The position numbers and the translations under genes are program-made. DNA of 49,740 nucleotides, taken from the NCBI GenBank assembly GCA_023137185.1, contig JAGLPS010000018.1, positions 1-49,740 on the forward strand, given 5' to 3'. Positions 1-49,740 of the stretch are shown here, piece by piece. This stretch comes from Minisyncoccota bacterium. Its GTDB lineage: Bacteria; Patescibacteriota; Minisyncoccia; Phycocordibacterales; JAGLPS01. The notes below the pieces were generated by a model. It did no database searches. It saw nothing but the letters and a program-made list of their open reading frames with translations, and was not told where the DNA came from. How positions within the stretch are numbered: position 1 is the stretch's first letter; each line of letters begins with the position of its first letter.

Positions 1-354
1 GTTTGGAAGTTCCCAGTTTGGAAGCTGTAAACTTGAAAGTTTTGGAAGCTTGTTTGAAAGTTTTTGCCAACTTGGAAGCTCAACTTGGAAGCTCGGCTTC
101 CAAATGAAAGCCTTAAAATGTGGTGTAATGTTGTTGGAAGTGTTGGAAGTGAAAGTGTTTGTAAGGTTTTTGGAGATGTTTTCAAAATAATTTACTGTAT
201 TTGCAAAAACACTGACAGTAAAATCTTTGCCCTTTGAGACCAACGTTGACATACCTGCTTCAGCCGAAACACCCGTAAAAATACAGAAAGCGGGCACGAG
301 AAAAAAGACAAGAAAAGAAAGAACGACAGTGATAGTAATAATCTTGTTGTTCAT
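1..354 (-). CDS. doubtful partial ORF (5' part only, runs off the window edge) with N-terminal signal/TM segment
   Basis: ATG at 354-352, open to position 1 (118 codons by hand translation: MNNKIITITVVLSFLVFFLVPAFCIFTGVSAEAG...). The distal half overlaps the TTGGAAG repeat array, which is non-coding elsewhere. Confidence 0.2.
   Translation of the reverse strand, partial: MNNKIITITVVLSFLVFFLVPAFCIFTGVSAEAGMSTLVSKGKDFTVSVFANTVNYFENISKNLTNTFTSNTSNNITPHFKAFIWKPSFQVELPSWQKLSNKLPKLSSLQLPNWELPN
71..130 (+). repeat. TTGGAAGC hairpin plus TGTGGTGTAAT box (composite intergenic repeat family), inside a dense TTGGAAG word array (1-160)
   Basis: CTTGGAAGCTCGGCTTCCAA hairpin followed by AAAGCCTTAAAATGTGGTGTAATG; nearly identical to 6491-6536. 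Confidence 0.7.
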
Positions 355-537
355 AAATACCCGTAAAAAAAGAAAAGGATAAACAGCACATCCCCTCGTT
401 TCTTCATTAGCTTTATTGTAACAAGGAAAGAAGGAAATACCACGATGGTTATACACAGAAAAAGGCTCTGTTTGGTTGTACTCATAGTTAGAGATTGTCG
501 AGACTGAGTTTAACCTTTACCTATCGAAATTGGATCA

Positions 538-562
538 ATTATCGAGGTTGAACCTCGATAAT
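538..562. repeat. REP palindrome ATTATCGAGGTTGAACCTCGATAAT
   Basis: perfect 25-nt palindrome upstream of the RAYT gene. Confidence 0.9.
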
Positions 563-596
563 TTAGGAGTAATTCGAGCGAGAAGTATCGAGGGAG

Positions 597-617
597 TATC
601 GAGGTTCAACCTCGATA
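597..617. repeat. REP palindrome (TATCGAGGTTCAACCTCGATA), opposite centre orientation
   Basis: same palindrome with C instead of G at the centre; 35 nt from the previous copy. Confidence 0.85.
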
Positions 618-673
618 ATTTTTTATTAATATATTATAATTTATACAATAATAAATAATAAAATAATAATGAT

Positions 674-1378
674 ATGCAAAAACCTCAATTTGTTGAAAAT
701 CAAATCTACCATATCTATAATCGTGGGGTTGAAAAAAGAAATATATTTCTTGATAAACAAGATTATCTCAGATTTATTCATAGCCTATTTGAATTTAATA
801 ACGAAAACACCACCATCAACACCCTGTTCCATTTTAATTCCCAAGCAATGGAGACTGAACCCCATTATTTAGAAAAAGGGAGAAAACCAAGAAAATTATT
901 GGTTGAAATTTTAATATTTACTTTGATGCCCAACCATTTTCATTTAGTCCTAAAACAGAAAAAAGAAAAAGGGATTATAAAATTTATGCAAAAATTGGGC
1001 ACCGGCTACACAATGTATTTCAATAAAAAATACAAAAGAGTTGGGGGTCTTTTTCAGGGAAGATTTAAAGCGGTTCTGGTGAAAGACGAAAGCCATTTTA
1101 TTCACCTTCCTTTTTATATTCACACTAACCCATTGGAATTAAAAACAAAAAAACCTCCCCATTATCGAGGTTCAACCTCGATAATGGGGAGCCTGGAGAA
1201 GTACCGTTGGAGTAGTTTCTTGGATTATATTGGAATAAAAAATTTTCCTTCTGTAACTTCCAGAGAATTATTTTTAGAGTTTTTTAACGGACAAGAACAA
1301 TACAAAAACGCTACCTATGAGTGGCTTAAAAATAAAGAAGAAGGCGAAAAAGAGATCAAAGAAATCAAGATTGACTGA
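674..1378 (+). CDS. REP-associated tyrosine transposase (RAYT, IS200/IS605-like Y1 HUH transposase family)
   Basis: HUH motif NHFHLVL; C-terminal FYIHTNP...YRWSSFLDY motif typical of TnpA_REP; REP pairs on both flanks. Confidence 0.85.
   Translation: MQKPQFVENQIYHIYNRGVEKRNIFLDKQDYLRFIHSLFEFNNENTTINTLFHFNSQAMETEPHYLEKGRKPRKLLVEILIFTLMPNHFHLVLKQKKEKGIIKFMQKLGTGYTMYFNKKYKRVGGLFQGRFKAVLVKDESHFIHLPFYIHTNPLELKTKKPPHYRGSTSIMGSLEKYRWSSFLDYIGIKNFPSVTSRELFLEFFNGQEQYKNATYEWLKNKEEGEKEIKEIKID
1161..1185. repeat. REP palindrome located inside the RAYT coding sequence
   Basis: ATTATCGAGGTTCAACCTCGATAAT flanked by CCTCCCC/GGGGAG; read in frame as PHYRGSTSIMGS. Confidence 0.9.
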
Positions 1379-1432
1379 TATTGACCAACCACAACCAACA
1401 ACAGGCATACTCCCCTACTGACTATCGGATGG

Positions 1433-1461
1433 CCACTATCGAGGTTCAACCTCGATAGTGG
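1433..1461. repeat. REP palindrome variant (CCACTATCGAGGTTCAACCTCGATAGTGG)
   Basis: 29-nt perfect palindrome downstream of RAYT. Confidence 0.85.
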
Positions 1462-1494
1462 TAAACTTTGAATATCAAGGTTAATTATCTTATT

Positions 1495-1529
1495 GAGTAA
1501 TTATCGAGGTTGAACCTCGATAATTACTC
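1495..1529. repeat. REP palindrome, extended (GAGTAATTATCGAGGTTGAACCTCGATAATTACTC)
   Basis: 35-nt perfect palindrome between RAYT and the alaS 3' end. Confidence 0.9.
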
Positions 1530-1550
1530 ACGGCTCCCTCCGAAGAACCT

Positions 1551-3263
1551 TTACTCTAATATGGCCTTGATACGCCGCGCGCCCGCCGAGACAGCTTCTT
1601 CTTTTTTGATTTTGAATTTTCCCAAGATTCCAGTACGTTCAACGTGAGGGCCCCCGCAAAACTCTTTAGAAATAGCATTGCCTTCTTTGTTTTCTATGAA
1701 ATACACCGAAACCGTATCTGGATATTTCGCGCCAAATTCCATTTCCGCCCCTATTTTTTCCGCTTCCTCTCGCGACATTTCACAGCGAGTTACAGAAAGA
1801 TTTTGGGAGATGTGATTATTTACAACGTCTTCAACCTGTTTTTTCTCCTCATCGGTCATTTTTCTTCCAAAAGAAAAATCTATGCGCAAGCGTTCCTCGG
1901 TAATATTGCTTCCCCTTTGTTTTACGTTTTTTCCCAAAACTTCCTGAAGCGTGGCGAGAAGTAAATGGTGCGCAGTATGGAGTTTTACCGTTTTTTCATT
2001 GTGGCTCGCAAGTCCCCCCTTAAACATTCCAGCAGACGAGGTACGTGAAAGCTCTTGGTGTTTTTTAAATTTCTTTTGGAAATCTTCTTCGTCTATGATT
2101 ATGCCTTTTTTTCGCGCCAATTCTCTTGTGTATTCAATTGGAAACCCGTAGGTAGTAAAAAGTGTGAAGGGGTCCTCTCCCTTTTCAAATTGTTTTAAAC
2201 CAATAAAGAGCGTCTTTCTGAATCTTTCTTCTTCTTTCTGGATCTCCCCTAAGATGGTCTCTTTTTGATGCAGCAATTCAGGATATTGTTTTTTGTAATT
2301 TTCTATGACAACTTCCGCAATTGAAGATTTAGATTTGTCTGTGTGGGTAATTTTTCGAATTAAGCGTCTTAGAACATACCCTCTTTCGGTATTAGAAGGG
2401 GTTACCCCGTCTGCAATCACAAAGACTGCTGTACGAATATGGTCAGCAATAATTCTTTTTGCACGCTCATCAGAAAATTCATCGTACTGTTTAGTAATTT
2501 CCCACATTACCGGAGTAAACAAATCTGTTTCAAAAACATTGTTCTTTTTCTGCAAAACCATCGCGAGACGCTCAAGTCCCATTCCCGTATCAACACCTTT
2601 TACCGCGAGCGGTTCATATTTCCCTTCGCGAGTTTTGTAATATTCATTGAAAACGATATTCCAAATTTCAACGCCATCTATATATATTTCGGTTGTCGGA
2701 CCGCACGGACCTTCTTCTCCCGTAGGACCCCAGAAATTATCTTCGCGGTTGTGATTTTTGATTGTTACATCAGGAGCAATCTTTTTCCAAGCCTCTTTTG
2801 ACTCATCATCAGCAGAAATCTCATTATCCCCTTCAAATACAGAAACATAATCTATCGTAAGCTTTAGTTCCTTTGTAATAAACTCATACGCGTATTCAAT
2901 CGCTTTTTCCTTTCCATAACCGCCAAAAGAAAAGTTTCCAAGCATTTCAAAAAAAGTAAGGTGGGTGTCATCGCCCACTTCGTCAATATCTCCAGTACGA
3001 ACACATTTTTGTATTGTTGCGACATCTTTTGTTCCAAAATCTCGTATAGCATTTTCCGATGCCGTATAGTACGGCTTAAACTGCTGCATACCCGCAGTCG
3101 TAAAAAGCGTTTTCAAAGATTCGGAGGGATTATCAGAAACAAGAGACGTAGAGGGCAGAATAACGTGCCCCCTTTTTTTAAAAAAATTTAAAAATCGTGA
3201 ACGGATTTTTGCAGAGTCCATTTCATCAGAAGTTTTTATTTTTTTGTCTTCCGTGTTTTCCAT
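1551..3263 (-). CDS. alaS: alanine--tRNA ligase, compact 570-aa form
   Basis: FTTAGMQQFKPYY class II core; editing-domain HxxxH (HTAHHLL) and CxxxH (CGGPHV) motifs. Confidence 0.93.
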   Translation of the reverse strand: MENTEDKKIKTSDEMDSAKIRSRFLNFFKKRGHVILPSTSLVSDNPSESLKTLFTTAGMQQFKPYYTASENAIRDFGTKDVATIQKCVRTGDIDEVGDDTHLTFFEMLGNFSFGGYGKEKAIEYAYEFITKELKLTIDYVSVFEGDNEISADDESKEAWKKIAPDVTIKNHNREDNFWGPTGEEGPCGPTTEIYIDGVEIWNIVFNEYYKTREGKYEPLAVKGVDTGMGLERLAMVLQKKNNVFETDLFTPVMWEITKQYDEFSDERAKRIIADHIRTAVFVIADGVTPSNTERGYVLRRLIRKITHTDKSKSSIAEVVIENYKKQYPELLHQKETILGEIQKEEERFRKTLFIGLKQFEKGEDPFTLFTTYGFPIEYTRELARKKGIIIDEEDFQKKFKKHQELSRTSSAGMFKGGLASHNEKTVKLHTAHHLLLATLQEVLGKNVKQRGSNITEERLRIDFSFGRKMTDEEKKQVEDVVNNHISQNLSVTRCEMSREEAEKIGAEMEFGAKYPDTVSVYFIENKEGNAISKEFCGGPHVERTGILGKFKIKKEEAVSAGARRIKAILE

Positions 3264-3328
3264 CGCTTTCCCTCTTTTTGGTTTTACACATATCTTCTTA
3301 CCGTAAAACTTTTAACGGGACAGATAAT

Positions 3329-3556
3329 TTAAGCAAATGTATAGGCGATAAGTTCAATTACATATCCTGTAAGAATTGAGGCAAGTCCTGCAACGAGATA
3401 TGCTTTCTCGCGTTGCATCGAAAGAAGCACATCAAGGTCAATTTTTCTTTCTTTGATTATATGAGTATGAACGCTTATCAACATACCTATAGCGATAATT
3501 TCGCCTATTGTACGTAGCGTTGCTGCCATAACAAGAAGGTCTTGCATATCAATCAT
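3329..3556 (-). CDS. small hypothetical membrane protein
   Basis: 75-aa ORF with two hydrophobic segments, in an otherwise empty gap; no recognisable family. Confidence 0.35.
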   Translation of the reverse strand: MIDMQDLLVMAATLRTIGEIIAIGMLISVHTHIIKERKIDLDVLLSMQREKAYLVAGLASILTGYVIELIAYTFA

Positions 3557-3645
3557 ATAAAAACAACTATACGATGAAGTGGATTAAAACTCAAATGCAA
3601 AAAGTCTGTAATTAAAATGAGGAAACAAAAAAAAGTAGCGCTGGT

Positions 3646-4272
3646 TCAAGTAAACTTTTTAAGCAATTTGAAATCCTGTTTAAGAGTTTCCTTCATATTG
3701 TTGTTGTATACCGCAACCGCCGGATGATACAAAGGAAGTACAATGACTTCTCCGTAGGAGGTCTCCCCTTTAAACTCTTTTCCGTGAGCGCGACTAATTG
3801 GTTCGGCAAACTCGTCAGGACAAAAGCTATCAATAATATAATTCATTGAAAAGCGCCCGAGTGTCGCGATAACTTTTGGTTGCATAATATCAATCTGCCG
3901 CTCCAAAAATGGCGCGTATATTTCAATTTCATTTGGAAGCGGGTCGCGATTTCCCGTCGGGCGGTCTTTCACAATATTTGTAATGTAAACACTCTCGCGA
4001 GGAATATTGACTGATGCAAGAAGCTCGTCAAGAATTTTTCCCGAAGCTCCGCAAAAAGGACGACCTGTTGCCGCCTCATTTTTTCCGGGAGCTTCACCCA
4101 CAAACATAATCGCGGCATCGTGGCTCCCTTCCCCAATTACCGGAAAGACTTTGTTTTTTGTTCGCTCCTTGTATAAAGGAGATCCCGTAAGATTAAAAAT
4201 CTCGTCCCGAATCTGCCGCATTTTCTCTTTCTTTTCCGCGTTCATACTATCTAATTTGAGAAATATCTCCAT
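3646..4272 (-). CDS. uracil-DNA glycosylase, family 4
   Basis: GEAPGKNEAATGRPFCGASGKIL motif and C-terminal HPA motif. An alternative ATG at 4245 would remove the overlap with the upstream gene. Confidence 0.85.
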   Translation of the reverse strand: MEIFLKLDSMNAEKKEKMRQIRDEIFNLTGSPLYKERTKNKVFPVIGEGSHDAAIMFVGEAPGKNEAATGRPFCGASGKILDELLASVNIPRESVYITNIVKDRPTGNRDPLPNEIEIYAPFLERQIDIMQPKVIATLGRFSMNYIIDSFCPDEFAEPISRAHGKEFKGETSYGEVIVLPLYHPAVAVYNNNMKETLKQDFKLLKKFT

Positions 4273-4648
4273 TTAAAACACAAGGTTTCATTGCCTCAAT
4301 TTCATCAGAATAATGCATTTTGGGAATAGGATTGAGAAGATAAATTTTCTTTTTTAATACATAGGCAAAAGCCATTTCAATAAGAGTATTGCCACCAATA
4401 TAATTCTCGATACTATTCTTTGTCTCGTTAACAATTAAAATAGCGTCGGATTTCTTGATTTCTTCGTAGTGTCTTTGTATAAGATTATGGGCAATTTTTT
4501 CCTGTTTTTTTTCAATCTTTAGAGTTCCCAATGCGTGCTCTTTTACATTTTTTGGAAATGTTATTGAGTGTCCTAATGTCTGAAGTTCAGTTCCTATATC
4601 TAACATTTTTTGCGCAAACTGCATACTGCCACATAATGCTATTTTCAT
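4247..4648 (-). CDS. nucleoside 2-deoxyribosyltransferase-like (DNPH1/RCL-like) protein
   Basis: MKIALCGSM N-terminus and GGNTLIEMAFA motif with conserved Glu, typical of the PF05014-like fold. Confidence 0.55.
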   Translation of the reverse strand: MKIALCGSMQFAQKMLDIGTELQTLGHSITFPKNVKEHALGTLKIEKKQEKIAHNLIQRHYEEIKKSDAILIVNETKNSIENYIGGNTLIEMAFAYVLKKKIYLLNPIPKMHYSDEIEAMKPCVLNGDISQIR

Positions 4649-4669
4649 AATTTTAGTGACTTTAATTCA

Positions 4670-4701
4670 ACTTGGAAGCTCAACTTCCAAGTGTGGTGTA
4701 A
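4670..4701 (+). repeat. TTGGAAGC hairpin plus TGTGGTGTAAT box
   Basis: CTTGGAAGCTCAACTTCCAAG followed by TGTGGTGTAAT. Confidence 0.75.
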
Positions 4702-4745
4702 TGTGTGTAATGATTGGAAGCTGCGCCATAGAAAAGATTTTTGTT

Positions 4746-5564
4746 TTAAAGGAGCGTGCCCTGCTTTCCATCCATATTCTTTTTTCGTGTAACACCACAA
4801 ATCTCTTCAATTGTTTTTCCCGCCAGTTCGCGGTATGGGCAGTACTCACATCTTTCTCCCGAATCAGGAAGTGTTTCTTGCATCAAACATTTTTTCATAT
4901 CAGTAACCACCTCTTCAATCCACGAGCCATCTCCTTTATGAGCAATAATTTCAACATTAAATTCAAGTTTTTTGTCGAAAGCCGCCTTGTCTTTTATTCC
5001 ATTCGCGTAAACAAAATAACCCGTATCGGATACCTTGAAATCATTTCCGCGCAATAACCATTGGTAAAATTCAAGCTGCCGTTTGTATTGAGGCCCCCAA
5101 CCTTCGTCCAGATTGATTTCTCCCCTCTTACTCGTCGCTTTATAATCAACAACAATTAGTTCTCCTTCCGGATTTACCCAGATGTCATCAACCGCCCCAA
5201 AAAATTTTATGTTCGTCGGTTCGTGGAAACGTTCAACTCCAGTAAAATTATGCCGCCACTCTTCAAGCTTGGAATGTTGGAACGGCACTGCGTCAATGCC
5301 GTAGCTTGCCATAAGGGGGTGCGCGCTTTTTGCCGCCCTATGCGTATCAAATTCTTTTTTAAGAAGATGGTCTACTGCAATGTTGAGAGTAAAAGCCGCC
5401 ATAGAAGGACGTCCGACACCATAACGTTCCCCTAAATAAAAACAACGGGGACATTCCAAAAACAAATCAACTTTAGATCGGCTCAGACGATGAGGTTGCG
5501 TAGATGAGGGGTCAAATATTCTTTTTTTTCTGACAAACGCGGAACTCATAATATTATACGGCAC
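4746..5564 (-). CDS. PD-(D/E)XK nuclease family protein (Cas4/RecB-like, Cys-cluster)
   Basis: N-terminal CPRC and C-terminal CEYC cysteines, VVDYK core motif. GTG at 5564; an alternative ATG at 5549 avoids the overlap. Confidence 0.65.
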   Translation of the reverse strand: MPYNIMSSAFVRKKRIFDPSSTQPHRLSRSKVDLFLECPRCFYLGERYGVGRPSMAAFTLNIAVDHLLKKEFDTHRAAKSAHPLMASYGIDAVPFQHSKLEEWRHNFTGVERFHEPTNIKFFGAVDDIWVNPEGELIVVDYKATSKRGEINLDEGWGPQYKRQLEFYQWLLRGNDFKVSDTGYFVYANGIKDKAAFDKKLEFNVEIIAHKGDGSWIEEVVTDMKKCLMQETLPDSGERCEYCPYRELAGKTIEEICGVTRKKNMDGKQGTLL

Positions 5565-6399
5565 AACAAAGCATATCTATTTCTTCTTTTATCTTTGGAA
5601 GTTTTTCTTTCGTAACACCTGCCATATCAAGAATGTCCTGTCGTTTGAGGACATCGCGACAGAGTACGACATCTTGCGATAGAAAAATGTTTTTCTGGGA
5701 TTTGGTAAGGGTTGAGAGGCACGTGAGCGGATGGAGACCACTACCCTCTATCATATCCTTAAGATTTCCTTTCAACGGATAATTCCATCCGATAAATGTA
5801 AAGTGTTTGCAAAGTCCGTATTGGATTGCCGAACTGGAGAATTTGGTGTTTGTGATAAGCCATCCTTCCCGTTTAGGCCATTTTCCATCTATGAAAGGAA
5901 TATCATCAAAACGAGCCGACACGTAGAGCGCCACCTTAAGGTCAGTTTTGGTTCCTCGCTTATTATGAAACTTCACTTCTGCGAGAATATGTTTTTTCTC
6001 ATTAGTGGCAATAAGATCAATTTCATGTTCAACGCATTTTCCCTGAATAATTTGGCCTTTTTGGACATTAAACCCTTTTTCCTTAAAGAGTTCCGAGAGA
6101 AAACTTTCAAATGGAAAACCGCTTGGCCCAAGCTCAGTGAGCGCTTTACGTAGAGAATAACGAAGAGCGGCAGTTTTTTCTTTCCGACGAAGAAAAAGAA
6201 ACGCTCTTCTGTAAATAGACGCGGTACTTGTTCCGTCGCGAAGATTCTTTTCAACTGCTCTTAGCACTTCTTCCGATGCTTCCCTAGAAGCGCCAGAATG
6301 CATAAGCGACTGTACTAACTTTTCCCCTTTAAATGGTTCCACATCGCCATTTGCTTTAACAACAGAAACTGTGGTCATTCCAAGTATTATACCCCTCAC
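5554..6399 (-). CDS. ATP-cone domain protein fused to a restriction-endonuclease-like (Mrr-type) domain
   Basis: N-terminal ATP-cone-like VVKANGDVEPF...IYRRAF; C-terminal EIDLIA...LAEVKF nuclease core. Alternative ATG at 6378. Confidence 0.6.
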   Translation of the reverse strand: MRGIILGMTTVSVVKANGDVEPFKGEKLVQSLMHSGASREASEEVLRAVEKNLRDGTSTASIYRRAFLFLRRKEKTAALRYSLRKALTELGPSGFPFESFLSELFKEKGFNVQKGQIIQGKCVEHEIDLIATNEKKHILAEVKFHNKRGTKTDLKVALYVSARFDDIPFIDGKWPKREGWLITNTKFSSSAIQYGLCKHFTFIGWNYPLKGNLKDMIEGSGLHPLTCLSTLTKSQKNIFLSQDVVLCRDVLKRQDILDMAGVTKEKLPKIKEEIDMLCCAV

Positions 6400-6490
6400 A
6401 CCAAGATTGGCATAGTATCTTGTTATCTAAACAACATTATTCACGTGCCTTTACGATATACAGCTATGTTTTTGGACTTAAAAGCGTAGA

Positions 6491-6640
6491 CTTGGAAGCT
6501 CGGCTTCCAAATAAAAGCCTAAAAATGTGGTGTAATATGTTTTTACTTGTTACTTGGAACTACTTGGAAGCCGGGCTTCCAAGTAGTTCCAAGTACGGTT
6601 TTGGACACTCAATGTCCAAATTTGTGCAAGTGTCCAAAAT
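6491..6640 (-). repeat. composite intergenic repeat: TTTGGACAC hairpin, 45-nt TTGGAAG palindrome, ATTACACCACA box, TTGGAAGC hairpin
   Basis: hairpins at 6491-6510, 6551-6595 (22-bp stem) and 6599-6620; box at 6526-6536. Confidence 0.8.
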
Positions 6641-7758
6641 TAGCGCAGATTTGTGTCCAGTAAGGCTTTTTCCATTATTCCGCCACCAAGACAAACATCT
6701 TTTGAATACAGCACGAGCGATTGACCAAAAGAAAGTCCTTCTTGCGGAGTGTCAAATTCAACATACGCACCATCTTTTGTGGAGAGAAACGTTACCAATT
6801 GCGGCACCTGGTGATATCTGATACGGGCAAGATATTTTTCTCCTGAAAAAGGAAATTTTGAAATCCAGTTCTCTTGTGAGAGAAACACTTTTGAAAGTTT
6901 ACCTGTTTTACACGAATTGTCTTTTTCTTCTCTTTCTGAAACAGTGACTGTATTTTTTTCTATGTTTTTAGATACGGCATAGAGAGGCACATCGTCTGTC
7001 CCCTTTTTGAAAACAGTAAATCCATGACGTTGACCGATAGTAAAAAAATACGCGCCGTTATGTGTGCCGATTATATTTCCTTTCGTGTCTAAAAGGTCGC
7101 CTCCTTTTTCCGGAAGATACTTTCTCAAAAATTCCTGCATATCAATTTTCCCCAGAAAACACAACCCTTGACTGTCTTTTTTTCCCGCCACGGGAATATT
7201 GAAACGAAGCGCTAGTTTGCGAACTTCCTTTTTAGTTATATTTCCAACAGGAAAAAGGGAACACGCGAGCTCCCCCTGCCCAAGAGTCCAGAGAAAATAT
7301 GACTGGTCTTTTTTCTTGTCTTTTGACTCTCTTAACAGATACAGTTTTTCATCTCCGTTAGACACCATATCCCGCCTCGCGTAATGTCCTGTCGCGATAT
7401 AATCCGCGCCACGTTTTTTAGCCTGCTCAAGAAAAGAGCCGAACTTTATATACTTATTGCACATCACATCGGGATTGGGCGTCCGCCCTTTTTCATATTC
7501 GGAAAGCATATAATCAACCACCTCTTTCTTGTAGACTTCCTCGCAATCAAAGGTCAGAAAAGGTATATCAAGAACCGCAGCCACTCTCATAGCATCCCGT
7601 TGTTCGTTTTTCCAGTCGCAGGGAGCAAACTCCGGATACCATACTTTGATAAACACTCCCGTCACATCAAATCCTTTACGTTTAAGAAGAGCGGCGGAAA
7701 CCGCGGAATCAACTCCACCGGAAATAGCGCAAAATACGGATTTTCTTTTTATGCTCAT
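6640..7758 (-). CDS. mnmA: tRNA-specific 2-thiouridylase
   Basis: PP-loop SGGVDS and full-length MnmA-like sequence. Confidence 0.93.
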   Translation of the reverse strand: MSIKRKSVFCAISGGVDSAVSAALLKRKGFDVTGVFIKVWYPEFAPCDWKNEQRDAMRVAAVLDIPFLTFDCEEVYKKEVVDYMLSEYEKGRTPNPDVMCNKYIKFGSFLEQAKKRGADYIATGHYARRDMVSNGDEKLYLLRESKDKKKDQSYFLWTLGQGELACSLFPVGNITKKEVRKLALRFNIPVAGKKDSQGLCFLGKIDMQEFLRKYLPEKGGDLLDTKGNIIGTHNGAYFFTIGQRHGFTVFKKGTDDVPLYAVSKNIEKNTVTVSEREEKDNSCKTGKLSKVFLSQENWISKFPFSGEKYLARIRYHQVPQLVTFLSTKDGAYVEFDTPQEGLSFGQSLVLYSKDVCLGGGIMEKALLDTNLR

Positions 7759-7788
7759 TTTGTTTTAATGTAAGCACTTCTCGCCCCG

Positions 7789-7863
7789 TCAGTCTCGTTC
7801 AACGGGACTAACGGGGTCAACTCCACCGGAAATTCCGACAAATACTTTCTCTTTCTTTTTCAC
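7789..7863 (-). pseudogene. relic duplicate of the mnmA 5' end (PP-loop codons), truncated after 24 codons
   Basis: GTG-KKKEKVFVGISGGVD then stop; shares the 17-nt string TCAACTCCACCGGAAAT (7817-7833) with the real gene (7709-7725). Confidence 0.6.
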
Positions 7864-7901
7864 TGATACAGTTTTATCAGACAAAAGAGAGGAAAGCAAA
7901 A

Positions 7902-8951
7902 TTATTTCCCTAAATACAGACGTTTATTCTGTTTGTGCCCTTCAAAAGTACGCGCATAGTGCATCACCCCTTCCTTGTCGGAAAGAAAATAAAGGTAAGG
8001 TGTTTCTATGGGAGTAACAGTCGCCTGTATCGCACTTAGCCCCGGATTTGCAATTGGTGTCGGTGGAAGTCCTTTGTATTTATATGAATTGTACAGGGAA
8101 TCTATAGTGAGATCTTCTGTAGTAAGTTCAAAAGAATTTTTACCATTAATGTACGCGAAAGAAACATCTACCTGAAGCGGCATATCGATGGACAATCGGT
8201 TCCAGAGAACACCCGCTATCGTTCGTCTTGTGTTCATATTCCGCGCCTCCTTTTCAACAATTGAGGCCATTTTAATAATGTCTTCAAGCGGTTTCCCAAA
8301 ATCTTCAATTTCTTGAGAAAGCTCTGTAATTTTTTCAGAAAAATTTTTCTTCATTACGGCAATTACTTCGGCAGCTTCCACATTTGGAAGAAACAGATAT
8401 GTGTCCGGAAAAAGATATCCTTCAGTAGCTATTTCAAGAAATTTTTCCTTATTAAATTTGCCGAATTTTTTTTCGAATAAATCGGCAATTTCAAAAATAT
8501 TCTGTCCCTCAAATACAGTGATAGATACAGGTTCAAGACCATGCTCATCAGCGGTAATACGACGAGCAACAGAAAAAATAGTGCTCGGTTTCTTAAAAAA
8601 ATAGTCCCCCGCAAACACATAGTTGTCTCCCCCAAAAAGCACCGCAAACACTTTAAACCAGAAAATTGAACGAACAATATGTTGTTCCTGCAGTAATTCT
8701 GCCGTTTCAGAAAGTGTCGCTCCTTTTTCTATGGTAACAATCGCCCCCTCGGGAAAATTTGACGGAGGACTCCAGAAAAAAACGTAGAAAAAAAAGGCGA
8801 AGACAAGAATAAAGACCAGAAGAAAACTGTTCAGTTTAAAATTTTTGTTATACCACGAAAAAAAGTTTTTCCTTGTCCAAGAAAATATATTCACCAGTCT
8901 TTGAAAAAAATTATTAAGAAACCTCATCGTGAATGAAAGAAAAGATGACAT
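7902..8951 (-). CDS. mltG: endolytic murein transglycosylase (YceG-like)
   Basis: N-terminal TM plus the YceG signature ASIVEKEA...VLWNRL...YNSYKYKGLPPTPIANPG. Confidence 0.85.
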   Translation of the reverse strand: MSSFLSFTMRFLNNFFQRLVNIFSWTRKNFFSWYNKNFKLNSFLLVFILVFAFFFYVFFWSPPSNFPEGAIVTIEKGATLSETAELLQEQHIVRSIFWFKVFAVLFGGDNYVFAGDYFFKKPSTIFSVARRITADEHGLEPVSITVFEGQNIFEIADLFEKKFGKFNKEKFLEIATEGYLFPDTYLFLPNVEAAEVIAVMKKNFSEKITELSQEIEDFGKPLEDIIKMASIVEKEARNMNTRRTIAGVLWNRLSIDMPLQVDVSFAYINGKNSFELTTEDLTIDSLYNSYKYKGLPPTPIANPGLSAIQATVTPIETPYLYFLSDKEGVMHYARTFEGHKQNKRLYLGK

Positions 8952-8954
8952 AGA

Positions 8955-10178
8955 TTAAACAGGGAGATTCGCGGGAGGCTCGGCTTTTCGCGACGGAACA
9001 CGAGACAGGGTTGGCGTTGCGATGACTTTTCCCGGGAAGTGAAATACAGTCGCGAGTTCTTCCGTCGTAAGAATAAACGGTTTATTTCGATAGTGCTTGT
9101 GCGGAAAATTGAAATATGAACGACGCTTATACGCGTCAATCATTGTTTTTTCTATTTTTCGTTTTCGAAAATTGTGAAAATCTTGCCACGGATATTGAAA
9201 TGAACTGAATTTTCCCAATTTAAATCCGTTACGATTATTCGCGCTAAATTGCCGAAGGCAACCTATAAGACCAGTAATGGTAGAACCGTCAAACGCATTT
9301 TTCTCCGCAATATAATAACCGCGAATCATTGTTTCAAAAGCAAATTTTCCAATACTTCGCTCAATTGCCTGTATTATGTCCCTTTTTCCTTCCGTTATAT
9401 GAGTAATGCCTGGAGTTTCTGAATCTTCAAAATGTGATTCTTTAATAATTTTTTCGACTTCCTTTTTAGCACTATCTTTCCAATCTTTTTTAGGAAATAC
9501 TGCGTCTTTCCATGTGAGTTCTCGATGCGCTTGAATAAGAATTTGAATGAGTACCATTTCCCCCTTTTTTAAACCACCCAAATATTCCATTAAAGGAGAC
9601 ATTGGATCAACCTTAAATTCTTCTTTAGGGTCTTTGTCCAAGCCGTAATCAATATATGTTTTTATTGGATAAATATCCTTGCCGGTAAGTTTGAAATTGG
9701 TGAACCAATGAGTATTTTTATCCGTATCATAATAAAGACTCTTGCTGTAATCTTCTACCTCATAAATTTCCACTTCCGGATACTGGGAATAAATACTGTT
9801 TTCAACTACTCTTTTGTATTTCGCCGGTGTCCAAATGTAAAAATGCACCTCTCCCCCGAAAGATACGAATTCAAGAGAAAACCACGGACGCACTTCTCCT
9901 TTAAAATATCCCTCAAGGTACGACACTTTTTTTGCTTGATATAATTGTACAAAAACCAACTCCATCACTGCCGGTGATTTCAAAATTTCCTGTGGAAGCT
10001 TTATTTCAAGAAGCACTGACCCCTGCGATTGAATGAATTTCGCTCTGCTATATTCCATCCATAAACAGAAAAAGGTCACACCAAGTATAGATGGTACCCA
10101 CACAAATGCTGTTGATATAAGAACAGAAAACCCTGCCCCTAATTGTTCCTGAAATTGTAAGAAAACTTGTTCTAACAC
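8955..10178 (-). CDS. hypothetical membrane-anchored protein
   Basis: 407-aa ORF with N-terminal TM, tightly packed in a co-directional gene string; family not recognised. Confidence 0.5.
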   Translation of the reverse strand: MLEQVFLQFQEQLGAGFSVLISTAFVWVPSILGVTFFCLWMEYSRAKFIQSQGSVLLEIKLPQEILKSPAVMELVFVQLYQAKKVSYLEGYFKGEVRPWFSLEFVSFGGEVHFYIWTPAKYKRVVENSIYSQYPEVEIYEVEDYSKSLYYDTDKNTHWFTNFKLTGKDIYPIKTYIDYGLDKDPKEEFKVDPMSPLMEYLGGLKKGEMVLIQILIQAHRELTWKDAVFPKKDWKDSAKKEVEKIIKESHFEDSETPGITHITEGKRDIIQAIERSIGKFAFETMIRGYYIAEKNAFDGSTITGLIGCLRQFSANNRNGFKLGKFSSFQYPWQDFHNFRKRKIEKTMIDAYKRRSYFNFPHKHYRNKPFILTTEELATVFHFPGKVIATPTLSRVPSRKAEPPANLPV

Positions 10179-10297
10179 AACTTTAAGTATACCCTCAGAG
10201 AAGTTGAAAGTCGAAAGTTTATAAAGTTACAAAGTCCACAAAATCAAAAGTCTGTAAAATTGTATGAAATAGAAAAATTTATTAACTTGAAAGCTCT

Positions 10298-10333
10298 ACT
10301 TGGAGGCTCAGCCTCCAAGTATGGTGTAGCAAT
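10298..10333 (+). repeat. variant TTGGAGGC hairpin plus ATGGTGTAGCAAT box
   Basis: ACTTGGAGGCTCAGCCTCCAAGT followed by ATGGTGTAGCAAT. Confidence 0.6.
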
Positions 10334-10351
10334 AGAAAAACGAGTATGGGG

Positions 10352-11392
10352 TTAGCTCACGGAATAATATTGTCCTTCTTTGTCTTTTTTAAATATTTTA
10401 GGATTCTGCAAATTAACAACGATTGTATTCTCCTTGACGTATCGCTCTTTCAAGACCTTGTCAATAATTTCTTGCTTGGTAAGCGGTCCGTGTTTGTCAA
10501 GAACTTTCTTTATCACATCCCTAACAACGCCACTCATATATCCCCATTCAGCAAGCGCGTATAATCCGCGACCGACAAGAACAAAGCGAGCATCCTTTAT
10601 AAGCTCGTTGTGAGTAGTCGCGACATGAGCCTTTTTGCTAAAAACTTTAGTGATTGATTCAGCAACGTCTCGGAAATGTATTGGAGAGCCATGTTTACGG
10701 ATTACTAAAAACGCATAATCACGCATCCCGCGGGCATTAATATTTGAGGAATCTGATCGTCCCCATTCTCCGAGAGAATTCCGTCCAATTTTCTTCGAAA
10801 GCGAAAGCCATCGTTTGATAATCTCCTCATTTTTATATTTTTCGGCAATATCCTTAATTTCATTGAGAAAGGTTCCAATAAAATCAGCTTCGGCAACAAG
10901 ATCTTCGTTTGAGAGATCCTCGTATACTTTTTTAAGAGATGTATGAATTTTCTCCGCGAGCTCACTATCAATATGCCAACGGTCTTTGAAATTTTCATCT
11001 TCTTTCTCTTTGCTAAAATGCTCGCCGATAACAAGAAGAAAGTGAATGTGGTTTTTCCCGCTATCATCTTTTGCGAATGTTTCTAGAAATTCGCCTTCAC
11101 TTATCATTCCTCCCATCGCGTCAATTTTCGAGTAAAGCTCCTCAAAGACAGGAAGTGTCTCTTTATGCTCCTTTGATTTACGAATATGTTCAAGAGAATA
11201 ATTTTCAATCTGACGGACTCTTTCACGGGTAATACCATATTTCTTTCCGATTGACTCAAGTGTGAGACGTTTTGCATTTTCCCCAAGCCCATACCGACTA
11301 GCAATCACATCACGAGCTCTGGGAACTAAAACAGAGAGTAATTTTTTGACTACTTGTTTCGATTTGAATGCAGTTGTATTTTTTGTGGCCAC
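10352..11392 (-). CDS. sigma-70 region 4-like HTH protein with C-terminal HARE-HTH-like domain
   Basis: LESIGKKYGITRERVRQIE region-4 HTH near the N-terminus; AFLVIRKHGSPIHFRDVAESI near the C-terminus. Confidence 0.6.
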   Translation of the reverse strand: MATKNTTAFKSKQVVKKLLSVLVPRARDVIASRYGLGENAKRLTLESIGKKYGITRERVRQIENYSLEHIRKSKEHKETLPVFEELYSKIDAMGGMISEGEFLETFAKDDSGKNHIHFLLVIGEHFSKEKEDENFKDRWHIDSELAEKIHTSLKKVYEDLSNEDLVAEADFIGTFLNEIKDIAEKYKNEEIIKRWLSLSKKIGRNSLGEWGRSDSSNINARGMRDYAFLVIRKHGSPIHFRDVAESITKVFSKKAHVATTHNELIKDARFVLVGRGLYALAEWGYMSGVVRDVIKKVLDKHGPLTKQEIIDKVLKERYVKENTIVVNLQNPKIFKKDKEGQYYSVS

Positions 11393-11488
11393 GTTTGGTT
11401 TTATTTAACACCTTATTCTCTTTGTTTCTCAAGAAAATTCAACAGGTTCACTTAGTTTTATCACTACATTTCAAGTAAGTCAAGCATA

Positions 11489-13876
11489 TTATACAACAAA
11501 ATTAATTAGGCGATTTTTGATATAAATCGCCTTCTTTATATTTTTTCCCGCTACCCACTTTTGGATACTGTTAAGACTAAGGGCTTGTGCTTTAACAACC
11601 TCTTCGGTAGCGTCCCGTGGCATTGAAAACTCTCCCCGAACTCTCCCATTTATCTGCACTGCGATAGATACCGTGTTGTGTTCGAGCTTGGAAACATCAT
11701 AGCTAGGCCATTTTTCCAGATGAATTGAACGTGTGTGACCAAGTTTCTCCCACAGTTCTTCTGTAATGTGCGGAGCAAATGGCGCGAGAACTTTTAAAAA
11801 TGTTTCAAATTTTTCCTGTGATATTTTTTCTTTACCTTCTAATGAATTAAGAAAAATCATCATTTGGGAAATGGCGGTATTAAAATGAAAGTTTTTGATA
11901 TCATCGGTAACTTTTTTGATTGTCTGATTAAATATGATGTCATCTATTTCATCTGTAAGAGAAATTTTTTCCGATATATTCCAGATACGCTCTATAAATC
12001 TACGAGAACCAACAAGATTATCAGTACTCCAATCAATTGATGCCTCAAATGGCCCCATAAAGGTTTCGTAGACACGCAATGCGTCCGCCCCAAAGTTACG
12101 CACTATATCGTCTGGATTTATCACATTTCCAAAACGTTTGCTCATTTTCTTCCCATCTGAACCCATAATAAGACCCTGATTCTTAAGCTTCATAAAAGGC
12201 TCTTCCGTGCTTACCGTTCCAATGTCATAAAGAAACTTGTGCCAAAAACGAGCGTAAATAAGATGGCGAGTCGCGTGCTCCGTTCCTCCCACATACATAT
12301 CAACTGGCATCCAATACTTTTCCTTCTTTAAATCAATAAGCGTCTTTTCATTTTTAGGGTCAATATAGCGTAAGTAGTACCAGCAAGAACCTGCCCATTG
12401 CGGCATTGTGTTTGTTTCTCTCCTGCCTTCTCCTCCGCATTTCGGACATTTTACGTTTACCCATTCAAAAATATTCGCGAGAGGAGACTCGCCTGTTCCT
12501 GTTGGTTCATAATGTTCCACTTCCGGTAATTCCACAGGTAAATCTTTTTCTGGCACAGGCACAATCCCGCATTTCTCACAATGAATAAGAGGGATTGGCT
12601 CCCCCCAATACCGCTGGCGGGAAAACACCCAATCGCGGAGTTTGTATTGAACTTTTTCCTTTCCTCCTGCAAACTTGGTGATTTCTTTCTTTGCTTTTTC
12701 ACTTTCCATTCCGTCAAATTTTCCAGAATTGACAAGTCCTCCCGAACCAATATAAGCATTTTCTTTTATGTTTCCTCCTTTTATAACCTCTACTACTGGA
12801 AGATTAAATTTTTTAGCAAACTCAAAATCCCTATCATCGTGAGCTGGCACCGCCATAATAGCTCCAGTTCCATATCCCGAAAGCACATAATTGGTAATCC
12901 ATACAGAAATTTCTTCTCCATTCGCTGGATTCTTCGCGAGAATTCCCGTATTTACACCTTCTTTCTCCGGAACTTCATCTGCCGCTCTTGCTAATTCTTT
13001 TTTTAAGGTCTTTTCAACAAATTTCTTAATTTCGTCATTCACTTCCCAACCGGTATCAATCCATTTCTGCGCGAGCTCCGCTGAAATAGCGACAAAAGTC
13101 GCCCCGAATAAGGTATCCGGTCGCGTAGTAAAGACTTTTAGAGAAGTTGGTAGTTTGCGGTCAGTAGTTTGTAGTATAAATTCAAATTCAGCGCCCTCAC
13201 TTCTTCCTATCCAATTTCTTTGGGATTCTTTTATTGATTCCGGCCAATCCAATTCATCTAAGTCTTTAAGCAACCTATCGGCGTAATCGGTAATTTTTAA
13301 CACCCATTGGCGAAGTGGCCGTTTTTCCACTATTGAGCCACATCGCTCGCATTTTCCATCTTCTAAATCCTCACTTGCAAGACCTGTCTTGCAAGATGGA
13401 CACCAATTAATAGGCTCGTGGGATTCGTACGCAAGGCCTTTCTTAAACATTTGTAAAAACGTCCACTGCGTCCATTTGTAGTATGCGGGGTCCGTAGTAT
13501 TTATTTCTTTCTCCCAGTCGTAACTAAAACCTATCATCTCCAACTGCTCTTTGTAGCGTTTTACATTTTTCTCAACCGCGATACGCGGATGAATTTTGTT
13601 TTTTATCGCATAGTTTTCAGCAGGGAGACCAAATGCGTCCCACCCCATAGGATGAAGAACATTGCAACCATTCATTCTCTTAAAACGAGAAAAAACATCT
13701 GTGGCAATATATCCTTTTGGATGGCCAACGTGAAGTCCTTCTCCCGAGGGATATGGAAACATATCGAGAACATAAATTTTTTCCTGCCCCTTTTTTTCGG
13801 TTGTTTTATATAGATTATCTTTCCTCCACCTTTTCTGCCATTTTTTTTCTATTTCATTGTGGTTATACAAAGTCAT
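11489..13876 (-). CDS. leuS: leucine--tRNA ligase
   Basis: HVGHPKGY (HIGH) and KMSKRFGN (KMSKS) motifs; 795 aa, bacterial type. Confidence 0.96.
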   Translation of the reverse strand: MTLYNHNEIEKKWQKRWRKDNLYKTTEKKGQEKIYVLDMFPYPSGEGLHVGHPKGYIATDVFSRFKRMNGCNVLHPMGWDAFGLPAENYAIKNKIHPRIAVEKNVKRYKEQLEMIGFSYDWEKEINTTDPAYYKWTQWTFLQMFKKGLAYESHEPINWCPSCKTGLASEDLEDGKCERCGSIVEKRPLRQWVLKITDYADRLLKDLDELDWPESIKESQRNWIGRSEGAEFEFILQTTDRKLPTSLKVFTTRPDTLFGATFVAISAELAQKWIDTGWEVNDEIKKFVEKTLKKELARAADEVPEKEGVNTGILAKNPANGEEISVWITNYVLSGYGTGAIMAVPAHDDRDFEFAKKFNLPVVEVIKGGNIKENAYIGSGGLVNSGKFDGMESEKAKKEITKFAGGKEKVQYKLRDWVFSRQRYWGEPIPLIHCEKCGIVPVPEKDLPVELPEVEHYEPTGTGESPLANIFEWVNVKCPKCGGEGRRETNTMPQWAGSCWYYLRYIDPKNEKTLIDLKKEKYWMPVDMYVGGTEHATRHLIYARFWHKFLYDIGTVSTEEPFMKLKNQGLIMGSDGKKMSKRFGNVINPDDIVRNFGADALRVYETFMGPFEASIDWSTDNLVGSRRFIERIWNISEKISLTDEIDDIIFNQTIKKVTDDIKNFHFNTAISQMMIFLNSLEGKEKISQEKFETFLKVLAPFAPHITEELWEKLGHTRSIHLEKWPSYDVSKLEHNTVSIAVQINGRVRGEFSMPRDATEEVVKAQALSLNSIQKWVAGKNIKKAIYIKNRLINFVV

Positions 13877-13890
13877 ACGTTTGAGTATAA

Positions 13891-13921
13891 ATCAAAAGAG
13901 CGGATAAGTCGCTCTTTTGAT
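13891..13921 (-). terminator. hairpin downstream of the 13929 gene
   Basis: ATCAAAAGAGCG/CGCTCTTTTGAT 12-bp stem. Confidence 0.5.
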
Positions 13922-13928
13922 TTGGAAA

Positions 13929-14888
13929 CTATTGTATACGTATAACTTTTGGTTCAACTAGAGGATATCTGTCTGGATCAATCGTTCGTGTATAACAGAA
14001 ACGTCCCGCGTCATGCGCCCAATTATCCTCAGCGGGTGGAGTAAATTCCGGATAACGAAATTCCACACCTTTTCCTGATTCGCTTGGAAAGTTGAAATCA
14101 GCGCATAATTCAAAAGAAAGTGCTCCTACAACTGTATATTCATACTGTTCGTAACCTTCCGGCAATGAAAAATATGAAAGAGAATCTTCCAAGTCTTGAA
14201 GCCGTTCCGGCAATTTTTCCTTGTGTTGCCAATAAGAAACAATTTCAGTTTGGATATTCTGCAACTGGTACACTTTTTGTTGGTCAACTTTAAGTTTCTG
14301 CTGTTTTACCGGCGAACCAATTATAACGAACGCGAGCGACACTACAAGAAGAACGGCAACGCCAAAGAGTGAGCCGTAGAGTTTATTTTGTTTATTGCTC
14401 ACCTTTTCCTGAATATCAGCAAGGTAGTACCCGAATACCGCAATTAAAACAATAAATACAGAAGCTACTTTCAGAAGAAAATTGCCCGTCAGACTGTCCC
14501 CGCTTACAAATTGACGCACCAATACAAAAAGGTCTATTGATATCGCTAGACCAGTTACAAAAAGTGTCAAATATATAAGCCACTTGCGAACCCACAGTTG
14601 TTTCTTTTCAGGAGCGGCAGAGTAGCTTTTATTCATCAACCATGAAAGAAAAATGTAGAGTGGAACAAAAATAATCAATAGAGATACTGGGACGCTCAAC
14701 GAATCTGACGAAACTCCGTACGAAAGCGGCAAGTTCGGGAAGGAATAATTTATAAGGTCGAATAAGAGGTTGAGAAAACTGATAACCGCGACGTACAGCG
14801 CGACAATCACCCCGAGGTGAAGAAAGAAGTCAGCCGCCGTTGTCTTAGGCTTTGAATTTCCCATATCTTGTATTAGTTGATTTTCCAT
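13929..14888 (-). CDS. DUF5671-like multi-pass membrane protein
   Basis: several TM helices after AADFFLHLGVIVALYV. The ATG at 14888 is preferred over the longest ORF start at 14996. Confidence 0.5.
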   Translation of the reverse strand: MENQLIQDMGNSKPKTTAADFFLHLGVIVALYVAVISFLNLLFDLINYSFPNLPLSYGVSSDSLSVPVSLLIIFVPLYIFLSWLMNKSYSAAPEKKQLWVRKWLIYLTLFVTGLAISIDLFVLVRQFVSGDSLTGNFLLKVASVFIVLIAVFGYYLADIQEKVSNKQNKLYGSLFGVAVLLVVSLAFVIIGSPVKQQKLKVDQQKVYQLQNIQTEIVSYWQHKEKLPERLQDLEDSLSYFSLPEGYEQYEYTVVGALSFELCADFNFPSESGKGVEFRYPEFTPPAEDNWAHDAGRFCYTRTIDPDRYPLVEPKVIRIQ

Positions 14889-15020
14889 AATTATGTGGTT
14901 AATTTTTAATACTGTATCTATTATAAACGGTAATGCACTTAACGCCAAGAGAGTAAAAGGTATGCCTTTTTGTTCCAATGTCACTGGCTCATTCAAAATT
15001 ATAAGGTTCAGCCTTGAAAC

Positions 15021-15114
15021 AAATTACACCACATTTGGAAGCTCAACTTCCAAATGTGGTGTAATTTTATGTGTTTTAGGCATTCCGGACACTTTTGGAC
15101 ACTCAGTGTCCAAA
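15021..15114 (-). repeat. composite intergenic repeat (47-nt palindrome including the ATTACACCACA box, plus TTTGGACAC hairpin)
   Basis: AAATTACACCACATTTGGAAGC-TCAA-CTTCCAAATGTGGTGTAATTT (15021-15067) and TTTGGACACTCAGTGTCCAAA (15094-15114). Confidence 0.8.
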
Positions 15115-15140
15115 TAGTGTTTAAATGCTTGTCAAAATAA

Positions 15141-15168
15141 AAAAGAGACGTCTTAATTTAAAGACGCC
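15141..15168 (-). terminator. putative intrinsic terminator after the 15264 gene
   Basis: CGTCTT/AAGACG stem followed by a T-run on the minus strand. Confidence 0.4.
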
Positions 15169-15263
15169 CCAGAACTACTTTACAAAGATTTTTACAAAAA
15201 TTTTCGCAGTTTAACCGCGGGAATTATACAATGTTCAATACTATTCGCGCTTTTTTCTAACAT

Positions 15264-15455
15264 TCAATCTGAATACCGTATTCCCAAAAAACAAACCGTA
15301 GCAGCAATTATCCCCGAAATAGTCAGCATCCCTATAACCACGTAATAAACTATAGTAAAGAATTCCATTTCACCCCCCTTATTTTTAATTTGGAAACTAA
15401 TTTTTCTAAGAAGAAAAGTACCACTTATAAAAGTTAAAGTCAATGTTTGAATCAA
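15264..15455 (-). CDS. small hypothetical membrane protein
   Basis: 63-aa ORF with a C-terminal TM, directly downstream of ychF. Confidence 0.3.
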   Translation of the reverse strand: MIQTLTLTFISGTFLLRKISFQIKNKGGEMEFFTIVYYVVIGMLTISGIIAATVCFLGIRYSD

Positions 15456-15458
15456 AAT

Positions 15459-16568
15459 CTATATTTTGAATTCTACGACATCTCCGTCAGAAACGATGTA
15501 TTCTTTGCCTTCGGTGCGAAGCAGTCCTCTTTCTCTTGCTTTCGCGAATGAACCGACCTGCAAAAGCGTTTCCCAATTAATAACATCGGCGCGGATAAAT
15601 TTATCTCTAAAATCGGTATGAATTGCAGCGCCAGCGAGAGGTGCTGTTGAGCCCTCTTTTATCGTCCAGCCTCGCGTTTCGTCTTCTCCTGTTGTGAAAA
15701 AAGTTATTAGAGAAAGCATTTCGTATCCTTTTTTTATGAGTTTGTCTGTACCATCGTCTTTGCCTCCTAGTTCACTGCGAAATGATTCTTTTTCCTTCTT
15801 ATCAAGGGTTTTTAATTCGTCTTCTATTTTTGCGTCTACAAGAATCCACGGTGAGTGTGTTTTTTTAAAAAACGCAATTAGTTTTTCAAAGTGGCTATTT
15901 TTTTCGCCATCTGATAAATCATCAAGATTTTTTCCGCCCGCTTTTTTGTTCAAAATATAAAGAATCGGTTTGGAAGTAAGCAAATGAAGCCTTCTCACCA
16001 TCTTTGTCTCTTCTTCCGTGAAAGATACAGAAGAGGCAAGACCTCCTTCTTTAAGTGCCCGTTCAAAACGTTCAAGAATTTTAGCCTCAAGAACCATCTC
16101 TTTATCTCCCCTTTTCACGTCTTTTTCAATATTGCCGCGCCGTTTGGTAACAGTCTGTAAATCGGCAAGTGTTAATTCAAGATTGATTGTTTCAATATCA
16201 GAAAGCGGATCAATTGCACTGTTCACGTGGAGTACATTCTGGTCTTCAAAAATTCGCACTACCTGCGCAATAACGTCTACCTCTCGAATATGACTTAAAA
16301 ACTGGTTTCCAAGACCTTCGCCTTCGGCGGCGCCTTTTACAAGCCCCGCAATGTCCACGAATTCAACTGCTGCAGGAATTGTCTTGGCTGAATTACTAAA
16401 CGCAGAAAGTTTCCACAAGCGTTCATCGGGCACGGCAACTACACCTATTGAAGGGTCAATGGTGCAAAAGGGGAAATTCTCCGCCGGAACGGTTTTTTTT
16501 GTAAGAGCGTTAAAAAGGGTGCTTTTTCCGACATTCGGTAACCCCACAATTCCGATTGATAGACTCAT
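15459..16568 (-). CDS. ychF: ribosome-binding ATPase YchF
   Basis: IGIVGLPNVGKSTLFNALT P-loop and a TGS-like C-terminus. The ATG at 16568 (MSLSIGIVG) is preferred to the ORF start at 16619. Confidence 0.92.
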   Translation of the reverse strand: MSLSIGIVGLPNVGKSTLFNALTKKTVPAENFPFCTIDPSIGVVAVPDERLWKLSAFSNSAKTIPAAVEFVDIAGLVKGAAEGEGLGNQFLSHIREVDVIAQVVRIFEDQNVLHVNSAIDPLSDIETINLELTLADLQTVTKRRGNIEKDVKRGDKEMVLEAKILERFERALKEGGLASSVSFTEEETKMVRRLHLLTSKPILYILNKKAGGKNLDDLSDGEKNSHFEKLIAFFKKTHSPWILVDAKIEDELKTLDKKEKESFRSELGGKDDGTDKLIKKGYEMLSLITFFTTGEDETRGWTIKEGSTAPLAGAAIHTDFRDKFIRADVINWETLLQVGSFAKARERGLLRTEGKEYIVSDGDVVEFKI

Positions 16569-16634
16569 AATAATTACGATGTGAAGAAATTTAACAATAG
16601 CACTACTCGCCTTGTACAAAGCTGGTAAACACTA

Positions 16635-16655
16635 TTTGGACACTGAGTGTCCAAA
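16635..16655. repeat. solo TTTGGACAC hairpin
   Basis: TTTGGACACTGAGTGTCCAAA. Confidence 0.7.
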
Positions 16656-16685
16656 ATTTTGGTATTTATTAAAAATAGACACCCA

Positions 16686-16910
16686 TTATTTCAAAAGCCC
16701 CTGCAATTCTTCTTGATGGGCTTGCATAACTTCCATAACCGCGGTCTGCTGGTTTTTTCCTTGTTTTATTTTCTCCTGCGTTTCAATGGCAATTTTCTTA
16801 AAAAATTCTGGATTTTTTTCTATAAGATTCAAAATTTGCTCCCGCTGCGTTTCAGAAACATTTTTGAGCTGTGATTTAAGAAACTGTTTTAAAAAGAAAT
16901 TTCCAAACAT
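16686..16910 (-). CDS. small hypothetical helical protein
   Basis: 74-aa charged ORF in a gap; no family recognised. Confidence 0.3.
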   Translation of the reverse strand: MFGNFFLKQFLKSQLKNVSETQREQILNLIEKNPEFFKKIAIETQEKIKQGKNQQTAVMEVMQAHQEELQGLLK

Positions 16911-17241
16911 AGTGGATAATTTTTAACTGTTAGCTATTAGCTTTTAGGGCAAATGCCAAAAAAATATTAATACAAAATAACCTCCACAGCTTATCAGGTT
17001 TCTATTATTGACGCAAAAACCAAATAAATTTTTTTATAAAAGCTAAAAAGTTATCCGCCCAACTGACGGAAAAATACAGCCGTATTTTATGCGCGCTTTT
17101 CAAAAGTTTCATCCCCCCCCCCTTTTTTTGAGTGAGCGTATTATTTTCAAAAGACTCTGCGCAGGCCGTTGAGGTCGAGCAGGAGGAAAAATTTCAGCAG
17201 AAATTTATTCCGTTCTTTTGAAAATAATATGCGAACGGTCT

Positions 17242-18066
17242 TTATTTCAAATATCCAAGCGCGCCGTATAGACCTCCAATCGCGCCAAGTTCTCCTTTTT
17301 TGATGACTGGAATATATGGAAAAGTTTCCAAAAGCTCCTTGAGATACTGCGTTGTTCGATGAAGATCTATACCAGGATGCCCAACAATCATAGGACCCCC
17401 CAACACAATCACTTCTGGAGACCAATACATAATCGTGTTATACAAACCGTACGCAAGCCTTTCTGAAAGCTCCTCCCACACGCCTTCTTCAGTAACATTT
17501 TCAGGATTTATGTTGAAACGCCTTTTAAGCGAAGAACCTGATATAAAATCTTCAAGAGTGCCGCATGGATTATCTCGCGGGAGAACTGCTCCTGAAAAAT
17601 CAATTATATGATGTCCGGGTTCAAAATTGGAAGTTGTAGAATCAATTGATCCATCAACTATCCGTACCCCACCGACACCAGTGCTTATTGTTAAATACGC
17701 GACAATCTTGTACCCCCTCCCAGCGCCAAAAAGCGCTTCCCCCAATCCAACAATTGCCGCATCATTTTCGAGATAAACCTGAGCGCCAATAGCTTTTTTA
17801 ATTTCCTCTTCTGCGGGCTTCCCTTCCCAGCCTTTTAGATGCGGAGACCGAACAAGTGTTCCCTTGTAGAGAGTACCCGCGAGACCGCCCGCCGCGGCTT
17901 TCACTTTTTGCCCTTCTGTCAATTCGCTAACAAGAGAAGATAACACATTCATTCCCTCTTGAAAATCAGAAGGCGTTTTGACAATTTTATGCGCACCTAA
18001 ATGCCTCCCCCCTTCGGATATTCCAACCCTCATTTTAGTTCCCCCAATGTCAAAAAGTATGTACAT
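17242..18066 (-). CDS. ROK family sugar kinase (glucokinase-like)
   Basis: N-terminal DIGGTKMRV ATPase motif and ROK-like length. Confidence 0.75.
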   Translation of the reverse strand: MYILFDIGGTKMRVGISEGGRHLGAHKIVKTPSDFQEGMNVLSSLVSELTEGQKVKAAAGGLAGTLYKGTLVRSPHLKGWEGKPAEEEIKKAIGAQVYLENDAAIVGLGEALFGAGRGYKIVAYLTISTGVGGVRIVDGSIDSTTSNFEPGHHIIDFSGAVLPRDNPCGTLEDFISGSSLKRRFNINPENVTEEGVWEELSERLAYGLYNTIMYWSPEVIVLGGPMIVGHPGIDLHRTTQYLKELLETFPYIPVIKKGELGAIGGLYGALGYLK

Positions 18067-18253
18067 CCCGTTAGAGATAGGAAGCGTTGTCTATACACGC
18101 CCCCGACATATAATTAAGTTGGTAATATCTAGACACAACGCGTATGTGGATTGAAACGCTTCCGTAGTGTGATTGATAGTTGTGAGTATACATATATTTA
18201 CATTATTCTAAGGATTGACGCTAATTCTTAAATGGGTTATCTCTAACGGGATA
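18065..18253. repeat. 189-bp element bounded by a perfect 15-bp terminal inverted repeat (ATCCCGTTAGAGATA / TATCTCTAACGGGAT)
   Basis: fills the whole PGI-stop to ROK-start spacer; internal GGAAGCGTT/AACGCTTCC and GCGTTGTGTCTA/TAGACAACGC pairings. Confidence 0.6.
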
Positions 18254-18256
18254 CAT

Positions 18257-19222
18257 TTACAGTTGTTGTTTGAATTTCTCTATGAGACCATTTTCTTTCG
18301 GTGTTGTTCCATAAAAAGCAGCTAACCGTGTTACCGTCCAAAGAGAAAGAAAATACGAATAGAAAGCTTTTTCTAAAATAGAGCTTCCTTTGAGCTCAAT
18401 AATCTCAACAGATAGACCTTTTTCCTTGTATATTTCCGCTGTAATATCCATCCTTTTCTGAACCTCCACGCTATCGGACAAGTCTTTAAGGAAGATAAAG
18501 GAAAAAATTTCCGAAAGATTTTTGGTTGCGTCTGTAAAATCAAACCCCGCAATTTCGTTGTGATTGAGTTCGGGAAACATATTAAAAAATGCTGGTATTT
18601 TAGGACTTTCGTTCATCTCAATCTTCCACATATACGCTAACATATGATTGCGGTTTGAAGAGTAGATAATCGGCACTTTTTGTTCAAGTCTTTTTGCAAG
18701 TTCTTTTCCTTCTTCCATAAGGAATGAAGGATCAACCGCGTTAGCTATTTCTCCTAGAGCAGAAAAAAGATCTTTCCGAGAAAGCACTTTTGCAAGAGCA
18801 CGAACGGAAAAACCCAAAGCGTGGCGAGGTTGGATAAATTCATTTACAGGAATAAGAACATACGGAACTGTGTGTTCCCGCGCAAACTCAATTATTTTGC
18901 CCCCCGAAGAGATAATTACAAGATTAAGATTTTTTCGAACAGCTTCTTTTACAAAGCTAAGAGTTTCCGCAGTATCGCCTGAAAAGGAACTTGCGATAAG
19001 AAGACTCCTTTCTAATACATCTTCTGACACTATAGGAAGGTCGTAATCATAATGCGCAAGAAGAGGAAGGGTTGGGTCATAAAGTTTAGCAAGACCAGCC
19101 GAGAGATGAGAGCCTCCCATACCACAGAGAATAAAACTTTCCGCGGAACGTAAATGTTCTGCATATTCAATAACCGGTTCGAACAAAAGTTGCTCTCTGA
19201 AATTTTTTATCATTTCTTCCAC
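18257..19222 (-). CDS. bifunctional phosphoglucose/phosphomannose isomerase-like SIS protein
   Basis: GMGGSHLSAGL and SFSGDTAETL SIS motifs. Confidence 0.75.
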   Translation of the reverse strand: MEEMIKNFREQLLFEPVIEYAEHLRSAESFILCGMGGSHLSAGLAKLYDPTLPLLAHYDYDLPIVSEDVLERSLLIASSFSGDTAETLSFVKEAVRKNLNLVIISSGGKIIEFAREHTVPYVLIPVNEFIQPRHALGFSVRALAKVLSRKDLFSALGEIANAVDPSFLMEEGKELAKRLEQKVPIIYSSNRNHMLAYMWKIEMNESPKIPAFFNMFPELNHNEIAGFDFTDATKNLSEIFSFIFLKDLSDSVEVQKRMDITAEIYKEKGLSVEIIELKGSSILEKAFYSYFLSLWTVTRLAAFYGTTPKENGLIEKFKQQL

Positions 19223-19363
19223 TACGTTTTAATTATATCACGAAGAAAAAATATCAGAAAAGTTTAAGGACAGGGGTTTCTCGGACCCCCCCCGAAAAGT
19301 AAGTTTTAATTTTGACCCTTTCATTTCCTACACATCTATTAAATATTGTATTATTAATAATCA

Positions 19364-21118
19364 ATGGAACTGAATTTCATTTTTAATTTGAGTCTGATTG
19401 CAAATATTGTAAGTAGTGGGGTTGTCGCTCTCTTTATTCTTTTTACTACCTACAAAGAAGATCCCGCCGCGCGAAAATTTACACAAATAGCGTTTGCTAA
19501 TGCCGCATGGACATTATTTTACCTTCTCGGACAATTACTGCCCAATCCTCAAGATGCATTACTTGTTTTTAAATGGGGAATTTTTTTCCTTATCATACTT
19601 GCGTTCGCCTTTTTAGCTTTCACAATACGAAGTATAGAAAAATTTACAAAAAAGTCTTACAAAGTCTGGTTTCGGATTGGACAAGCGATCAAATTCTTTT
19701 TTCTCGCGCTTATCACCCTCGACATTGTTTTTGGAACAGAACTTCTTGTAAAAAACATTACTCATATAAAAACATGGGGTGTGCTTTGGCCTGATGCGGG
19801 ACGCTTTTTTATCCCCTATCTTGTGTATTTTATGGGTTGTTTCACCATTGGGTTTTTGTTGATTCTCTTTGCGGCGACACACATAGAAGAAAAAGAGCGC
19901 AACAAAATCAAATACCTTAACTGGGCAGCTATCCTTGCAGGCATTGGTGGTTCTACATTGTATTTAATGTGGTACGACATACCTTTCCCTCCAGTTGGAG
20001 GATGGGTAATTCCTGTGTATATCTTAGGACTGTTTTACTCAATCACTAAATTCAAACTTTTCAATATGAGGGTTATTACCACAGAACTGTTCACCCTCAC
20101 TATTTGGATGCTTATGTTTGGACAGATCCTTCTTTCAACCAACATAGAGCTTTTTATTCTTGATAGTGTTATTTTTTTAGTAACGATATTTTTCGGTCTG
20201 TTAACCATACAAAATAGTATCGCTACTGAAAAACAACGGGAGGAACTTGAAAAGGCAACAAGAAAACTTGATAAAACAAATCACAAGCTTTCCGACCTTA
20301 ATCAGAATCTTCAACAAAAAGTTGACGAGCAGACAAAAGAAGTACGGAAAGCATACGAAATTGAAAAGGAGGCGCGTATTGAACTTGAAAAATTAGACAG
20401 GGCAAAGAACAGTTTCCTTCTCACAACCCAACATCACCTGCGGACGCCACTTACTGTTGTAAAAGGTTTCCTTGATCTTTCTACACACGAAGAAAACAAT
20501 GTGCAAATTCGTTCGTATATGATAAAGGCGACAAAAGCAATCAACAGTATGGCAGAACTTGTAAATGAATTTCTAAACGTTTCCCAGCTTGAAGTCGGTG
20601 AGACGATGCTTAATCCCCAACCGACGAATATTGCTAATATCGTTTCAGAAATACAAGGTGAACTTAAACTTGCGATAAAAGAGAAAGATCTATCGTTTGC
20701 TTTAGACTTTAGTGAAGAAGCGCAACATACCAAGGCTATTATTGATTCCAAAATGATAAAAGCGGCGCTCTATAATCTTATCGATAATGCAGTGAAATAC
20801 ACGCCACACGGAAAAATTACAATTATCGGAGAAATATACACTCACCCTATTGAAAAAACAGAAATGCTGCGACTAAAGATTAAAGATACGGGAATAGGAA
20901 TTAGAAAAGAAGATTTGAAAAATGCGTTTCAACATTCTTTTGAGAGAGGGGTAGAAGCAGAAAAAGCAAATAAAACTGGAAAAGGGATAGGATTAATTCT
21001 TTCCAAAAATATAATACAAGCGCATCGCGGAAATATTTTTGTTAACTCAGAGGGGGTTGGAAAAGGGACAACGCTTACGGTTGAAATTCCAATCGGTGTT
21101 AAGCGATTGTGGAGATGA
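19364..21118 (+). CDS. sensor histidine kinase with N-terminal multi-TM sensor (paralog 1)
   Basis: H-box HHLRTPLTVV, N-box DNAVKYT, G-boxes DTGIGI and GKGIGL; about 7 TM helices. Confidence 0.85.
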   Translation: MELNFIFNLSLIANIVSSGVVALFILFTTYKEDPAARKFTQIAFANAAWTLFYLLGQLLPNPQDALLVFKWGIFFLIILAFAFLAFTIRSIEKFTKKSYKVWFRIGQAIKFFFLALITLDIVFGTELLVKNITHIKTWGVLWPDAGRFFIPYLVYFMGCFTIGFLLILFAATHIEEKERNKIKYLNWAAILAGIGGSTLYLMWYDIPFPPVGGWVIPVYILGLFYSITKFKLFNMRVITTELFTLTIWMLMFGQILLSTNIELFILDSVIFLVTIFFGLLTIQNSIATEKQREELEKATRKLDKTNHKLSDLNQNLQQKVDEQTKEVRKAYEIEKEARIELEKLDRAKNSFLLTTQHHLRTPLTVVKGFLDLSTHEENNVQIRSYMIKATKAINSMAELVNEFLNVSQLEVGETMLNPQPTNIANIVSEIQGELKLAIKEKDLSFALDFSEEAQHTKAIIDSKMIKAALYNLIDNAVKYTPHGKITIIGEIYTHPIEKTEMLRLKIKDTGIGIRKEDLKNAFQHSFERGVEAEKANKTGKGIGLILSKNIIQAHRGNIFVNSEGVGKGTTLTVEIPIGVKRLWR

Positions 21119-21127
21119 TGGGATTCG
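21107..21127 (-). repeat. duplicated 3' end of tRNA-Ala(GGC) (nt 56-73 plus trailer), overlapping the kinase stop codon
   Basis: TTGTGGAGATGATGGGATTCG is identical to 21266-21286. Confidence 0.85.
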
Positions 21128-21268
21128 GCTATCCGTATTTTCTTGCTAGAAAATCGGACAGCCCGGCCTCGCGCCGTCGCGCTCCGGCCTTCGATTCCCA
21201 CGAATGCGTCGCATTCTCCAAAATAGACACAAGAAAAAACTCCCCGAAGGGAGCCTTTTCTTGTGTTG

Positions 21269-21341
21269 TGGAGATGATGGGATTCGAACCCACTACCTCA
21301 GCTATGCCATAGCCGCGCTCTACCAATTGAGCTACATCCCC
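21269..21341 (-). tRNA. tRNA-Ala(GGC)
   Basis: hand-folded 73-nt cloverleaf, anticodon loop ATGGCAT, G3:U70, TTCGAAT T-loop; CCA not encoded. Confidence 0.9.
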
Positions 21342-21608
21342 ATTTCAATATAAGCAACTGCCTTAAGGAAATTTCCGCGAATGTCTCCCAGACATCCGAT
21401 AAATTCTCCCTCATACGTGCATATTCACCTATTTTATGTCGGTTGTAAAAGAATTTTATAAAAATTTGAAAAAGTAAGCAAAAAACCACAAGAAAACCGA
21501 AAGAAAGCCTGCAGATAGAAACGAAATTTAAACTTGCCGAAGTATATATTATATGTTATTATCTAATAAGAAATTAGTCTGTTAAACTCTCAAAAAAGGA
21601 GTCTACCA

Positions 21609-22118
21609 ATGAAAAAGGGTGCGGGAATTATTTTGACAAGCTGTATTAATGGAGAATTATACGCTTTTTTAAGAAAAGTCCCCATTATCAATGTGGACGC
21701 GAAACGTCAGGCATGGGGAGGAAGCTACGAAATTACTGCTGTCGGCAAGATGTTGCCGGAAGATAGTGATAATTTCACGATGTGCGCCTTACGAATATTA
21801 AGAGAAGAAACAGGCATAAGTTTTTTTCCTCATAAGCCTACGGAAATTCTTAGAAAGCGGACACGGATAGAATACTGCGAGATGGTCATTTACAAATCGC
21901 ATATTCCATTCCAGGATATGATTGTTCCTATGCAAAAACACCATTTGACCCCCATAAATATTTCTGAAGTTGAGAAAACAAAAAGTTTGTGGGGCGATAG
22001 GGCAAACGGAAAGATGTCGTCATATGATATGGCATTTCTTCCCGAAGACGGAATCCGAATGCCTAAGCTTTATAAAGAAGCAGTGGAGAAGTCTTTTCCT
22101 TCTTTTGCCCAAGTATAA
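21609..22118 (+). CDS. NUDIX-like hydrolase
   Basis: near-consensus Nudix box GKMLPEDSDNFTMCALRILREETGI. Confidence 0.45.
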   Translation: MKKGAGIILTSCINGELYAFLRKVPIINVDAKRQAWGGSYEITAVGKMLPEDSDNFTMCALRILREETGISFFPHKPTEILRKRTRIEYCEMVIYKSHIPFQDMIVPMQKHHLTPINISEVEKTKSLWGDRANGKMSSYDMAFLPEDGIRMPKLYKEAVEKSFPSFAQV

Positions 22119-22128
22119 TAAAAAACCC

Positions 22129-22160
22129 AAAAGCCCTGTAATTACAATTATGGGGCTTTT
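22129..22160 (+). terminator. putative terminator of the NUDIX-like gene
   Basis: AAAAGCCC/GGGCTTTT stem just after the stop codon. Confidence 0.45.
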
Positions 22161-22240
22161 ATTGTAATTGCGGGGATAGGACGAGGTCAAACTTTATTTT
22201 GGTAAACTCGACGAAAATCGAACACTCCTCGTGGCAAACT

Positions 22241-22267
22241 TGTGGACCCATGGAGAATCGGACTCCC
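22241..22267 (-). pseudogene. tRNA-like 3' fragment (T arm plus acceptor 3' strand) downstream of tRNA-Ala(CGC)
   Basis: TGTGGACCCATGGAGAATCGGACTCCC resembles the TGTGGACCGTGGGGAATTCGAATCCCC of the intact gene. Confidence 0.5.
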
Positions 22268-22296
22268 GCTTGCGCAACTTGTCCTCCTAAATTTTG

Positions 22297-22369
22297 TGGA
22301 CCGTGGGGAATTCGAATCCCCGACCTCTGCAATGCGAATGCAGCGCTCTACCAACTGAGCTAACGGCCC
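22297..22369 (-). tRNA. tRNA-Ala(CGC)
   Basis: hand-folded 73-nt cloverleaf, anticodon loop TTCGCAT, G3:U70. Confidence 0.9.
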
Positions 22370-22455
22370 ACACAGAAACACTTTAGCAAAATTTTGGAGG
22401 ATGAACGAATGCGCGGTTATACCACTTAACTATGGACACTTGTCACTCACTGCGC

Positions 22456-22479
22456 TTTTTGGACATTGAATGTCCAAAA
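22456..22479. repeat. solo TTTGGACA hairpin
   Basis: TTTTTGGACATTGAATGTCCAAAA. Confidence 0.65.
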
Positions 22480-22515
22480 CAGAGAAAATTTCCAGACTTA
22501 TGGTTCTTCCGAGAG

Positions 22516-22535
22516 TCGGAATACCAGGATTTGAA
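22516..22535 (-). pseudogene. diverged tRNA-Pro-like 3' fragment
   Basis: TCGGAATACCAGGATTTGAA aligns with the TCGGGATGCCGGGAATCGAA of the intact tRNA-Pro; the 5' T-stem strand is missing. Confidence 0.4.
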
Positions 22536-22641
22536 TCTTACAGGTTCTGTACACCTTGTGGATTTTTCAGAAAAAATCTCACAAGGTCTTTCGGCACTCC
22601 AAGTATTCGCGCCTCAACCTTTACCTACCTAAATTTTTCTG

Positions 22642-22712
22642 TCGGGATGCCGGGAATCGAACCCGATCCTTACGCACCCGAAGCGTATATACTACCGGTA
22701 TACTACATCCCG
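22642..22712 (-). tRNA. tRNA-Pro(CGG)
   Basis: hand-folded 71-nt cloverleaf, anticodon loop TTCGGGT, C1:G72, A73. Confidence 0.85.
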
Positions 22713-22758
22713 AACCACACACGAATCGTAACGTACTCTTGAATTTTTTTCAAAAGAA

Positions 22759-23229
22759 TTATTCGTCTGGTATCCGTAACACAGAATAACGGAGAGGAGT
22801 AAGACGAGCGGCAAGACTTATTGCAAGAGCAATGACAAGAAGATTTTTAATTATGTATTGCCCTTCAAGTGTTGGAATAAAGTTTGCTTCCCACATCACT
22901 TCAGGAATAAGAAAAAGCGGAAATACCATAATTATTATATGTGGAAGAAGCAGAAAAATCGCAAGACGTGTCCATTTTGGGATAAGAAAAAGAATACCAA
23001 TAATCACTTCGTAAATGGAAAACCCAATAATGAAACTGCTGAATGTCATAAACGGCAAAGTTTGCTCCATTAAGTTTTCAATAAGAGGATTTGTGTAACC
23101 CCTGCCGATAATTTTTAAAATTCCAAACCAGAAATACACGACAAAAAGAGCGAGCCGCCCGAACGGAAGACTTAATTTTCGGCAAACCTTTATGACAAAG
23201 TGATCAATTGTGCTTATAAGATTTTTCAT
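22759..23229 (-). CDS. hypothetical 4-TM membrane protein
   Basis: 156-aa ORF with four hydrophobic segments; family uncertain. Confidence 0.4.
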   Translation of the reverse strand: MKNLISTIDHFVIKVCRKLSLPFGRLALFVVYFWFGILKIIGRGYTNPLIENLMEQTLPFMTFSSFIIGFSIYEVIIGILFLIPKWTRLAIFLLLPHIIIMVFPLFLIPEVMWEANFIPTLEGQYIIKNLLVIALAISLAARLTPLRYSVLRIPDE

Positions 23230-23345
23230 TGTTCAAGAATAGAATGATATCTCACAACGCTGCTTATTCACATACTATTATTCTACAACAACATTTGAAC
23301 AATCTCCCCCTAACAGTTCTTACAAGATTTTTACAGTAATTAAAA

Positions 23346-23381
23346 ACCGCAGATATTCGCTAATTGACAAATGTCTGCGGT
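23346..23381 (-). terminator. putative intrinsic terminator after the 23392 gene
   Basis: ACCGCAGA/TCTGCGGT stem followed by a T-run on the minus strand. Confidence 0.5.
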
Positions 23382-23391
23382 AGTAATGTTC

Positions 23392-23850
23392 TTATAAAAC
23401 ATTTTCTATTAGTATAGGAGCGTTTGCGTTGGAAAAAGAATAAGTTGTGATTCCCCGCTCTTTTGCGATTACATCCTCGGGAAGCAACATCATCGGCTTT
23501 CCTACGGCTATGAACCTTCCCTTGTCGCGCAAAAGCGGGCGTATTGACTGGAAAAGTCTGTCAGGTTTCCAGTCAGACATACAAATAACCCCCTCAACGA
23601 CAACTGAATACCGTCTCAAATTTCCCAGGTACCGTAAAAAAGTCTGGTCGCCGTCGTCTGGAATAATACAAACCCGTATGGATTTGTATTTCTCCAAGAG
23701 TTTCAAACACTTTTTTTGTTTGCGGAATTCCTGAATAGATCGGAAACACGCGAACAACACTCCACAACGAGAAGCCAGTGTTTTAATAATTGCAATTCCG
23801 ACAGAGGTGCCTGTTCCCAATACAATAAATCTTTTTCTGTAGTTCTCCAT
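23392..23850 (-). CDS. hypothetical protein with an SDR/Rossmann-like N-terminal glycine motif
   Basis: FIVLGTGTSVGIAIIKTLA; only 152 aa, so truncated relative to SDRs. Confidence 0.3.
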   Translation of the reverse strand: MENYRKRFIVLGTGTSVGIAIIKTLASRCGVLFACFRSIQEFRKQKKCLKLLEKYKSIRVCIIPDDGDQTFLRYLGNLRRYSVVVEGVICMSDWKPDRLFQSIRPLLRDKGRFIAVGKPMMLLPEDVIAKERGITTYSFSNANAPILIENVL

Positions 23851-23991
23851 AAAAAACTCCTTTCTTTTCTTTGTTTAAGAACAAAATTTAAAAGTTACAC
23901 ATTTACATCTATACTCATTTAGACAGATTTTTTGTAAAACATCAACAAACCGCGGTTGTTTCTTTTAAGCGTAGATTGCTATAATTTCAAT

Positions 23992-25746
23992 GTGAATCTA
24001 CATTTCATATACAACATAAGCATAATGCTGAATATCACAATGGGAGGCGTTACCGCCCTTTTTCTTTTTTTTACCGCGTATAAGAAAAATGATGTCGCTC
24101 GTAAACTCACCCATCTTGCAGTCGCCGACGTCAGCTGGGCAGCAACACATCTAATCGCTCAAAATACTGCCGATGCCGATTTTTCCCTTTTGATGAACAA
24201 ACTATCGGTACTTTTTATCGCGGTTATAGCATATTGCAGTATTGCATTTTCAATTTTGGCCATTCGACAATTAACTGGAAAATTACATAAAGGCTGGCTG
24301 TATTTCAGTCAGATTGCAATGCTTTTTTTTGTTATGTTAATTTCCGCAGATATTGTCGCTAACACGGAGTTGTTAATCAATCAGGAAAACTATGCTCGCG
24401 CATGGGGGTCAATCTGGCCAGGAAGAGGAGTATTTTTTGACCTTTTCCCTGTGTATTTTATTGGCAGTTTTGTTGTTAGTTTTTTCCTTCTTTCAAAAAC
24501 TTTATCGAGACCTGAGATAAATATCGAGGCAAGAAAAAAAATTCAATATTTCAACCTTTCTCTTTTTATGGCCTCTTTTGGGGGAATACCATATTGGATT
24601 AATTGGTATGATATTTACATCCCGCCACTTGGAGGATTCTTCATTCCTCTTTATATTTTTGGCCTCTTTTTTTCAATCACAAAATTTCATCTCTTCAATG
24701 TTCGTGTCGTTACCGCAGAATTATTTATTATAACCGTTTGGATGCTTATGTTCGGACGAATTCCTCTTGTGCAGGACAATACTTTTATTCTTTTTGACAT
24801 TGGAATATTTATACTTACAGTTATATTCGGACTATTAACTATCCAAAGCGTAATCGAAAGAGAACAGCAGAGAGAGCGACTGAAATTGGCAACAGTAAAA
24901 TTTGATAGGGCAAACCGAGAACTTTCCGATCTCAACAAAAATCTCCATCAAAAAGTAAAAGAAAAGAAAGAAAAAGTGTATAAAGCATATGAAATTGAAA
25001 AGGAGGCGCGTATTGAACTTGAAAAATTAGATAGGGCGAAAGACAATTTTCTACTTACTACCCAGCACCACCTTCGTACACCACTTACTGTTGTTAACGG
25101 ATATCTCGACGTTATCCTAGGAGAGGAAAAGAATCCTAAAATTCATTCATATATGGTCAAGGCAACACAGGGTGTAAAGAGTATGATTGAGTTGGTAAAT
25201 GGATTCTTAAATGTGTCACAACTTGAAATTGGTAAGGCTATATTAAACCCCCAACCAACACATATTTCTGACATTGTTTCTGAAATACAAAACGAACTAC
25301 ATTCAATAGTAGAAAGAAAAAAACTCTTTTTTACTTCTCATTTCTCCGAAGATGCGCAGAACGCAAAAGTGGCAGCGGACAGGAAAATGATTAAAGCATC
25401 TCTCTACAACATCATAGATAACGCGATAAAATATACTCAAAAAGGTGGCATTACAGTTACAGGCGAAATGTTTATTCATCCGATTGAAAAAAGTAAGATA
25501 TTGAGATTGAAAATAAAAGACACGGGAATGGGGGTAAAAAAAGAAAATCTAAAAGGTGTTTTTGAGAAAATCCTTGAACGAGAGGCAGAAGCAAAGAAAG
25601 CAAATAGACAAGGAAAAGGCATCGGACTAGTTCTCGCCAAAAATATGATACAAGCGCATCACGGAAATATTTTTGTTGACTCGGAAGGGGTTGGGAAAGG
25701 AACAACGTTTACGGTTGAGATACCAGTAGAAGAAAAGATGCTGTAA
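23992..25746 (+). CDS. sensor histidine kinase with N-terminal multi-TM sensor (paralog 2)
   Basis: same architecture and long identical peptide blocks as 19364-21118. The GTG at 23992 aligns with the paralog-1 start; the longest ORF starts at 23956. Confidence 0.85.
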   Translation: MNLHFIYNISIMLNITMGGVTALFLFFTAYKKNDVARKLTHLAVADVSWAATHLIAQNTADADFSLLMNKLSVLFIAVIAYCSIAFSILAIRQLTGKLHKGWLYFSQIAMLFFVMLISADIVANTELLINQENYARAWGSIWPGRGVFFDLFPVYFIGSFVVSFFLLSKTLSRPEINIEARKKIQYFNLSLFMASFGGIPYWINWYDIYIPPLGGFFIPLYIFGLFFSITKFHLFNVRVVTAELFIITVWMLMFGRIPLVQDNTFILFDIGIFILTVIFGLLTIQSVIEREQQRERLKLATVKFDRANRELSDLNKNLHQKVKEKKEKVYKAYEIEKEARIELEKLDRAKDNFLLTTQHHLRTPLTVVNGYLDVILGEEKNPKIHSYMVKATQGVKSMIELVNGFLNVSQLEIGKAILNPQPTHISDIVSEIQNELHSIVERKKLFFTSHFSEDAQNAKVAADRKMIKASLYNIIDNAIKYTQKGGITVTGEMFIHPIEKSKILRLKIKDTGMGVKKENLKGVFEKILEREAEAKKANRQGKGIGLVLAKNMIQAHHGNIFVDSEGVGKGTTFTVEIPVEEKML

Positions 25747-25781
25747 AGTAACTTGCCGAAAGAGCGATAAACGCATAGAGT

Positions 25782-26990
25782 ATGCTTATGTTATTAAAAA
25801 AGTTTTTATTCTTTTCTATATTTGTCTCTCTTTTGGGAGGCACTCTTTTTCCCGCCTTAGTTTCTGCGGAGAACGAGGTAAATATATATTTTTTCTATGG
25901 AGAGAACTGCCCCCATTGCGAAAAAGAAGAAATTTTTCTTGAAACGCTTAAAGAAAACTATCCGCGAATTACTGTTCATGATTACGAGGTGTATTACAAC
26001 GAAGAAAATATCGACTTGTTAAAACAAGCCGCGCGAATTCTTCAAACAAACGTGAATGGAGTTCCCTTTACCGTTATCGGCGATATGGTCTTTGCCGGTT
26101 TTTCGGAAACCATTACCTCCACGGCGATAGAAAAAAGAGTCCAGGAATGTCTTGCCAGCATATGTCCTGATTCCCTTGCCAAACTTTTAGTAACTGAACC
26201 AGAAAGTCCCGAGATACCGATTATTGAACCTCCTGCCGGAACTTCGGAAATTGAAATCCCATTGTTGGGGAGCGTCAACCCCTTGTCCTTTTCTCTTCCT
26301 TTGCTTTCTATAATTCTGGGAATACTTGACGGTTTTAATCCCTGCGCGATGTGGACTCTTCTTTTTCTTATCAGCTTGCTTCTTGGAATGAAAAATCGAA
26401 AGAGGATGTGGATTTTGGGAACAACGTTTATCGTCACTTCAGCCGCAGTGTATTTTCTTTTTATGGCGGCATGGCTTAACTTAATTCTCTTTATAGGTTT
26501 TATCATTTGGGTGCGTCTCCTTATTGGACTTATTGCTCTTTTAGGCGGTGGACTGAACCTCAAAAGCTATTTTACGGAAAAAAACGCGGTATGTGAGGTA
26601 ACAAAAGGAAACAAACAACAAAAAATATTTGAAAAATTAAAAAATATCACTCAAGAACACAATTTCCTTTTTGCTCTTGCGGGAATAATAGTTTTAGCAT
26701 TTGCTGTAAATCTTGTTGAACTTGTTTGTTCAGCCGGATTCCCCGCGGTGTATACGCAGGTACTCGCGCTCAACAATTTGCCGATATGGCAATATTATGC
26801 CTACATTTTGCTCTACGTTACCTTCTTTATGACTGATGACTTGTTTATATTTATTGCCGCGATGATTACACTCAAAATGACAGGCGTCACCACAAAATAC
26901 ACACGGCTTTCAAAACTCATCGGAGGAACTTTAATGGTTGCAATAGGACTAACTCTTATATTCAGACCCGAATGGCTGATGTTTGGATAG
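25782..26990 (+). CDS. thioredoxin-fold (CPHC) domain fused to a DsbD/CcdA-like membrane thiol-disulfide transporter
   Basis: signal peptide, YGENCPHCEKEE, then a TM domain with GFNPCAMW. Confidence 0.65.
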   Translation: MLMLLKKFLFFSIFVSLLGGTLFPALVSAENEVNIYFFYGENCPHCEKEEIFLETLKENYPRITVHDYEVYYNEENIDLLKQAARILQTNVNGVPFTVIGDMVFAGFSETITSTAIEKRVQECLASICPDSLAKLLVTEPESPEIPIIEPPAGTSEIEIPLLGSVNPLSFSLPLLSIILGILDGFNPCAMWTLLFLISLLLGMKNRKRMWILGTTFIVTSAAVYFLFMAAWLNLILFIGFIIWVRLLIGLIALLGGGLNLKSYFTEKNAVCEVTKGNKQQKIFEKLKNITQEHNFLFALAGIIVLAFAVNLVELVCSAGFPAVYTQVLALNNLPIWQYYAYILLYVTFFMTDDLFIFIAAMITLKMTGVTTKYTRLSKLIGGTLMVAIGLTLIFRPEWLMFG

Positions 26991-27062
26991 AATTTGTAAA
27001 ATGGCCACCTCCTTCCACCAGCTTCCCCTAACCAGCAGAGATGAGGGTTTCTTGTAGAAAAA

Positions 27063-27103
27063 AAGCCCGTCTAAATTTTCCTTCGGAAAATTTAGACGGG
27101 CTT
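27063..27103. terminator. bidirectional terminator hairpin between convergent genes
   Basis: AAGCCCGTCTAAATTTTCC-TTCG-GGAAAATTTAGACGGGCTT. Confidence 0.75.
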
Positions 27104-27129
27104 TGATAAATGGTTTCATTTGCTCTCGT

Positions 27130-27429
27130 TTAATAACTTCGCCCCATAGAAGCAAAAATCGCTTCTCCTTCGCGGCAGCCCTTGCATAAACATTTATCGC
27201 CATATTCTGGCCGATATTCTACCTCATTAGTGCTTCCGCAAGTATCACATTTTTTTGCTTTCTTAATTTTACACTCTTCGCAGTGCCCTTCTGGCACTCT
27301 TGAGGGACAAACAGGCAATTTTTTGAAATCGTCTTTTGTTAACTTATGTCTGCAAAAGCAGCAAAAATTAGAGTCAGGAAAAAATATAGTCCGCTCGCAA
27401 TTTGGACAAACAAATGCTTTCTCTCCCAT
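27130..27429 (-). CDS. Cys-rich zinc-ribbon protein
   Basis: CPNC...CCFC, CEEC...CDTC and CLCKGC pairs; AAAAGGAGG SD upstream. Confidence 0.5.
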   Translation of the reverse strand: MGEKAFVCPNCERTIFFPDSNFCCFCRHKLTKDDFKKLPVCPSRVPEGHCEECKIKKAKKCDTCGSTNEVEYRPEYGDKCLCKGCREGEAIFASMGRSY

Positions 27430-27543
27430 TTCTGTCCTCCTTTTTTAGGGTTCAATTTTCTAGCTGAAAATTAGCACAGCAAACTTATAAGGTCAAACTC
27501 AAATTTCACATACATCCAAACGCTGTGGACCCTAGCGGATTTG

Positions 27544-27612
27544 TCCCGATATAATTTATTATATCGCGGATCCTCGATTTTTCTAAAAGTATCAACTTTT
27601 GGAAAATCGGGG
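27544..27612. repeat. 69-nt structured insertion in the T loop of the split tRNA (between U55 and C56, +/-1)
   Basis: TCCCGA...TCGGGG termini; 48-nt core identical to 27941-27988. Confidence 0.8.
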
Positions 27613-27632
27613 AACCGCTGACCTCCTCATTG

Positions 27633-27881
27633 TCCCGAAGAACAAGAAGTGGCAACGACTATGTTCTTCGCGATCCCGTGAATAATGAACGATGGAGGCG
27701 GAAGTTTTTGAGCATTTTGGTGGACCCTAGGAGATTCGAACTCCTGACCTCCTCATTGCAAATGAGGCGCTCTACCAACTAAGCTAAGGGCCCACCAAAA
27801 GGCTCAACTAATTTGCATAAAATGCACTTTTGTTAACGGGATCTCGAAAAATATATTCACTTCGTTCATTATTTTTCGGGA
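27633..27881. other. 249-nt insertion in the anticodon loop (G35/C36) of the split tRNA, carrying the intact tRNA-Ala(UGC)
   Basis: TCCCGAA...TTCGGGA termini, hairpins next to both ends, GATCCCG/CGGGATC and GAATAATGAACGA/TCGTTCATTATT pairings around the nested tRNA. Confidence 0.7.
27718..27793 (-). tRNA. tRNA-Ala(UGC), CCA encoded
   Basis: hand-folded 76-nt cloverleaf, anticodon loop TTTGCAA, G3:U70. Confidence 0.92.
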
Positions 27882-27885
27882 CAAA

Positions 27886-27905
27886 CCTGCCTGCCGGCAG
27901 GCAGG
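27886..27905. repeat. 20-nt perfect GC-rich palindrome CCTGCCTGCCGGCAGGCAGG inserted between nt 31 and 32 of the split tRNA
   Basis: perfect palindrome; related to CCTGCCTACCGTAGGCAGG at 33704-33722. Confidence 0.8.
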
Positions 27906-27918
27906 TGAGGCGCTCTAC

Positions 27919-27989
27919 TCCCGAAAATCACTTGAGATTTTCGCGGATCCTCGATTTTTCTAAAAGTATCAACTTTTGGAAAATCGGGA
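27919..27989. repeat. 71-nt structured insertion in the D loop of the split tRNA (between G18 and G19)
   Basis: TCCCGA...TCGGGA termini; 48-nt core identical to 27564-27611. Confidence 0.8.
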
Positions 27990-28071
27990 CAACTAAGCTA
28001 AGGGCCCCCTTATTCAGAAAAGTTTTTATACTTTACTAAAAAATCCCCTGCGGGACAAAATCCATTCTACC

Positions 28072-29037
28072 TTATTTCCTAGTCAGCGCAAGAGTAACAA
28101 GATGGTCCAAAAAGTGAGGGAACTCCGTTCCTCCCTCCGCAAGCGCTTTTGGAAGAAGGGACTCGGGGGTAAGCCCCGGAAGAGTGTTTGTTTCCAAAAG
28201 ATAAACACCGCGAGGAGAAATTATGAAATCCGAACGCGAGTAGTGGCGCAAGTGGAGCGCGTTATGCGCCTCTTTCGCCGCATATTGAATTTCATTCTTT
28301 ACATCCCTTTCAAAATGCGCGGGACAAATTTCTTGGCTCTCACCGCTGTATTTCGCGTTGTAGTCAAAAAACTCGCTTGTTTCAGGCTGAATAATTTCAA
28401 TGGGAAACAACGGATATAATTTTTCTCCTCTAAAATTTTCAACCACCCCACAGGAAGCTTCGCGTCCGCGGATAAATTCTTCAACAAGCGCCGACGGAGA
28501 ATGCGTAAGCGCTTCCGCGACCGCGTCCTCAAGCTCTGGAAAGCTTCTGACAATCCGCACCCCGACCGACGAGCCTGCCGAAGCCGGTTTTACGACACAA
28601 GGATGCGGAAAGTTTTTAAAAATATCAAGAAGTATCTCTTTAGATACAGTGTCTTTTTTTACGACAATATGTCGGGGCATTTTAAGACCACGATTTTCAA
28701 ACGCTCTTTTGGAGAGAACTTTGTTCATTCCAAGAGCCGAACCGAAAACTCCCGAGCCCGTATACGGAACGCTAAAATTATCAAGAAACCGCTGAACTTT
28801 GCCGTCTTCCCCATACGCCCCGTGCAAAGCGTTGAAAATGACATCTACTCTCTTCAACACTCTTTCAGGATTGCGAGGGACACCTCCGCTATGCCACGTG
28901 CCGTCTTTTGAAATCAAGATATCGTGACCAACATATTTTTCAGGTAAGTGTTTCAAAACACTTGCTCCAGTATTAAGAGAGACTTCATATTCATTTGAGG
29001 GACCTCCTCTAATGACTCCAACAACTATCTTAGACAT
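28072..29037 (-). CDS. ddl: D-alanine--D-alanine ligase
   Basis: EYEVSLNTG and ALHGAYGEDGKVQ motifs plus an ATP-grasp C-terminal half. Confidence 0.92.
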   Translation of the reverse strand: MSKIVVGVIRGGPSNEYEVSLNTGASVLKHLPEKYVGHDILISKDGTWHSGGVPRNPERVLKRVDVIFNALHGAYGEDGKVQRFLDNFSVPYTGSGVFGSALGMNKVLSKRAFENRGLKMPRHIVVKKDTVSKEILLDIFKNFPHPCVVKPASAGSSVGVRIVRSFPELEDAVAEALTHSPSALVEEFIRGREASCGVVENFRGEKLYPLFPIEIIQPETSEFFDYNAKYSGESQEICPAHFERDVKNEIQYAAKEAHNALHLRHYSRSDFIISPRGVYLLETNTLPGLTPESLLPKALAEGGTEFPHFLDHLVTLALTRK

Positions 29038-29150
29038 ACATACACTTTATCATAAATCCTGCAACCAAAACTGACACTGAAGAAGTGTGGTATTCCGACG
29101 ACTTTATAAAAACAACAATACCGTTTTTACGCGAAATTTTCTGGTAATTT

Positions 29151-29188
29151 AAAAAAAAGCCGCAATTCGCTCATACACGAATTGCGGC
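29151..29188 (-). terminator. intrinsic terminator (GCCGCAATTCG stem plus T8)
   Basis: 11-bp stem GCCGCAATTCG/CGAATTGCGGC followed by TTTTTTTT on the minus strand; overlaps the last codons of the gene. Confidence 0.75.
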
Positions 29189-29395
29189 ACGTTTTTCAAA
29201 GACTCTTTTCTTTGTTTTTCTTTCGAGCTTTTCCTTTTTTCTTAAAAACTCCCTTACTTCCTTGTTTCTTTGATGTTCTGCCACGCTAAACCTCATTATG
29301 GTGACCATTCCACTGATACCCTGCCGTTCAAAAGCTGCTATAAGCTCTTCTGACAAAGGTCGAGTCTCTACCATTTTTATCCCACTTTTTCTCAC
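29171..29395 (-). CDS. small basic hypothetical protein
   Basis: GTG start 5 nt after AGGAGG; 74 aa; own terminator. Confidence 0.4.
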   Translation of the reverse strand: MRKSGIKMVETRPLSEELIAAFERQGISGMVTIMRFSVAEHQRNKEVREFLRKKEKLERKTKKRVFEKRAAIRV

Positions 29396-29491
29396 TATCT
29401 CCTCCTTCCGTTAAGATTCGTAAGAACTTTTTCTTTATTATAAACGCTAAAATCAGAAAAATCTATTTCTTGGATTTTTCGCCTTTACTTA

Positions 29492-29580
29492 GAAGCTTAG
29501 CTTCCAAGTACGGTTTTGGATACTAAGTATCCAAAAGCTGTAAAATTATTACACTACATTTTGAGGCCGAACCTCCAAGT
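29492..29580 (+). repeat. composite intergenic repeat in the opposite orientation to the other copies
   Basis: TTTTGGATACTAAGTATCCAAAA (29514-29536), AGCTGTAAAATTATTACACTACA box, TTGAGGCCGAACCTCCAA hairpin. Confidence 0.7.
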
Positions 29581-29658
29581 GGCAACCTCTAAAGAAAAAT
29601 TTCCTCATCGCGCATCGTATAGTGGTTTAGCGGGTTAATCACAGTACAAGAGGGAGTA

Positions 29659-29693
29659 AAAGAAAAGCCGCAATATAAAAATATACTGCGGCT
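29659..29693 (-). terminator. intrinsic terminator (AGCCGCA stem)
   Basis: AGCCGCA/TGCGGCT stem with an AT extension, followed by a T-rich tail on the minus strand. Confidence 0.6.
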
Positions 29694-29709
29694 TGAATGT
29701 GGGAGAAAA

Positions 29710-29862
29710 TCAGTCTTCCTGATCGGGACGTACCCGACATGAAATATGTTCTACCTTAAAAATACGTTTTTTCCCGCTACGGTCTCGATATTTTTCTGAT
29801 TTCGGCATATCTTTTAATGCCACGTCCATCAGTTTGAGTAAATCATCAGACTCTTCTTTCAC
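29710..29862 (-). CDS. small hypothetical protein (50 aa)
   Basis: GTG at 29862 preceded by AAAGGAG; the longest ORF (TTG at 29898) is less likely. Confidence 0.3.
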   Translation of the reverse strand: MKEESDDLLKLMDVALKDMPKSEKYRDRSGKKRIFKVEHISCRVRPDQED

Positions 29863-29910
29863 TATTACTCTCCTTTCTGAAAATGTACTAAAGTGCAATT
29901 ATAACACACG

Positions 29911-29949
29911 AAAAAAGACCGCAATTTGCATATACGCAAATCGCGGCCG
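29911..29949 (-). terminator. intrinsic terminator (GACCGCAATTTGC stem)
   Basis: imperfect 12-bp stem followed by TTTTTT on the minus strand. Confidence 0.6.
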
Positions 29950-29961
29950 AGAAATACACGT

Positions 29962-30183
29962 TTATCTTTTGAAAAATATCGGGCGTTCGCGAATGTATTT
30001 TTCAGAAAGTTTTTCCTGCCTCCTTTTTTCTTTCAAAAACATAGTCACCTTCTTATGAACACGACGACCAAGAGGTGTTTCTTTCAGAACAATTATCTTG
30101 CTCGGAACACCAGCTTCGTCAAGGGTCATAATACACTTCGCTGAAAATGGGATTCTTTGCGTTTTTCTTCTGTCTGTCTTCAT
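29962..30183 (-). CDS. small basic hypothetical protein (73 aa) with an RRxxxR motif
   Basis: ATG at 30183 preceded by AAGGAGG; MKTDRRKTQRIPF... Confidence 0.4.
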   Translation of the reverse strand: MKTDRRKTQRIPFSAKCIMTLDEAGVPSKIIVLKETPLGRRVHKKVTMFLKEKRRQEKLSEKYIRERPIFFKR

Positions 30184-30321
30184 CGCGCCCTCCTTTATCA
30201 GAGAATTAACTGTTATGTAACAAGAACTTTTTTTAGTATACACACCTCATTCGGAAAATCTACCTCTTGAATTTTTTGTCTTCAAGAATTTTTATTGGAT
30301 ACCAAAATACCCCACCCTTCT

Positions 30322-30432
30322 GCCCCCACGCCAACTTTGTCATAGTATTTTGTTGCCTCAATAGCGTTATTCATACTATCTATTCCAATGACGGTTGTAA
30401 TGTAGTGTTACTGCCGCACTTCTGAAAATACT
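30322..30432 (+). repeat. partial copy (left end and core) of the ~135-nt inverted-repeat element
   Basis: GCCCCCACGCCAACTTTGTCATAGTATTTTGTTGCCT...GAAAATACT; right terminal repeat missing. Confidence 0.65.
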
Positions 30433-30496
30433 CTCCCTACGAGAGATGTCTGACACTCTTTAATCTAAACTTATTTTACTGTGATTTATTATCACC

Positions 30497-31033
30497 TTAC
30501 TGACCAAGATGGATCCAAAATACATCACATGATCCTCCTGTTACATATATGCAACTTTTACCCCTCCAAGGACATACAGAATACCCCCCATCCTGGCATG
30601 TTGTGCCATTAGGGTATTTTGCATTTTGTTGCAAAGGATTGCCTTCTAGCATAGTACGCAGAAGAAAAATATTACCTGATGCGTTGTATTGATAATCACC
30701 ACCCCACGTTGTTGACCCATCGTTGCCGTATAAAGGATCTGTGGGTATAATTGATATATAATTTGGAACAAGAGCAGACGCCAGACAGTGTGTTTGGTCA
30801 TCAATGAACGTATCGTTACCACTTAAACCAAGGCACGGCCATTCTCCATTATCGTCATAATATAGTGTGAGCGCTAAATTTAGCTGTTTTAAATCTGATA
30901 TTCTAAGAACGTCGCGAGCTTTTATTCTTGCATTATTCAGACTTACCAAAACTATACTTGATAATAAACTGATTACAGAAATAACCACAAGAAGCTCAAT
31001 TAGAGTAAAACCTAAATTGTGCTTCTTCTTCAT
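30497..31033 (-). CDS. type IV pilin-like protein (prepilin N-terminal cleavage/methylation domain)
   Basis: KKHNLGFTLIELLVVISVISLL leader and hydrophobic helix. Confidence 0.85.
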   Translation of the reverse strand: MKKKHNLGFTLIELLVVISVISLLSSIVLVSLNNARIKARDVLRISDLKQLNLALTLYYDDNGEWPCLGLSGNDTFIDDQTHCLASALVPNYISIIPTDPLYGNDGSTTWGGDYQYNASGNIFLLRTMLEGNPLQQNAKYPNGTTCQDGGYSVCPWRGKSCIYVTGGSCDVFWIHLGQ

Positions 31034-31057
31034 TGGATATTAGCAAAAAGAAATTAT

Positions 31058-31561
31058 TTACTGCTGTAATAAACGGACATCAAGAAGTTCAACTTCAAAA
31101 ATAAGCGTAGCATTTTCAAGCGGATGCCCCGCCACTTTTCCATATGAAAGTTCAGGAGGAATCGCAAGTTTTCTAATACCTCCTACCTTCATTCCTGCAA
31201 ATCCTTTATCCCAACCTTCAATGACCTGTCCTGCTCCAAGTACAAACTGGAATGGCTGATTACGATCGCGAGAACTATCAAATTTTGTCCCATCGGGAAG
31301 TGTGCCGACATAATGAACGGTGAGAACTGTGCCGGAGATAGCTTCAGCACCATCTCCTATTTTTACATCCTGAACAAGTAGTCCTTCTGGAAACTGCTGT
31401 TTTTGTTCCATACTTTTATCTGGTGTTAAGAATTGATCTAAGTTTCCCACGGCGCCAAGAAAAGAAAACCACTGCTGTCCGAAAACGAAAAAGATAATTC
31501 CTATAACAATAATAATTATCAAAACCAGCTGATTTTGAGTCAATTTTTTCATCCCGTACAA
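31058..31561 (-). CDS. membrane-anchored FKBP-type peptidyl-prolyl cis-trans isomerase
   Basis: N-terminal TM; FKBP core YVGTLPDGTKFDSS...GAGQVIEGWDKG...IPPELSYG. Confidence 0.85.
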   Translation of the reverse strand: MYGMKKLTQNQLVLIIIIVIGIIFFVFGQQWFSFLGAVGNLDQFLTPDKSMEQKQQFPEGLLVQDVKIGDGAEAISGTVLTVHYVGTLPDGTKFDSSRDRNQPFQFVLGAGQVIEGWDKGFAGMKVGGIRKLAIPPELSYGKVAGHPLENATLIFEVELLDVRLLQQ

Positions 31562-31745
31562 AATAGGACGCGGACAGTAAAAACCGCATCTCCTAATAAC
31601 ATATTCTTATAATATCGACTTAACATATATATTTCACTCTTCCGCTGCGTCCGCGATTTCGTACGGGATTCATAATAGTTTTTTTTAGTGTTTTCCACCT
31701 ACTCCCATATACTTTAACTATACTATGCAGGGTTTGACGTGTACA

Positions 31746-31877
31746 CCCCCACGCCAACTTTGTCATTGTCACAGTATTTTCAAAAATAAAGTAATTGTAA
31801 AAAACACAGCAATATCTTCGGTGTTATGAACGCATCGGCTTAGGCAACAAAATACTATGCCAAAGTTGGCGTGGGGG
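31746..31877 (-). repeat. complete copy of the ~135-nt element with perfect 17-bp terminal inverted repeats
   Basis: CCCCCACGCCAACTTTG ... CAAAGTTGGCGTGGGGG; internal sequence is the reverse complement of copies 30322 and 32813. Confidence 0.8.
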
Positions 31878-32040
31878 CTCTTTCCAAAAGCAAGATTTTC
31901 GCTTAAAATAGAAGATAATTAGTCCCGTTAGAAACTGCGGTCACGTGATATAATTATGAGTAAAATTAGAAATACAAGTCGAACATTTACAAAAACTAAC
32001 AGCATACAGAGCGGCACAACCGCAATCTGTTTCTAATGGG

Positions 32041-32769
32041 ATGAAAAAAATTCTTAACGTTCCCGAAAAACAACTCCCTATTAAGCCGCTAACACGAGAC
32101 GAGCTTGAAGAAGACATTAAAAAGCGTTTATCCGTTATTACTGAAGAATTTACCAAAGGTTTGCAAATTCTAAAAGACCATCCATCTTCAGTAACCTTTT
32201 TTGGGTCTTCCTTTGTTAAAGAAGGAGGTGAATATTACGAAAAAGCAAAAGGGCTGGCTTCAAGGGTTGTCAAAGAACTTAATTATTCGATCGTTACTGG
32301 AGGAGGACCCGGCATTATGGAAGCGGCAAATCGCGGAGCATATGAAGCGGGAGGAATTTCGGTGGGACTTAATATCAAACTCTTAGAAGAGCAAACGACA
32401 AATCCATACGTCGCCGAAGAAGCTGCTTTTTATTATTTCTTTATCAGAAAAGTTTGCCTTTCTTTTTCTGCCGAAGCATATATTTTTTTCCCTGGTGGAT
32501 TCGGAACGATGGATGAAATGTTTGAAATTTTGACACTCGTGCAAACAAAAAAAATCAAACCTGTTCCAATAGTATTGTTTGGAAAAGCATACTGGGACAA
32601 GTGGGAAACACTATTTAAGGAAGAAATTTTAAAACGAGGAATGATTGACGAGGAAGATATGTCTTTGTATACCATCACCGACAGTCAAGACGACGTTATT
32701 TCTTTGATTAAAAGCACGCCAGTGCAAAGTGGCGTTCCGTATAATACTAACCGCAAAAATTCACTGTAA
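32041..32769 (+). CDS. LOG family (TIGR00730) Rossmann-fold nucleotide-binding protein
   Basis: GGGPGIMEAANRGA and PGGFGTMDE motifs. Confidence 0.88.
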   Translation: MKKILNVPEKQLPIKPLTRDELEEDIKKRLSVITEEFTKGLQILKDHPSSVTFFGSSFVKEGGEYYEKAKGLASRVVKELNYSIVTGGGPGIMEAANRGAYEAGGISVGLNIKLLEEQTTNPYVAEEAAFYYFFIRKVCLSFSAEAYIFFPGGFGTMDEMFEILTLVQTKKIKPVPIVLFGKAYWDKWETLFKEEILKRGMIDEEDMSLYTITDSQDDVISLIKSTPVQSGVPYNTNRKNSL

Positions 32770-32812
32770 CTACTAAAAAGAAGCTTTCATAATAAAGTTT
32801 GCCGTCCGCTTT

Positions 32813-32947
32813 GCCCCCACACCTATTTTCCCGTAGTATTTTGTCGTCTAAGCCGATGTATTCACAATATCGGGAAGCACAGCCACACTTTTTACATTCA
32901 CATTATCCTTGAAAATACTGTGACAACGGAAAAGTAGGTGTGGGGGC
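32813..32947 (+). repeat. complete diverged copy of the ~135-nt inverted-repeat element
   Basis: GCCCCCACACCTATTTTCC ... GGAAAAGTAGGTGTGGGGGC termini; core shared with 31746-31877 in reverse complement. Confidence 0.75.
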
Positions 32948-32957
32948 TTCCAATAAA

Positions 32958-32987
32958 AAACCCGTTAGTTTATAAACTAACGGGTTT
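32958..32987 (-). terminator. intrinsic terminator after the 32998 gene
   Basis: AAACCCGTTAGTTTA/TAAACTAACGGGTTT palindrome followed by a T-run on the minus strand. Confidence 0.7.
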
Positions 32988-32997
32988 GTATTTCATC

Positions 32998-33585
32998 TCA
33001 AAGAAAATGAAATACAGTAGAATTCCAACCGAAATTTTGTTGTTCTTCAATAAGCGCTTTTTCTTTAATTTGGAGTTTTTCAAGTGATTTTCTTGAAAAG
33101 CCATATCCTAAGCGTTTGTAGGCTTTCACCAAAGGTGAATATCGCTTATTTTTACCATAAAGAGAACCGGAAAACACCTTGTATCTGTCACCGTTTGGAA
33201 AATAACAACCAAATTCCCGCAAATTGTTCCCGCGCTCCTTAATAGCCTGCTTCATTGACATTCCTTTTTTGACAAGAAGAATGAATAACTGGTCTCCTAA
33301 ATCAAGCCATCGTACCGGTTTCATTTGCTTCCCAAACTCGGTACATATTTCGTATTTTTTATTATCACTTTCCGCGTTAACATCAAAACCTATAATCAGG
33401 CGTATTTCTTGATCTAACAAAGGTCGCCGTATTTCTTTTGAAAAGCGGGCAAGAAATTCCCATTTTAGAAAATCTTGAAACGAATATAAATCCTCTCTCC
33501 TTTTTCTAAAATATTTGAGCGCCTGCGGCTTAAGCGCAATTGTCCCATTGTTCTTTTTTTCCTTTCCACTGATTCCCTCTTTCAT
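32998..33585 (-). CDS. hypothetical protein (195 aa)
   Basis: clean ORF with its own terminator; no family recognised. Confidence 0.45.
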   Translation of the reverse strand: MKEGISGKEKKNNGTIALKPQALKYFRKRREDLYSFQDFLKWEFLARFSKEIRRPLLDQEIRLIIGFDVNAESDNKKYEICTEFGKQMKPVRWLDLGDQLFILLVKKGMSMKQAIKERGNNLREFGCYFPNGDRYKVFSGSLYGKNKRYSPLVKAYKRLGYGFSRKSLEKLQIKEKALIEEQQNFGWNSTVFHFL

Positions 33586-33664
33586 ACAATCCCTCCTTTT
33601 TGTAAAAAATTTTGTTTTCTCAAAACAGTTTCAAGGAAACTTGTACATTTATTTTGACAAGCGA

Positions 33665-33778
33665 GTATGCCGCGAAAGCTTCCGAGCTTTCATGGCATAC
33701 AAGCCTGCCTACCGTAGGCAGGTCGAAGTCAAACTATAGGTCAATACCGCCCCGCCTACGGCGGGGCGAGAGACCTAT
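33665..33778. other. cluster of three GC-rich hairpins in an AT-rich spacer
   Basis: 33665-33700 GTATGCC..GGCATAC; 33704-33722 CCTGCCTACCGTAGGCAGG; 33736-33778 ATAGGTC..CGCCCCGCC-TAC-GGCGGGGCG..GACCTAT. Confidence 0.7.
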
Positions 33779-33816
33779 ATTCTAAAATATAGATTAACAG
33801 CTAAAATTAGCTTCTG

Positions 33817-34389
33817 TCAAATTTGTTCGTCTCCTTGTCGAACAACAGTATACTGACCGTTTTCTCCAACTTTAACAATAGTTGACGAAAGAGACGACTT
33901 TTTTCCCCCGTCCATATAGAAATCAATAGAATTGCCAAAGTATTTTTTTGCTTCTTCTATCGTTGTAGCAGGATTTTTTCCTTCGGGGTTTGCACTCGGC
34001 GCTATAAGCGGTCCAGTTTCTTTCAAAAAAGAAATAAGTCTTTCATCTTTCGGCAGACGAAAAGCAATTGTTCTTGTCCCTCTATGGAGATATGAAAACG
34101 CATCTCGGACGCAGGATAAAATTACCGTTACTTTTCCCGGCCAGACCTTTAAAAGAAATGCTCGCACATTGTTTGATAAAAAAATTCCAAAAGAGTCGAG
34201 AGTTTTAAGACTTGAAATAAGAACAATACAGGATTTGTCTGTCCTGCGTCCTTTTACCGTATATACTCTTTCAACTGCTTTGGAATTGAGAGCTGACGCG
34301 ACAATTCCGTATAGAGTGTCAGTTGGAATTATTCCTACTCCTCCTTTCTTTATAATTTCTGACTCTTTTTTCATTCCGTTAGAAACCAT
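33817..34389 (-). CDS. tsaC: L-threonylcarbamoyladenylate synthase (YrdC/TsaC type)
   Basis: GGVGIIPTDTLYGIVA and SANPEGK motifs. Confidence 0.82.
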   Translation of the reverse strand: MVSNGMKKESEIIKKGGVGIIPTDTLYGIVASALNSKAVERVYTVKGRRTDKSCIVLISSLKTLDSFGIFLSNNVRAFLLKVWPGKVTVILSCVRDAFSYLHRGTRTIAFRLPKDERLISFLKETGPLIAPSANPEGKNPATTIEEAKKYFGNSIDFYMDGGKKSSLSSTIVKVGENGQYTVVRQGDEQI

Positions 34390-34391
34390 AA

Positions 34392-34431
34392 CAAAAATAT
34401 AACACCCCCTTCAGAAATATGAAGGGGGTGT
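34392..34431 (-). terminator. intrinsic terminator after the 34440 gene
   Basis: CACCCCCTTC/GAAGGGGGTG 10-bp stem followed by a T-rich tail. Confidence 0.7.
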
Positions 34432-34439
34432 GGAAAAAC

Positions 34440-35048
34440 CTATCCAAGAGGTATCATTGCGGCAAACAGGTAGTAATCACCAAACCATGTTTCTGATGAA
34501 TCCGACTCCGCGACTGAAAACATAGGACATTCGTATCGCTGTAAAGACATTACTCGATTATTTCCTTCTAATACAGGCAAGGTAGCAAGTATAACCTTGT
34601 TAGGTAAATTACTTGATCCTATCGTGAGATAGAGAGAAATAAGGTCATTACGTCCAGCAGGAACCCCTCCGAATGAACTGATATGGCTATGTACTTCCTG
34701 AATAGTCGCCAGTTTAAATTCCATTAACACCATTGCAACCGCCTGTTTCCACTGTGTATCGTCATAGTGCATAAAAAATTCCGATTCGGAATTTGAAAAG
34801 CGCATAATAGAATCTATTTCAGCAAAGTTGTAATATTCTTTTGAATATGGAAACAGGAAGAAAAGATTACGCGCCCTGACTTGCGGAATAGATTTTTGGG
34901 GTTTCAAAAAATACCGGAAAAGTTCCACGAATTTTTTCCATTCCGACATCTTATGAAAATGCTCAATTGCTCGCCGTCTATAATAACCTTTCATCAATAC
35001 GCGCTCCTGTTCTATTTCTGACTTTTCTATTAATCGCATTTTTGCCAC
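34440..35048 (-). CDS. hypothetical protein (202 aa)
   Basis: clean ORF with a terminator; no family recognised. Confidence 0.45.
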   Translation of the reverse strand: MAKMRLIEKSEIEQERVLMKGYYRRRAIEHFHKMSEWKKFVELFRYFLKPQKSIPQVRARNLFFLFPYSKEYYNFAEIDSIMRFSNSESEFFMHYDDTQWKQAVAMVLMEFKLATIQEVHSHISSFGGVPAGRNDLISLYLTIGSSNLPNKVILATLPVLEGNNRVMSLQRYECPMFSVAESDSSETWFGDYYLFAAMIPLG

Positions 35049-35146
35049 CTCCCTTTTTGGTTTTATATGAACAAATTTAATTTTCTGGTATAAATACTAC
35101 CACAAAAAAATAATGTTGCAAGCAAAAATACCGTAAAATGCTTCTA

Positions 35147-35488
35147 CTAAGCCATTTCTCTAAGATAGATTAGAACTCCGTCAGGGTCCGAGAGAGAGAC
35201 AAGACGAGTACTCCCCTCATCTTTGAATCGCGAAAAAGTAATTTCATTTTCATTGAGTTTCTTCAACACCGCATCAAAGTCTGATACCCCTATCCCTATC
35301 GTAAGACCCCGCCCTTTTTCATCTTCGGCAGAAAAAGGGCGCATTTCAATAGTGAGTCCTGATTTTTCAACTTTGGCAAAAACTCTGCCTACTTTTTCTT
35401 TAAGAAAACAGCCTATTACTTCAGTATAAAAATCAACTGATTTTTCAAAGTCAGACACAAATATTTTCACCGTTCCAGAAATAAGCAT
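35147..35488 (-). CDS. VOC/glyoxalase-like family protein
   Basis: 113-aa beta-alpha-beta-beta-beta-like pattern (VSDFEKSVDFYTEVIG...LSDPDGVLIYL). Confidence 0.6.
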   Translation of the reverse strand: MLISGTVKIFVSDFEKSVDFYTEVIGCFLKEKVGRVFAKVEKSGLTIEMRPFSAEDEKGRGLTIGIGVSDFDAVLKKLNENEITFSRFKDEGSTRLVSLSDPDGVLIYLREMA

Positions 35489-35528
35489 TTAGAATTATTT
35501 AGATTTTTTGGCAAAAAAACAAAAACAA

Positions 35529-36365
35529 CTACTGCTTAGCGGTATGAATAACGCGTTGTGGAAATGGAATTTCTATACCCTCTTTATCAAAAGCGATTTT
35601 CAGCCGTTTCCGTAATTCTCCAGTCACGTCCCATTGTTTAAGAGGTTTAGTTTCTCCAAGAATTTTGATTGCGATTCCAGAATCCTCAAACGCGTCTACT
35701 CGCAAAAATTGCGGGGCTTTTTTAATATGTTCCTCCCAATCCCCATCTTCCGCGAGTTCCTTGCCAACTTTGTTCACTACCTTTATCACATTTTCTAAGT
35801 CGGACGCGTACGATACTGAAATGTTTAAATTCACCCTAGCATACTCTTTTGACAGGTTGGAAACAGTCGTAATTTCCCCATGAGGGACATGATGAACGGT
35901 TCCATCAAGGTCACGCAAAATTGTTTTTCGCAAACTTACATCTTCCACCAATCCGCAGATTTTACTGAAACAGACAACATCTCCTATTCTGTACTGATTT
36001 TCTACAATAATAAACAGTCCTGAAATAAGGTCTCGTATAAAATATTGCCCACCAAAACCAATCGCAACACCCGCGATTCCTGCTGCAGCAAGGATAGGGC
36101 CAATTTCAACCCCCAATTCGGAAAGAATCATAAGCACTATGACTATCCATACGGTAATCCCTAGAGTGTTTTCAAAAATTTTGATAATAGTATCTTCGCG
36201 CTGTTTTTCTTCTTTATTGTCTAAAAATTTATCGGAAACAATCAATCGGCGAACTGTTTTTTCAATAAAAACCGAGCTGAATTTTCTAACTACTAAGGCA
36301 ACCGCAAAGATAAGAACTATTTGTAATCCATGCTCTTGAATCCATAAAATTATTTGATTTTGCAT
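35529..36365 (-). CDS. mechanosensitive ion channel (MscS family)
   Basis: three N-terminal TM helices then RIGDVV...DLDGTVHHVPHGE beta domain. Confidence 0.85.
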   Translation of the reverse strand: MQNQIILWIQEHGLQIVLIFAVALVVRKFSSVFIEKTVRRLIVSDKFLDNKEEKQREDTIIKIFENTLGITVWIVIVLMILSELGVEIGPILAAAGIAGVAIGFGGQYFIRDLISGLFIIVENQYRIGDVVCFSKICGLVEDVSLRKTILRDLDGTVHHVPHGEITTVSNLSKEYARVNLNISVSYASDLENVIKVVNKVGKELAEDGDWEEHIKKAPQFLRVDAFEDSGIAIKILGETKPLKQWDVTGELRKRLKIAFDKEGIEIPFPQRVIHTAKQ

Positions 36366-36412
36366 AATGTTACTATGTTAACCCTTAAGGATAGAAAAGC
36401 GCAACCTTTAAT

Positions 36413-37156
36413 TCACTTCAAAAAGTTTCTAATCTGTTTCCAAAATTTCGGCTCCATAATAATTGAAAAAGAAAGATGTCCGCCCTTTTTGAGAGGAATA
36501 AACTTACAATTAAGTTTTGCGGCAAATTTTTCTGTGGGTTTGAAAGAAACCACTTTATCATCTTTCGCGTGAACTATACATATTTTTTTGGAATCAAATG
36601 TGTCAATTTCTGAAATAGGATTATAAAACTTTCCTTTTGAAAGCCGCGCCCAGTCCTTATCTTTAAATACATACGCTCCCCCAAATCCACATTTGATAAA
36701 GACGCCAAGCCAATCCATCGGCTCAACCTTACTTTTTACTCTCCAGTCAATCACAGGGGAAAGAGCAACAATCTTTTCCACTCTTTTGTCTCTTGAACAA
36801 AATATCGCGGCCGGACATCCGAAGCTTGAGCCGAAAATGTATACTTTCGGATTTTTTATTTTGTACGTTTTTTTACTCCATAAATCTTTGAATCCTTTAG
36901 GCAGTACATCAATCACGTCAAGAATATCAAGATGCGGAGATTTTTTTAAAAATGTTCCACGGCTTTCCCACGTTCCCCGATATCTCGGTAAAAACACCCA
37001 ATATCCTTTTCGGGCAAAAAACTCCATCAATTCGTCACGCCGTCCGGGATATGACGGAAGACCTACACAAAGAATAAGAACCTTTCGAGAGGGTTTTGCT
37101 GGCGGAAGAAATTCTGCCACAATTTCTTTTTTTATAAGCGTTCTAAAAATAAACAT
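36413..37156 (-). CDS. alpha/beta hydrolase fold protein
   Basis: GSSFG nucleophile elbow and a late HAKDD/GGH motif. The ATG at 37156 is preferred because the longer ORF overlaps the upstream gene. Confidence 0.6.
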   Translation of the reverse strand: MFIFRTLIKKEIVAEFLPPAKPSRKVLILCVGLPSYPGRRDELMEFFARKGYWVFLPRYRGTWESRGTFLKKSPHLDILDVIDVLPKGFKDLWSKKTYKIKNPKVYIFGSSFGCPAAIFCSRDKRVEKIVALSPVIDWRVKSKVEPMDWLGVFIKCGFGGAYVFKDKDWARLSKGKFYNPISEIDTFDSKKICIVHAKDDKVVSFKPTEKFAAKLNCKFIPLKKGGHLSFSIIMEPKFWKQIRNFLK

Positions 37157-37163
37157 ATCTATT

Positions 37164-37577
37164 TTAACGATTATCCCGCGCTTCAAGAATAGGAAGCCCT
37201 GCTTCAGTCGGTACATAAATCACCTGCATATCATTGGTTCTCAAACCCTCAATCCAACGATAACGCAAATACTCTTCTTTCCCCTTAAGCCCATCAGCAA
37301 TAATGGCGTTTGCTTCGGCAACACCTTTTGCCCGTTCAACTTCAGCCTGAGCATCAAGTGTAGCGGCTTCTCTTTTTGCCTCAGCTTCTTTAATAAGAAT
37401 TTGACGACTCCATTCCGCTTCCTTCAACTGAGCTTTACCAGATAACTCTTTCTGCCAGACTCCATACAGAGGCATAACAAACATAAATAAAGCTATGAGA
37501 AAAAGAGTAAGCCCAAGCAGTGGAAAAATTTCTTTAAGACTCTGCCCTTCTCCGTTTTTTTTGTGAAATAAAATCAT
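37164..37577 (-). CDS. short membrane protein resembling the C-terminal coiled-coil part of SPFH/band-7 proteins
   Basis: N-terminal TM then KEAEAKREAATLDAQAEVERAKGVAEANAII...YLRYRWIEGL. Confidence 0.45.
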   Translation of the reverse strand: MILFHKKNGEGQSLKEIFPLLGLTLFLIALFMFVMPLYGVWQKELSGKAQLKEAEWSRQILIKEAEAKREAATLDAQAEVERAKGVAEANAIIADGLKGKEEYLRYRWIEGLRTNDMQVIYVPTEAGLPILEARDNR

Positions 37578-37627
37578 AATAATTTATAAATTAAATAATA
37601 ATTATCTTTCATATATAAGAAAGTGTA

Positions 37628-38914
37628 CTACTCATAACGTAATGCTTCAATCGGATCTAATCTAGCGGCTTTACGCGCTGGATAAAGCCCAAATAAAACG
37701 CCAAAAATAACGGAAAAACCAAGAGAAACAAAAAACGCTCTCATTGGAACATCAAAATTCCAGTCAAGTCCATAAGAATTTGCTCCGTATGAAATCAAAA
37801 AAGAAACGGCAACGCCGAAAATAATGCCCACTAAACCGCCGATAATAGTAATTAAAATAGATTCAATTAAAAACTGCATCATAATATCTCTGTATTTCGC
37901 GCCGACCGCTTTTCGCAAGCCGATTTCCCGAGTCCTTTCGCTTACAACAACATACATTATATTCATAATTCCAACTCCTCCCACAATCAAAGAAATCGCC
38001 ACAATCGCCAATAATAATAAAGTTATCGCGCCAGTCACCGTTCCCATAATTTCCATTGATTCTGTCATTGAAACAACGCGAAAATCGTCTTTAGGCATAC
38101 CCATCCAGTCAGTTTGGCCTTCTGGATGCGGCAAATTGTGGTTTTCGCGCAATATATAACGAATCTGCTCCTGCGTATCCTCTATCTTTTCCACATCAGC
38201 GACTTTATGCATCGTAAAAGTAACATGGTCTATACCCATAATTTTTTTATGCAAAGTCCTTACTGGCGCGTAAATAAAATCGTCAAAATCAATAACCATC
38301 ACCGCGCCTCGTTCTTCAAGCACGCCAATTACTCGAAATTTTTCTTTACGAATTTTAATGTAGCGACCGAGCGGGTCTGATTCGCCAAAAAGTTTCTCTT
38401 TCATTTTGTAGCCCAAAACCGCCACTCGCGCCAATGATTTGTCTTCCGCTTCAGTAAAAAATCTGCCACTTTCAACTTCGCTCTGATCAAGTTCAATAAA
38501 ACTGGCAGTGGTGCCAAATAAATAGGCTTTTCTCAATTCATTACCATAACTCACCTGCTCCTGCGCCATAATGCCGGCATAACTGTCTACCACATTAGGC
38601 AGTTTATTAATATCGTCTACATCATCCAAAGTTAAAGTCGTTACCTGCACGCCCATAGCCAAGTTTGTTCCTGACTGCATTTCGCTGGCGCCTCCTTTTT
38701 TTGAACTCGGCACTTTGATTTCCGTTTCAATCATATCCGAGCCGCCAAAGGATTCAATTTGGCCCAAAATCAAGCTATTAATTCCTTCACCGGCGGAAAA
38801 AACAATAATCACACTGGCGATACCAATCACCACGCCTAAAACAGTCAGTCCTGTCCTGACTTTGTTATTCCACATCGCGGTTAAAGAAATTTTGATTATC
38901 GCAAGTATTGACAT
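37628..38914 (-). CDS. ABC transporter permease, MacB/FtsX type (copy 2 in the operon)
   Basis: MacB periplasmic domain plus FtsX TM bundle; C-terminal LYPARKAARLDPIEALRYE. Confidence 0.85.
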   Translation of the reverse strand: MSILAIIKISLTAMWNNKVRTGLTVLGVVIGIASVIIVFSAGEGINSLILGQIESFGGSDMIETEIKVPSSKKGGASEMQSGTNLAMGVQVTTLTLDDVDDINKLPNVVDSYAGIMAQEQVSYGNELRKAYLFGTTASFIELDQSEVESGRFFTEAEDKSLARVAVLGYKMKEKLFGESDPLGRYIKIRKEKFRVIGVLEERGAVMVIDFDDFIYAPVRTLHKKIMGIDHVTFTMHKVADVEKIEDTQEQIRYILRENHNLPHPEGQTDWMGMPKDDFRVVSMTESMEIMGTVTGAITLLLLAIVAISLIVGGVGIMNIMYVVVSERTREIGLRKAVGAKYRDIMMQFLIESILITIIGGLVGIIFGVAVSFLISYGANSYGLDWNFDVPMRAFFVSLGFSVIFGVLFGLYPARKAARLDPIEALRYE

Positions 38915-39032
38915 TAGTTAATAGTTACCTGTTATTTGTTAAGCGTTAGTAGTTATTTGTTACTTGTCATCCGTTACTTGTTAATAGTTAATAATTATTT
39001 GTTATTAGTTACCTGTTACCTGTTACCTGTTA
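38915..39032. repeat. 17 phased heptad units NNNGTTA (UAAC every 7 nt in mRNA sense) filling the inter-permease spacer
   Basis: GTTA at 38917 plus 7n for n=0..16 without a phase slip (two variants, GTCA and ATTA); the last three units are identical CCTGTTA. Confidence 0.9.
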
Positions 39033-39034
39033 CT

Positions 39035-40288
39035 TCATTCGTATCTCAGGGCCTCAATCGGGTCTAATTTTGCGGCTTTGCGGGCTGGGTATAGACCAAA
39101 AACCAGACCAACCAACATTGACACGACAACAGCCAAAATAATTGACAAAGGTGGAACAATAAATGCCCATTCATAACCCAAAAAATGAGCCCCCAGAGCA
39201 ATCAAGTAAGAAATAAAAATTCCAATAATAACGCCTATCAAACCGCCCAATAATGTTACACTAATTGCTTCCATCAAAAATTGGTTTGAAATATCGGCAT
39301 TATTGGCTCCAACCGCCTTGCGCAAACCAATCTCCCGCGTTCGTTCCGTAACATTGACCAACATAATATTCATAATGCCAATACCGCCAACAATCAAAGA
39401 CATAGCCGCCATTGCCGCGAGAAAATAACGCAGAGCGTCAGTAATAACAGTTATCATATCCAATGCTTGAGCCGCGTTGCGCACGGTAAAATCATCGCCG
39501 CGTCCGCTTGAATCAATTATTCCATGCCTTTCGCGCAAAAGCGCCTCAATATCGCTAACAGCTATTGCTATATTTTCTTCATCATCGACTTTCGCCCTTA
39601 TCAAACCAAGATGATGAACCCCCGCTACCAATTTCTGCATTGTTTTAATCGGCAAAAAAATCTGATCATCATAATCCTGAAAAGCGACTGTGCCTCTCTC
39701 TTTCATAACTCCAATAACTTCAAAACTCTGCTTTTTGATTTTAATTTTTTGTCCTACCGCTTCTGATTCGCCAAAAAGCTCTTCCTTTACCGTACTTCCT
39801 AAAACAGCCACGCGAGACAAATCCTTTTCTTCTTCTTTATTAAAAAACCTGCCATTCAACACTTCGCCACTTTCAACTTCCATATAACCTGTCGTACATC
39901 CGCTCAAATTAGTGTCATAACTATTCGCCCCCCAAACAGCCGTGCCGGTGCCTTTGGTATAGGCGACAACCGCTGTAACATTCGGAACATTTTTAGATTC
40001 AGCCATAGCCACGGCGTCATCATAAGTTAAAGTAGTGATTATAATTCCCATTATTGAAGCAGGCGGTCCGTCCTCTTCAGCCTTGCCGGGCAAAACGCCA
40101 ATTAAATCAGTGCCCAATGTTTTTACCTGCGCCAAAATCAAGCTTTGAGCGCCTGCTCCGACTGCCATAATAATAATCACTGCGCTAACACCAATAATAA
40201 TTCCCGTCATAGTCAAAAAACTTCTAACCTTGTTGGCCAGAAGTGCTCTGATAGAAACTTTAAAACATTGCCTATACTGGTTAAACAT
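39035..40288 (-). CDS. ABC transporter permease, MacB/FtsX type (copy 1 in the operon)
   Basis: same architecture; C-terminal LYPARKAAKLDPIEALRYE. Confidence 0.85.
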   Translation of the reverse strand: MFNQYRQCFKVSIRALLANKVRSFLTMTGIIIGVSAVIIIMAVGAGAQSLILAQVKTLGTDLIGVLPGKAEEDGPPASIMGIIITTLTYDDAVAMAESKNVPNVTAVVAYTKGTGTAVWGANSYDTNLSGCTTGYMEVESGEVLNGRFFNKEEEKDLSRVAVLGSTVKEELFGESEAVGQKIKIKKQSFEVIGVMKERGTVAFQDYDDQIFLPIKTMQKLVAGVHHLGLIRAKVDDEENIAIAVSDIEALLRERHGIIDSSGRGDDFTVRNAAQALDMITVITDALRYFLAAMAAMSLIVGGIGIMNIMLVNVTERTREIGLRKAVGANNADISNQFLMEAISVTLLGGLIGVIIGIFISYLIALGAHFLGYEWAFIVPPLSIILAVVVSMLVGLVFGLYPARKAAKLDPIEALRYE

Positions 40289-40296
40289 AAAATATG

Positions 40297-41037
40297 TTAT
40301 TTCAACACTTCCCCGTCTCTTGCCAGTCTTCTTTTCGCCACTGAATAATCGTCTTCTATTTTTCCATCTCTAATTTTAATAATTCTTTTGGCATGCTCTG
40401 AAGTATAAGTTTCGTGCGTAACTAAAATAATCGTATTCCCCTGCTCGTTAAGATCTTGTAAAATCTCCATTATTTGTACGCCTGATTTTGAATCCAAATT
40501 TCCTGTCGGTTCGTCGGCAAAAATCACTGATGGATTATTCACCAATGCCCGCGCGATAGCGACTCTTTGTTTCTCTCCGCCTGATATTTGATTGGTATAA
40601 TAATTCAAACGATGTCCCAATCCGACACTTTCTAAAACTTTTTTTGCTATTTCGTCAACATTTTTTTTACTATGCGAATAAGTTAACGGCAATTTAACAT
40701 TGTCCAAAACCGTTGTCCGCGGCAATAAATTAAACGACTGAAAAACAAAACCGACTTTTTCATTTCGCAAAAAAGCCAGCTCATCGTCTTTTAACTTCGT
40801 TATTTCCCTACCCTCAAAATGGTAATCGCCGCTAGTCGCCCTATCCAAAAATCCCAAAATGTGCATTAAAGTCGATTTGCCCGAACCAGACGGTCCCATT
40901 ATCGCCACAAACTCACCTTGCTTAATTTCAAAAGAAATTTCCTGCAAAACTTTAGTTACTATTTCACCATTACGGTACTCTTTTTTTAAATTTTCGGCTT
41001 TAATCACTTTTTTCAATAAACGTAATGACTTCGTCAC
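40297..41037 (-). CDS. ABC transporter ATP-binding protein (MacB-type ATPase)
   Basis: Walker A GPSGSGKST, signature ISGGEKQRVAIARAL, Walker B IFADEPT. An alternative GTG at 41007 gives an 8-nt overlap with the upstream stop. Confidence 0.92.
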   Translation of the reverse strand: MTKSLRLLKKVIKAENLKKEYRNGEIVTKVLQEISFEIKQGEFVAIMGPSGSGKSTLMHILGFLDRATSGDYHFEGREITKLKDDELAFLRNEKVGFVFQSFNLLPRTTVLDNVKLPLTYSHSKKNVDEIAKKVLESVGLGHRLNYYTNQISGGEKQRVAIARALVNNPSVIFADEPTGNLDSKSGVQIMEILQDLNEQGNTIILVTHETYTSEHAKRIIKIRDGKIEDDYSVAKRRLARDGEVLK

Positions 41038-42556
41038 CCTCTTTAAGACCGGAAATAACTTCTATTTCTCCATCGCTGCCGCGCAAACCAATTTGAACTT
41101 CTTGCTCTTTAACTTCCCCATTAACCAAAACTCTAATTATTTTATTGCCGTTTTTTTGTATCACAGCCCTTTGCGGAACCGACAAAACATTTTCTTTTGA
41201 CGCCGTCAAAATATCAACATTAGCGGTCATTCCTGAAGCGATTTTTGGGTCAAGTTTGTTAAAAGTAATAGCCGTTTCATAATAGACAACTCCTGAAATT
41301 ATCTTTTCCGCAGGATTGATTCTAATTACTTTTCCCGTCCATTTTTGGTCTTCCGTAAAAGCATCCAAAGTAATTTCCGCTGTATTATCAAGCTGGACTT
41401 TAGCTATATCAGCCTCGGAAATATCCGCTTCAATTTCAAATTTGTCAGCAGAAATCACAGACACCACTATGCTATTTGGAGAAGCGATTTCGCCAATTTC
41501 AATTTCTTTCTGCGTTACTACCCCACTGATAGGCGAGCGTAGAACCGTTTTAGAGAGTTGTGCTAAAATGTTCGCGGAATTGGCTTCCGCTTGTTCTACC
41601 GCTGCTTCCTGGGCTTTTATTTCTTCTGGCCGCGCAGGACTTTCCGCGAGAATTAATTGCGATTCTTCAAGAGTTACTGTTGCCCACGCGCTTCTAATTG
41701 ATTTTTCATCAGTTGTTACGGCTGCAGTTTGGGTGTCTATATTTGAACGAGCGGTAGATACCGTTAATTTGTAAGCATCTATGGTTGTCTGACTTAAACC
41801 CGCATTTGCCACAAGAGTATTAACAGCCGAAGCTAGATTATCAAGAAACATCTTTACTTGGTTTAAATTATCCTTAGCTTTTGAAAGCAATGTGCTAAAA
41901 TCGGCTGTCTCATCAAATAAGATAATCGCATTTTCATTCAGTACTGTCTGCATCCCTATACGTTGATTTTCCAGTGTTGTTTCTAGACTGGACGTAACAG
42001 TGAGGTTAAAATCTAGAGAAGAAGATTCCGGGTTGCTGAAAAATCCATCAGCATTATTACGAATAGCATTATCAATCGTAGTGATAGTTTCATTAAAAGT
42101 ATCGAACGCTGTCTTCTTCGCGTCTCGCAAAGTATCTTTCGCGTTTTGCAATTCCACTTTCGCAACTGCGATGCTTTCAGGGGAACCTCCCGCTTTGAGT
42201 TGTTCTAGTTTTGCTTCCGCCGCTTTTGTACTCGCGTTAGCTTGATTAAGTTGAGCAACCAAATCCGTATTATTTAAAGTGACTAATACCTCGCCAGCTC
42301 GCACAAGCGATCCCACTTTTATGTATATATGATTAACCCGCCCGCTTTTTTCAAAGGCAAGATTGGCGGACGAAGCGGCCTTCACGCTCCCTGTCACGCT
42401 TACAATTTGCTCTATATCAGTACGCTCTGCAAAAACAGTAACAATATTTGGTTCTTCCGGACGATTTAAAACCGCGATTCCCCATCCAACAAGAAGCAGA
42501 ATAATAAGAGAAACATACACTGCTGGCTTCTTGAGCCAAGTTAGAACTATATTCAT
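41000..42556 (-). CDS. HlyD/MacA-like periplasmic adaptor (membrane fusion protein)
   Basis: N-terminal TM, long coiled-coil hairpin, beta-barrel C-terminus. The ATG at 42556 (MNIVLTWLKK) is preferred to the ORF start at 42637. Confidence 0.78.
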   Translation of the reverse strand: MNIVLTWLKKPAVYVSLIILLLVGWGIAVLNRPEEPNIVTVFAERTDIEQIVSVTGSVKAASSANLAFEKSGRVNHIYIKVGSLVRAGEVLVTLNNTDLVAQLNQANASTKAAEAKLEQLKAGGSPESIAVAKVELQNAKDTLRDAKKTAFDTFNETITTIDNAIRNNADGFFSNPESSSLDFNLTVTSSLETTLENQRIGMQTVLNENAIILFDETADFSTLLSKAKDNLNQVKMFLDNLASAVNTLVANAGLSQTTIDAYKLTVSTARSNIDTQTAAVTTDEKSIRSAWATVTLEESQLILAESPARPEEIKAQEAAVEQAEANSANILAQLSKTVLRSPISGVVTQKEIEIGEIASPNSIVVSVISADKFEIEADISEADIAKVQLDNTAEITLDAFTEDQKWTGKVIRINPAEKIISGVVYYETAITFNKLDPKIASGMTANVDILTASKENVLSVPQRAVIQKNGNKIIRVLVNGEVKEQEVQIGLRGSDGEIEVISGLKEGDEVITFIEKSD

Positions 42557-42658
42557 ATTGTCTTTATTATAGCACTGCTTTTGCCTTACGGCGAAATTAA
42601 TACGCGTCTTCCAAGCGTTGGTAACACTTTCTTTCAATTCTCTGGAACGACATTTTAC

Positions 42659-42750
42659 TTGGAAGCTCTACTTGGAAGCCGAGCTTCCAAGTAGAGCTTC
42701 CAAATGTGGTGTAATAATTTTACGGCTTTTGAACACTGAGTGTCCAAAAA
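42659..42750 (-). repeat. composite intergenic repeat (45-nt TTGGAAG palindrome, TGTGGTGTAAT box, TTTTGAACAC/GTGTCCAAAA hairpin)
   Basis: 21-bp stem TTGGAAGCTCTACTTGGAAGC/GCTTCCAAGTAGAGCTTCCAA at 42659-42703; box at 42705-42715; hairpin at 42727-42750. Confidence 0.8.
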
Positions 42751-42764
42751 TCCAAAAAAGAAAA

Positions 42765-43160
42765 TTACTCGGTGGTTTTTCCGTCAAATTCTTCTTCATC
42801 TCCTTCCGCCTGCGCCCTAGTTTTATGTAAAACCCCATCGCGATGATTCGGCGGAGAATACAAAGTATAAAGTTTCATCGCCTCCGTTTGAGAGGTATTA
42901 ACAATGTTATGCAAAATGCCGGCAGGCACAACAACCGCAAACCCGTCTTTTATGGAATGCTCCACGCCATCAAGAATCGCTTTTCCTTCTCCTGCTTCGC
43001 ATCGGAAAAACTGGTCAAGATGATGAACTTCCTCTCCAATATCTTCGCCCGGCTTCAGGCTCATAAGCACAAGTTGACTGTTTTTTGCCGTATATAAAAC
43101 TTTCCGAAAATTTTCATTTTCAAGCGAAGCGTTTTCTATATTTATCACATAACCCTTCAT
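42765..43160 (-). CDS. cupin domain protein
   Basis: GEEVHHLDQFF...VVVPAGILHNIVN cupin motifs. Confidence 0.7.
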   Translation of the reverse strand: MKGYVINIENASLENENFRKVLYTAKNSQLVLMSLKPGEDIGEEVHHLDQFFRCEAGEGKAILDGVEHSIKDGFAVVVPAGILHNIVNTSQTEAMKLYTLYSPPNHRDGVLHKTRAQAEGDEEEFDGKTTE

Positions 43161-43182
43161 AGATATTTAATGAAACCGTAAA

Positions 43183-43410
43183 CTAAAGTACAGTTTGAAT
43201 TTTTCTTTCCCTCGCTTCTCGCTGTTCCTCTTTTACCATACGAACAATAAAGTAGATTGAAGTAACCGCAAACAATGTCCACCATAACCATATAAGACCG
43301 ACAAGACAGTCATAGAAGTAGAGTCCAAACAAAATACCCAGTGAAATTAGGCAGAGCTTAATAATACCTACCTCCCACCAACAAAATGTCCAGGTTCTAA
43401 AAATTTTCAT
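43183..43410 (-). CDS. small hypothetical 2-TM membrane protein
   Basis: 75-aa ORF with two hydrophobic helices. Confidence 0.35.
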   Translation of the reverse strand: MKIFRTWTFCWWEVGIIKLCLISLGILFGLYFYDCLVGLIWLWWTLFAVTSIYFIVRMVKEEQREARERKIQTVL

Positions 43411-43525
43411 AGTTTTTATTAGTTATTATAATAATTTTATTATAACACCAAACTATTCTTGTTTACTGGCTATCTGCCTGCCCGACCATTAGGCACAAAG
43501 TTGGAGCCAGTTTTAAGTTCGTATA

Positions 43526-45334
43526 TTATTCCTTTCTGCGTATTTTAGCCCTACTAAGTTCGGTAAGGTATTGTTTGCGTAATCGCACATTTTTTGGAGT
43601 AATTTCCAAATATTCATCTTCCGACATTATTTCCAATCCCCGCTCAATAGTAAGTTTATACGGTGGCACAAGATTGATAGCTTCGTCAGACCCCGCCGCG
43701 CGAATGTTTGTTAGCTGTTTTCCTTTGGTCGGGTTTACCGACATTTCCTCTCCTTTTGCCGTATTGCCAATCACCATTCCTTCGTACACTTCTGTCGCGG
43801 GACCGATGTATAATATGCCGCGTTCTTGCAAATTCCACAGAGAAAAACCGAGCGCCTTGCCTGACACCATAGATATCATTGAACCTACCACCCGTTTTCT
43901 AATTTCTCCCGCGTATGGTTTGAAACCAAAAAAGCGCGAGGAAAGAATCCCCTCTCCTTTGGTATCAATCACAAACTGATTGCGGTACCCCAAAAGTCCC
44001 CGTGTCGGACCTTCGAAGAAAAGACGAATAACTTCTCCATGCGCATTGATATTCTTTATGATAAAACCGCGCATACTTAAACGCTCTATAACAGCGCCCT
44101 GATATTCGGTCGGAGTGTCAACAATAACTTCTTCAAACGGTTCAAGTTTGACTCCGTTTTCTTCGCGAATAATTACTTGCGGTTGAGAAACCTGAAGTTC
44201 ATATCCCTCACGTCGCATATTTTCAAGCAAGATAGCGATGTGAAGTTCCCCGCGTCCAGAAACGGCAAAACTGTCCTGTGAAGAAAAATCAACACGCAAA
44301 CCGACGTTTACCTCAAGTTCAAGCTCTAAGCGTTCTCGTATCTGCCGCGAAGTGACAAATTTTCCGTCCCGCCCTCCAAATGGAGAATTGTTGACAAGAA
44401 AATTAAGTTTTATTGTCGGTTCATCAACGGCAATCGCGGGCAATGGAGTGGCATTCTCGTTTGTGGTAATTGTTTCTCCGATATCAATATCCGGAAGCCC
44501 CGCGATGAGAACAATATCCCCTGCCTCCGCTTTTTCAGCGTCAACTCTCTGCAAACCTTTGAATGTGAAAATTTTTGTGATTTTTCCAGTTCGGGTTTCG
44601 CCATTTGGTTTTTTAACAAATACGTTTCGTCCGGGCAAAACAGTTCCTTCATATACGCGTCCCACGGCAAGCCGCCCCATATAATTGTCATAGCCAAGGT
44701 TGAACGGCTGAAGCATAAGCGGCACGTCGGAAGAAGCCTTTGACGCGGGAGCGACATATTTGAGAATAGTTTCCAAAATCGGAGTCAGGTCTTTCGCCTC
44801 GTCTTCAAGTTTAAGTTTTGCGACACCATCGCGGCCAATGGCGTACACGACGGGAAAATTCGCTTGCTCATTTGACGCGCCAAGTTCAAGGAAAAGTTCT
44901 AACACATGCTCTTCGCAGAGGGCGGGGTTTGCCGCTTGTTTGTCTATTTTATTAATAACGACAATCGGTTTAAGACCAAGCTCAAGAGATTTTTTTAACA
45001 CAAAGCGAGTCTGCGGCATCGGTCCTTCTTGAGCATCAACAACCAAAAGCACGGAATCAATGGAGCGCAATACGCGTTCCACCTCCGAGCCAAAATCGGC
45101 GTGGCCGGGAGTATCAACGATATTTATTTTCGTTACGGGACGTTCGGAGGTTTCCGAGGGATAAAAAATAGCCGCGTTTTTGGCGTAAATGGTAATTCCG
45201 CGCTCTAGTTCCAAATCATTGGAGTCCATTGAGACTCCTTCGGCAACAGCCCCCGTTTGGCGCATCAAAGCATCGGTAAGCGTCGTCTTGCCGTGGTCAA
45301 CGTGGGCTATGATTGCGATGTTGCGAATTTCCAT
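43526..45334 (-). CDS. typA: translational GTPase TypA/BipA
   Basis: [14 protein letters not shown]1 motif, DTPGHADF G3 motif, 602 aa with a BipA-type C-terminal domain. Confidence 0.94.
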
Positions 45335-45350
45335 ATTTTTCTAAATAATA

Positions 45351-45377
45351 AGCCCCCGCCAGCCGCTGGCGGGGGCT
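45351..45377 (-). terminator. GC-rich terminator hairpin
   Basis: AGCCCCCGCCAG-CCG-CTGGCGGGGGCT. Confidence 0.65.
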
Positions 45378-45392
45378 TATTTCGAGAAATCT

Positions 45393-45935
45393 TTATTTCT
45401 TTTTTACCTTAGCGGCTTTCGTTGTAGCTTTTTTTACCAATTTTTTCAAAGTCGTTTTTTCTGTTTCAGTGGACTTTTTTGCGGAAACTGGCGCTTTGGC
45501 GGATGTTTTAACAGGCGCCTTAACACGAGCTGGTTTTTCCACAGCCTTGAGTAGAGTGTCAAGCTTAGTATTTACAAGTTCTAGCTGTTTTTTAAGCTCA
45601 TCAATTCGTCTGTCTCCAGCGCCGGATTGAGAAGAAGGCGCTCGTTCAAAGCTTCTTTTTGAAAAATTGCCTGAAGGAGCATCTCCTTTATTTTTGCTAA
45701 AACAGTCATTGCAGTAGACAGGTTTTGCGCCGGTTGGGCGAAAAGGAACCTCGCAACTCTTGCCGCAATTACTGCAAGTTGTCCTGTGCATTACAGTCGG
45801 TTTATCCCACGACTTGCCTCCTCCTCCGCCTCTATTAAAATTTCCACCACGTCCGGAATCTCTTCCGCCAAATCCGCCACCTCTCCTGTTGCCATCAAAA
45901 CGACCGCCTCCACCTCCTCTGTTAAAATTTCCCAT
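45393..45935 (-). CDS. CxxC-x17-CxxC domain protein with a Gly/Arg-rich N-terminus and a Lys/Ala-rich tail
   Basis: CSNCGKSCEVPFRPTGAKPVYCNDC matches the CxxC-x17-CxxC pattern; RGG-like repeats at the N-terminus. Confidence 0.7.
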   Translation of the reverse strand: MGNFNRGGGGGRFDGNRRGGGFGGRDSGRGGNFNRGGGGGKSWDKPTVMHRTTCSNCGKSCEVPFRPTGAKPVYCNDCFSKNKGDAPSGNFSKRSFERAPSSQSGAGDRRIDELKKQLELVNTKLDTLLKAVEKPARVKAPVKTSAKAPVSAKKSTETEKTTLKKLVKKATTKAAKVKKK

Positions 45936-46038
45936 ATATTATAGTTTTAATTATTAAAGCCATTAAAGAGTCTGCGCTTTTACAGACCAAAAAGCAAAGA
46001 GTACTTGAGTTTTCTGACCATCTAAGCACTTAAAAAAC

Positions 46039-46272
46039 CTATTTTTCTTGACTATAGGATGCAAGCCAGTCCATAAGTTTTTTTCGGTGTTTATCGATAA
46101 TCCAATCGCCTTTTCCCTTAAAAAGTCCAGGATGCGCGACTTTAAATTTCTCGAGAGCGGATAAAGATGCTCGGGGGAAAGTCTCTGGGATATTGCTATT
46201 GTAGTATTGAACAAAAGCTGAAACAGTCGTTCCAATCAAATGAGGGTCTTGTTCGGTACTCTTCTCCTTCAT
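46039..46272 (-). CDS. small hypothetical protein (77 aa)
   Basis: preferred over the overlapping ORF 45963-46235 on composition only. Confidence 0.3.
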   Translation of the reverse strand: MKEKSTEQDPHLIGTTVSAFVQYYNSNIPETFPRASLSALEKFKVAHPGLFKGKGDWIIDKHRKKLMDWLASYSQEK

Positions 46273-46420
46273 TAAGTAACACTAACACAAATATCCCCCA
46301 AAATCAAGGGAATCAGGTAATGTCTAAATACTTCTGACATTTTTGATAAAAATTAGTTCAATTTCATCTTGCAACGCGCCGTAATTACGTTCCCGAAATT
46401 ATCTGAAGGCTCCACTTCCA

Positions 46421-46445
46421 ATTATCGAGGTTCAACCTCGATAAT
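46421..46445. repeat. REP palindrome ATTATCGAGGTTCAACCTCGATAAT
   Basis: perfect copy 5 nt after the stop of paralog A. Confidence 0.9.
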
Positions 46446-46450
46446 TCTCC

Positions 46451-46891
46451 CTACCCCCTCGCGCGTTTGCGCGCTTTGAGAATTCTCACTATTGAAACAA
46501 TCACGAAGATTGAGACGGCTATAATGTAGATAAGCATATCAAACATATCTCCGTACGCTCCGCTGACAACGCCGAGGCTGTTATTTCCTCCGCCCGGATA
46601 CAAAAGATAACCAATGGCCATAGCTGGAACATACCACACTGCGAATTTAAACCAGCTTTGGAATACTTCCTCTTTCATACGGTATGTAATGAGGGAGAAG
46701 AGAAGGATTAGAGGCGATACTAAAAACAGAAATCTAGCTAAAGAGTCAAAAAAATATCTACAGGTTCGCATTGAATGTGTAATTAAATATATTGGAGCGC
46801 ATAATCCAATTTTTTCCGCGCTTGAAAACACAAAGACTAACGCAATTAAACCAATTGAAAGTATTAGAACATTTCTTTTTAAAGACTTCAT
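46451..46891 (-). CDS. small multi-TM membrane protein, paralog A of a tandem family
   Basis: shares the identical blocks ITYRMKEEVFQSWFKFAVWYVPAMAIGYLLYPG and IFVIVSIVRILKARKRARG with 49128-49553. Confidence 0.55.
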   Translation of the reverse strand: MKSLKRNVLILSIGLIALVFVFSSAEKIGLCAPIYLITHSMRTCRYFFDSLARFLFLVSPLILLFSLITYRMKEEVFQSWFKFAVWYVPAMAIGYLLYPGGGNNSLGVVSGAYGDMFDMLIYIIAVSIFVIVSIVRILKARKRARG

Positions 46892-46991
46892 AAATTTAAT
46901 TAATACCTAATAATAACCTCGCCCTTCTCTGTTTCCAAATAAGGAATCACCAAACCGTTTATAATTTCTCTTATTATCGCACTTTTTGAGG

Positions 46992-47016
46992 ATTATCGAG
47001 GTTGAACCTCGATAAT
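46992..47016. repeat. REP palindrome ATTATCGAGGTTGAACCTCGATAAT
   Basis: perfect copy upstream of paralog A, on the flank of the AbiE pair. Confidence 0.9.
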
Positions 47017-47065
47017 CTCTCTTGTGAAACCGATTGAATGTATGTGGTGAAAAGATTGTTCGTAT

Positions 47066-48358
47066 TTATTTTAGTAAATCATCAAAATCGCATCTGATTA
47101 GATCTTCTTTCCGAAGAACAATCTGCTCTTTCTGGTTTAGGTTATCAGCAGTAACACGAACAAGTTTTGTTGTCAGGGTGTCGCCAACAATTTCATAGTT
47201 AATTTTCTTCAAATAGATCTCAATTTTCTCGTAGAACAATGATGCATATTCCTTCTGTTTTTTCTCCGATGTCGACCTGCTGCTAGAACCATTTGTTGAA
47301 AACTCAATGTTGTCACTCACTATATTGTTAATCGGGAATGAAACTTCGATGTCTTTGAAAAGAAACCAGTACTCGCTCAAGTTGCATATAATACGCACGC
47401 GGTTACCCTCTTTTGTACTGTATTCAAAAATAAAGGAGAACACATCGGTGCAAAAATCTTCAAAAACACGCACCCCCTCAAACTTTGACACAGTTCTGAT
47501 TTTATACGAATCGCGTAACTGAAAGAATGTGTCGTGCCAATTTGCGAGCCAGTTTGTGACAAACCGAGAATCAAAAAATAGCGGTGTTAAATCATTTTTT
47601 AGATTTTCCTCGCTTACATTATTCATCTTCACCGCAAGTTTAGTAAATAATGTCCGATAGTCTTTCGCTTCAGCGACATTTTTTGCTTTTAGATAGTCGA
47701 GGTCGGGCACGATTTTCTTGTTCATATACCAGAGCAAATCGTAAATATCACGTCCTTTTTCTTCGTATATAGCTTCTCCCACACCTCGTGTCCCGCGCAA
47801 GAAGATCGCAGCAATTTTACTCGCCATGAGAGAAGAAAGGTTGTATGTTCGAATTACAAACGACAGCTGTCCGTGATTCTGTGGCATTCTCTCTGTCACA
47901 ACGTCGCCGGGTGGAGTAAACGGATTGAGGTCAATTTTCACGTAGATCCATTCGGAAGCGTAGCCCTCTATCAAACTACCAGCTCGGAATTTAAGTGTTA
48001 TACCTCGATTGTTTGTAATAGAGATTTTCAAAAATTCCGAGTCAATACTGTAAACTTTTGCAAAGTGTTTTTCGGCTTCTTCTTTGAGTCCATTGAGAAA
48101 ATCGTTATCAATCTTGTGGCTTACCTCAAAATCCAAGTCTACGGACATACGATCAAGGTCATAGCAAATACGGAGTGCCGAACCGCCATACATTATCCAT
48201 TTGTTGTATTCGGGATGGTGATAGATGAAATCGAGAACATAAAACTGCAACTCTTCTTTAAGAGCATTGAGCCGCGTCTCGGGATCAGTAACGCTAAAGC
48301 CGTAGGCCGAAAGACCGTCAAGGTTGCTTTTCAGGACTGTTAGTATCTGGTCACTCAT
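47066..48358 (-). CDS. nucleotidyltransferase AbiEii/AbiGii-family toxin with a C-terminal extension
   Basis: YGGSALRICYDLDRMSVDLDFEV signature of the DUF1814/AbiEii family; 430 aa. Confidence 0.78.
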   Translation of the reverse strand: MSDQILTVLKSNLDGLSAYGFSVTDPETRLNALKEELQFYVLDFIYHHPEYNKWIMYGGSALRICYDLDRMSVDLDFEVSHKIDNDFLNGLKEEAEKHFAKVYSIDSEFLKISITNNRGITLKFRAGSLIEGYASEWIYVKIDLNPFTPPGDVVTERMPQNHGQLSFVIRTYNLSSLMASKIAAIFLRGTRGVGEAIYEEKGRDIYDLLWYMNKKIVPDLDYLKAKNVAEAKDYRTLFTKLAVKMNNVSEENLKNDLTPLFFDSRFVTNWLANWHDTFFQLRDSYKIRTVSKFEGVRVFEDFCTDVFSFIFEYSTKEGNRVRIICNLSEYWFLFKDIEVSFPINNIVSDNIEFSTNGSSSRSTSEKKQKEYASLFYEKIEIYLKKINYEIVGDTLTTKLVRVTADNLNQKEQIVLRKEDLIRCDFDDLLK

Positions 48359-48969
48359 AAGATGTGTTTTTTAATTTTTTCGTAGAATTTTTCCTGTTCC
48401 TCTTTGTTCATCTCGTCAATATCTATTCGCAATTCTTCAATCATTTTCTTAATCTCATCAACAGATACTCCACGAAACTGATTCGTTCTAAAATATAATA
48501 AATCAAACAACGCTTTTGACGGAAAAGCGATAAAAAAATCAAATTTTCCTTTCACAAGTGAAAAGTCCGAAAAAAATTCTTTTTTTATTGACTGATATGA
48601 AAAGGTTCCAACTTTTGTTTCGTAATCTCTCGTTACCTTCGGCGTGATTGATGTAATTGAACGTATAACTTCTGTTGTAAGGTTATAATATTGAAGCGCA
48701 GCCCAAGAGCTTACATACGATGGAGTACGGAGAATGTTGGCGATATAAAAAGAGTACGAAATATCACTTTTATTTTTCGCAAAAAAATCAGATGAGATAT
48801 ACAAGCCATTTTTAAGCGATAAAATATCCTTGCGCTTCAAAAAACGACTAATATAAGTGTTGACCGTGCCATTTTTGAGCCCAAGCTGACTGCCAAGCTG
48901 ATGTACCATATTCTTATTGAAATGGGGTAAATTATTTAACTGTTCCAACAGGTTTTTCTTGCTTTTCAT
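48355..48969 (-). CDS. AbiEi-family antitoxin-like wHTH protein
   Basis: 4-nt ATGA overlap with the toxin gene; the N-terminal LGLKNGTVNTYISRFLKRKDILSLKNGLY resembles the AbiEi wHTH. The ATG at 48969 is preferred to the ORF start at 49092. Confidence 0.65.
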   Translation of the reverse strand: MKSKKNLLEQLNNLPHFNKNMVHQLGSQLGLKNGTVNTYISRFLKRKDILSLKNGLYISSDFFAKNKSDISYSFYIANILRTPSYVSSWAALQYYNLTTEVIRSITSITPKVTRDYETKVGTFSYQSIKKEFFSDFSLVKGKFDFFIAFPSKALFDLLYFRTNQFRGVSVDEIKKMIEELRIDIDEMNKEEQEKFYEKIKKHIL

Positions 48970-49070
48970 AAATATAACAATAGTGTACCAAAAGTGAAAT
49001 ACACTGTCAACACCCCCGCCGCCGCCTTTCGGCAGTCTTGCACTTAAGACTTCGCGTAGGCTGTGTTGTA

Positions 49071-49092
49071 CTTGAAAGCTATAAGCTTCCAA
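49071..49092. repeat. degenerate TTGGAAGC-type hairpin
   Basis: CTTGAAAGCT-ATA-AGCTTCCAAG followed by further TTCCAA words. Confidence 0.5.
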
Positions 49093-49127
49093 GTTACTTC
49101 CAAATTGACTCCAAGTGGCAAAACCCG

Positions 49128-49553
49128 CTACCCTCTCGCGCGCTTACGCGCTTTGAGAATTCTCACTATTGAAACAATCACGAAGATTGAAATGACAAAA
49201 GTATAGAGCATAAGGTTAAACGTATCCGCATATGTCCCCCCAACACCAAAGCTATGACTTGGTCCGCGTCCCGGATACAGAAGATAACCAATTGCCATAG
49301 CTGGAACATACCACACCGCGAATTTAAACCAGCTTTGGAATACTTCCTCTTTCATACGGTATGTAATGAGGGAGAAGGGCAGTAAAGTAATCAAAAGAAT
49401 AAAAAGAACATTTTCTACAGTGTCAGACGCCGGTATAAAACATCCCATATCTAAAAATTGGCGGCAAAACCCTAATTCCTCCATCGCCAAAAGAAGCACC
49501 GCGAGCAATACAATACCAAAAAAAAGAACAGCTTTTTTTATTGATAACTTCAT
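49128..49553 (-). CDS. small multi-TM membrane protein, paralog B
   Basis: mosaic identity with paralog A; upstream region also conserved. Confidence 0.55.
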   Translation of the reverse strand: MKLSIKKAVLFFGIVLLAVLLLAMEELGFCRQFLDMGCFIPASDTVENVLFILLITLLPFSLITYRMKEEVFQSWFKFAVWYVPAMAIGYLLYPGRGPSHSFGVGGTYADTFNLMLYTFVISIFVIVSIVRILKARKRARG

Positions 49554-49654
49554 AAAAAATTTTTAATACCTGATAATAACCTCGCCTTTTTCTGTTTCCA
49601 AATAGGGAATCACCAAACCGTCTACAGTTTCTCTTATTATCGCACCTTTTGAGG

Positions 49655-49679
49655 ATTATCGAGGTTGAACCTCGATAAT
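49655..49679. repeat. REP palindrome ATTATCGAGGTTGAACCTCGATAAT
   Basis: perfect copy upstream of paralog B. Confidence 0.9.
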
Positions 49680-49708
49680 TTGACTCGACAAAAGAAACCT
49701 CTGCCCCT

Positions 49709-49740
49709 TTACCCCCTCGCGCGTTTGCGCGCTTTGAGAA
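49709..49740 (-). CDS. 3' end of a third paralog (partial, runs off the window)
   Basis: encodes ...LKARKRARG-stop with the same nucleotide string as 46451-46480. Confidence 0.45.
   Translation of the reverse strand, partial: LKARKRARG

Follow-up and report, generated by a model that had tools for sequence, protein, structure and literature searches.

Hairpin insertions in a Patescibacteria tRNA-Ala(UGC) gene: probable inactivation of the resident gene and replacement by a nested tRNA

The window analysed here, a stretch of 49,740 nucleotides, contains a tRNA-Ala(UGC) gene in five pieces, with a second and uninterrupted tRNA-Ala(UGC) gene lying inside one of the four insertions that separate them, and the question raised by this locus is whether the pieces are joined into a working tRNA or are the remains of a gene that was invaded and replaced. 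An earlier note on this DNA had put forward both possibilities, a functional multi-intron or split tRNA on one side and, on the other, a redundant tRNA gene that hairpin mini-elements directed at its loops had put out of use, a replacement tRNA arriving with one of them. The pieces, all on the minus strand (Table 1), give upon concatenation a 73-nt tRNA-Ala(UGC), GGGCCCTTAGCTTAGTTGGTAGAGCGCCTCATTTGCAATGAGGAGGTCAGCGGTTCAAATCCGCTAGGGTCCA; the note's description of them proved exact in coordinates and sequences, as it did for the sizes of the insertions (71, 20, 249 and 69 nt, at 18/19, 31/32, 35/36 and 55/56) and for the 20-mer being a perfect palindrome. ARAGORN likewise calls the concatenated sequence tRNA-Ala(UGC), with the G3:U70 pair present. 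Another Patescibacteria genome (CAZQSY010000003.1, L290) has this sequence, identical at 73 of 73 positions, as a tRNA gene without interruption, which scores 73 bits against Rfam RF00005. Since piece 5 is directly followed by CAG, CCA is not encoded by the split gene. The 502-nt region is structured far above the level of shuffled sequences (z = -9.4).

Table 1. Features of the window discussed in the text (nt, position in the tRNA).
Feature	Position	Strand	Remarks
Y1 (IS200-like) transposase ORF	674-1378		PF01797 match; HFHLV and YIHTNP motifs
Piece 5 of split tRNA-Ala(UGC), nt 56-73	27526-27543	-	
Insertion 4, 69 nt, T-loop, 55/56 (+/-1)	27544-27612	-	units A' and B'
Hairpin unit B' (insertion 4)	27544-27570	-	ends of unit B; palindromic interior differs
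Hairpin unit A' (insertion 4)	27571-27612	-	same as unit A apart from first base
Piece 4 of split tRNA-Ala(UGC), nt 36-55	27613-27632	-	
Insertion 3, 249 nt, anticodon loop, G35/C36	27633-27881	-	unit C, cassette D, unit E
Hairpin unit E (insertion 3)	27633-27673	-	
Cassette D (insertion 3)	27674-27841	-	ends TCCCGTTAAC...TTCACGGGA; holds nested tRNA
Nested intact tRNA-Ala(UGC), CCA encoded	27718-27793	-	ARAGORN; Rfam 72.8 bits
Hairpin unit C (insertion 3)	27842-27881	-	
Piece 3 of split tRNA-Ala(UGC), nt 32-35 (TTTG)	27882-27885	-	
Insertion 2, 20-nt perfect palindrome, nt 31/32	27886-27905	-	CCTGCCTGCCGGCAGGCAGG; 'Q' palindrome family
Piece 2 of split tRNA-Ala(UGC), nt 19-31	27906-27918	-	
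Insertion 1, 71 nt, D-loop, G18/G19	27919-27989	-	units A and B
Hairpin unit B (insertion 1)	27919-27947	-	ends TCCGCGAAAATC...GATTTTCGGGA
Hairpin unit A (insertion 1)	27948-27989	-	ends TCCCGATTTTCC...AATCGAGGA
Piece 1 of split tRNA-Ala(UGC), nt 1-18	27990-28007	-	starts 65 nt past ddl stop codon
Terminator-like hairpin GTCCCGCAGGGGAT and T run	28043-28056	-	between ddl and split tRNA
ddl (D-Ala-D-Ala ligase)	28072-29037	-	conserved neighbour upstream of split copy

At each junction of the split gene the ends of the insert are paired with each other and flush with the junction, and no target bases were lost or duplicated by any of the four insertions, target duplication being absent at insertion 1 as well. 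The units A, B, B', C, D and E start with TC(C/G)CG and end with CG(A/G)GA or CGGGA. Insertions 1 and 4 have an exact repeat of 48 nt in common, for which shuffled sequences gave 0 matches, and elsewhere in the window there are 5 elements with TCCCG termini against 0.2 expected from shuffles. Exact-pattern scans of genome, viral and metagenome contig collections found no further copy of hairpin A, a scan of viral contigs gave no match to the flank of the nested tRNA, and a pattern scan found no uninterrupted allele with the 3' flank of the window, so that neither an empty-site allele nor a donor emerged; the lack of such an allele and of a second hairpin A in the collections searched counts against the reading that we prefer below.

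The assignment of this DNA to Patescibacteria holds. The order ddl, then tRNA-Ala(UGC), is kept in most of 80 relatives, and because this synteny is conserved we regard the ancestry of the outer copy as established, like the anatomy of the locus: it is the ancestral resident gene. As an example, the intact tRNA-Ala(UGC) that follows ddl in L085 is the spliced sequence of the window except for G57. The contig of the closest relative (L084, whose Ddl is 82% identical) ends 146 nt past ddl, before any tRNA, and is uninformative.

The complete tRNA-Ala(UGC) with encoded CCA that the note had placed within the anticodon-loop insertion was found by both ARAGORN and Rfam; leader and trailer (TTGAGCCTTTTGGT / ACCAAAATGCTCAA) are complementary to each other and lengthen its acceptor stem. 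As can be read directly from the sequences, and as had been noted before, the two copies differ only at 51, 52, 62 and 63, which form two compensatory pairs of the T stem, and at 57: the split copy is marked by AGCGG/CCGCU and A57, the nested copy by AGGAG/CUCCU and G57. Both T stems, and also A57, are present among intact tRNA-Ala genes of relatives. From the compensation it had been argued that the split copy was or is functional. This holds to the extent that both copies diverged as functional genes before the insertions, and the argument covers only that time and nothing beyond it.

Related tRNA genes interrupted at comparable positions, which the note had thought worth looking for, were indeed found. 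Palindromes of the types TCCCG...CGGGA and CTGCCTGC...GCAGGCAG recur across phyla in the D-loops, anticodon arms and T-loops of tRNA copies, with breakpoints at 17-22 in the D-loop, at 26/27, 35/36 and 43/44 in the anticodon arm or loop, and at 54-57 in the T-loop; the breakpoints of the window agree with these ranges, and the end points of tRNA fragments in relatives peak at 26/27. In L045 a piece of tRNA-Ala (1-35) is followed by a hairpin that holds a truncated GIY-YIG ORF and then by a new tRNA-Ala, 35/36 being also the position of insertion 3. D-loop insertions of the type of insertion 1 are a double hairpin in L216 and a single one in L032, L290 and L292, and a double hairpin of the type of insertion 4 lies in the T-loop in L222; the double hairpins of L216 and L222, which resemble insertions 1 and 4, are carried by defective copies. 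Palindromes CTGCCTGC..GCAGGCAG related to insertion 2 occur in L045, L052, L066, L156 and L200; the one in L156 sits in the D-loop of a tRNA copy that is defective. TCCCGATGNNCATCGGGA is an exact substitute for the anticodon arm in more than 15 loci. Every related locus read in detail has an intact copy adjoining the interrupted one, and the interrupted copies are either truncated or have the anticodon arm replaced (5' truncation in L292, internal deletions in L032 and L290), while that of L045 runs off the contig end.

Many of these loci include a small GIY-YIG gene. The ORFs stand alone, encode 80-90 aa and match PF01541 with E values of 1e-13 to 1e-18; the nearest solved structures are those of UPF0213 proteins and SLX1. 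Among 79 small GIY-YIG loci, a tRNA lies at -15 to +120 nt downstream in 49 and a palindrome within 110 nt upstream in 41. The combination of 5' tRNA pieces, palindrome, GIY-YIG ORF and intact tRNA is seen in L069, L009, L207, L127, L032 and L290. The palindromes of this family end in YCCCG...CGGGR with a self-complementary interior, and the hairpin units of the window conform to this pattern. The CCCG/CGGG core is invariant and neighbouring pairs covary, which indicates that the palindrome is under selection. We take as established that the same palindromes return at the same positions of tRNAs and that they are associated with GIY-YIG genes. In the palindrome scan (16 bases, 596 Gb) about 277 matches are expected by chance, for which reason isolated matches in GC-rich genomes were ignored; we kept those with a tRNA or GIY-YIG context, plus perfect palindromes. 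Calls by ARAGORN in intron mode, run on all loci, mostly were chimeras joining neighbouring tRNAs and were left out, and at permissive thresholds Rfam recognized no family among the conserved elements downstream of the tRNAs.

A tblastn search of the 50-kb window with two GIY-YIG proteins of L045 gave no match; as no GIY-YIG ORF was found there, which also counts against the reading preferred below, the window must contain either derivatives that have lost the ORF or elements that are mobilised in trans. The idea that all hairpin units are deletion derivatives of hairpins with a GIY-YIG ORF was rejected, since L045 is its sole support and flanking inverted repeats around full-length ORFs, in 70 loci, do not exceed chance. 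Because the full-length ORFs of relatives lack such repeats, the link between nuclease and hairpin mobility is associative only.

The reading that we favour, and hold to be probable, is the second one proposed by the note, which fits the evidence: the resident tRNA gene was inactivated by hairpin mini-elements that insert without duplication, and was functionally replaced by a tRNA that one of them carried. On this view small palindromic mini-elements entered, as DNA, the tRNA-Ala(UGC) gene that is ancestral downstream of ddl in this Patescibacteria (Paceibacteria) lineage, and did so at four places: D-loop, junction of anticodon stem and loop, anticodon loop and T-loop. Each unit is a hairpin with ends of the TCCCG...CGGGA type and a variable self-complementary interior, the 20-mer representing a second type of palindrome. 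With the composite insertion in the anticodon loop would have come the complete tRNA-Ala(UGC) with CCA, which would be the present supplier of function, probably transcribed by read-through from the region upstream of the resident gene and released by RNase P and 3' processing. The outer pieces, a young relic, would remain unspliced, the insertions having presumably inactivated the outer gene. In its full form the module, found across phyla, comprises tRNA 1-26, a palindrome in exact place of the anticodon arm (27-43), nt 44-55, the 80-90-aa GIY-YIG gene (UPF0213/SLX1-like) and an intact tRNA; the duplicated tRNA segments may serve as homology arms for homing, and the hairpins may be mobilised by a structure-specific nuclease, candidates being the GIY-YIG protein, which is absent from the window, and the Y1 transposase. 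One observation runs against a relic: all 73 of 73 nt are intact and the four insertions are base-exact, as expected if reconstitution mattered. Intact exons could equally mean youth (hairpin A is identical at 48 of 48 positions in two insertions) or a precise mechanism of insertion.

Full-text literature searches found no description of the GIY-YIG/tRNA/palindrome module, or of tRNA introns in this phylum. Tentatively, the palindromes and the GIY-YIG gene might together form a previously undescribed class of structure-guided mobile elements, in which hairpins are swapped or inserted at the stem-loops of tRNA genes with no target duplication and with tRNA-derived homology arms of their own; doubtful as this is, we consider it more likely than a new form of tRNA splicing in bacteria.

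As to the mover of the hairpins, they could instead be of the REP/REPIN type and have been moved by the REP-associated Y1 transposase of the window rather than by a GIY-YIG protein, with loops left single-stranded in the folded strand of the tRNA gene as targets. Y1 transposition (IS200/IS605) is duplication-free and acts on single-stranded hairpin DNA, which suits the insertions, and the transposase has HUH and Y motifs and REP palindromes on either side (at 535, 595, 1154, 1432 and 1493), one of them inserted in frame within the gene. The REP core, TATCGAGGTTSAACCTCGATA, is however unlike the TCCCG...CGGGA of the inserted units, the only overlap being the 7-nt ATCGAGG at the junction of A and B, which equals the left arm of the REP. 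Moreover, no copy of the REP is present in the tRNA region, the insertions are not preceded by a constant target tetranucleotide, as read from the sequences, and the TCCCG palindromes travel with the GIY-YIG gene across phyla. Overall we regard a movement of the hairpins by this transposase as unlikely. Nor do the ORFs of the window that were scanned include an integrase; the split gene is a case of simple insertion with no duplicated core, unlike integrase-mediated integration into a tRNA gene.

A slightly less likely alternative is that the outer gene, though dead as a tRNA, has been retained as a promoter and tRNA-like processing scaffold for a cargo, i.e. the nested tRNA in the window and the GIY-YIG mRNA in relatives. 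Selection for a foldable scaffold would explain both the siting of the insertions in loops and the exact swap of palindrome and anticodon arm: positions 27-43 are replaced exactly in the tRNAs of five amino acids (Ala, Gly, Pro, Val and Thr), the GIY-YIG ORF of relatives always begins within a few nt of the resident 5' tRNA part, and in the minimum-free-energy fold of our locus the outer ends are paired. Directly upstream of the nested tRNA, prediction gave no sigma-70-like promoter, but promoters of Patescibacteria are poorly modelled and the missing match is therefore weak evidence. Furthermore, the 5' copy of relatives cannot form a complete tRNA-like fold, because its 3' acceptor strand is missing.

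That the insertions are spliced out is less probable than either of these alternatives. The transcript would be cut at the hairpin bases (TCCCG...CGGGA) and religated by an unknown bacterial pathway, so that the hairpins would be true intervening sequences and two tRNA-Ala(UGC) species would result, the nested one being released from the anticodon-loop intron; this would amount to a new type of tRNA splicing in Patescibacteria, the cutter being conceivably the small SLX1-like GIY-YIG protein, with RNA or transcribed DNA as its substrate. Such a reading draws on the perfect reconstitution of the exons, identical to a real tRNA gene, on the flush, loop-sited and strongly structured character of every insertion, and on the repeated sequence common to two insertions; transposable introns of Thermoproteales likewise share repeated sequence among insertions. 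Against it, enumeration at the four junction pairs, in which G-U pairing was permitted and the bulge could move by up to 2 bases in both directions, gave no bulge-helix-bulge candidate (splice sites in two 3-nt bulges that have a 4-bp helix between them) with both flanking helices. Rfam found nothing but the nested tRNA, neither introns of group I or II nor small ribozymes, whether in the whole window at gathering thresholds or in 27400-28120 at E<=5. EndA and RtcB are absent from the ORFs of the window scanned against Pfam and from the annotation of the overlapping contig, a scope limited to the window. An intact isoacceptor is nested in the gene itself, and CCA is encoded by this copy and in several relatives but not by the outer gene. 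Finally, the hairpin-bearing tRNA copies of relatives, being defective, could never be repaired by splicing, because the anticodon arm or the 5' end is missing. The functional multi-intron or split tRNA of the earlier note can thus hardly be upheld.

An assembly artefact, i.e. a mis-join over the repeated tRNA segments and the 48-nt repeat, is the least credible explanation of all: there are repeats of 13-48 nt within the locus, and one Logan contig, which covers its first part, terminates within hairpin A, but every repeat is shorter than one read, analogous architectures were assembled in many unrelated genomes, and two further assemblies, made from different samples (ERZ23498471, a 46-kb contig, and ERZ23498485), carry the locus with 100% identity, so that three independent assemblies agree base for base and, with the partial Logan cover, a chimera is unlikely. 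An apparent indel of 531 nt between the window and contig L001 is merely a scaffold gap of Ns.

These results can be compared with several known systems. SegB of phage T4 is a free-standing GIY-YIG homing endonuclease in a tRNA gene cluster (PMC2330249, PMC13096335). It resembles the present case in the siting of a GIY-YIG gene among tRNA genes and in a link between having that gene and the preferential inheritance or duplication of the tRNA region next to it, and differs from it in being a larger phage protein, while here a stand-alone UPF0213/SLX1-like domain of 80-90 aa occurs in cellular genomes and is absent from the window. SegB is not known to leave palindromes, nested genes or fragments of tRNAs. 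Elements that integrate into tRNA genes (10.1101/2022.07.05.498093) also break them in loops (the anticodon loop or T-loop), supply a working replacement from their own copy and leave tRNA fragments (attL/attR), but here there is no integrase, the elements measure just 20-500 bp, the hairpin insertions have no repeated core, and the parts are nested, with a 5' piece, a whole gene and a 3' piece in that order, where those elements make a direct 3' duplication. REP/REPIN-RAYT elements, IS200/IS605 miniatures, Rickettsia palindromic elements and the GC clusters of yeast mitochondria (PMC1458961, PMC4478555) are similarly short and self-complementary, multiply in the genome and can come to lie inside genes where the structure tolerates it; the hairpins studied here are set apart by YCCCG...CGGGR termini conserved across phyla, the association with GIY-YIG and a strong preference for tRNA loops and arms. 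With the multi-intron, split and permuted tRNAs of archaea (Thermoproteales, Nanoarchaeum; PMC10714607) the locus shares non-canonical sites that include D- and T-loops, related inserts at several sites and perfect exons, whereas the bacterial host, the lack of a bulge-helix-bulge, the nested intact copy and the defective interrupted copies of relatives distinguish it. Group I introns in the anticodon loops of bacterial tRNAs (PMC3984707) interrupt the same loop, sometimes with a homing endonuclease, but no ribozyme core was detected here and all inserts except one are, at 20-71 nt, much too short.

A word of caution follows for other loci, as bacterial tRNA genes that look perfectly spliceable can come from duplication-free insertions of DNA. 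If the inactivation of the resident gene by mini-elements and its replacement by the tRNA they carried is the correct reading, the window offers an unusually clean snapshot of a selfish element family colonising tRNA genes, with hairpins placed exactly in three loops and a replacement tRNA brought along, so that the host survives. Small stand-alone UPF0213/SLX1-like GIY-YIG proteins, or at least those described here, would also acquire a concrete biological role, with tRNA-gene DNA and the palindrome as testable substrates, and an explanation would be at hand for the many fragments and strange calls of tRNAs that Patescibacteria genomes contain, with a bearing on tRNA annotation and on estimates of completeness.

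The arrangement described in the earlier note was recovered. Five pieces of a tRNA-Ala(UGC) can be seen in the minus strand of 27300-28250, within 27526-28007; when joined they are recognized by ARAGORN as a 73-nt tRNA-Ala(UGC) with the G3:U70 pair, and they are separated by four insertions of 71, 20, 249 and 69 nt, of which the second is a perfect palindrome and the third encloses an intact tRNA-Ala(UGC) with CCA, identified by both ARAGORN and Rfam (72.8 bits). The split copy is detected in the raw sequence by neither ARAGORN nor Rfam. A chimeric assembly is very unlikely, since the whole locus is base-for-base the same in contigs of two other assemblies from different samples; an indel elsewhere in one of these contigs is only apparent, and corresponds to a scaffold gap. 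The feature is thus genuine, and a striking one.

The window, which encodes Ddl, LeuRS, AlaRS, BipA and a pilin, is bacterial, and the Ddl protein places it among the Patescibacteria/Paceibacteria (best identity among species representatives, 61%). Just 3' of ddl, in the same orientation, a tRNA-Ala(UGC) is found in most of 80 related loci; the split copy begins 65 nt downstream of ddl, and this conserved order marks it as the resident gene, the nested copy being the incomer. Compensatory T-stem differences between the two copies do exist, as had been claimed, but not as a product of evolution after the split: a relative whose Ddl is 68% identical (L085) has an intact gene with the AGCGG/CCGCT T stem, and an uninterrupted gene of CAZQSY010000003.1 (locus L290; Rfam tRNA score, 73 bits) is identical to the in-silico spliced sequence at 73/73 positions, including A57, so that the differences represent two natural alleles.

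Each insertion breaks down into hairpin units that start with TC(C/G)CG and end with CG(A/G)GA or CGGGA: units A and B in insertion 1 (D-loop, 18/19), A' and B' in insertion 4 (T-loop, 55/56), and unit C, the tRNA-carrying cassette D and unit E in insertion 3 (35/36). A and A' differ in the first base alone, while B and B' have common ends and unrelated palindromic interiors. An exact 48-nt repeat is common to insertions 1 and 4 (0 matches in shuffles), and because the copies of hairpin A have this identical stretch the insertions appear to be young. Folding of the region is far stronger than that of shuffles (z = -9.4). At all four sites no target base is duplicated or removed; the units entered loops without target duplication, whereas two miniature elements elsewhere in the window have apparent 4-bp flanking direct repeats (TACA, TTCA).

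Partial tRNA copies adjoin 4/4 intact tRNA genes of the window. Inside the 140-nt element that follows tRNA-Ala(GGC) are an antisense copy of this tRNA's 3' end, interrupted by a small hairpin, along with a core rich in GC and a TCCGA...ACGGA hairpin. Two conserved element types, neither matching any Rfam family, occur in or after T-loop position 55/56 of Ala, Val, Leu and Pro tRNAs; the TTGAGCAT motif of type 2 is found on the flanks of the nested tRNA of insertion 3 too. Paralogous histidine-kinase genes stand on either side of the tRNA cluster.

Features of the window, with other loci (L numbers) that share them
Feature	Coordinates	Strand	Remarks
Y1 transposase gene, REP-associated, IS200-like	674-1378	+	PF01797; HFHLV and YIHTNP motifs
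Palindrome TATCGAGGTTSAACCTCGATA	535-565, 595-619, 1154-1192, 1432-1462, 1493-1531, 46419-46447, 46990-47018, 49654-49680
Intergenic palindrome ACTTGGAAGC..GCTTCCAAGT	4670, 6550, 10296, 15021, 29486, 42657, 49070
Intergenic palindrome TTTTGGACAYTNARTGTCCAAAA	15093, 16634, 22456, 29512, 42727
Miniature elements, intergenic	18066-18251, 31552-31668		Terminal inverted repeats (TCCCGT...) of 14 and 12 nt
Histidine-kinase genes	19364-21118, 23956-25746	+	Paralogues, ~71% nucleotide identity over ~1.1 kb
"tRNA-???" (ARAGORN)	19962-20053		False call within first histidine-kinase gene
Copy of tRNA-Ala(GGC) nt 56-73	21110-21127	-	Exact; overlaps stop of ORF 19364-21118
Type 1 element, GC-rich	21128-21267		CGGAGC..AGGCGAG..GGGTCGCGG..CCCGTGAC; L021, L069, L080, L085, L032
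tRNA-Ala(GGC)	21268-21341	-	Then 140-nt element, then own nt 56-73
Diverged 3' tRNA fragments	22242-22271, about 22515-22537	-	One each after tRNA-Ala(CGC), tRNA-Pro(CGG)
Type 2 element	about 22538-22640		TTGAGCAT...GTACAGAANCTGTAAG; L004, L044, L069, L079
Nested tRNA-Ala(UGC)+CCA	27718-27793	-
AbiEii-type nucleotidyltransferase toxin gene	47066-48358	-	Type IV toxin-antitoxin system; near window end

Related loci of other genomes show comparable structures in a decayed state. In L045 the first of three elements is tRNA-Ala piece 1-13 with a GIY-YIG ORF after it; the second is piece 1-35 (broken at 35/36, like insertion 3), after which a hairpin TTCCGATTCT...AGAATCGAGAA encloses a truncated GIY-YIG ORF; and the third is a new tRNA-Ala. 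L069, L009, L207 and L127 contain tRNA nt 1-26, a palindrome (TCCCGATGNNCATCGGGA; TCCCGCTGGCCAGCGGGA in L127) that exactly replaces the anticodon arm (27-43), nt 44-55, an ORF of 80-90 aa and the same tRNA in intact form; a 3' piece from position 56 comes last in L069 and L009. The order in L032 and L290 is nt 1-21, a D-loop hairpin CCCGCCCG...CGGGCGGG, nt 22-28, the ORF and an intact tRNA, and in L292 a 5'-truncated copy with this hairpin adjoins an intact one. Paired TCCCG-type hairpins occupy the D-loop and T-loop of defective copies in L216 and L222, the pattern of insertions 1 and 4. These defective copies cannot be rescued by splicing, and they gather the same hairpins at the same tRNA positions as the window. 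An intact copy is present in all these loci; linkage to it is constant, and linkage to the nuclease gene is frequent.

The ORFs encode GIY-YIG domains (PF01541, E 1e-13 to 1e-18). Among solved structures they come closest to EF2693 and BH0048, both UPF0213 proteins, and to SLX1, a structure-specific endonuclease; according to a 2006 survey, the SLX1-like proteins of prokaryotes consist of a minimal GIY-YIG domain that stands alone and has no known role (PMC1564403). With four of the proteins as queries, 79 loci were recovered, mostly from Patescibacteria, the others from Omnitrophota, Bacteroidota, Planctomycetia, Elusimicrobia, Dehalococcoidia and further groups. A same-strand tRNA starts -15 to +120 nt from the ORF end in 49 of the 79, and tRNAs 3' of the ORFs cover eleven amino-acid identities; upstream of the ORF the palindrome lies within 110 nt in 41/79 loci, and in many a 5' fragment of the same tRNA. 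CCCG/CGGG pairs of the palindrome are invariant and flanking pairs covary. Fragment end points (253 tRNAs) peak at 26/27, with others in the T-loop. The palindrome type of insertion 2 recurs as well, for example within a defective tRNA copy of a Bacteroidales genome, where it occupies the D-loop. The window contains no GIY-YIG ORF, so its hairpins would have to be either derivatives lacking the ORF or elements that are mobilised in trans.

The mobiliser could instead be the REP-associated Y1 transposase encoded in the window, whose gene has TATCGAGGTTSAACCTCGATA palindromes on both sides: insertion of hairpin DNA by Y1 enzymes is duplication-free, although the REP consensus is unlike the inserted units. 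One TATCGAGGTTSAACCTCGATA copy sits in frame within the transposase ORF, adding ~13 residues. Small palindromic repeats are unusually plentiful in this genome. In Planctomycetota, Bacteroidota and other phyla (loci L090-L209), TCCCGATGTACATCGGGA, a perfect palindrome, and near variants of it are scattered between genes as repeats, at times in tandem with related TCCCGA...TCGGGA palindromes and far from any GIY-YIG gene.

A functional multi-intron tRNA, one of the two readings offered earlier, is very improbable, given that no bulge-helix-bulge geometry could be built at any junction pair, that Rfam gave no intron or ribozyme match even at E<=5, and that interrupted copies in relatives are unsalvageable. 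The sole point in favor of function, the perfect preservation of all exons, is accounted for equally well by youth and by insertion through a precise mechanism. Prediction gave no sigma-70-like promoter immediately 5' of the nested tRNA. The alternative, a redundant gene put out of action by hairpin mini-elements that target loops, one of them bringing a replacement tRNA, finds support and can be taken further: the locus is a young and fully decorated member of a family of elements that invade tRNA genes, of which we found no description in the literature searched. Pattern scans of genome, viral and metagenome contigs revealed no empty site or donor.

SLX1 cuts branched and stem-loop DNA. A related nuclease may recognise hairpins of the single-stranded or extruded tRNA gene, which would account for hits in loops. 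The tRNA segments duplicated on either side of the ORF may serve as portable homology arms, with which the cassette would home, in any genome, into the orthologous tRNA gene after a break.

Follow-up and report, generated by a model that had tools for sequence, protein, structure and literature searches.

A tRNA-Ala gene split by four insertions

On the minus strand of the window (the whole 49.7-kb stretch of DNA analyzed here), the segment running from 28007 to 27526 is a tRNA-Ala(UGC) gene, the resident copy downstream of ddl, split by four flush, self-complementary insertions. Insertion points were numbered against the intact tRNA carried within one of the insertions (the inner tRNA) and against the uninterrupted ortholog of locus L005. 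E1, a 71-nt double-hairpin element (DHE), lies between G18 and G19 of the outer tRNA (27919 to 27989, minus strand); a perfect 20-nt palindrome, CCTGCCTGCCGGCAGGCAGG, lies between nucleotides 31 and 32 (27886 to 27905); E2, a composite element of 249 nt, interrupts the anticodon loop between G35 and C36 (27633 to 27881, minus strand), at a TTG^CAA sequence, the caret marking the insertion point; and E3, a 69-nt DHE, separates U55 from C56 (27544 to 27612, minus strand). The outer tRNA is left as minus-strand fragments comprising nucleotides 1 to 18 (27990 to 28007), 19 to 31 (27906 to 27918), 32 to 35 (UUUG; 27882 to 27885), 36 to 55 (27613 to 27632), and 56 to 73 (27526 to 27543), the last with no encoded CCA after it. 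When the elements are excised in silico at their exact ends, the joined pieces form a flawless tRNA-Ala(UGC) cloverleaf in which G3:U70 is present and position 57 is a purine. The corresponding empty site, an uninterrupted tRNA-Ala(UGC) after ddl, is found in L005 and L008, and the D-loop is likewise uninterrupted in L248 and L249. An initial annotation of the window had recognized the insertions in the D-, anticodon, and T-loops of one tRNA, a placement that both reference genes uphold; it had underrated or overlooked the palindrome and a complete tRNA inside the 249-nt insert. The ten large window ORFs that were scanned are ordinary bacterial genes.

E1 and E3 have in common an identical 48-nt core, as first reported (27564 to 27611 and 27941 to 27988; no such match arose in 100 shuffles), together with their ends, which on the plus strand read TCCCGA...TCGGGA in E1 and TCCCGA...TCGGGG in E3; on the tRNA-sense strand, the first base of E3 is a C where the DHE family has a T. 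At an equal internal position, each carries a hairpin that differs in sequence yet is self-complementary, the two versions being ATATAATTTATTATAT and AAAATCACTTGAGATTTT. The terminal inverted repeat proposed for these elements stands, but the single closing helix that it was thought to form does not: the best fold places TCCCGA..TCG(A)GGA next to TCC(G)CGA..TCGGGA, two hairpins that meet at GGATCC. Since one hairpin is exactly common to E1 and E3 while the other is wholly different, their relationship needs an exchange of modules and not simple copying. Both elements have a G+C content of 35 to 38%, with stems made mostly of A and T.

E2 has ends of the E1/E3 type with a hairpin beside each of them, in agreement with the earlier description, and most of its length is accounted for by a tRNA and hairpins. 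It can be parsed into a hairpin unit at 27842 to 27881, a TCCCG...CGGGA unit that holds the inner tRNA, and a further hairpin unit at 27633 to 27673; over 37 nt, the first of these hairpins matches one from the L045 DHE at 89% identity. The cargo is an intact tRNA-Ala(UGC) with an encoded CCA (27718 to 27793, minus strand; detected by ARAGORN and scoring 72.8 bits as an Rfam tRNA), whose leader and trailer prolong the acceptor helix. Its T-stem is AGGAG/CTCCT, whereas the outer gene and the syntenic L005 ortholog both have AGCGG/CCGCT. The outer fragments are pristine, G57A (still a purine) being the sole change from the L005 ortholog. The missing CCA of the outer gene was considered as a sign of decay and dropped, given that an encoded CCA is likewise missing from three further tRNA genes of the window. 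With the fragments pristine and the CCA uninformative, the window sequence alone is compatible both with a very recent relic and with a gene that is still used after splicing, and cannot tell the two apart.

The double-hairpin elements form a dispersed family

Searches with an exact 24-mer of the shared core returned no match in genome_contigs or metagenome_contigs. The wider search for copies that had been envisaged became productive once the conserved frame, and not the exact core, served as the query. This frame (TCCCGA-hairpin-TCGAGGA followed directly by TCCNCGA-hairpin-TCGGGA), searched with free hairpin interiors as CCCGA-N-TCGNGGATCCNCGA-N-TCGGGA, matched at least 120 loci in JGI metagenomes and at least 119 in GTDB genomes, against fewer than 10 chance matches per scan by our own estimate. 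At least about 200 copies with proper hairpins are present in Patescibacteria and Bacteroidota; some genomes hold several, with at least six in one Bacteroidales MAG. A viral collection of 2.9 million contigs yielded a single match, which makes carriage by phages unlikely. Within the 49.7-kb window, no further DHE was recovered by the regular expression, by the centre motif with 2 mismatches, or by an unfiltered covariance model (CM) search.

The elements span 62 to 95 nt. Each sets two hairpins side by side, and the 6 bp at the foot of each hairpin are conserved (TCCCGA...TCG(A)GGA followed by TCC(N)CGA...TCGGGA). The sequence common to the copies is a 26-nt frame only, made up of both ends and the centre, whereas the stems are hypervariable: pairwise identity in the hairpin interiors is 42 to 55%, versus 40 to 50% in shuffled sequences, and yet 60 to 67% of these interiors is paired, versus 20 to 32% after shuffling. 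In an alignment of 41 sequences, 97.3% of the cells are paired, versus 75% in shuffles (0 of 500 reach 97.3%), and sliding the partner column by 1 to 3 positions as a control lowers pairing to 27 to 62%. Cells changed on both sides number 285, versus 12 changed on one side, and G-U pairs are so scarce as to indicate complementarity at the level of DNA. Stems are nevertheless inherited in part, as a recurrent hairpin lineage with an AAATC-TTT-GATTT apex occurs in 51 of 122 copies. E1 can be aligned with members of the family (alignment A1), and model R1 gives 55.3 bits (plus strand) and 50.2 bits (minus strand) on E1 and 51.6 and 45.6 bits on E3, scores to be read with both elements being part of the training alignment. 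The view that the two elements are homologous, structured, covarying, mobile as DNA, and members of a family is hence sustained.

Rfam, at both gathering and E-value thresholds, reports only tRNAs. The literature that we searched on CPR tRNA introns, on GIY-YIG proteins with tRNA, on MITEs and hairpins, on UPF0213, and on Bacteroides repeats contained no account of a DHE family in bacteria, the nearest parallels being the mitochondrial DHEs and T4 SegB only. E1 and E3 are copies of a widespread, small, double-hairpin family of mobile DNA that has apparently gone undescribed.

Insertion sites

No copy among 121 is flanked by direct repeats of 4 nt or more, which bears out the reported lack of a target-site duplication. 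The companion claim of no shared flanking word has to be abandoned, as the family-wide flank consensus is TTG^CAA around the element, with G directly before TCCCGA in 62% and C directly after TCGGGA in 70%. The three tRNA sites in the window, TTG^GTA, TTG^CAA, and GTT^CAA, each present the full consensus or one half-site, and the preferred target coincides with the anticodon loop of tRNA-Ala(UGC) (U33-U34-G35^C36-A37-A38). In another organism (L042), DHEs occupy the same three tRNA positions as in the window.

Targeting of hairpin loops, as initially suggested, is not seen across the family: the junction falls in a hairpin loop in 33% of cases, versus 29% for random positions (p=0.23), and the reconstructed empty sites are as unstructured as random DNA (MFE of -6.45 versus -6.72, p=0.36). 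Only 28 of 129 copies have a tRNA-like flank, and most lie outside tRNA genes, often just 5' of start codons by our own reading of the flanks. The proposed appeal to the elbow contact between G18/G19 and U55/C56, a property of the folded RNA, is likewise unneeded for a sequence-directed insertion at the DNA level. DHE insertion is into double-stranded DNA, flush and duplication-free, with a preference for TTG^CAA-like sites.

Association with tRNA genes and a small GIY-YIG nuclease

Intact tRNA genes lie within 300 nt of 36 of the 129 DHEs, versus 6.5% of bases overall; in the genome set, the count is 22 of 84. A cassette of fixed order is found repeatedly in related loci: a DHE is followed by a small GIY-YIG nuclease gene and then by an intact tRNA, and pieces of a displaced tRNA of that type lie on either side. 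Among the 29 GIY-YIG ORFs listed in DHE loci (Pfam PF01541, E values of 1e-14 to 1e-18), 17 have a DHE no more than 400 nt upstream (15 of them at 13 to 53 nt), 18 have an intact tRNA downstream on the same strand (no more than 43 nt away in 14), and 16 have both; the chance values for the upstream and downstream placements are about 0.03 and 0.02, respectively. For about 40% of the GIY-YIG ORFs, the regular expression identifies no DHE in the vicinity, and about 88% of the DHEs have no nuclease gene within 300 nt. The encoded proteins, of 81 to 98 aa, are bare catalytic domains with no obvious DNA-binding domain, and their nearest solved relatives are the UPF0213 proteins BH0048 and EF2693, ahead of I-TevI. 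No GIY-YIG homolog is encoded in the 49.7-kb window.

Nesting of one tRNA within another of the same isoacceptor is found in L025, L036, L042, L092, L073, L075, and L110, among others, with a GIY-YIG ORF at the equivalent position in the first six of these and in others. The architecture is E2-like in L025, L036, and L042, with the ORF, and in L110, which is ORF-less; the window copy is at best an ORF-less derivative of the GIY-YIG cassette. In some of these loci, the outer copy is visibly decayed, with two anticodon-stem mismatches in L036 and a non-complementary anticodon stem in L110, while 5' portions alone and tandemly arrayed pieces occur in L092, L114, L087, L048, and L052. When single DHEs were removed and the sequences were run through ARAGORN, a tRNA emerged in only 1 of 129 cases, showing that the hosts of the tRNA-embedded copies are fragments or genes disrupted more than once, not otherwise intact genes. 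The L050 site was considered as a possible tmRNA and set aside, there being no call before or after excision.

Origin of the nested locus

Taking these findings together, we consider it likely that E1 and E3 are non-autonomous DHEs, that E2 brought a replacement tRNA, that the inner tRNA is functional and the outer one an unspliced relic, and that a GIY-YIG nuclease acted in trans. This proposal builds on the observed family membership, structure, and target preference of the elements, on their association with the cassette, and on the empty site in relatives. Under it, the tRNA-Ala(UGC) gene already present after ddl would have been struck at the anticodon loop, the ideal target of the family, by the invader E2, one hairpin loop of which would have held an entire substitute tRNA-Ala(UGC). 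Two plain DHEs would then have entered the disrupted gene, one in the D-loop (at TTG^GTA) and the other in the T-loop (at GTT^CAA), and an unrelated mini-palindrome would have settled between nucleotides 31 and 32. The inner tRNA is presumably the working gene at present, and the outer gene most likely a recent relic, which we infer is not spliced. In the fuller relatives, the cargo-bearing element also encodes the 81- to 98-aa GIY-YIG nuclease directly 5' of the cargo tRNA. We infer that this enzyme probably makes the break at the target or mobilizes the hairpin ends, and the window copies would depend on its being supplied in trans.

Certain observations count against such a role for the nuclease, namely, the lack of a GIY-YIG homolog in the window and the many DHEs with no nuclease nearby. 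If tRNA genes are its target, the putative nuclease would also have to spare the cargo tRNA. We know of no GIY-YIG protein that acts as a transposase. The broader idea that the DHE, the GIY-YIG gene, and the tRNA together constitute a new class of bacterial mobile element, in which a minimal structure-specific nuclease mobilizes hairpin-ended DNA for precise, duplication-free insertion at TTG^CAA, the anticodon loop of an essential tRNA gene included, in which a replacement tRNA held in a hairpin loop of the element offsets the harm, and of which the plain DHEs are non-autonomous derivatives, is offered as a tentative possibility that we would not bet on.

A different view, to which we assign a small but appreciable chance, is that the DHEs do not transpose at all: they could be filler left by break repair (fold-back or template switching) or hairpins useful to the host, such as terminators, mRNA stabilizers, or barriers to recombination between duplicated tRNA segments, with only the GIY-YIG-tRNA cassette spreading, by homing. 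Stem interiors that are near-random and yet perfectly complementary are what templated fold-back synthesis would give, and the pairing in E1 and E3 of one exactly common hairpin with one wholly different hairpin is in keeping with it. Further, the cassette DHE sits at variable positions (10/11 to 19/20) in the 5' tRNA fragment, just 5' of the nuclease ORF, and splits a direct repeat through which the ORF could otherwise be lost. A precedent for homing is T4 SegB, a GIY-YIG homing endonuclease encoded in a tRNA gene cluster. As described in PMC2330249 and PMC13096335, SegB cuts tRNA genes in the DNA of a related genome and thereby favors the inheritance and segmental amplification of the neighboring region. 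Both systems place a small GIY-YIG gene among tRNA genes, and partial duplications and arrays of tRNA segments occur here too; SegB is phage-borne, whereas the present cassette is cellular, and its proteins are bare domains tied to a double hairpin and to a cargo tRNA nested in the target tRNA. What speaks against filler is inherited sequence, in the form of the conserved 26 nt and of recurrent hairpin lineages (the apex common to 51 of 122 copies and the 89% match between the E2 and L045 hairpins), as well as dispersal, since copies occupy numerous unrelated locations, favor a particular target, and can occur several times within a genome.

RNA splicing of the outer gene is unlikely, and we give it little credence. 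In this scenario, the insertions would be true introns cut at their flush helix bases by an unknown bacterial endonuclease and religated (e.g., by RtcB), the cell making two tRNA-Ala species. The perfect cloverleaf obtained on excision is consistent with this, as is the use of the same three loop positions in L042; moreover, the T-stems of the outer and inner genes differ by two compensatory pairs, so that decay of a copy does not by itself account for the outer gene. Archaeal tRNA introns, for which non-canonical positions and transposition were described by Fujishima et al. 2010 (cited in PMC10714607), offer a parallel, as they too can be several per gene, in the D-, anticodon, and T-loops, with related sequences in different tRNAs (PMC10714607). 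Those introns form a bulge-helix-bulge (BHB) recognized by the splicing endonuclease, whereas the elements here have a bacterial host, flush junctions, and many copies outside tRNAs. Hand-threading of both orientations on the window junctions gave no BHB with a 4-bp central helix, a 6-bp helix starting right at each flush junction, and an Rfam E-value scan of 27400 to 28100, which covered introns and ribozymes including the group I core, returned only tRNA above noise. The almost strictly Watson-Crick stems (12 one-sided versus 285 two-sided changes) are atypical of RNA structures, most copies are outside tRNA genes, and the orientation relative to the tRNA varies (L042 versus L025 and L036). 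In addition, an intact tRNA of the same kind adjoins the disrupted one in nearly all tRNA-associated cases examined, with L050 a possible exception, and this too sets the elements apart from archaeal introns; many disrupted copies are truncated or arrayed fragments incapable of forming a tRNA, and the anticodon stems of the L036 and L110 outer genes are broken.

The initial annotation had instead likened the insertions to IS200/IS605-type PATEs, which Y1 HUH transposases move as single strands into hairpin loops, and had pointed, while claiming no direct link, to a RAYT of this superfamily encoded at 674 to 1378 (Y1_Tnp, Pfam E value of 1.4e-07). REP/RAYT and IS200/IS605 systems indeed resemble the DHEs in being small palindromic repeats that make no target duplication and for which hairpins, here present beside both ends, are essential. 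The REP arms of this RAYT, ATCGAGG/CCTCGAT, equal the arms of the DHE centre, and model R1 has a weak 20-bit match at the REP inside the RAYT ORF. However, the RAYT is surrounded by its own palindrome, TATCGAGGTTSAACCTCGATA, present in 8 copies in the window that are not DHEs, and tblastn with the RAYT found no match in the 239 DHE loci (1.68 Mb), where the co-occurring gene is the GIY-YIG nuclease; this lack of co-occurrence already largely refutes the link. IS200/IS605 ends are asymmetric, with subterminal hairpins and devoid of terminal inverted repeats, and on one strand a fixed tetra- or pentanucleotide lies 5' of the insertion point, whereas DHEs have terminal inverted repeats, dyad symmetry of the whole element, a symmetric TTG^CAA target, and no preference for hairpin loops. 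A RAYT origin is a faint prospect.

An assembly artifact, or a local duplication made by the assembler, is practically out of the question: the locus is repeat-rich and the contigs of two relatives end inside the same tRNA, but two independent assemblies from other samples, L001 (ERZ23498471) and L002 (ERZ23498485), reproduce the same 730 nt at 100% identity, the Logan contig L003 agrees as far as its own end, and many unrelated organisms display a matching architecture.

Comparison with other small repeats

The elements have the features by which DHEs are defined, namely, two adjacent stem-loops, short length, and dispersal in intergenic regions and RNA genes. Fungal mitochondrial DHEs, known from Allomyces, Schizosaccharomyces octosporus, and S. 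osmophilus, are likewise composed of two adjacent stem-loops, dispersed in intergenic regions and RNA genes, and potentially mobile (Paquin et al. 2000, as summarized in PMC10085805). The mitochondrial elements are G+C-rich and organellar, whereas those reported here have A+T-rich stems, belong to free-living or episymbiotic bacteria of two phyla, and are distinguished by the frame TCCCGA / TCGAGGATCCNCGA / TCGGGA, by the TTG^CAA target, and by hairpin loops able to hold a nuclease gene and a tRNA gene. Mitochondrial DHEs were reportedly also found by Paquin et al. to be associated with mobile endonuclease ORFs.

Being short, non-coding, multicopy, and bounded by terminal inverted repeats, DHEs also recall bacterial MITEs, but they present neither a target-site duplication nor derivation from an autonomous element with a known transposase. 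MITEs normally make such duplications, and their copies share sequence, whereas DHE copies have only the 26-nt frame in common, with hypervariable stems. Copies in non-hairpin contexts with target-site duplications had been named as the mark of an ordinary MITE; we see no hairpin-loop preference, yet no duplications either. Rickettsia palindromic elements and bacterial MITEs are short palindromic repeats that enter RNA genes and, in frame, protein genes, and a comparable case is the in-frame chain of DHE-like hairpins inside uvrC of L008.

Implications

If our reading of the locus is correct, it exemplifies a selfish-DNA strategy, not found in the literature searched, in which an essential and highly conserved tRNA gene is destroyed at the anticodon by an element that carries its own working copy, the result being tRNA genes nested inside tRNA genes. 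The cassette may also provide a new enzyme-substrate pair, a GIY-YIG nuclease of roughly 85 aa and a 70-nt double hairpin, linked with precise and duplication-free insertion at a 6-bp site, which would be relevant to the mechanisms of mobile DNA and to DNA-insertion tools. On the practical side, tRNA genes of Patescibacteria and Bacteroidota are broken up and duplicated by DHEs, which can mislead tRNA finders, skew in either direction the tRNA counts used in genome-completeness estimates, and break contigs. Their almost strictly Watson-Crick covariation is a useful sign by which covariation screens could distinguish DNA-level hairpins from RNA structures.

A second palindrome family

The 20-nt palindrome in the outer tRNA belongs to a second recurrent family of mini-palindromes, unrelated to the DHEs, of which 17 copies are present in 958 kb of related loci, versus about 0.6 expected by our own estimate.

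A tRNA gene split by four insertions

The window DNA is bacterial, with about 39% G+C, and encodes a D-Ala-D-Ala ligase (Ddl), BipA, LeuRS, AlaRS and an HlyD-type protein; the closest homologues of Ddl carry Patescibacteria or Parcubacteria annotation. Directly upstream of a tRNA-Ala(UGC) gene (28007 to 27526, minus strand; the outer tRNA) lies ddl (28072-29037). The tRNA gene is interrupted by four insertions: E1 (71 nt, 27919-27989, minus strand) separating G18 from G19; CCTGCCTGCCGGCAGGCAGG (27886-27905), a 20-nt perfect palindrome, between 31 and 32; E2 (249 nt, 27633-27881, minus strand) between G35 and C36; and E3 (69 nt, 27544-27612, minus strand) between U55 and C56. Within E2 is a complete tRNA-Ala(UGC) with an encoded CCA (27718-27793, minus strand; ARAGORN; Rfam, 72.8 bits), the inner tRNA. 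When all four are removed in silico, each precisely from end to end, the remainder forms a perfect cloverleaf that includes the alanine identity pair G3:U70. Over 730 nt, the locus is 100% identical in two assemblies of other samples, and a third agrees as far as its contig end, excluding an assembly artefact. Inside a histidine-kinase ORF (19364-21118), ARAGORN also predicts a "tRNA-???" (19962-20053) that would have a 4-base anticodon; it has no Rfam support and is probably a false positive.

A family of double-hairpin elements

The identical 48-nt core that the initial annotation reported in two of the insertions is present in E1 and E3 and never occurs in shuffled sequence. The termini do not close a single helix, as had been suggested; instead, each insertion forms a pair of neighbouring hairpins, TCCCGA-stem-loop-TCG(A)GGA and TCC(G)CGA-stem-loop-TCGGGA, with the junction at GGATCC, here termed double-hairpin elements (DHEs). 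Exact pieces of the core have no match in public genome and metagenome contig collections. A pattern that leaves the hairpin interiors free, CCCGA-N(25-45)-TCGNGGATCCNCGA-N(8-30)-TCGGGA, recovered at least 120 loci in JGI metagenomes and at least 119 in GTDB species genomes, where by our own estimate each scan should give under ten matches by chance, and only one match among 2.9 million viral contigs. Among the matches listed, about 200 copies have properly paired hairpins and several genomes hold multiple copies; the main hosts named in the genome records are Patescibacteria (Yanofsky-, Sung-, Magasanik-, Beckwith- and Tagabacteria, Saccharibacteria and Paceibacterota) and, as the second main group, Bacteroidota, mostly Bacteroidales. 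In the window, every method applied found no DHEs besides E1 and E3, which are ordinary non-autonomous copies within a disrupted gene.

The structural covariation first noticed between these two copies extends across the family. Pairwise identity of hairpin interiors is 42-55% (40-50% for shuffled partners), with 60-67% of interior bases paired (20-32% when shuffled). In a 41-sequence alignment including E1 and E3, 97.3% of cells form standard pairs (75% in shuffles) and the covariation score is 0.504 (control, 0.119), values that none of 500 shuffles reached; sliding the partner column by 1-3 positions as a control leaves 27-62% of cells paired. Two-sided changes occur in 17 of the 33 pairs, with 285 cells showing a two-sided change versus 12 with a one-sided change of the G-U type. 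The elements also have dyad symmetry, many copies fitting the search pattern on both strands, and variable orientation relative to neighbouring tRNAs. Given this symmetry, the variable orientation and the near absence of G-U pairs, we infer that complementarity of the DNA, as a hairpin or cruciform, is maintained rather than an RNA fold.

Target preference

Direct repeats of 4 nt or more, which would mark a target-site duplication, flank none of 121 copies. The family-wide flank consensus is TTG|TCCCGA...TCGGGA|CAA, with G in 62% just before TCCCGA and C in 70% just after TCGGGA. Because the tRNA sequence is known, element boundaries are exact in tRNA-embedded copies, and these identify the flanking G and C as target bases. 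The E2 site, TTG|CAA (U33-U34-G35|C36-A37-A38 of tRNA-Ala(UGC)), matches the complete consensus, and those of E1 (TTG|GTA) and E3 (GTT|CAA) match one half each. It had been proposed that the elements target hairpin loops, with the elbow contact between G18/G19 and U55/C56 as the rationale for the sites. Reconstructed empty sites have no extra structure relative to random DNA, and junctions fall in a hairpin loop in 33% of cases versus 29% for random positions (p=0.23). Loop targeting thus finds no support; sequence preference suffices to explain the three loop positions, rendering the elbow rationale superfluous.

Resident and incoming tRNA genes

An uninterrupted tRNA-Ala(UGC), i.e., an empty site, follows ddl in two relatives, L005 (GCA_030690305.1; Ddl 68% identical) and L008 (GCA_017973895.1; Ddl 70% identical). 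The T-stem AGCGG/CCGCT of the L005 tRNA equals that of the outer gene and differs from that of the inner tRNA (AGGAG/CTCCT); hence, the outer gene is ancestral and syntenic, and the inner one is the newcomer. The sole difference between the outer fragments and the L005 tRNA is G57A. The outer gene has no encoded CCA, which is not evidence of decay because three other tRNA genes in the window (21268-21341, 22296-22369 and 22641-22712) likewise have none; CCA is encoded by the inner tRNA and by the native tRNA-Ala(UGC) of both relatives. The contigs of two further relatives, L248 (2937-2967) and L249 (1983-2013), stop inside a tRNA-Ala right after ddl (Ddl 68-69% identical), with the D-loop uninterrupted at this site before the contig ends; the region may be repetitive or polymorphic there too.

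Association with intact tRNAs and a GIY-YIG nuclease

DHEs and tRNA genes lie close together more often than expected: intact tRNAs are within 300 nt of 36 of 129 DHEs, versus 6.5% of bases, and near 22 of 84 in the genome set. Excision of a single DHE restores a tRNA in 1 of 129 cases, since embedded DHEs sit in tRNA gene fragments, and the neighbouring intact tRNA is of the same isoacceptor type. The recurrent layout, in the sense of the tRNA, starts with a 5' fragment of the displaced tRNA whose D-arm or D-loop contains a DHE, followed by a small ORF and the intact tRNA; it often ends with a 3' fragment of that displaced tRNA, which sometimes has a T-loop DHE. The ORF encodes an 81-98-aa GIY-YIG nuclease (Pfam code PF01541, E 1e-14 to 1e-18); among solved structures, the UPF0213 proteins BH0048 and EF2693 are closest to it, followed by the I-TevI catalytic domain. 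Among the matches listed, 29 such ORFs occur in 1.68 Mb of DHE loci: 17 have an upstream DHE within 400 nt (15 of them at 13-53 nt), 18 have a downstream same-strand intact tRNA (14 within 43 nt) and 16 have both, with chance expectations for the two neighbours of about 0.03 and 0.02, respectively. The tRNAs carried as cargo include Ala (UGC and CGC), Glu, Met, Ile, Pro, Asn and Asp.

At 35|36 in locus L042, the insertion takes the form of a DHE, TCCTGA..ORF..TCGAGGA | TTCTCGA..tRNA..TCGGAA, with the nuclease gene inside its first hairpin loop and the tRNA inside its second, and plain DHEs occupy G18|G19 and U55|C56, exactly the positions seen in the window. The D-loop and 35|36 insertions recur in L025 and L036, a "5' fragment - ORF - tRNA" form is found in L052, L053 and L013, and L110 has a cassette without the ORF in a tRNA-Gly. 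E2 is an ORF-less version of this cassette: over 37 nt, its first hairpin shares 89% identity with one hairpin of the L045 DHE, and its middle unit holds the inner tRNA, with leader and trailer lengthening the acceptor helix. The 49.7-kb window encodes no GIY-YIG homologue.

Tandem units, each joining a tRNA 5' fragment to a DHE and then to the following tRNA fragment, stand upstream of an intact tRNA-Ile or tRNA-Met in L092 (4589-5616), L114 (2924-3173) and L087 (4138-4361), which suggests repeated break-and-repair or segmental amplification. In L050 (199-330), a DHE with an extra TCCCGATAAG half-end before it lies in a tRNA-like 3' domain (...GGTTCGATTCCTTCGCCGCCCACA) that neither ARAGORN nor Rfam recognises as tRNA or tmRNA, whether the DHE is left in place or excised; no intact tRNA copy lies nearby, and an RNA gene may have been disrupted here with nothing to replace it.

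Origin of the insertions

Taking these findings together, we consider it likely that members of the DHE family invaded a resident tRNA-Ala(UGC) gene at the DNA level, leaving a functional inner tRNA and an outer relic. The cargo-bearing E2 would have entered the ideal target in the anticodon loop, bringing a replacement tRNA-Ala(UGC), and two plain DHEs with one hairpin module in common, E1 and E3, would have taken the half-site matches in the D- and T-loops; the mini-palindrome at 31|32 would be unrelated to DHEs. The inner tRNA would then be the working gene and the outer one a young relic, presumably no longer expressed as a tRNA. The GIY-YIG nuclease would probably cut the target or mobilise hairpin ends, and the window copies would depend on nuclease supplied in trans. 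Plausibly, insertion first produces the nested form, from which recombination between duplicated 3' segments would give rise to the "5' fragment - ORF - tRNA" form, and DHEs in the outer fragments may interrupt direct repeats whose recombination would remove the cassette. The family and this nested replacement-tRNA strategy are of specialist interest and directly testable.

That DHEs are instead by-products of repair or hairpins useful to the host strikes us as rather unlikely. Introns removed from the outer tRNA at the RNA level would accord with its pristine fragments; however, BHB geometry is absent, an Rfam scan of the locus found no ribozyme, stem pairing is almost strictly Watson-Crick, orientation varies and many DHEs lie outside tRNAs. 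Further, an intact tRNA copy adjoins nearly every disrupted one examined (L050 is a possible exception) and truncation, arraying or mismatches affect many outer copies (L036, L110, L092 and L114), making introns very improbable. Also very improbable is the proposed IS200/IS605-type mobilization by the RAYT, the Y1 transposase-like protein of the window, given that a RAYT homologue occurs in none of 239 DHE loci among the matches listed, the DHE ends do not fit this architecture and the RAYT has its own REP family.

The closest known systems include fungal mitochondrial double-hairpin elements (PMC10085805), archaeal mobile tRNA introns (PMC10714607) and T4 SegB, a free-standing GIY-YIG homing endonuclease that acts on tRNA gene regions, driving segmental amplification (PMC2330249; PMC13096335), alongside REP/RAYT and Rickettsia-type palindromic elements. 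The bacterial DHEs work most like mitochondrial DHEs and GIY-YIG homing endonucleases combined, being a demonstrated member of neither; they are A+T-rich and bacterial, have their own conserved frame and target, and load genes into hairpin loops. We found no description of this family in the literature searched, whose partial coverage makes an earlier one possible.

Other repeats

Apart from DHEs, the window has eight copies of a palindrome, TATCGAGGTT(G/C)AACCTCGATA (537-620, 1159-1187, 1433-1525, 46425-46441, 46996-47012 and 49659-49675), five of which cluster around the RAYT-like ORF (674-1378), one in frame inside it. It is curious that the arms of this REP, ATCGAGG/CCTCGAT, are those of the DHE centre (ATCGAGG-AT-CCTCGAT), and the REP is a weak match (20 bits) to the DHE covariance model. 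Adjoining the cluster is the AlaRS ORF (1551-3263), which comprises the catalytic and SAD domains in only 570 aa, a short length for a bacterial enzyme of this type.

The CCTGCCTGCCGGCAGGCAGG palindrome, also present at about 33715-33736, represents a second recurrent, G+C-rich family, with 17 copies in 958 kb versus about 0.6 expected by our own estimate (L040, L045, L050, L051, L061, L080, L087, L094, L105, L111, L115, L121 and L125); several adjoin DHEs. A third family comprises perfect 20-22-bp palindromes and tandem repeats rich in TTGGAAG(C) (1-130, 6551-6595, 15021-15067 and 42659-42703). Finally, two in-frame insertions make the UvrC of L008 68 aa longer than that of L005. The first (about 3800-3945 in L008) is a hairpin chain including TCCCGAGTACTCGAGGGA ... 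TTCCTCGAAGAATACTTCTCGGGA that scores 28.5 bits with the DHE model, a palindromic element apparently translated within the protein, like the RPEs of Rickettsia.
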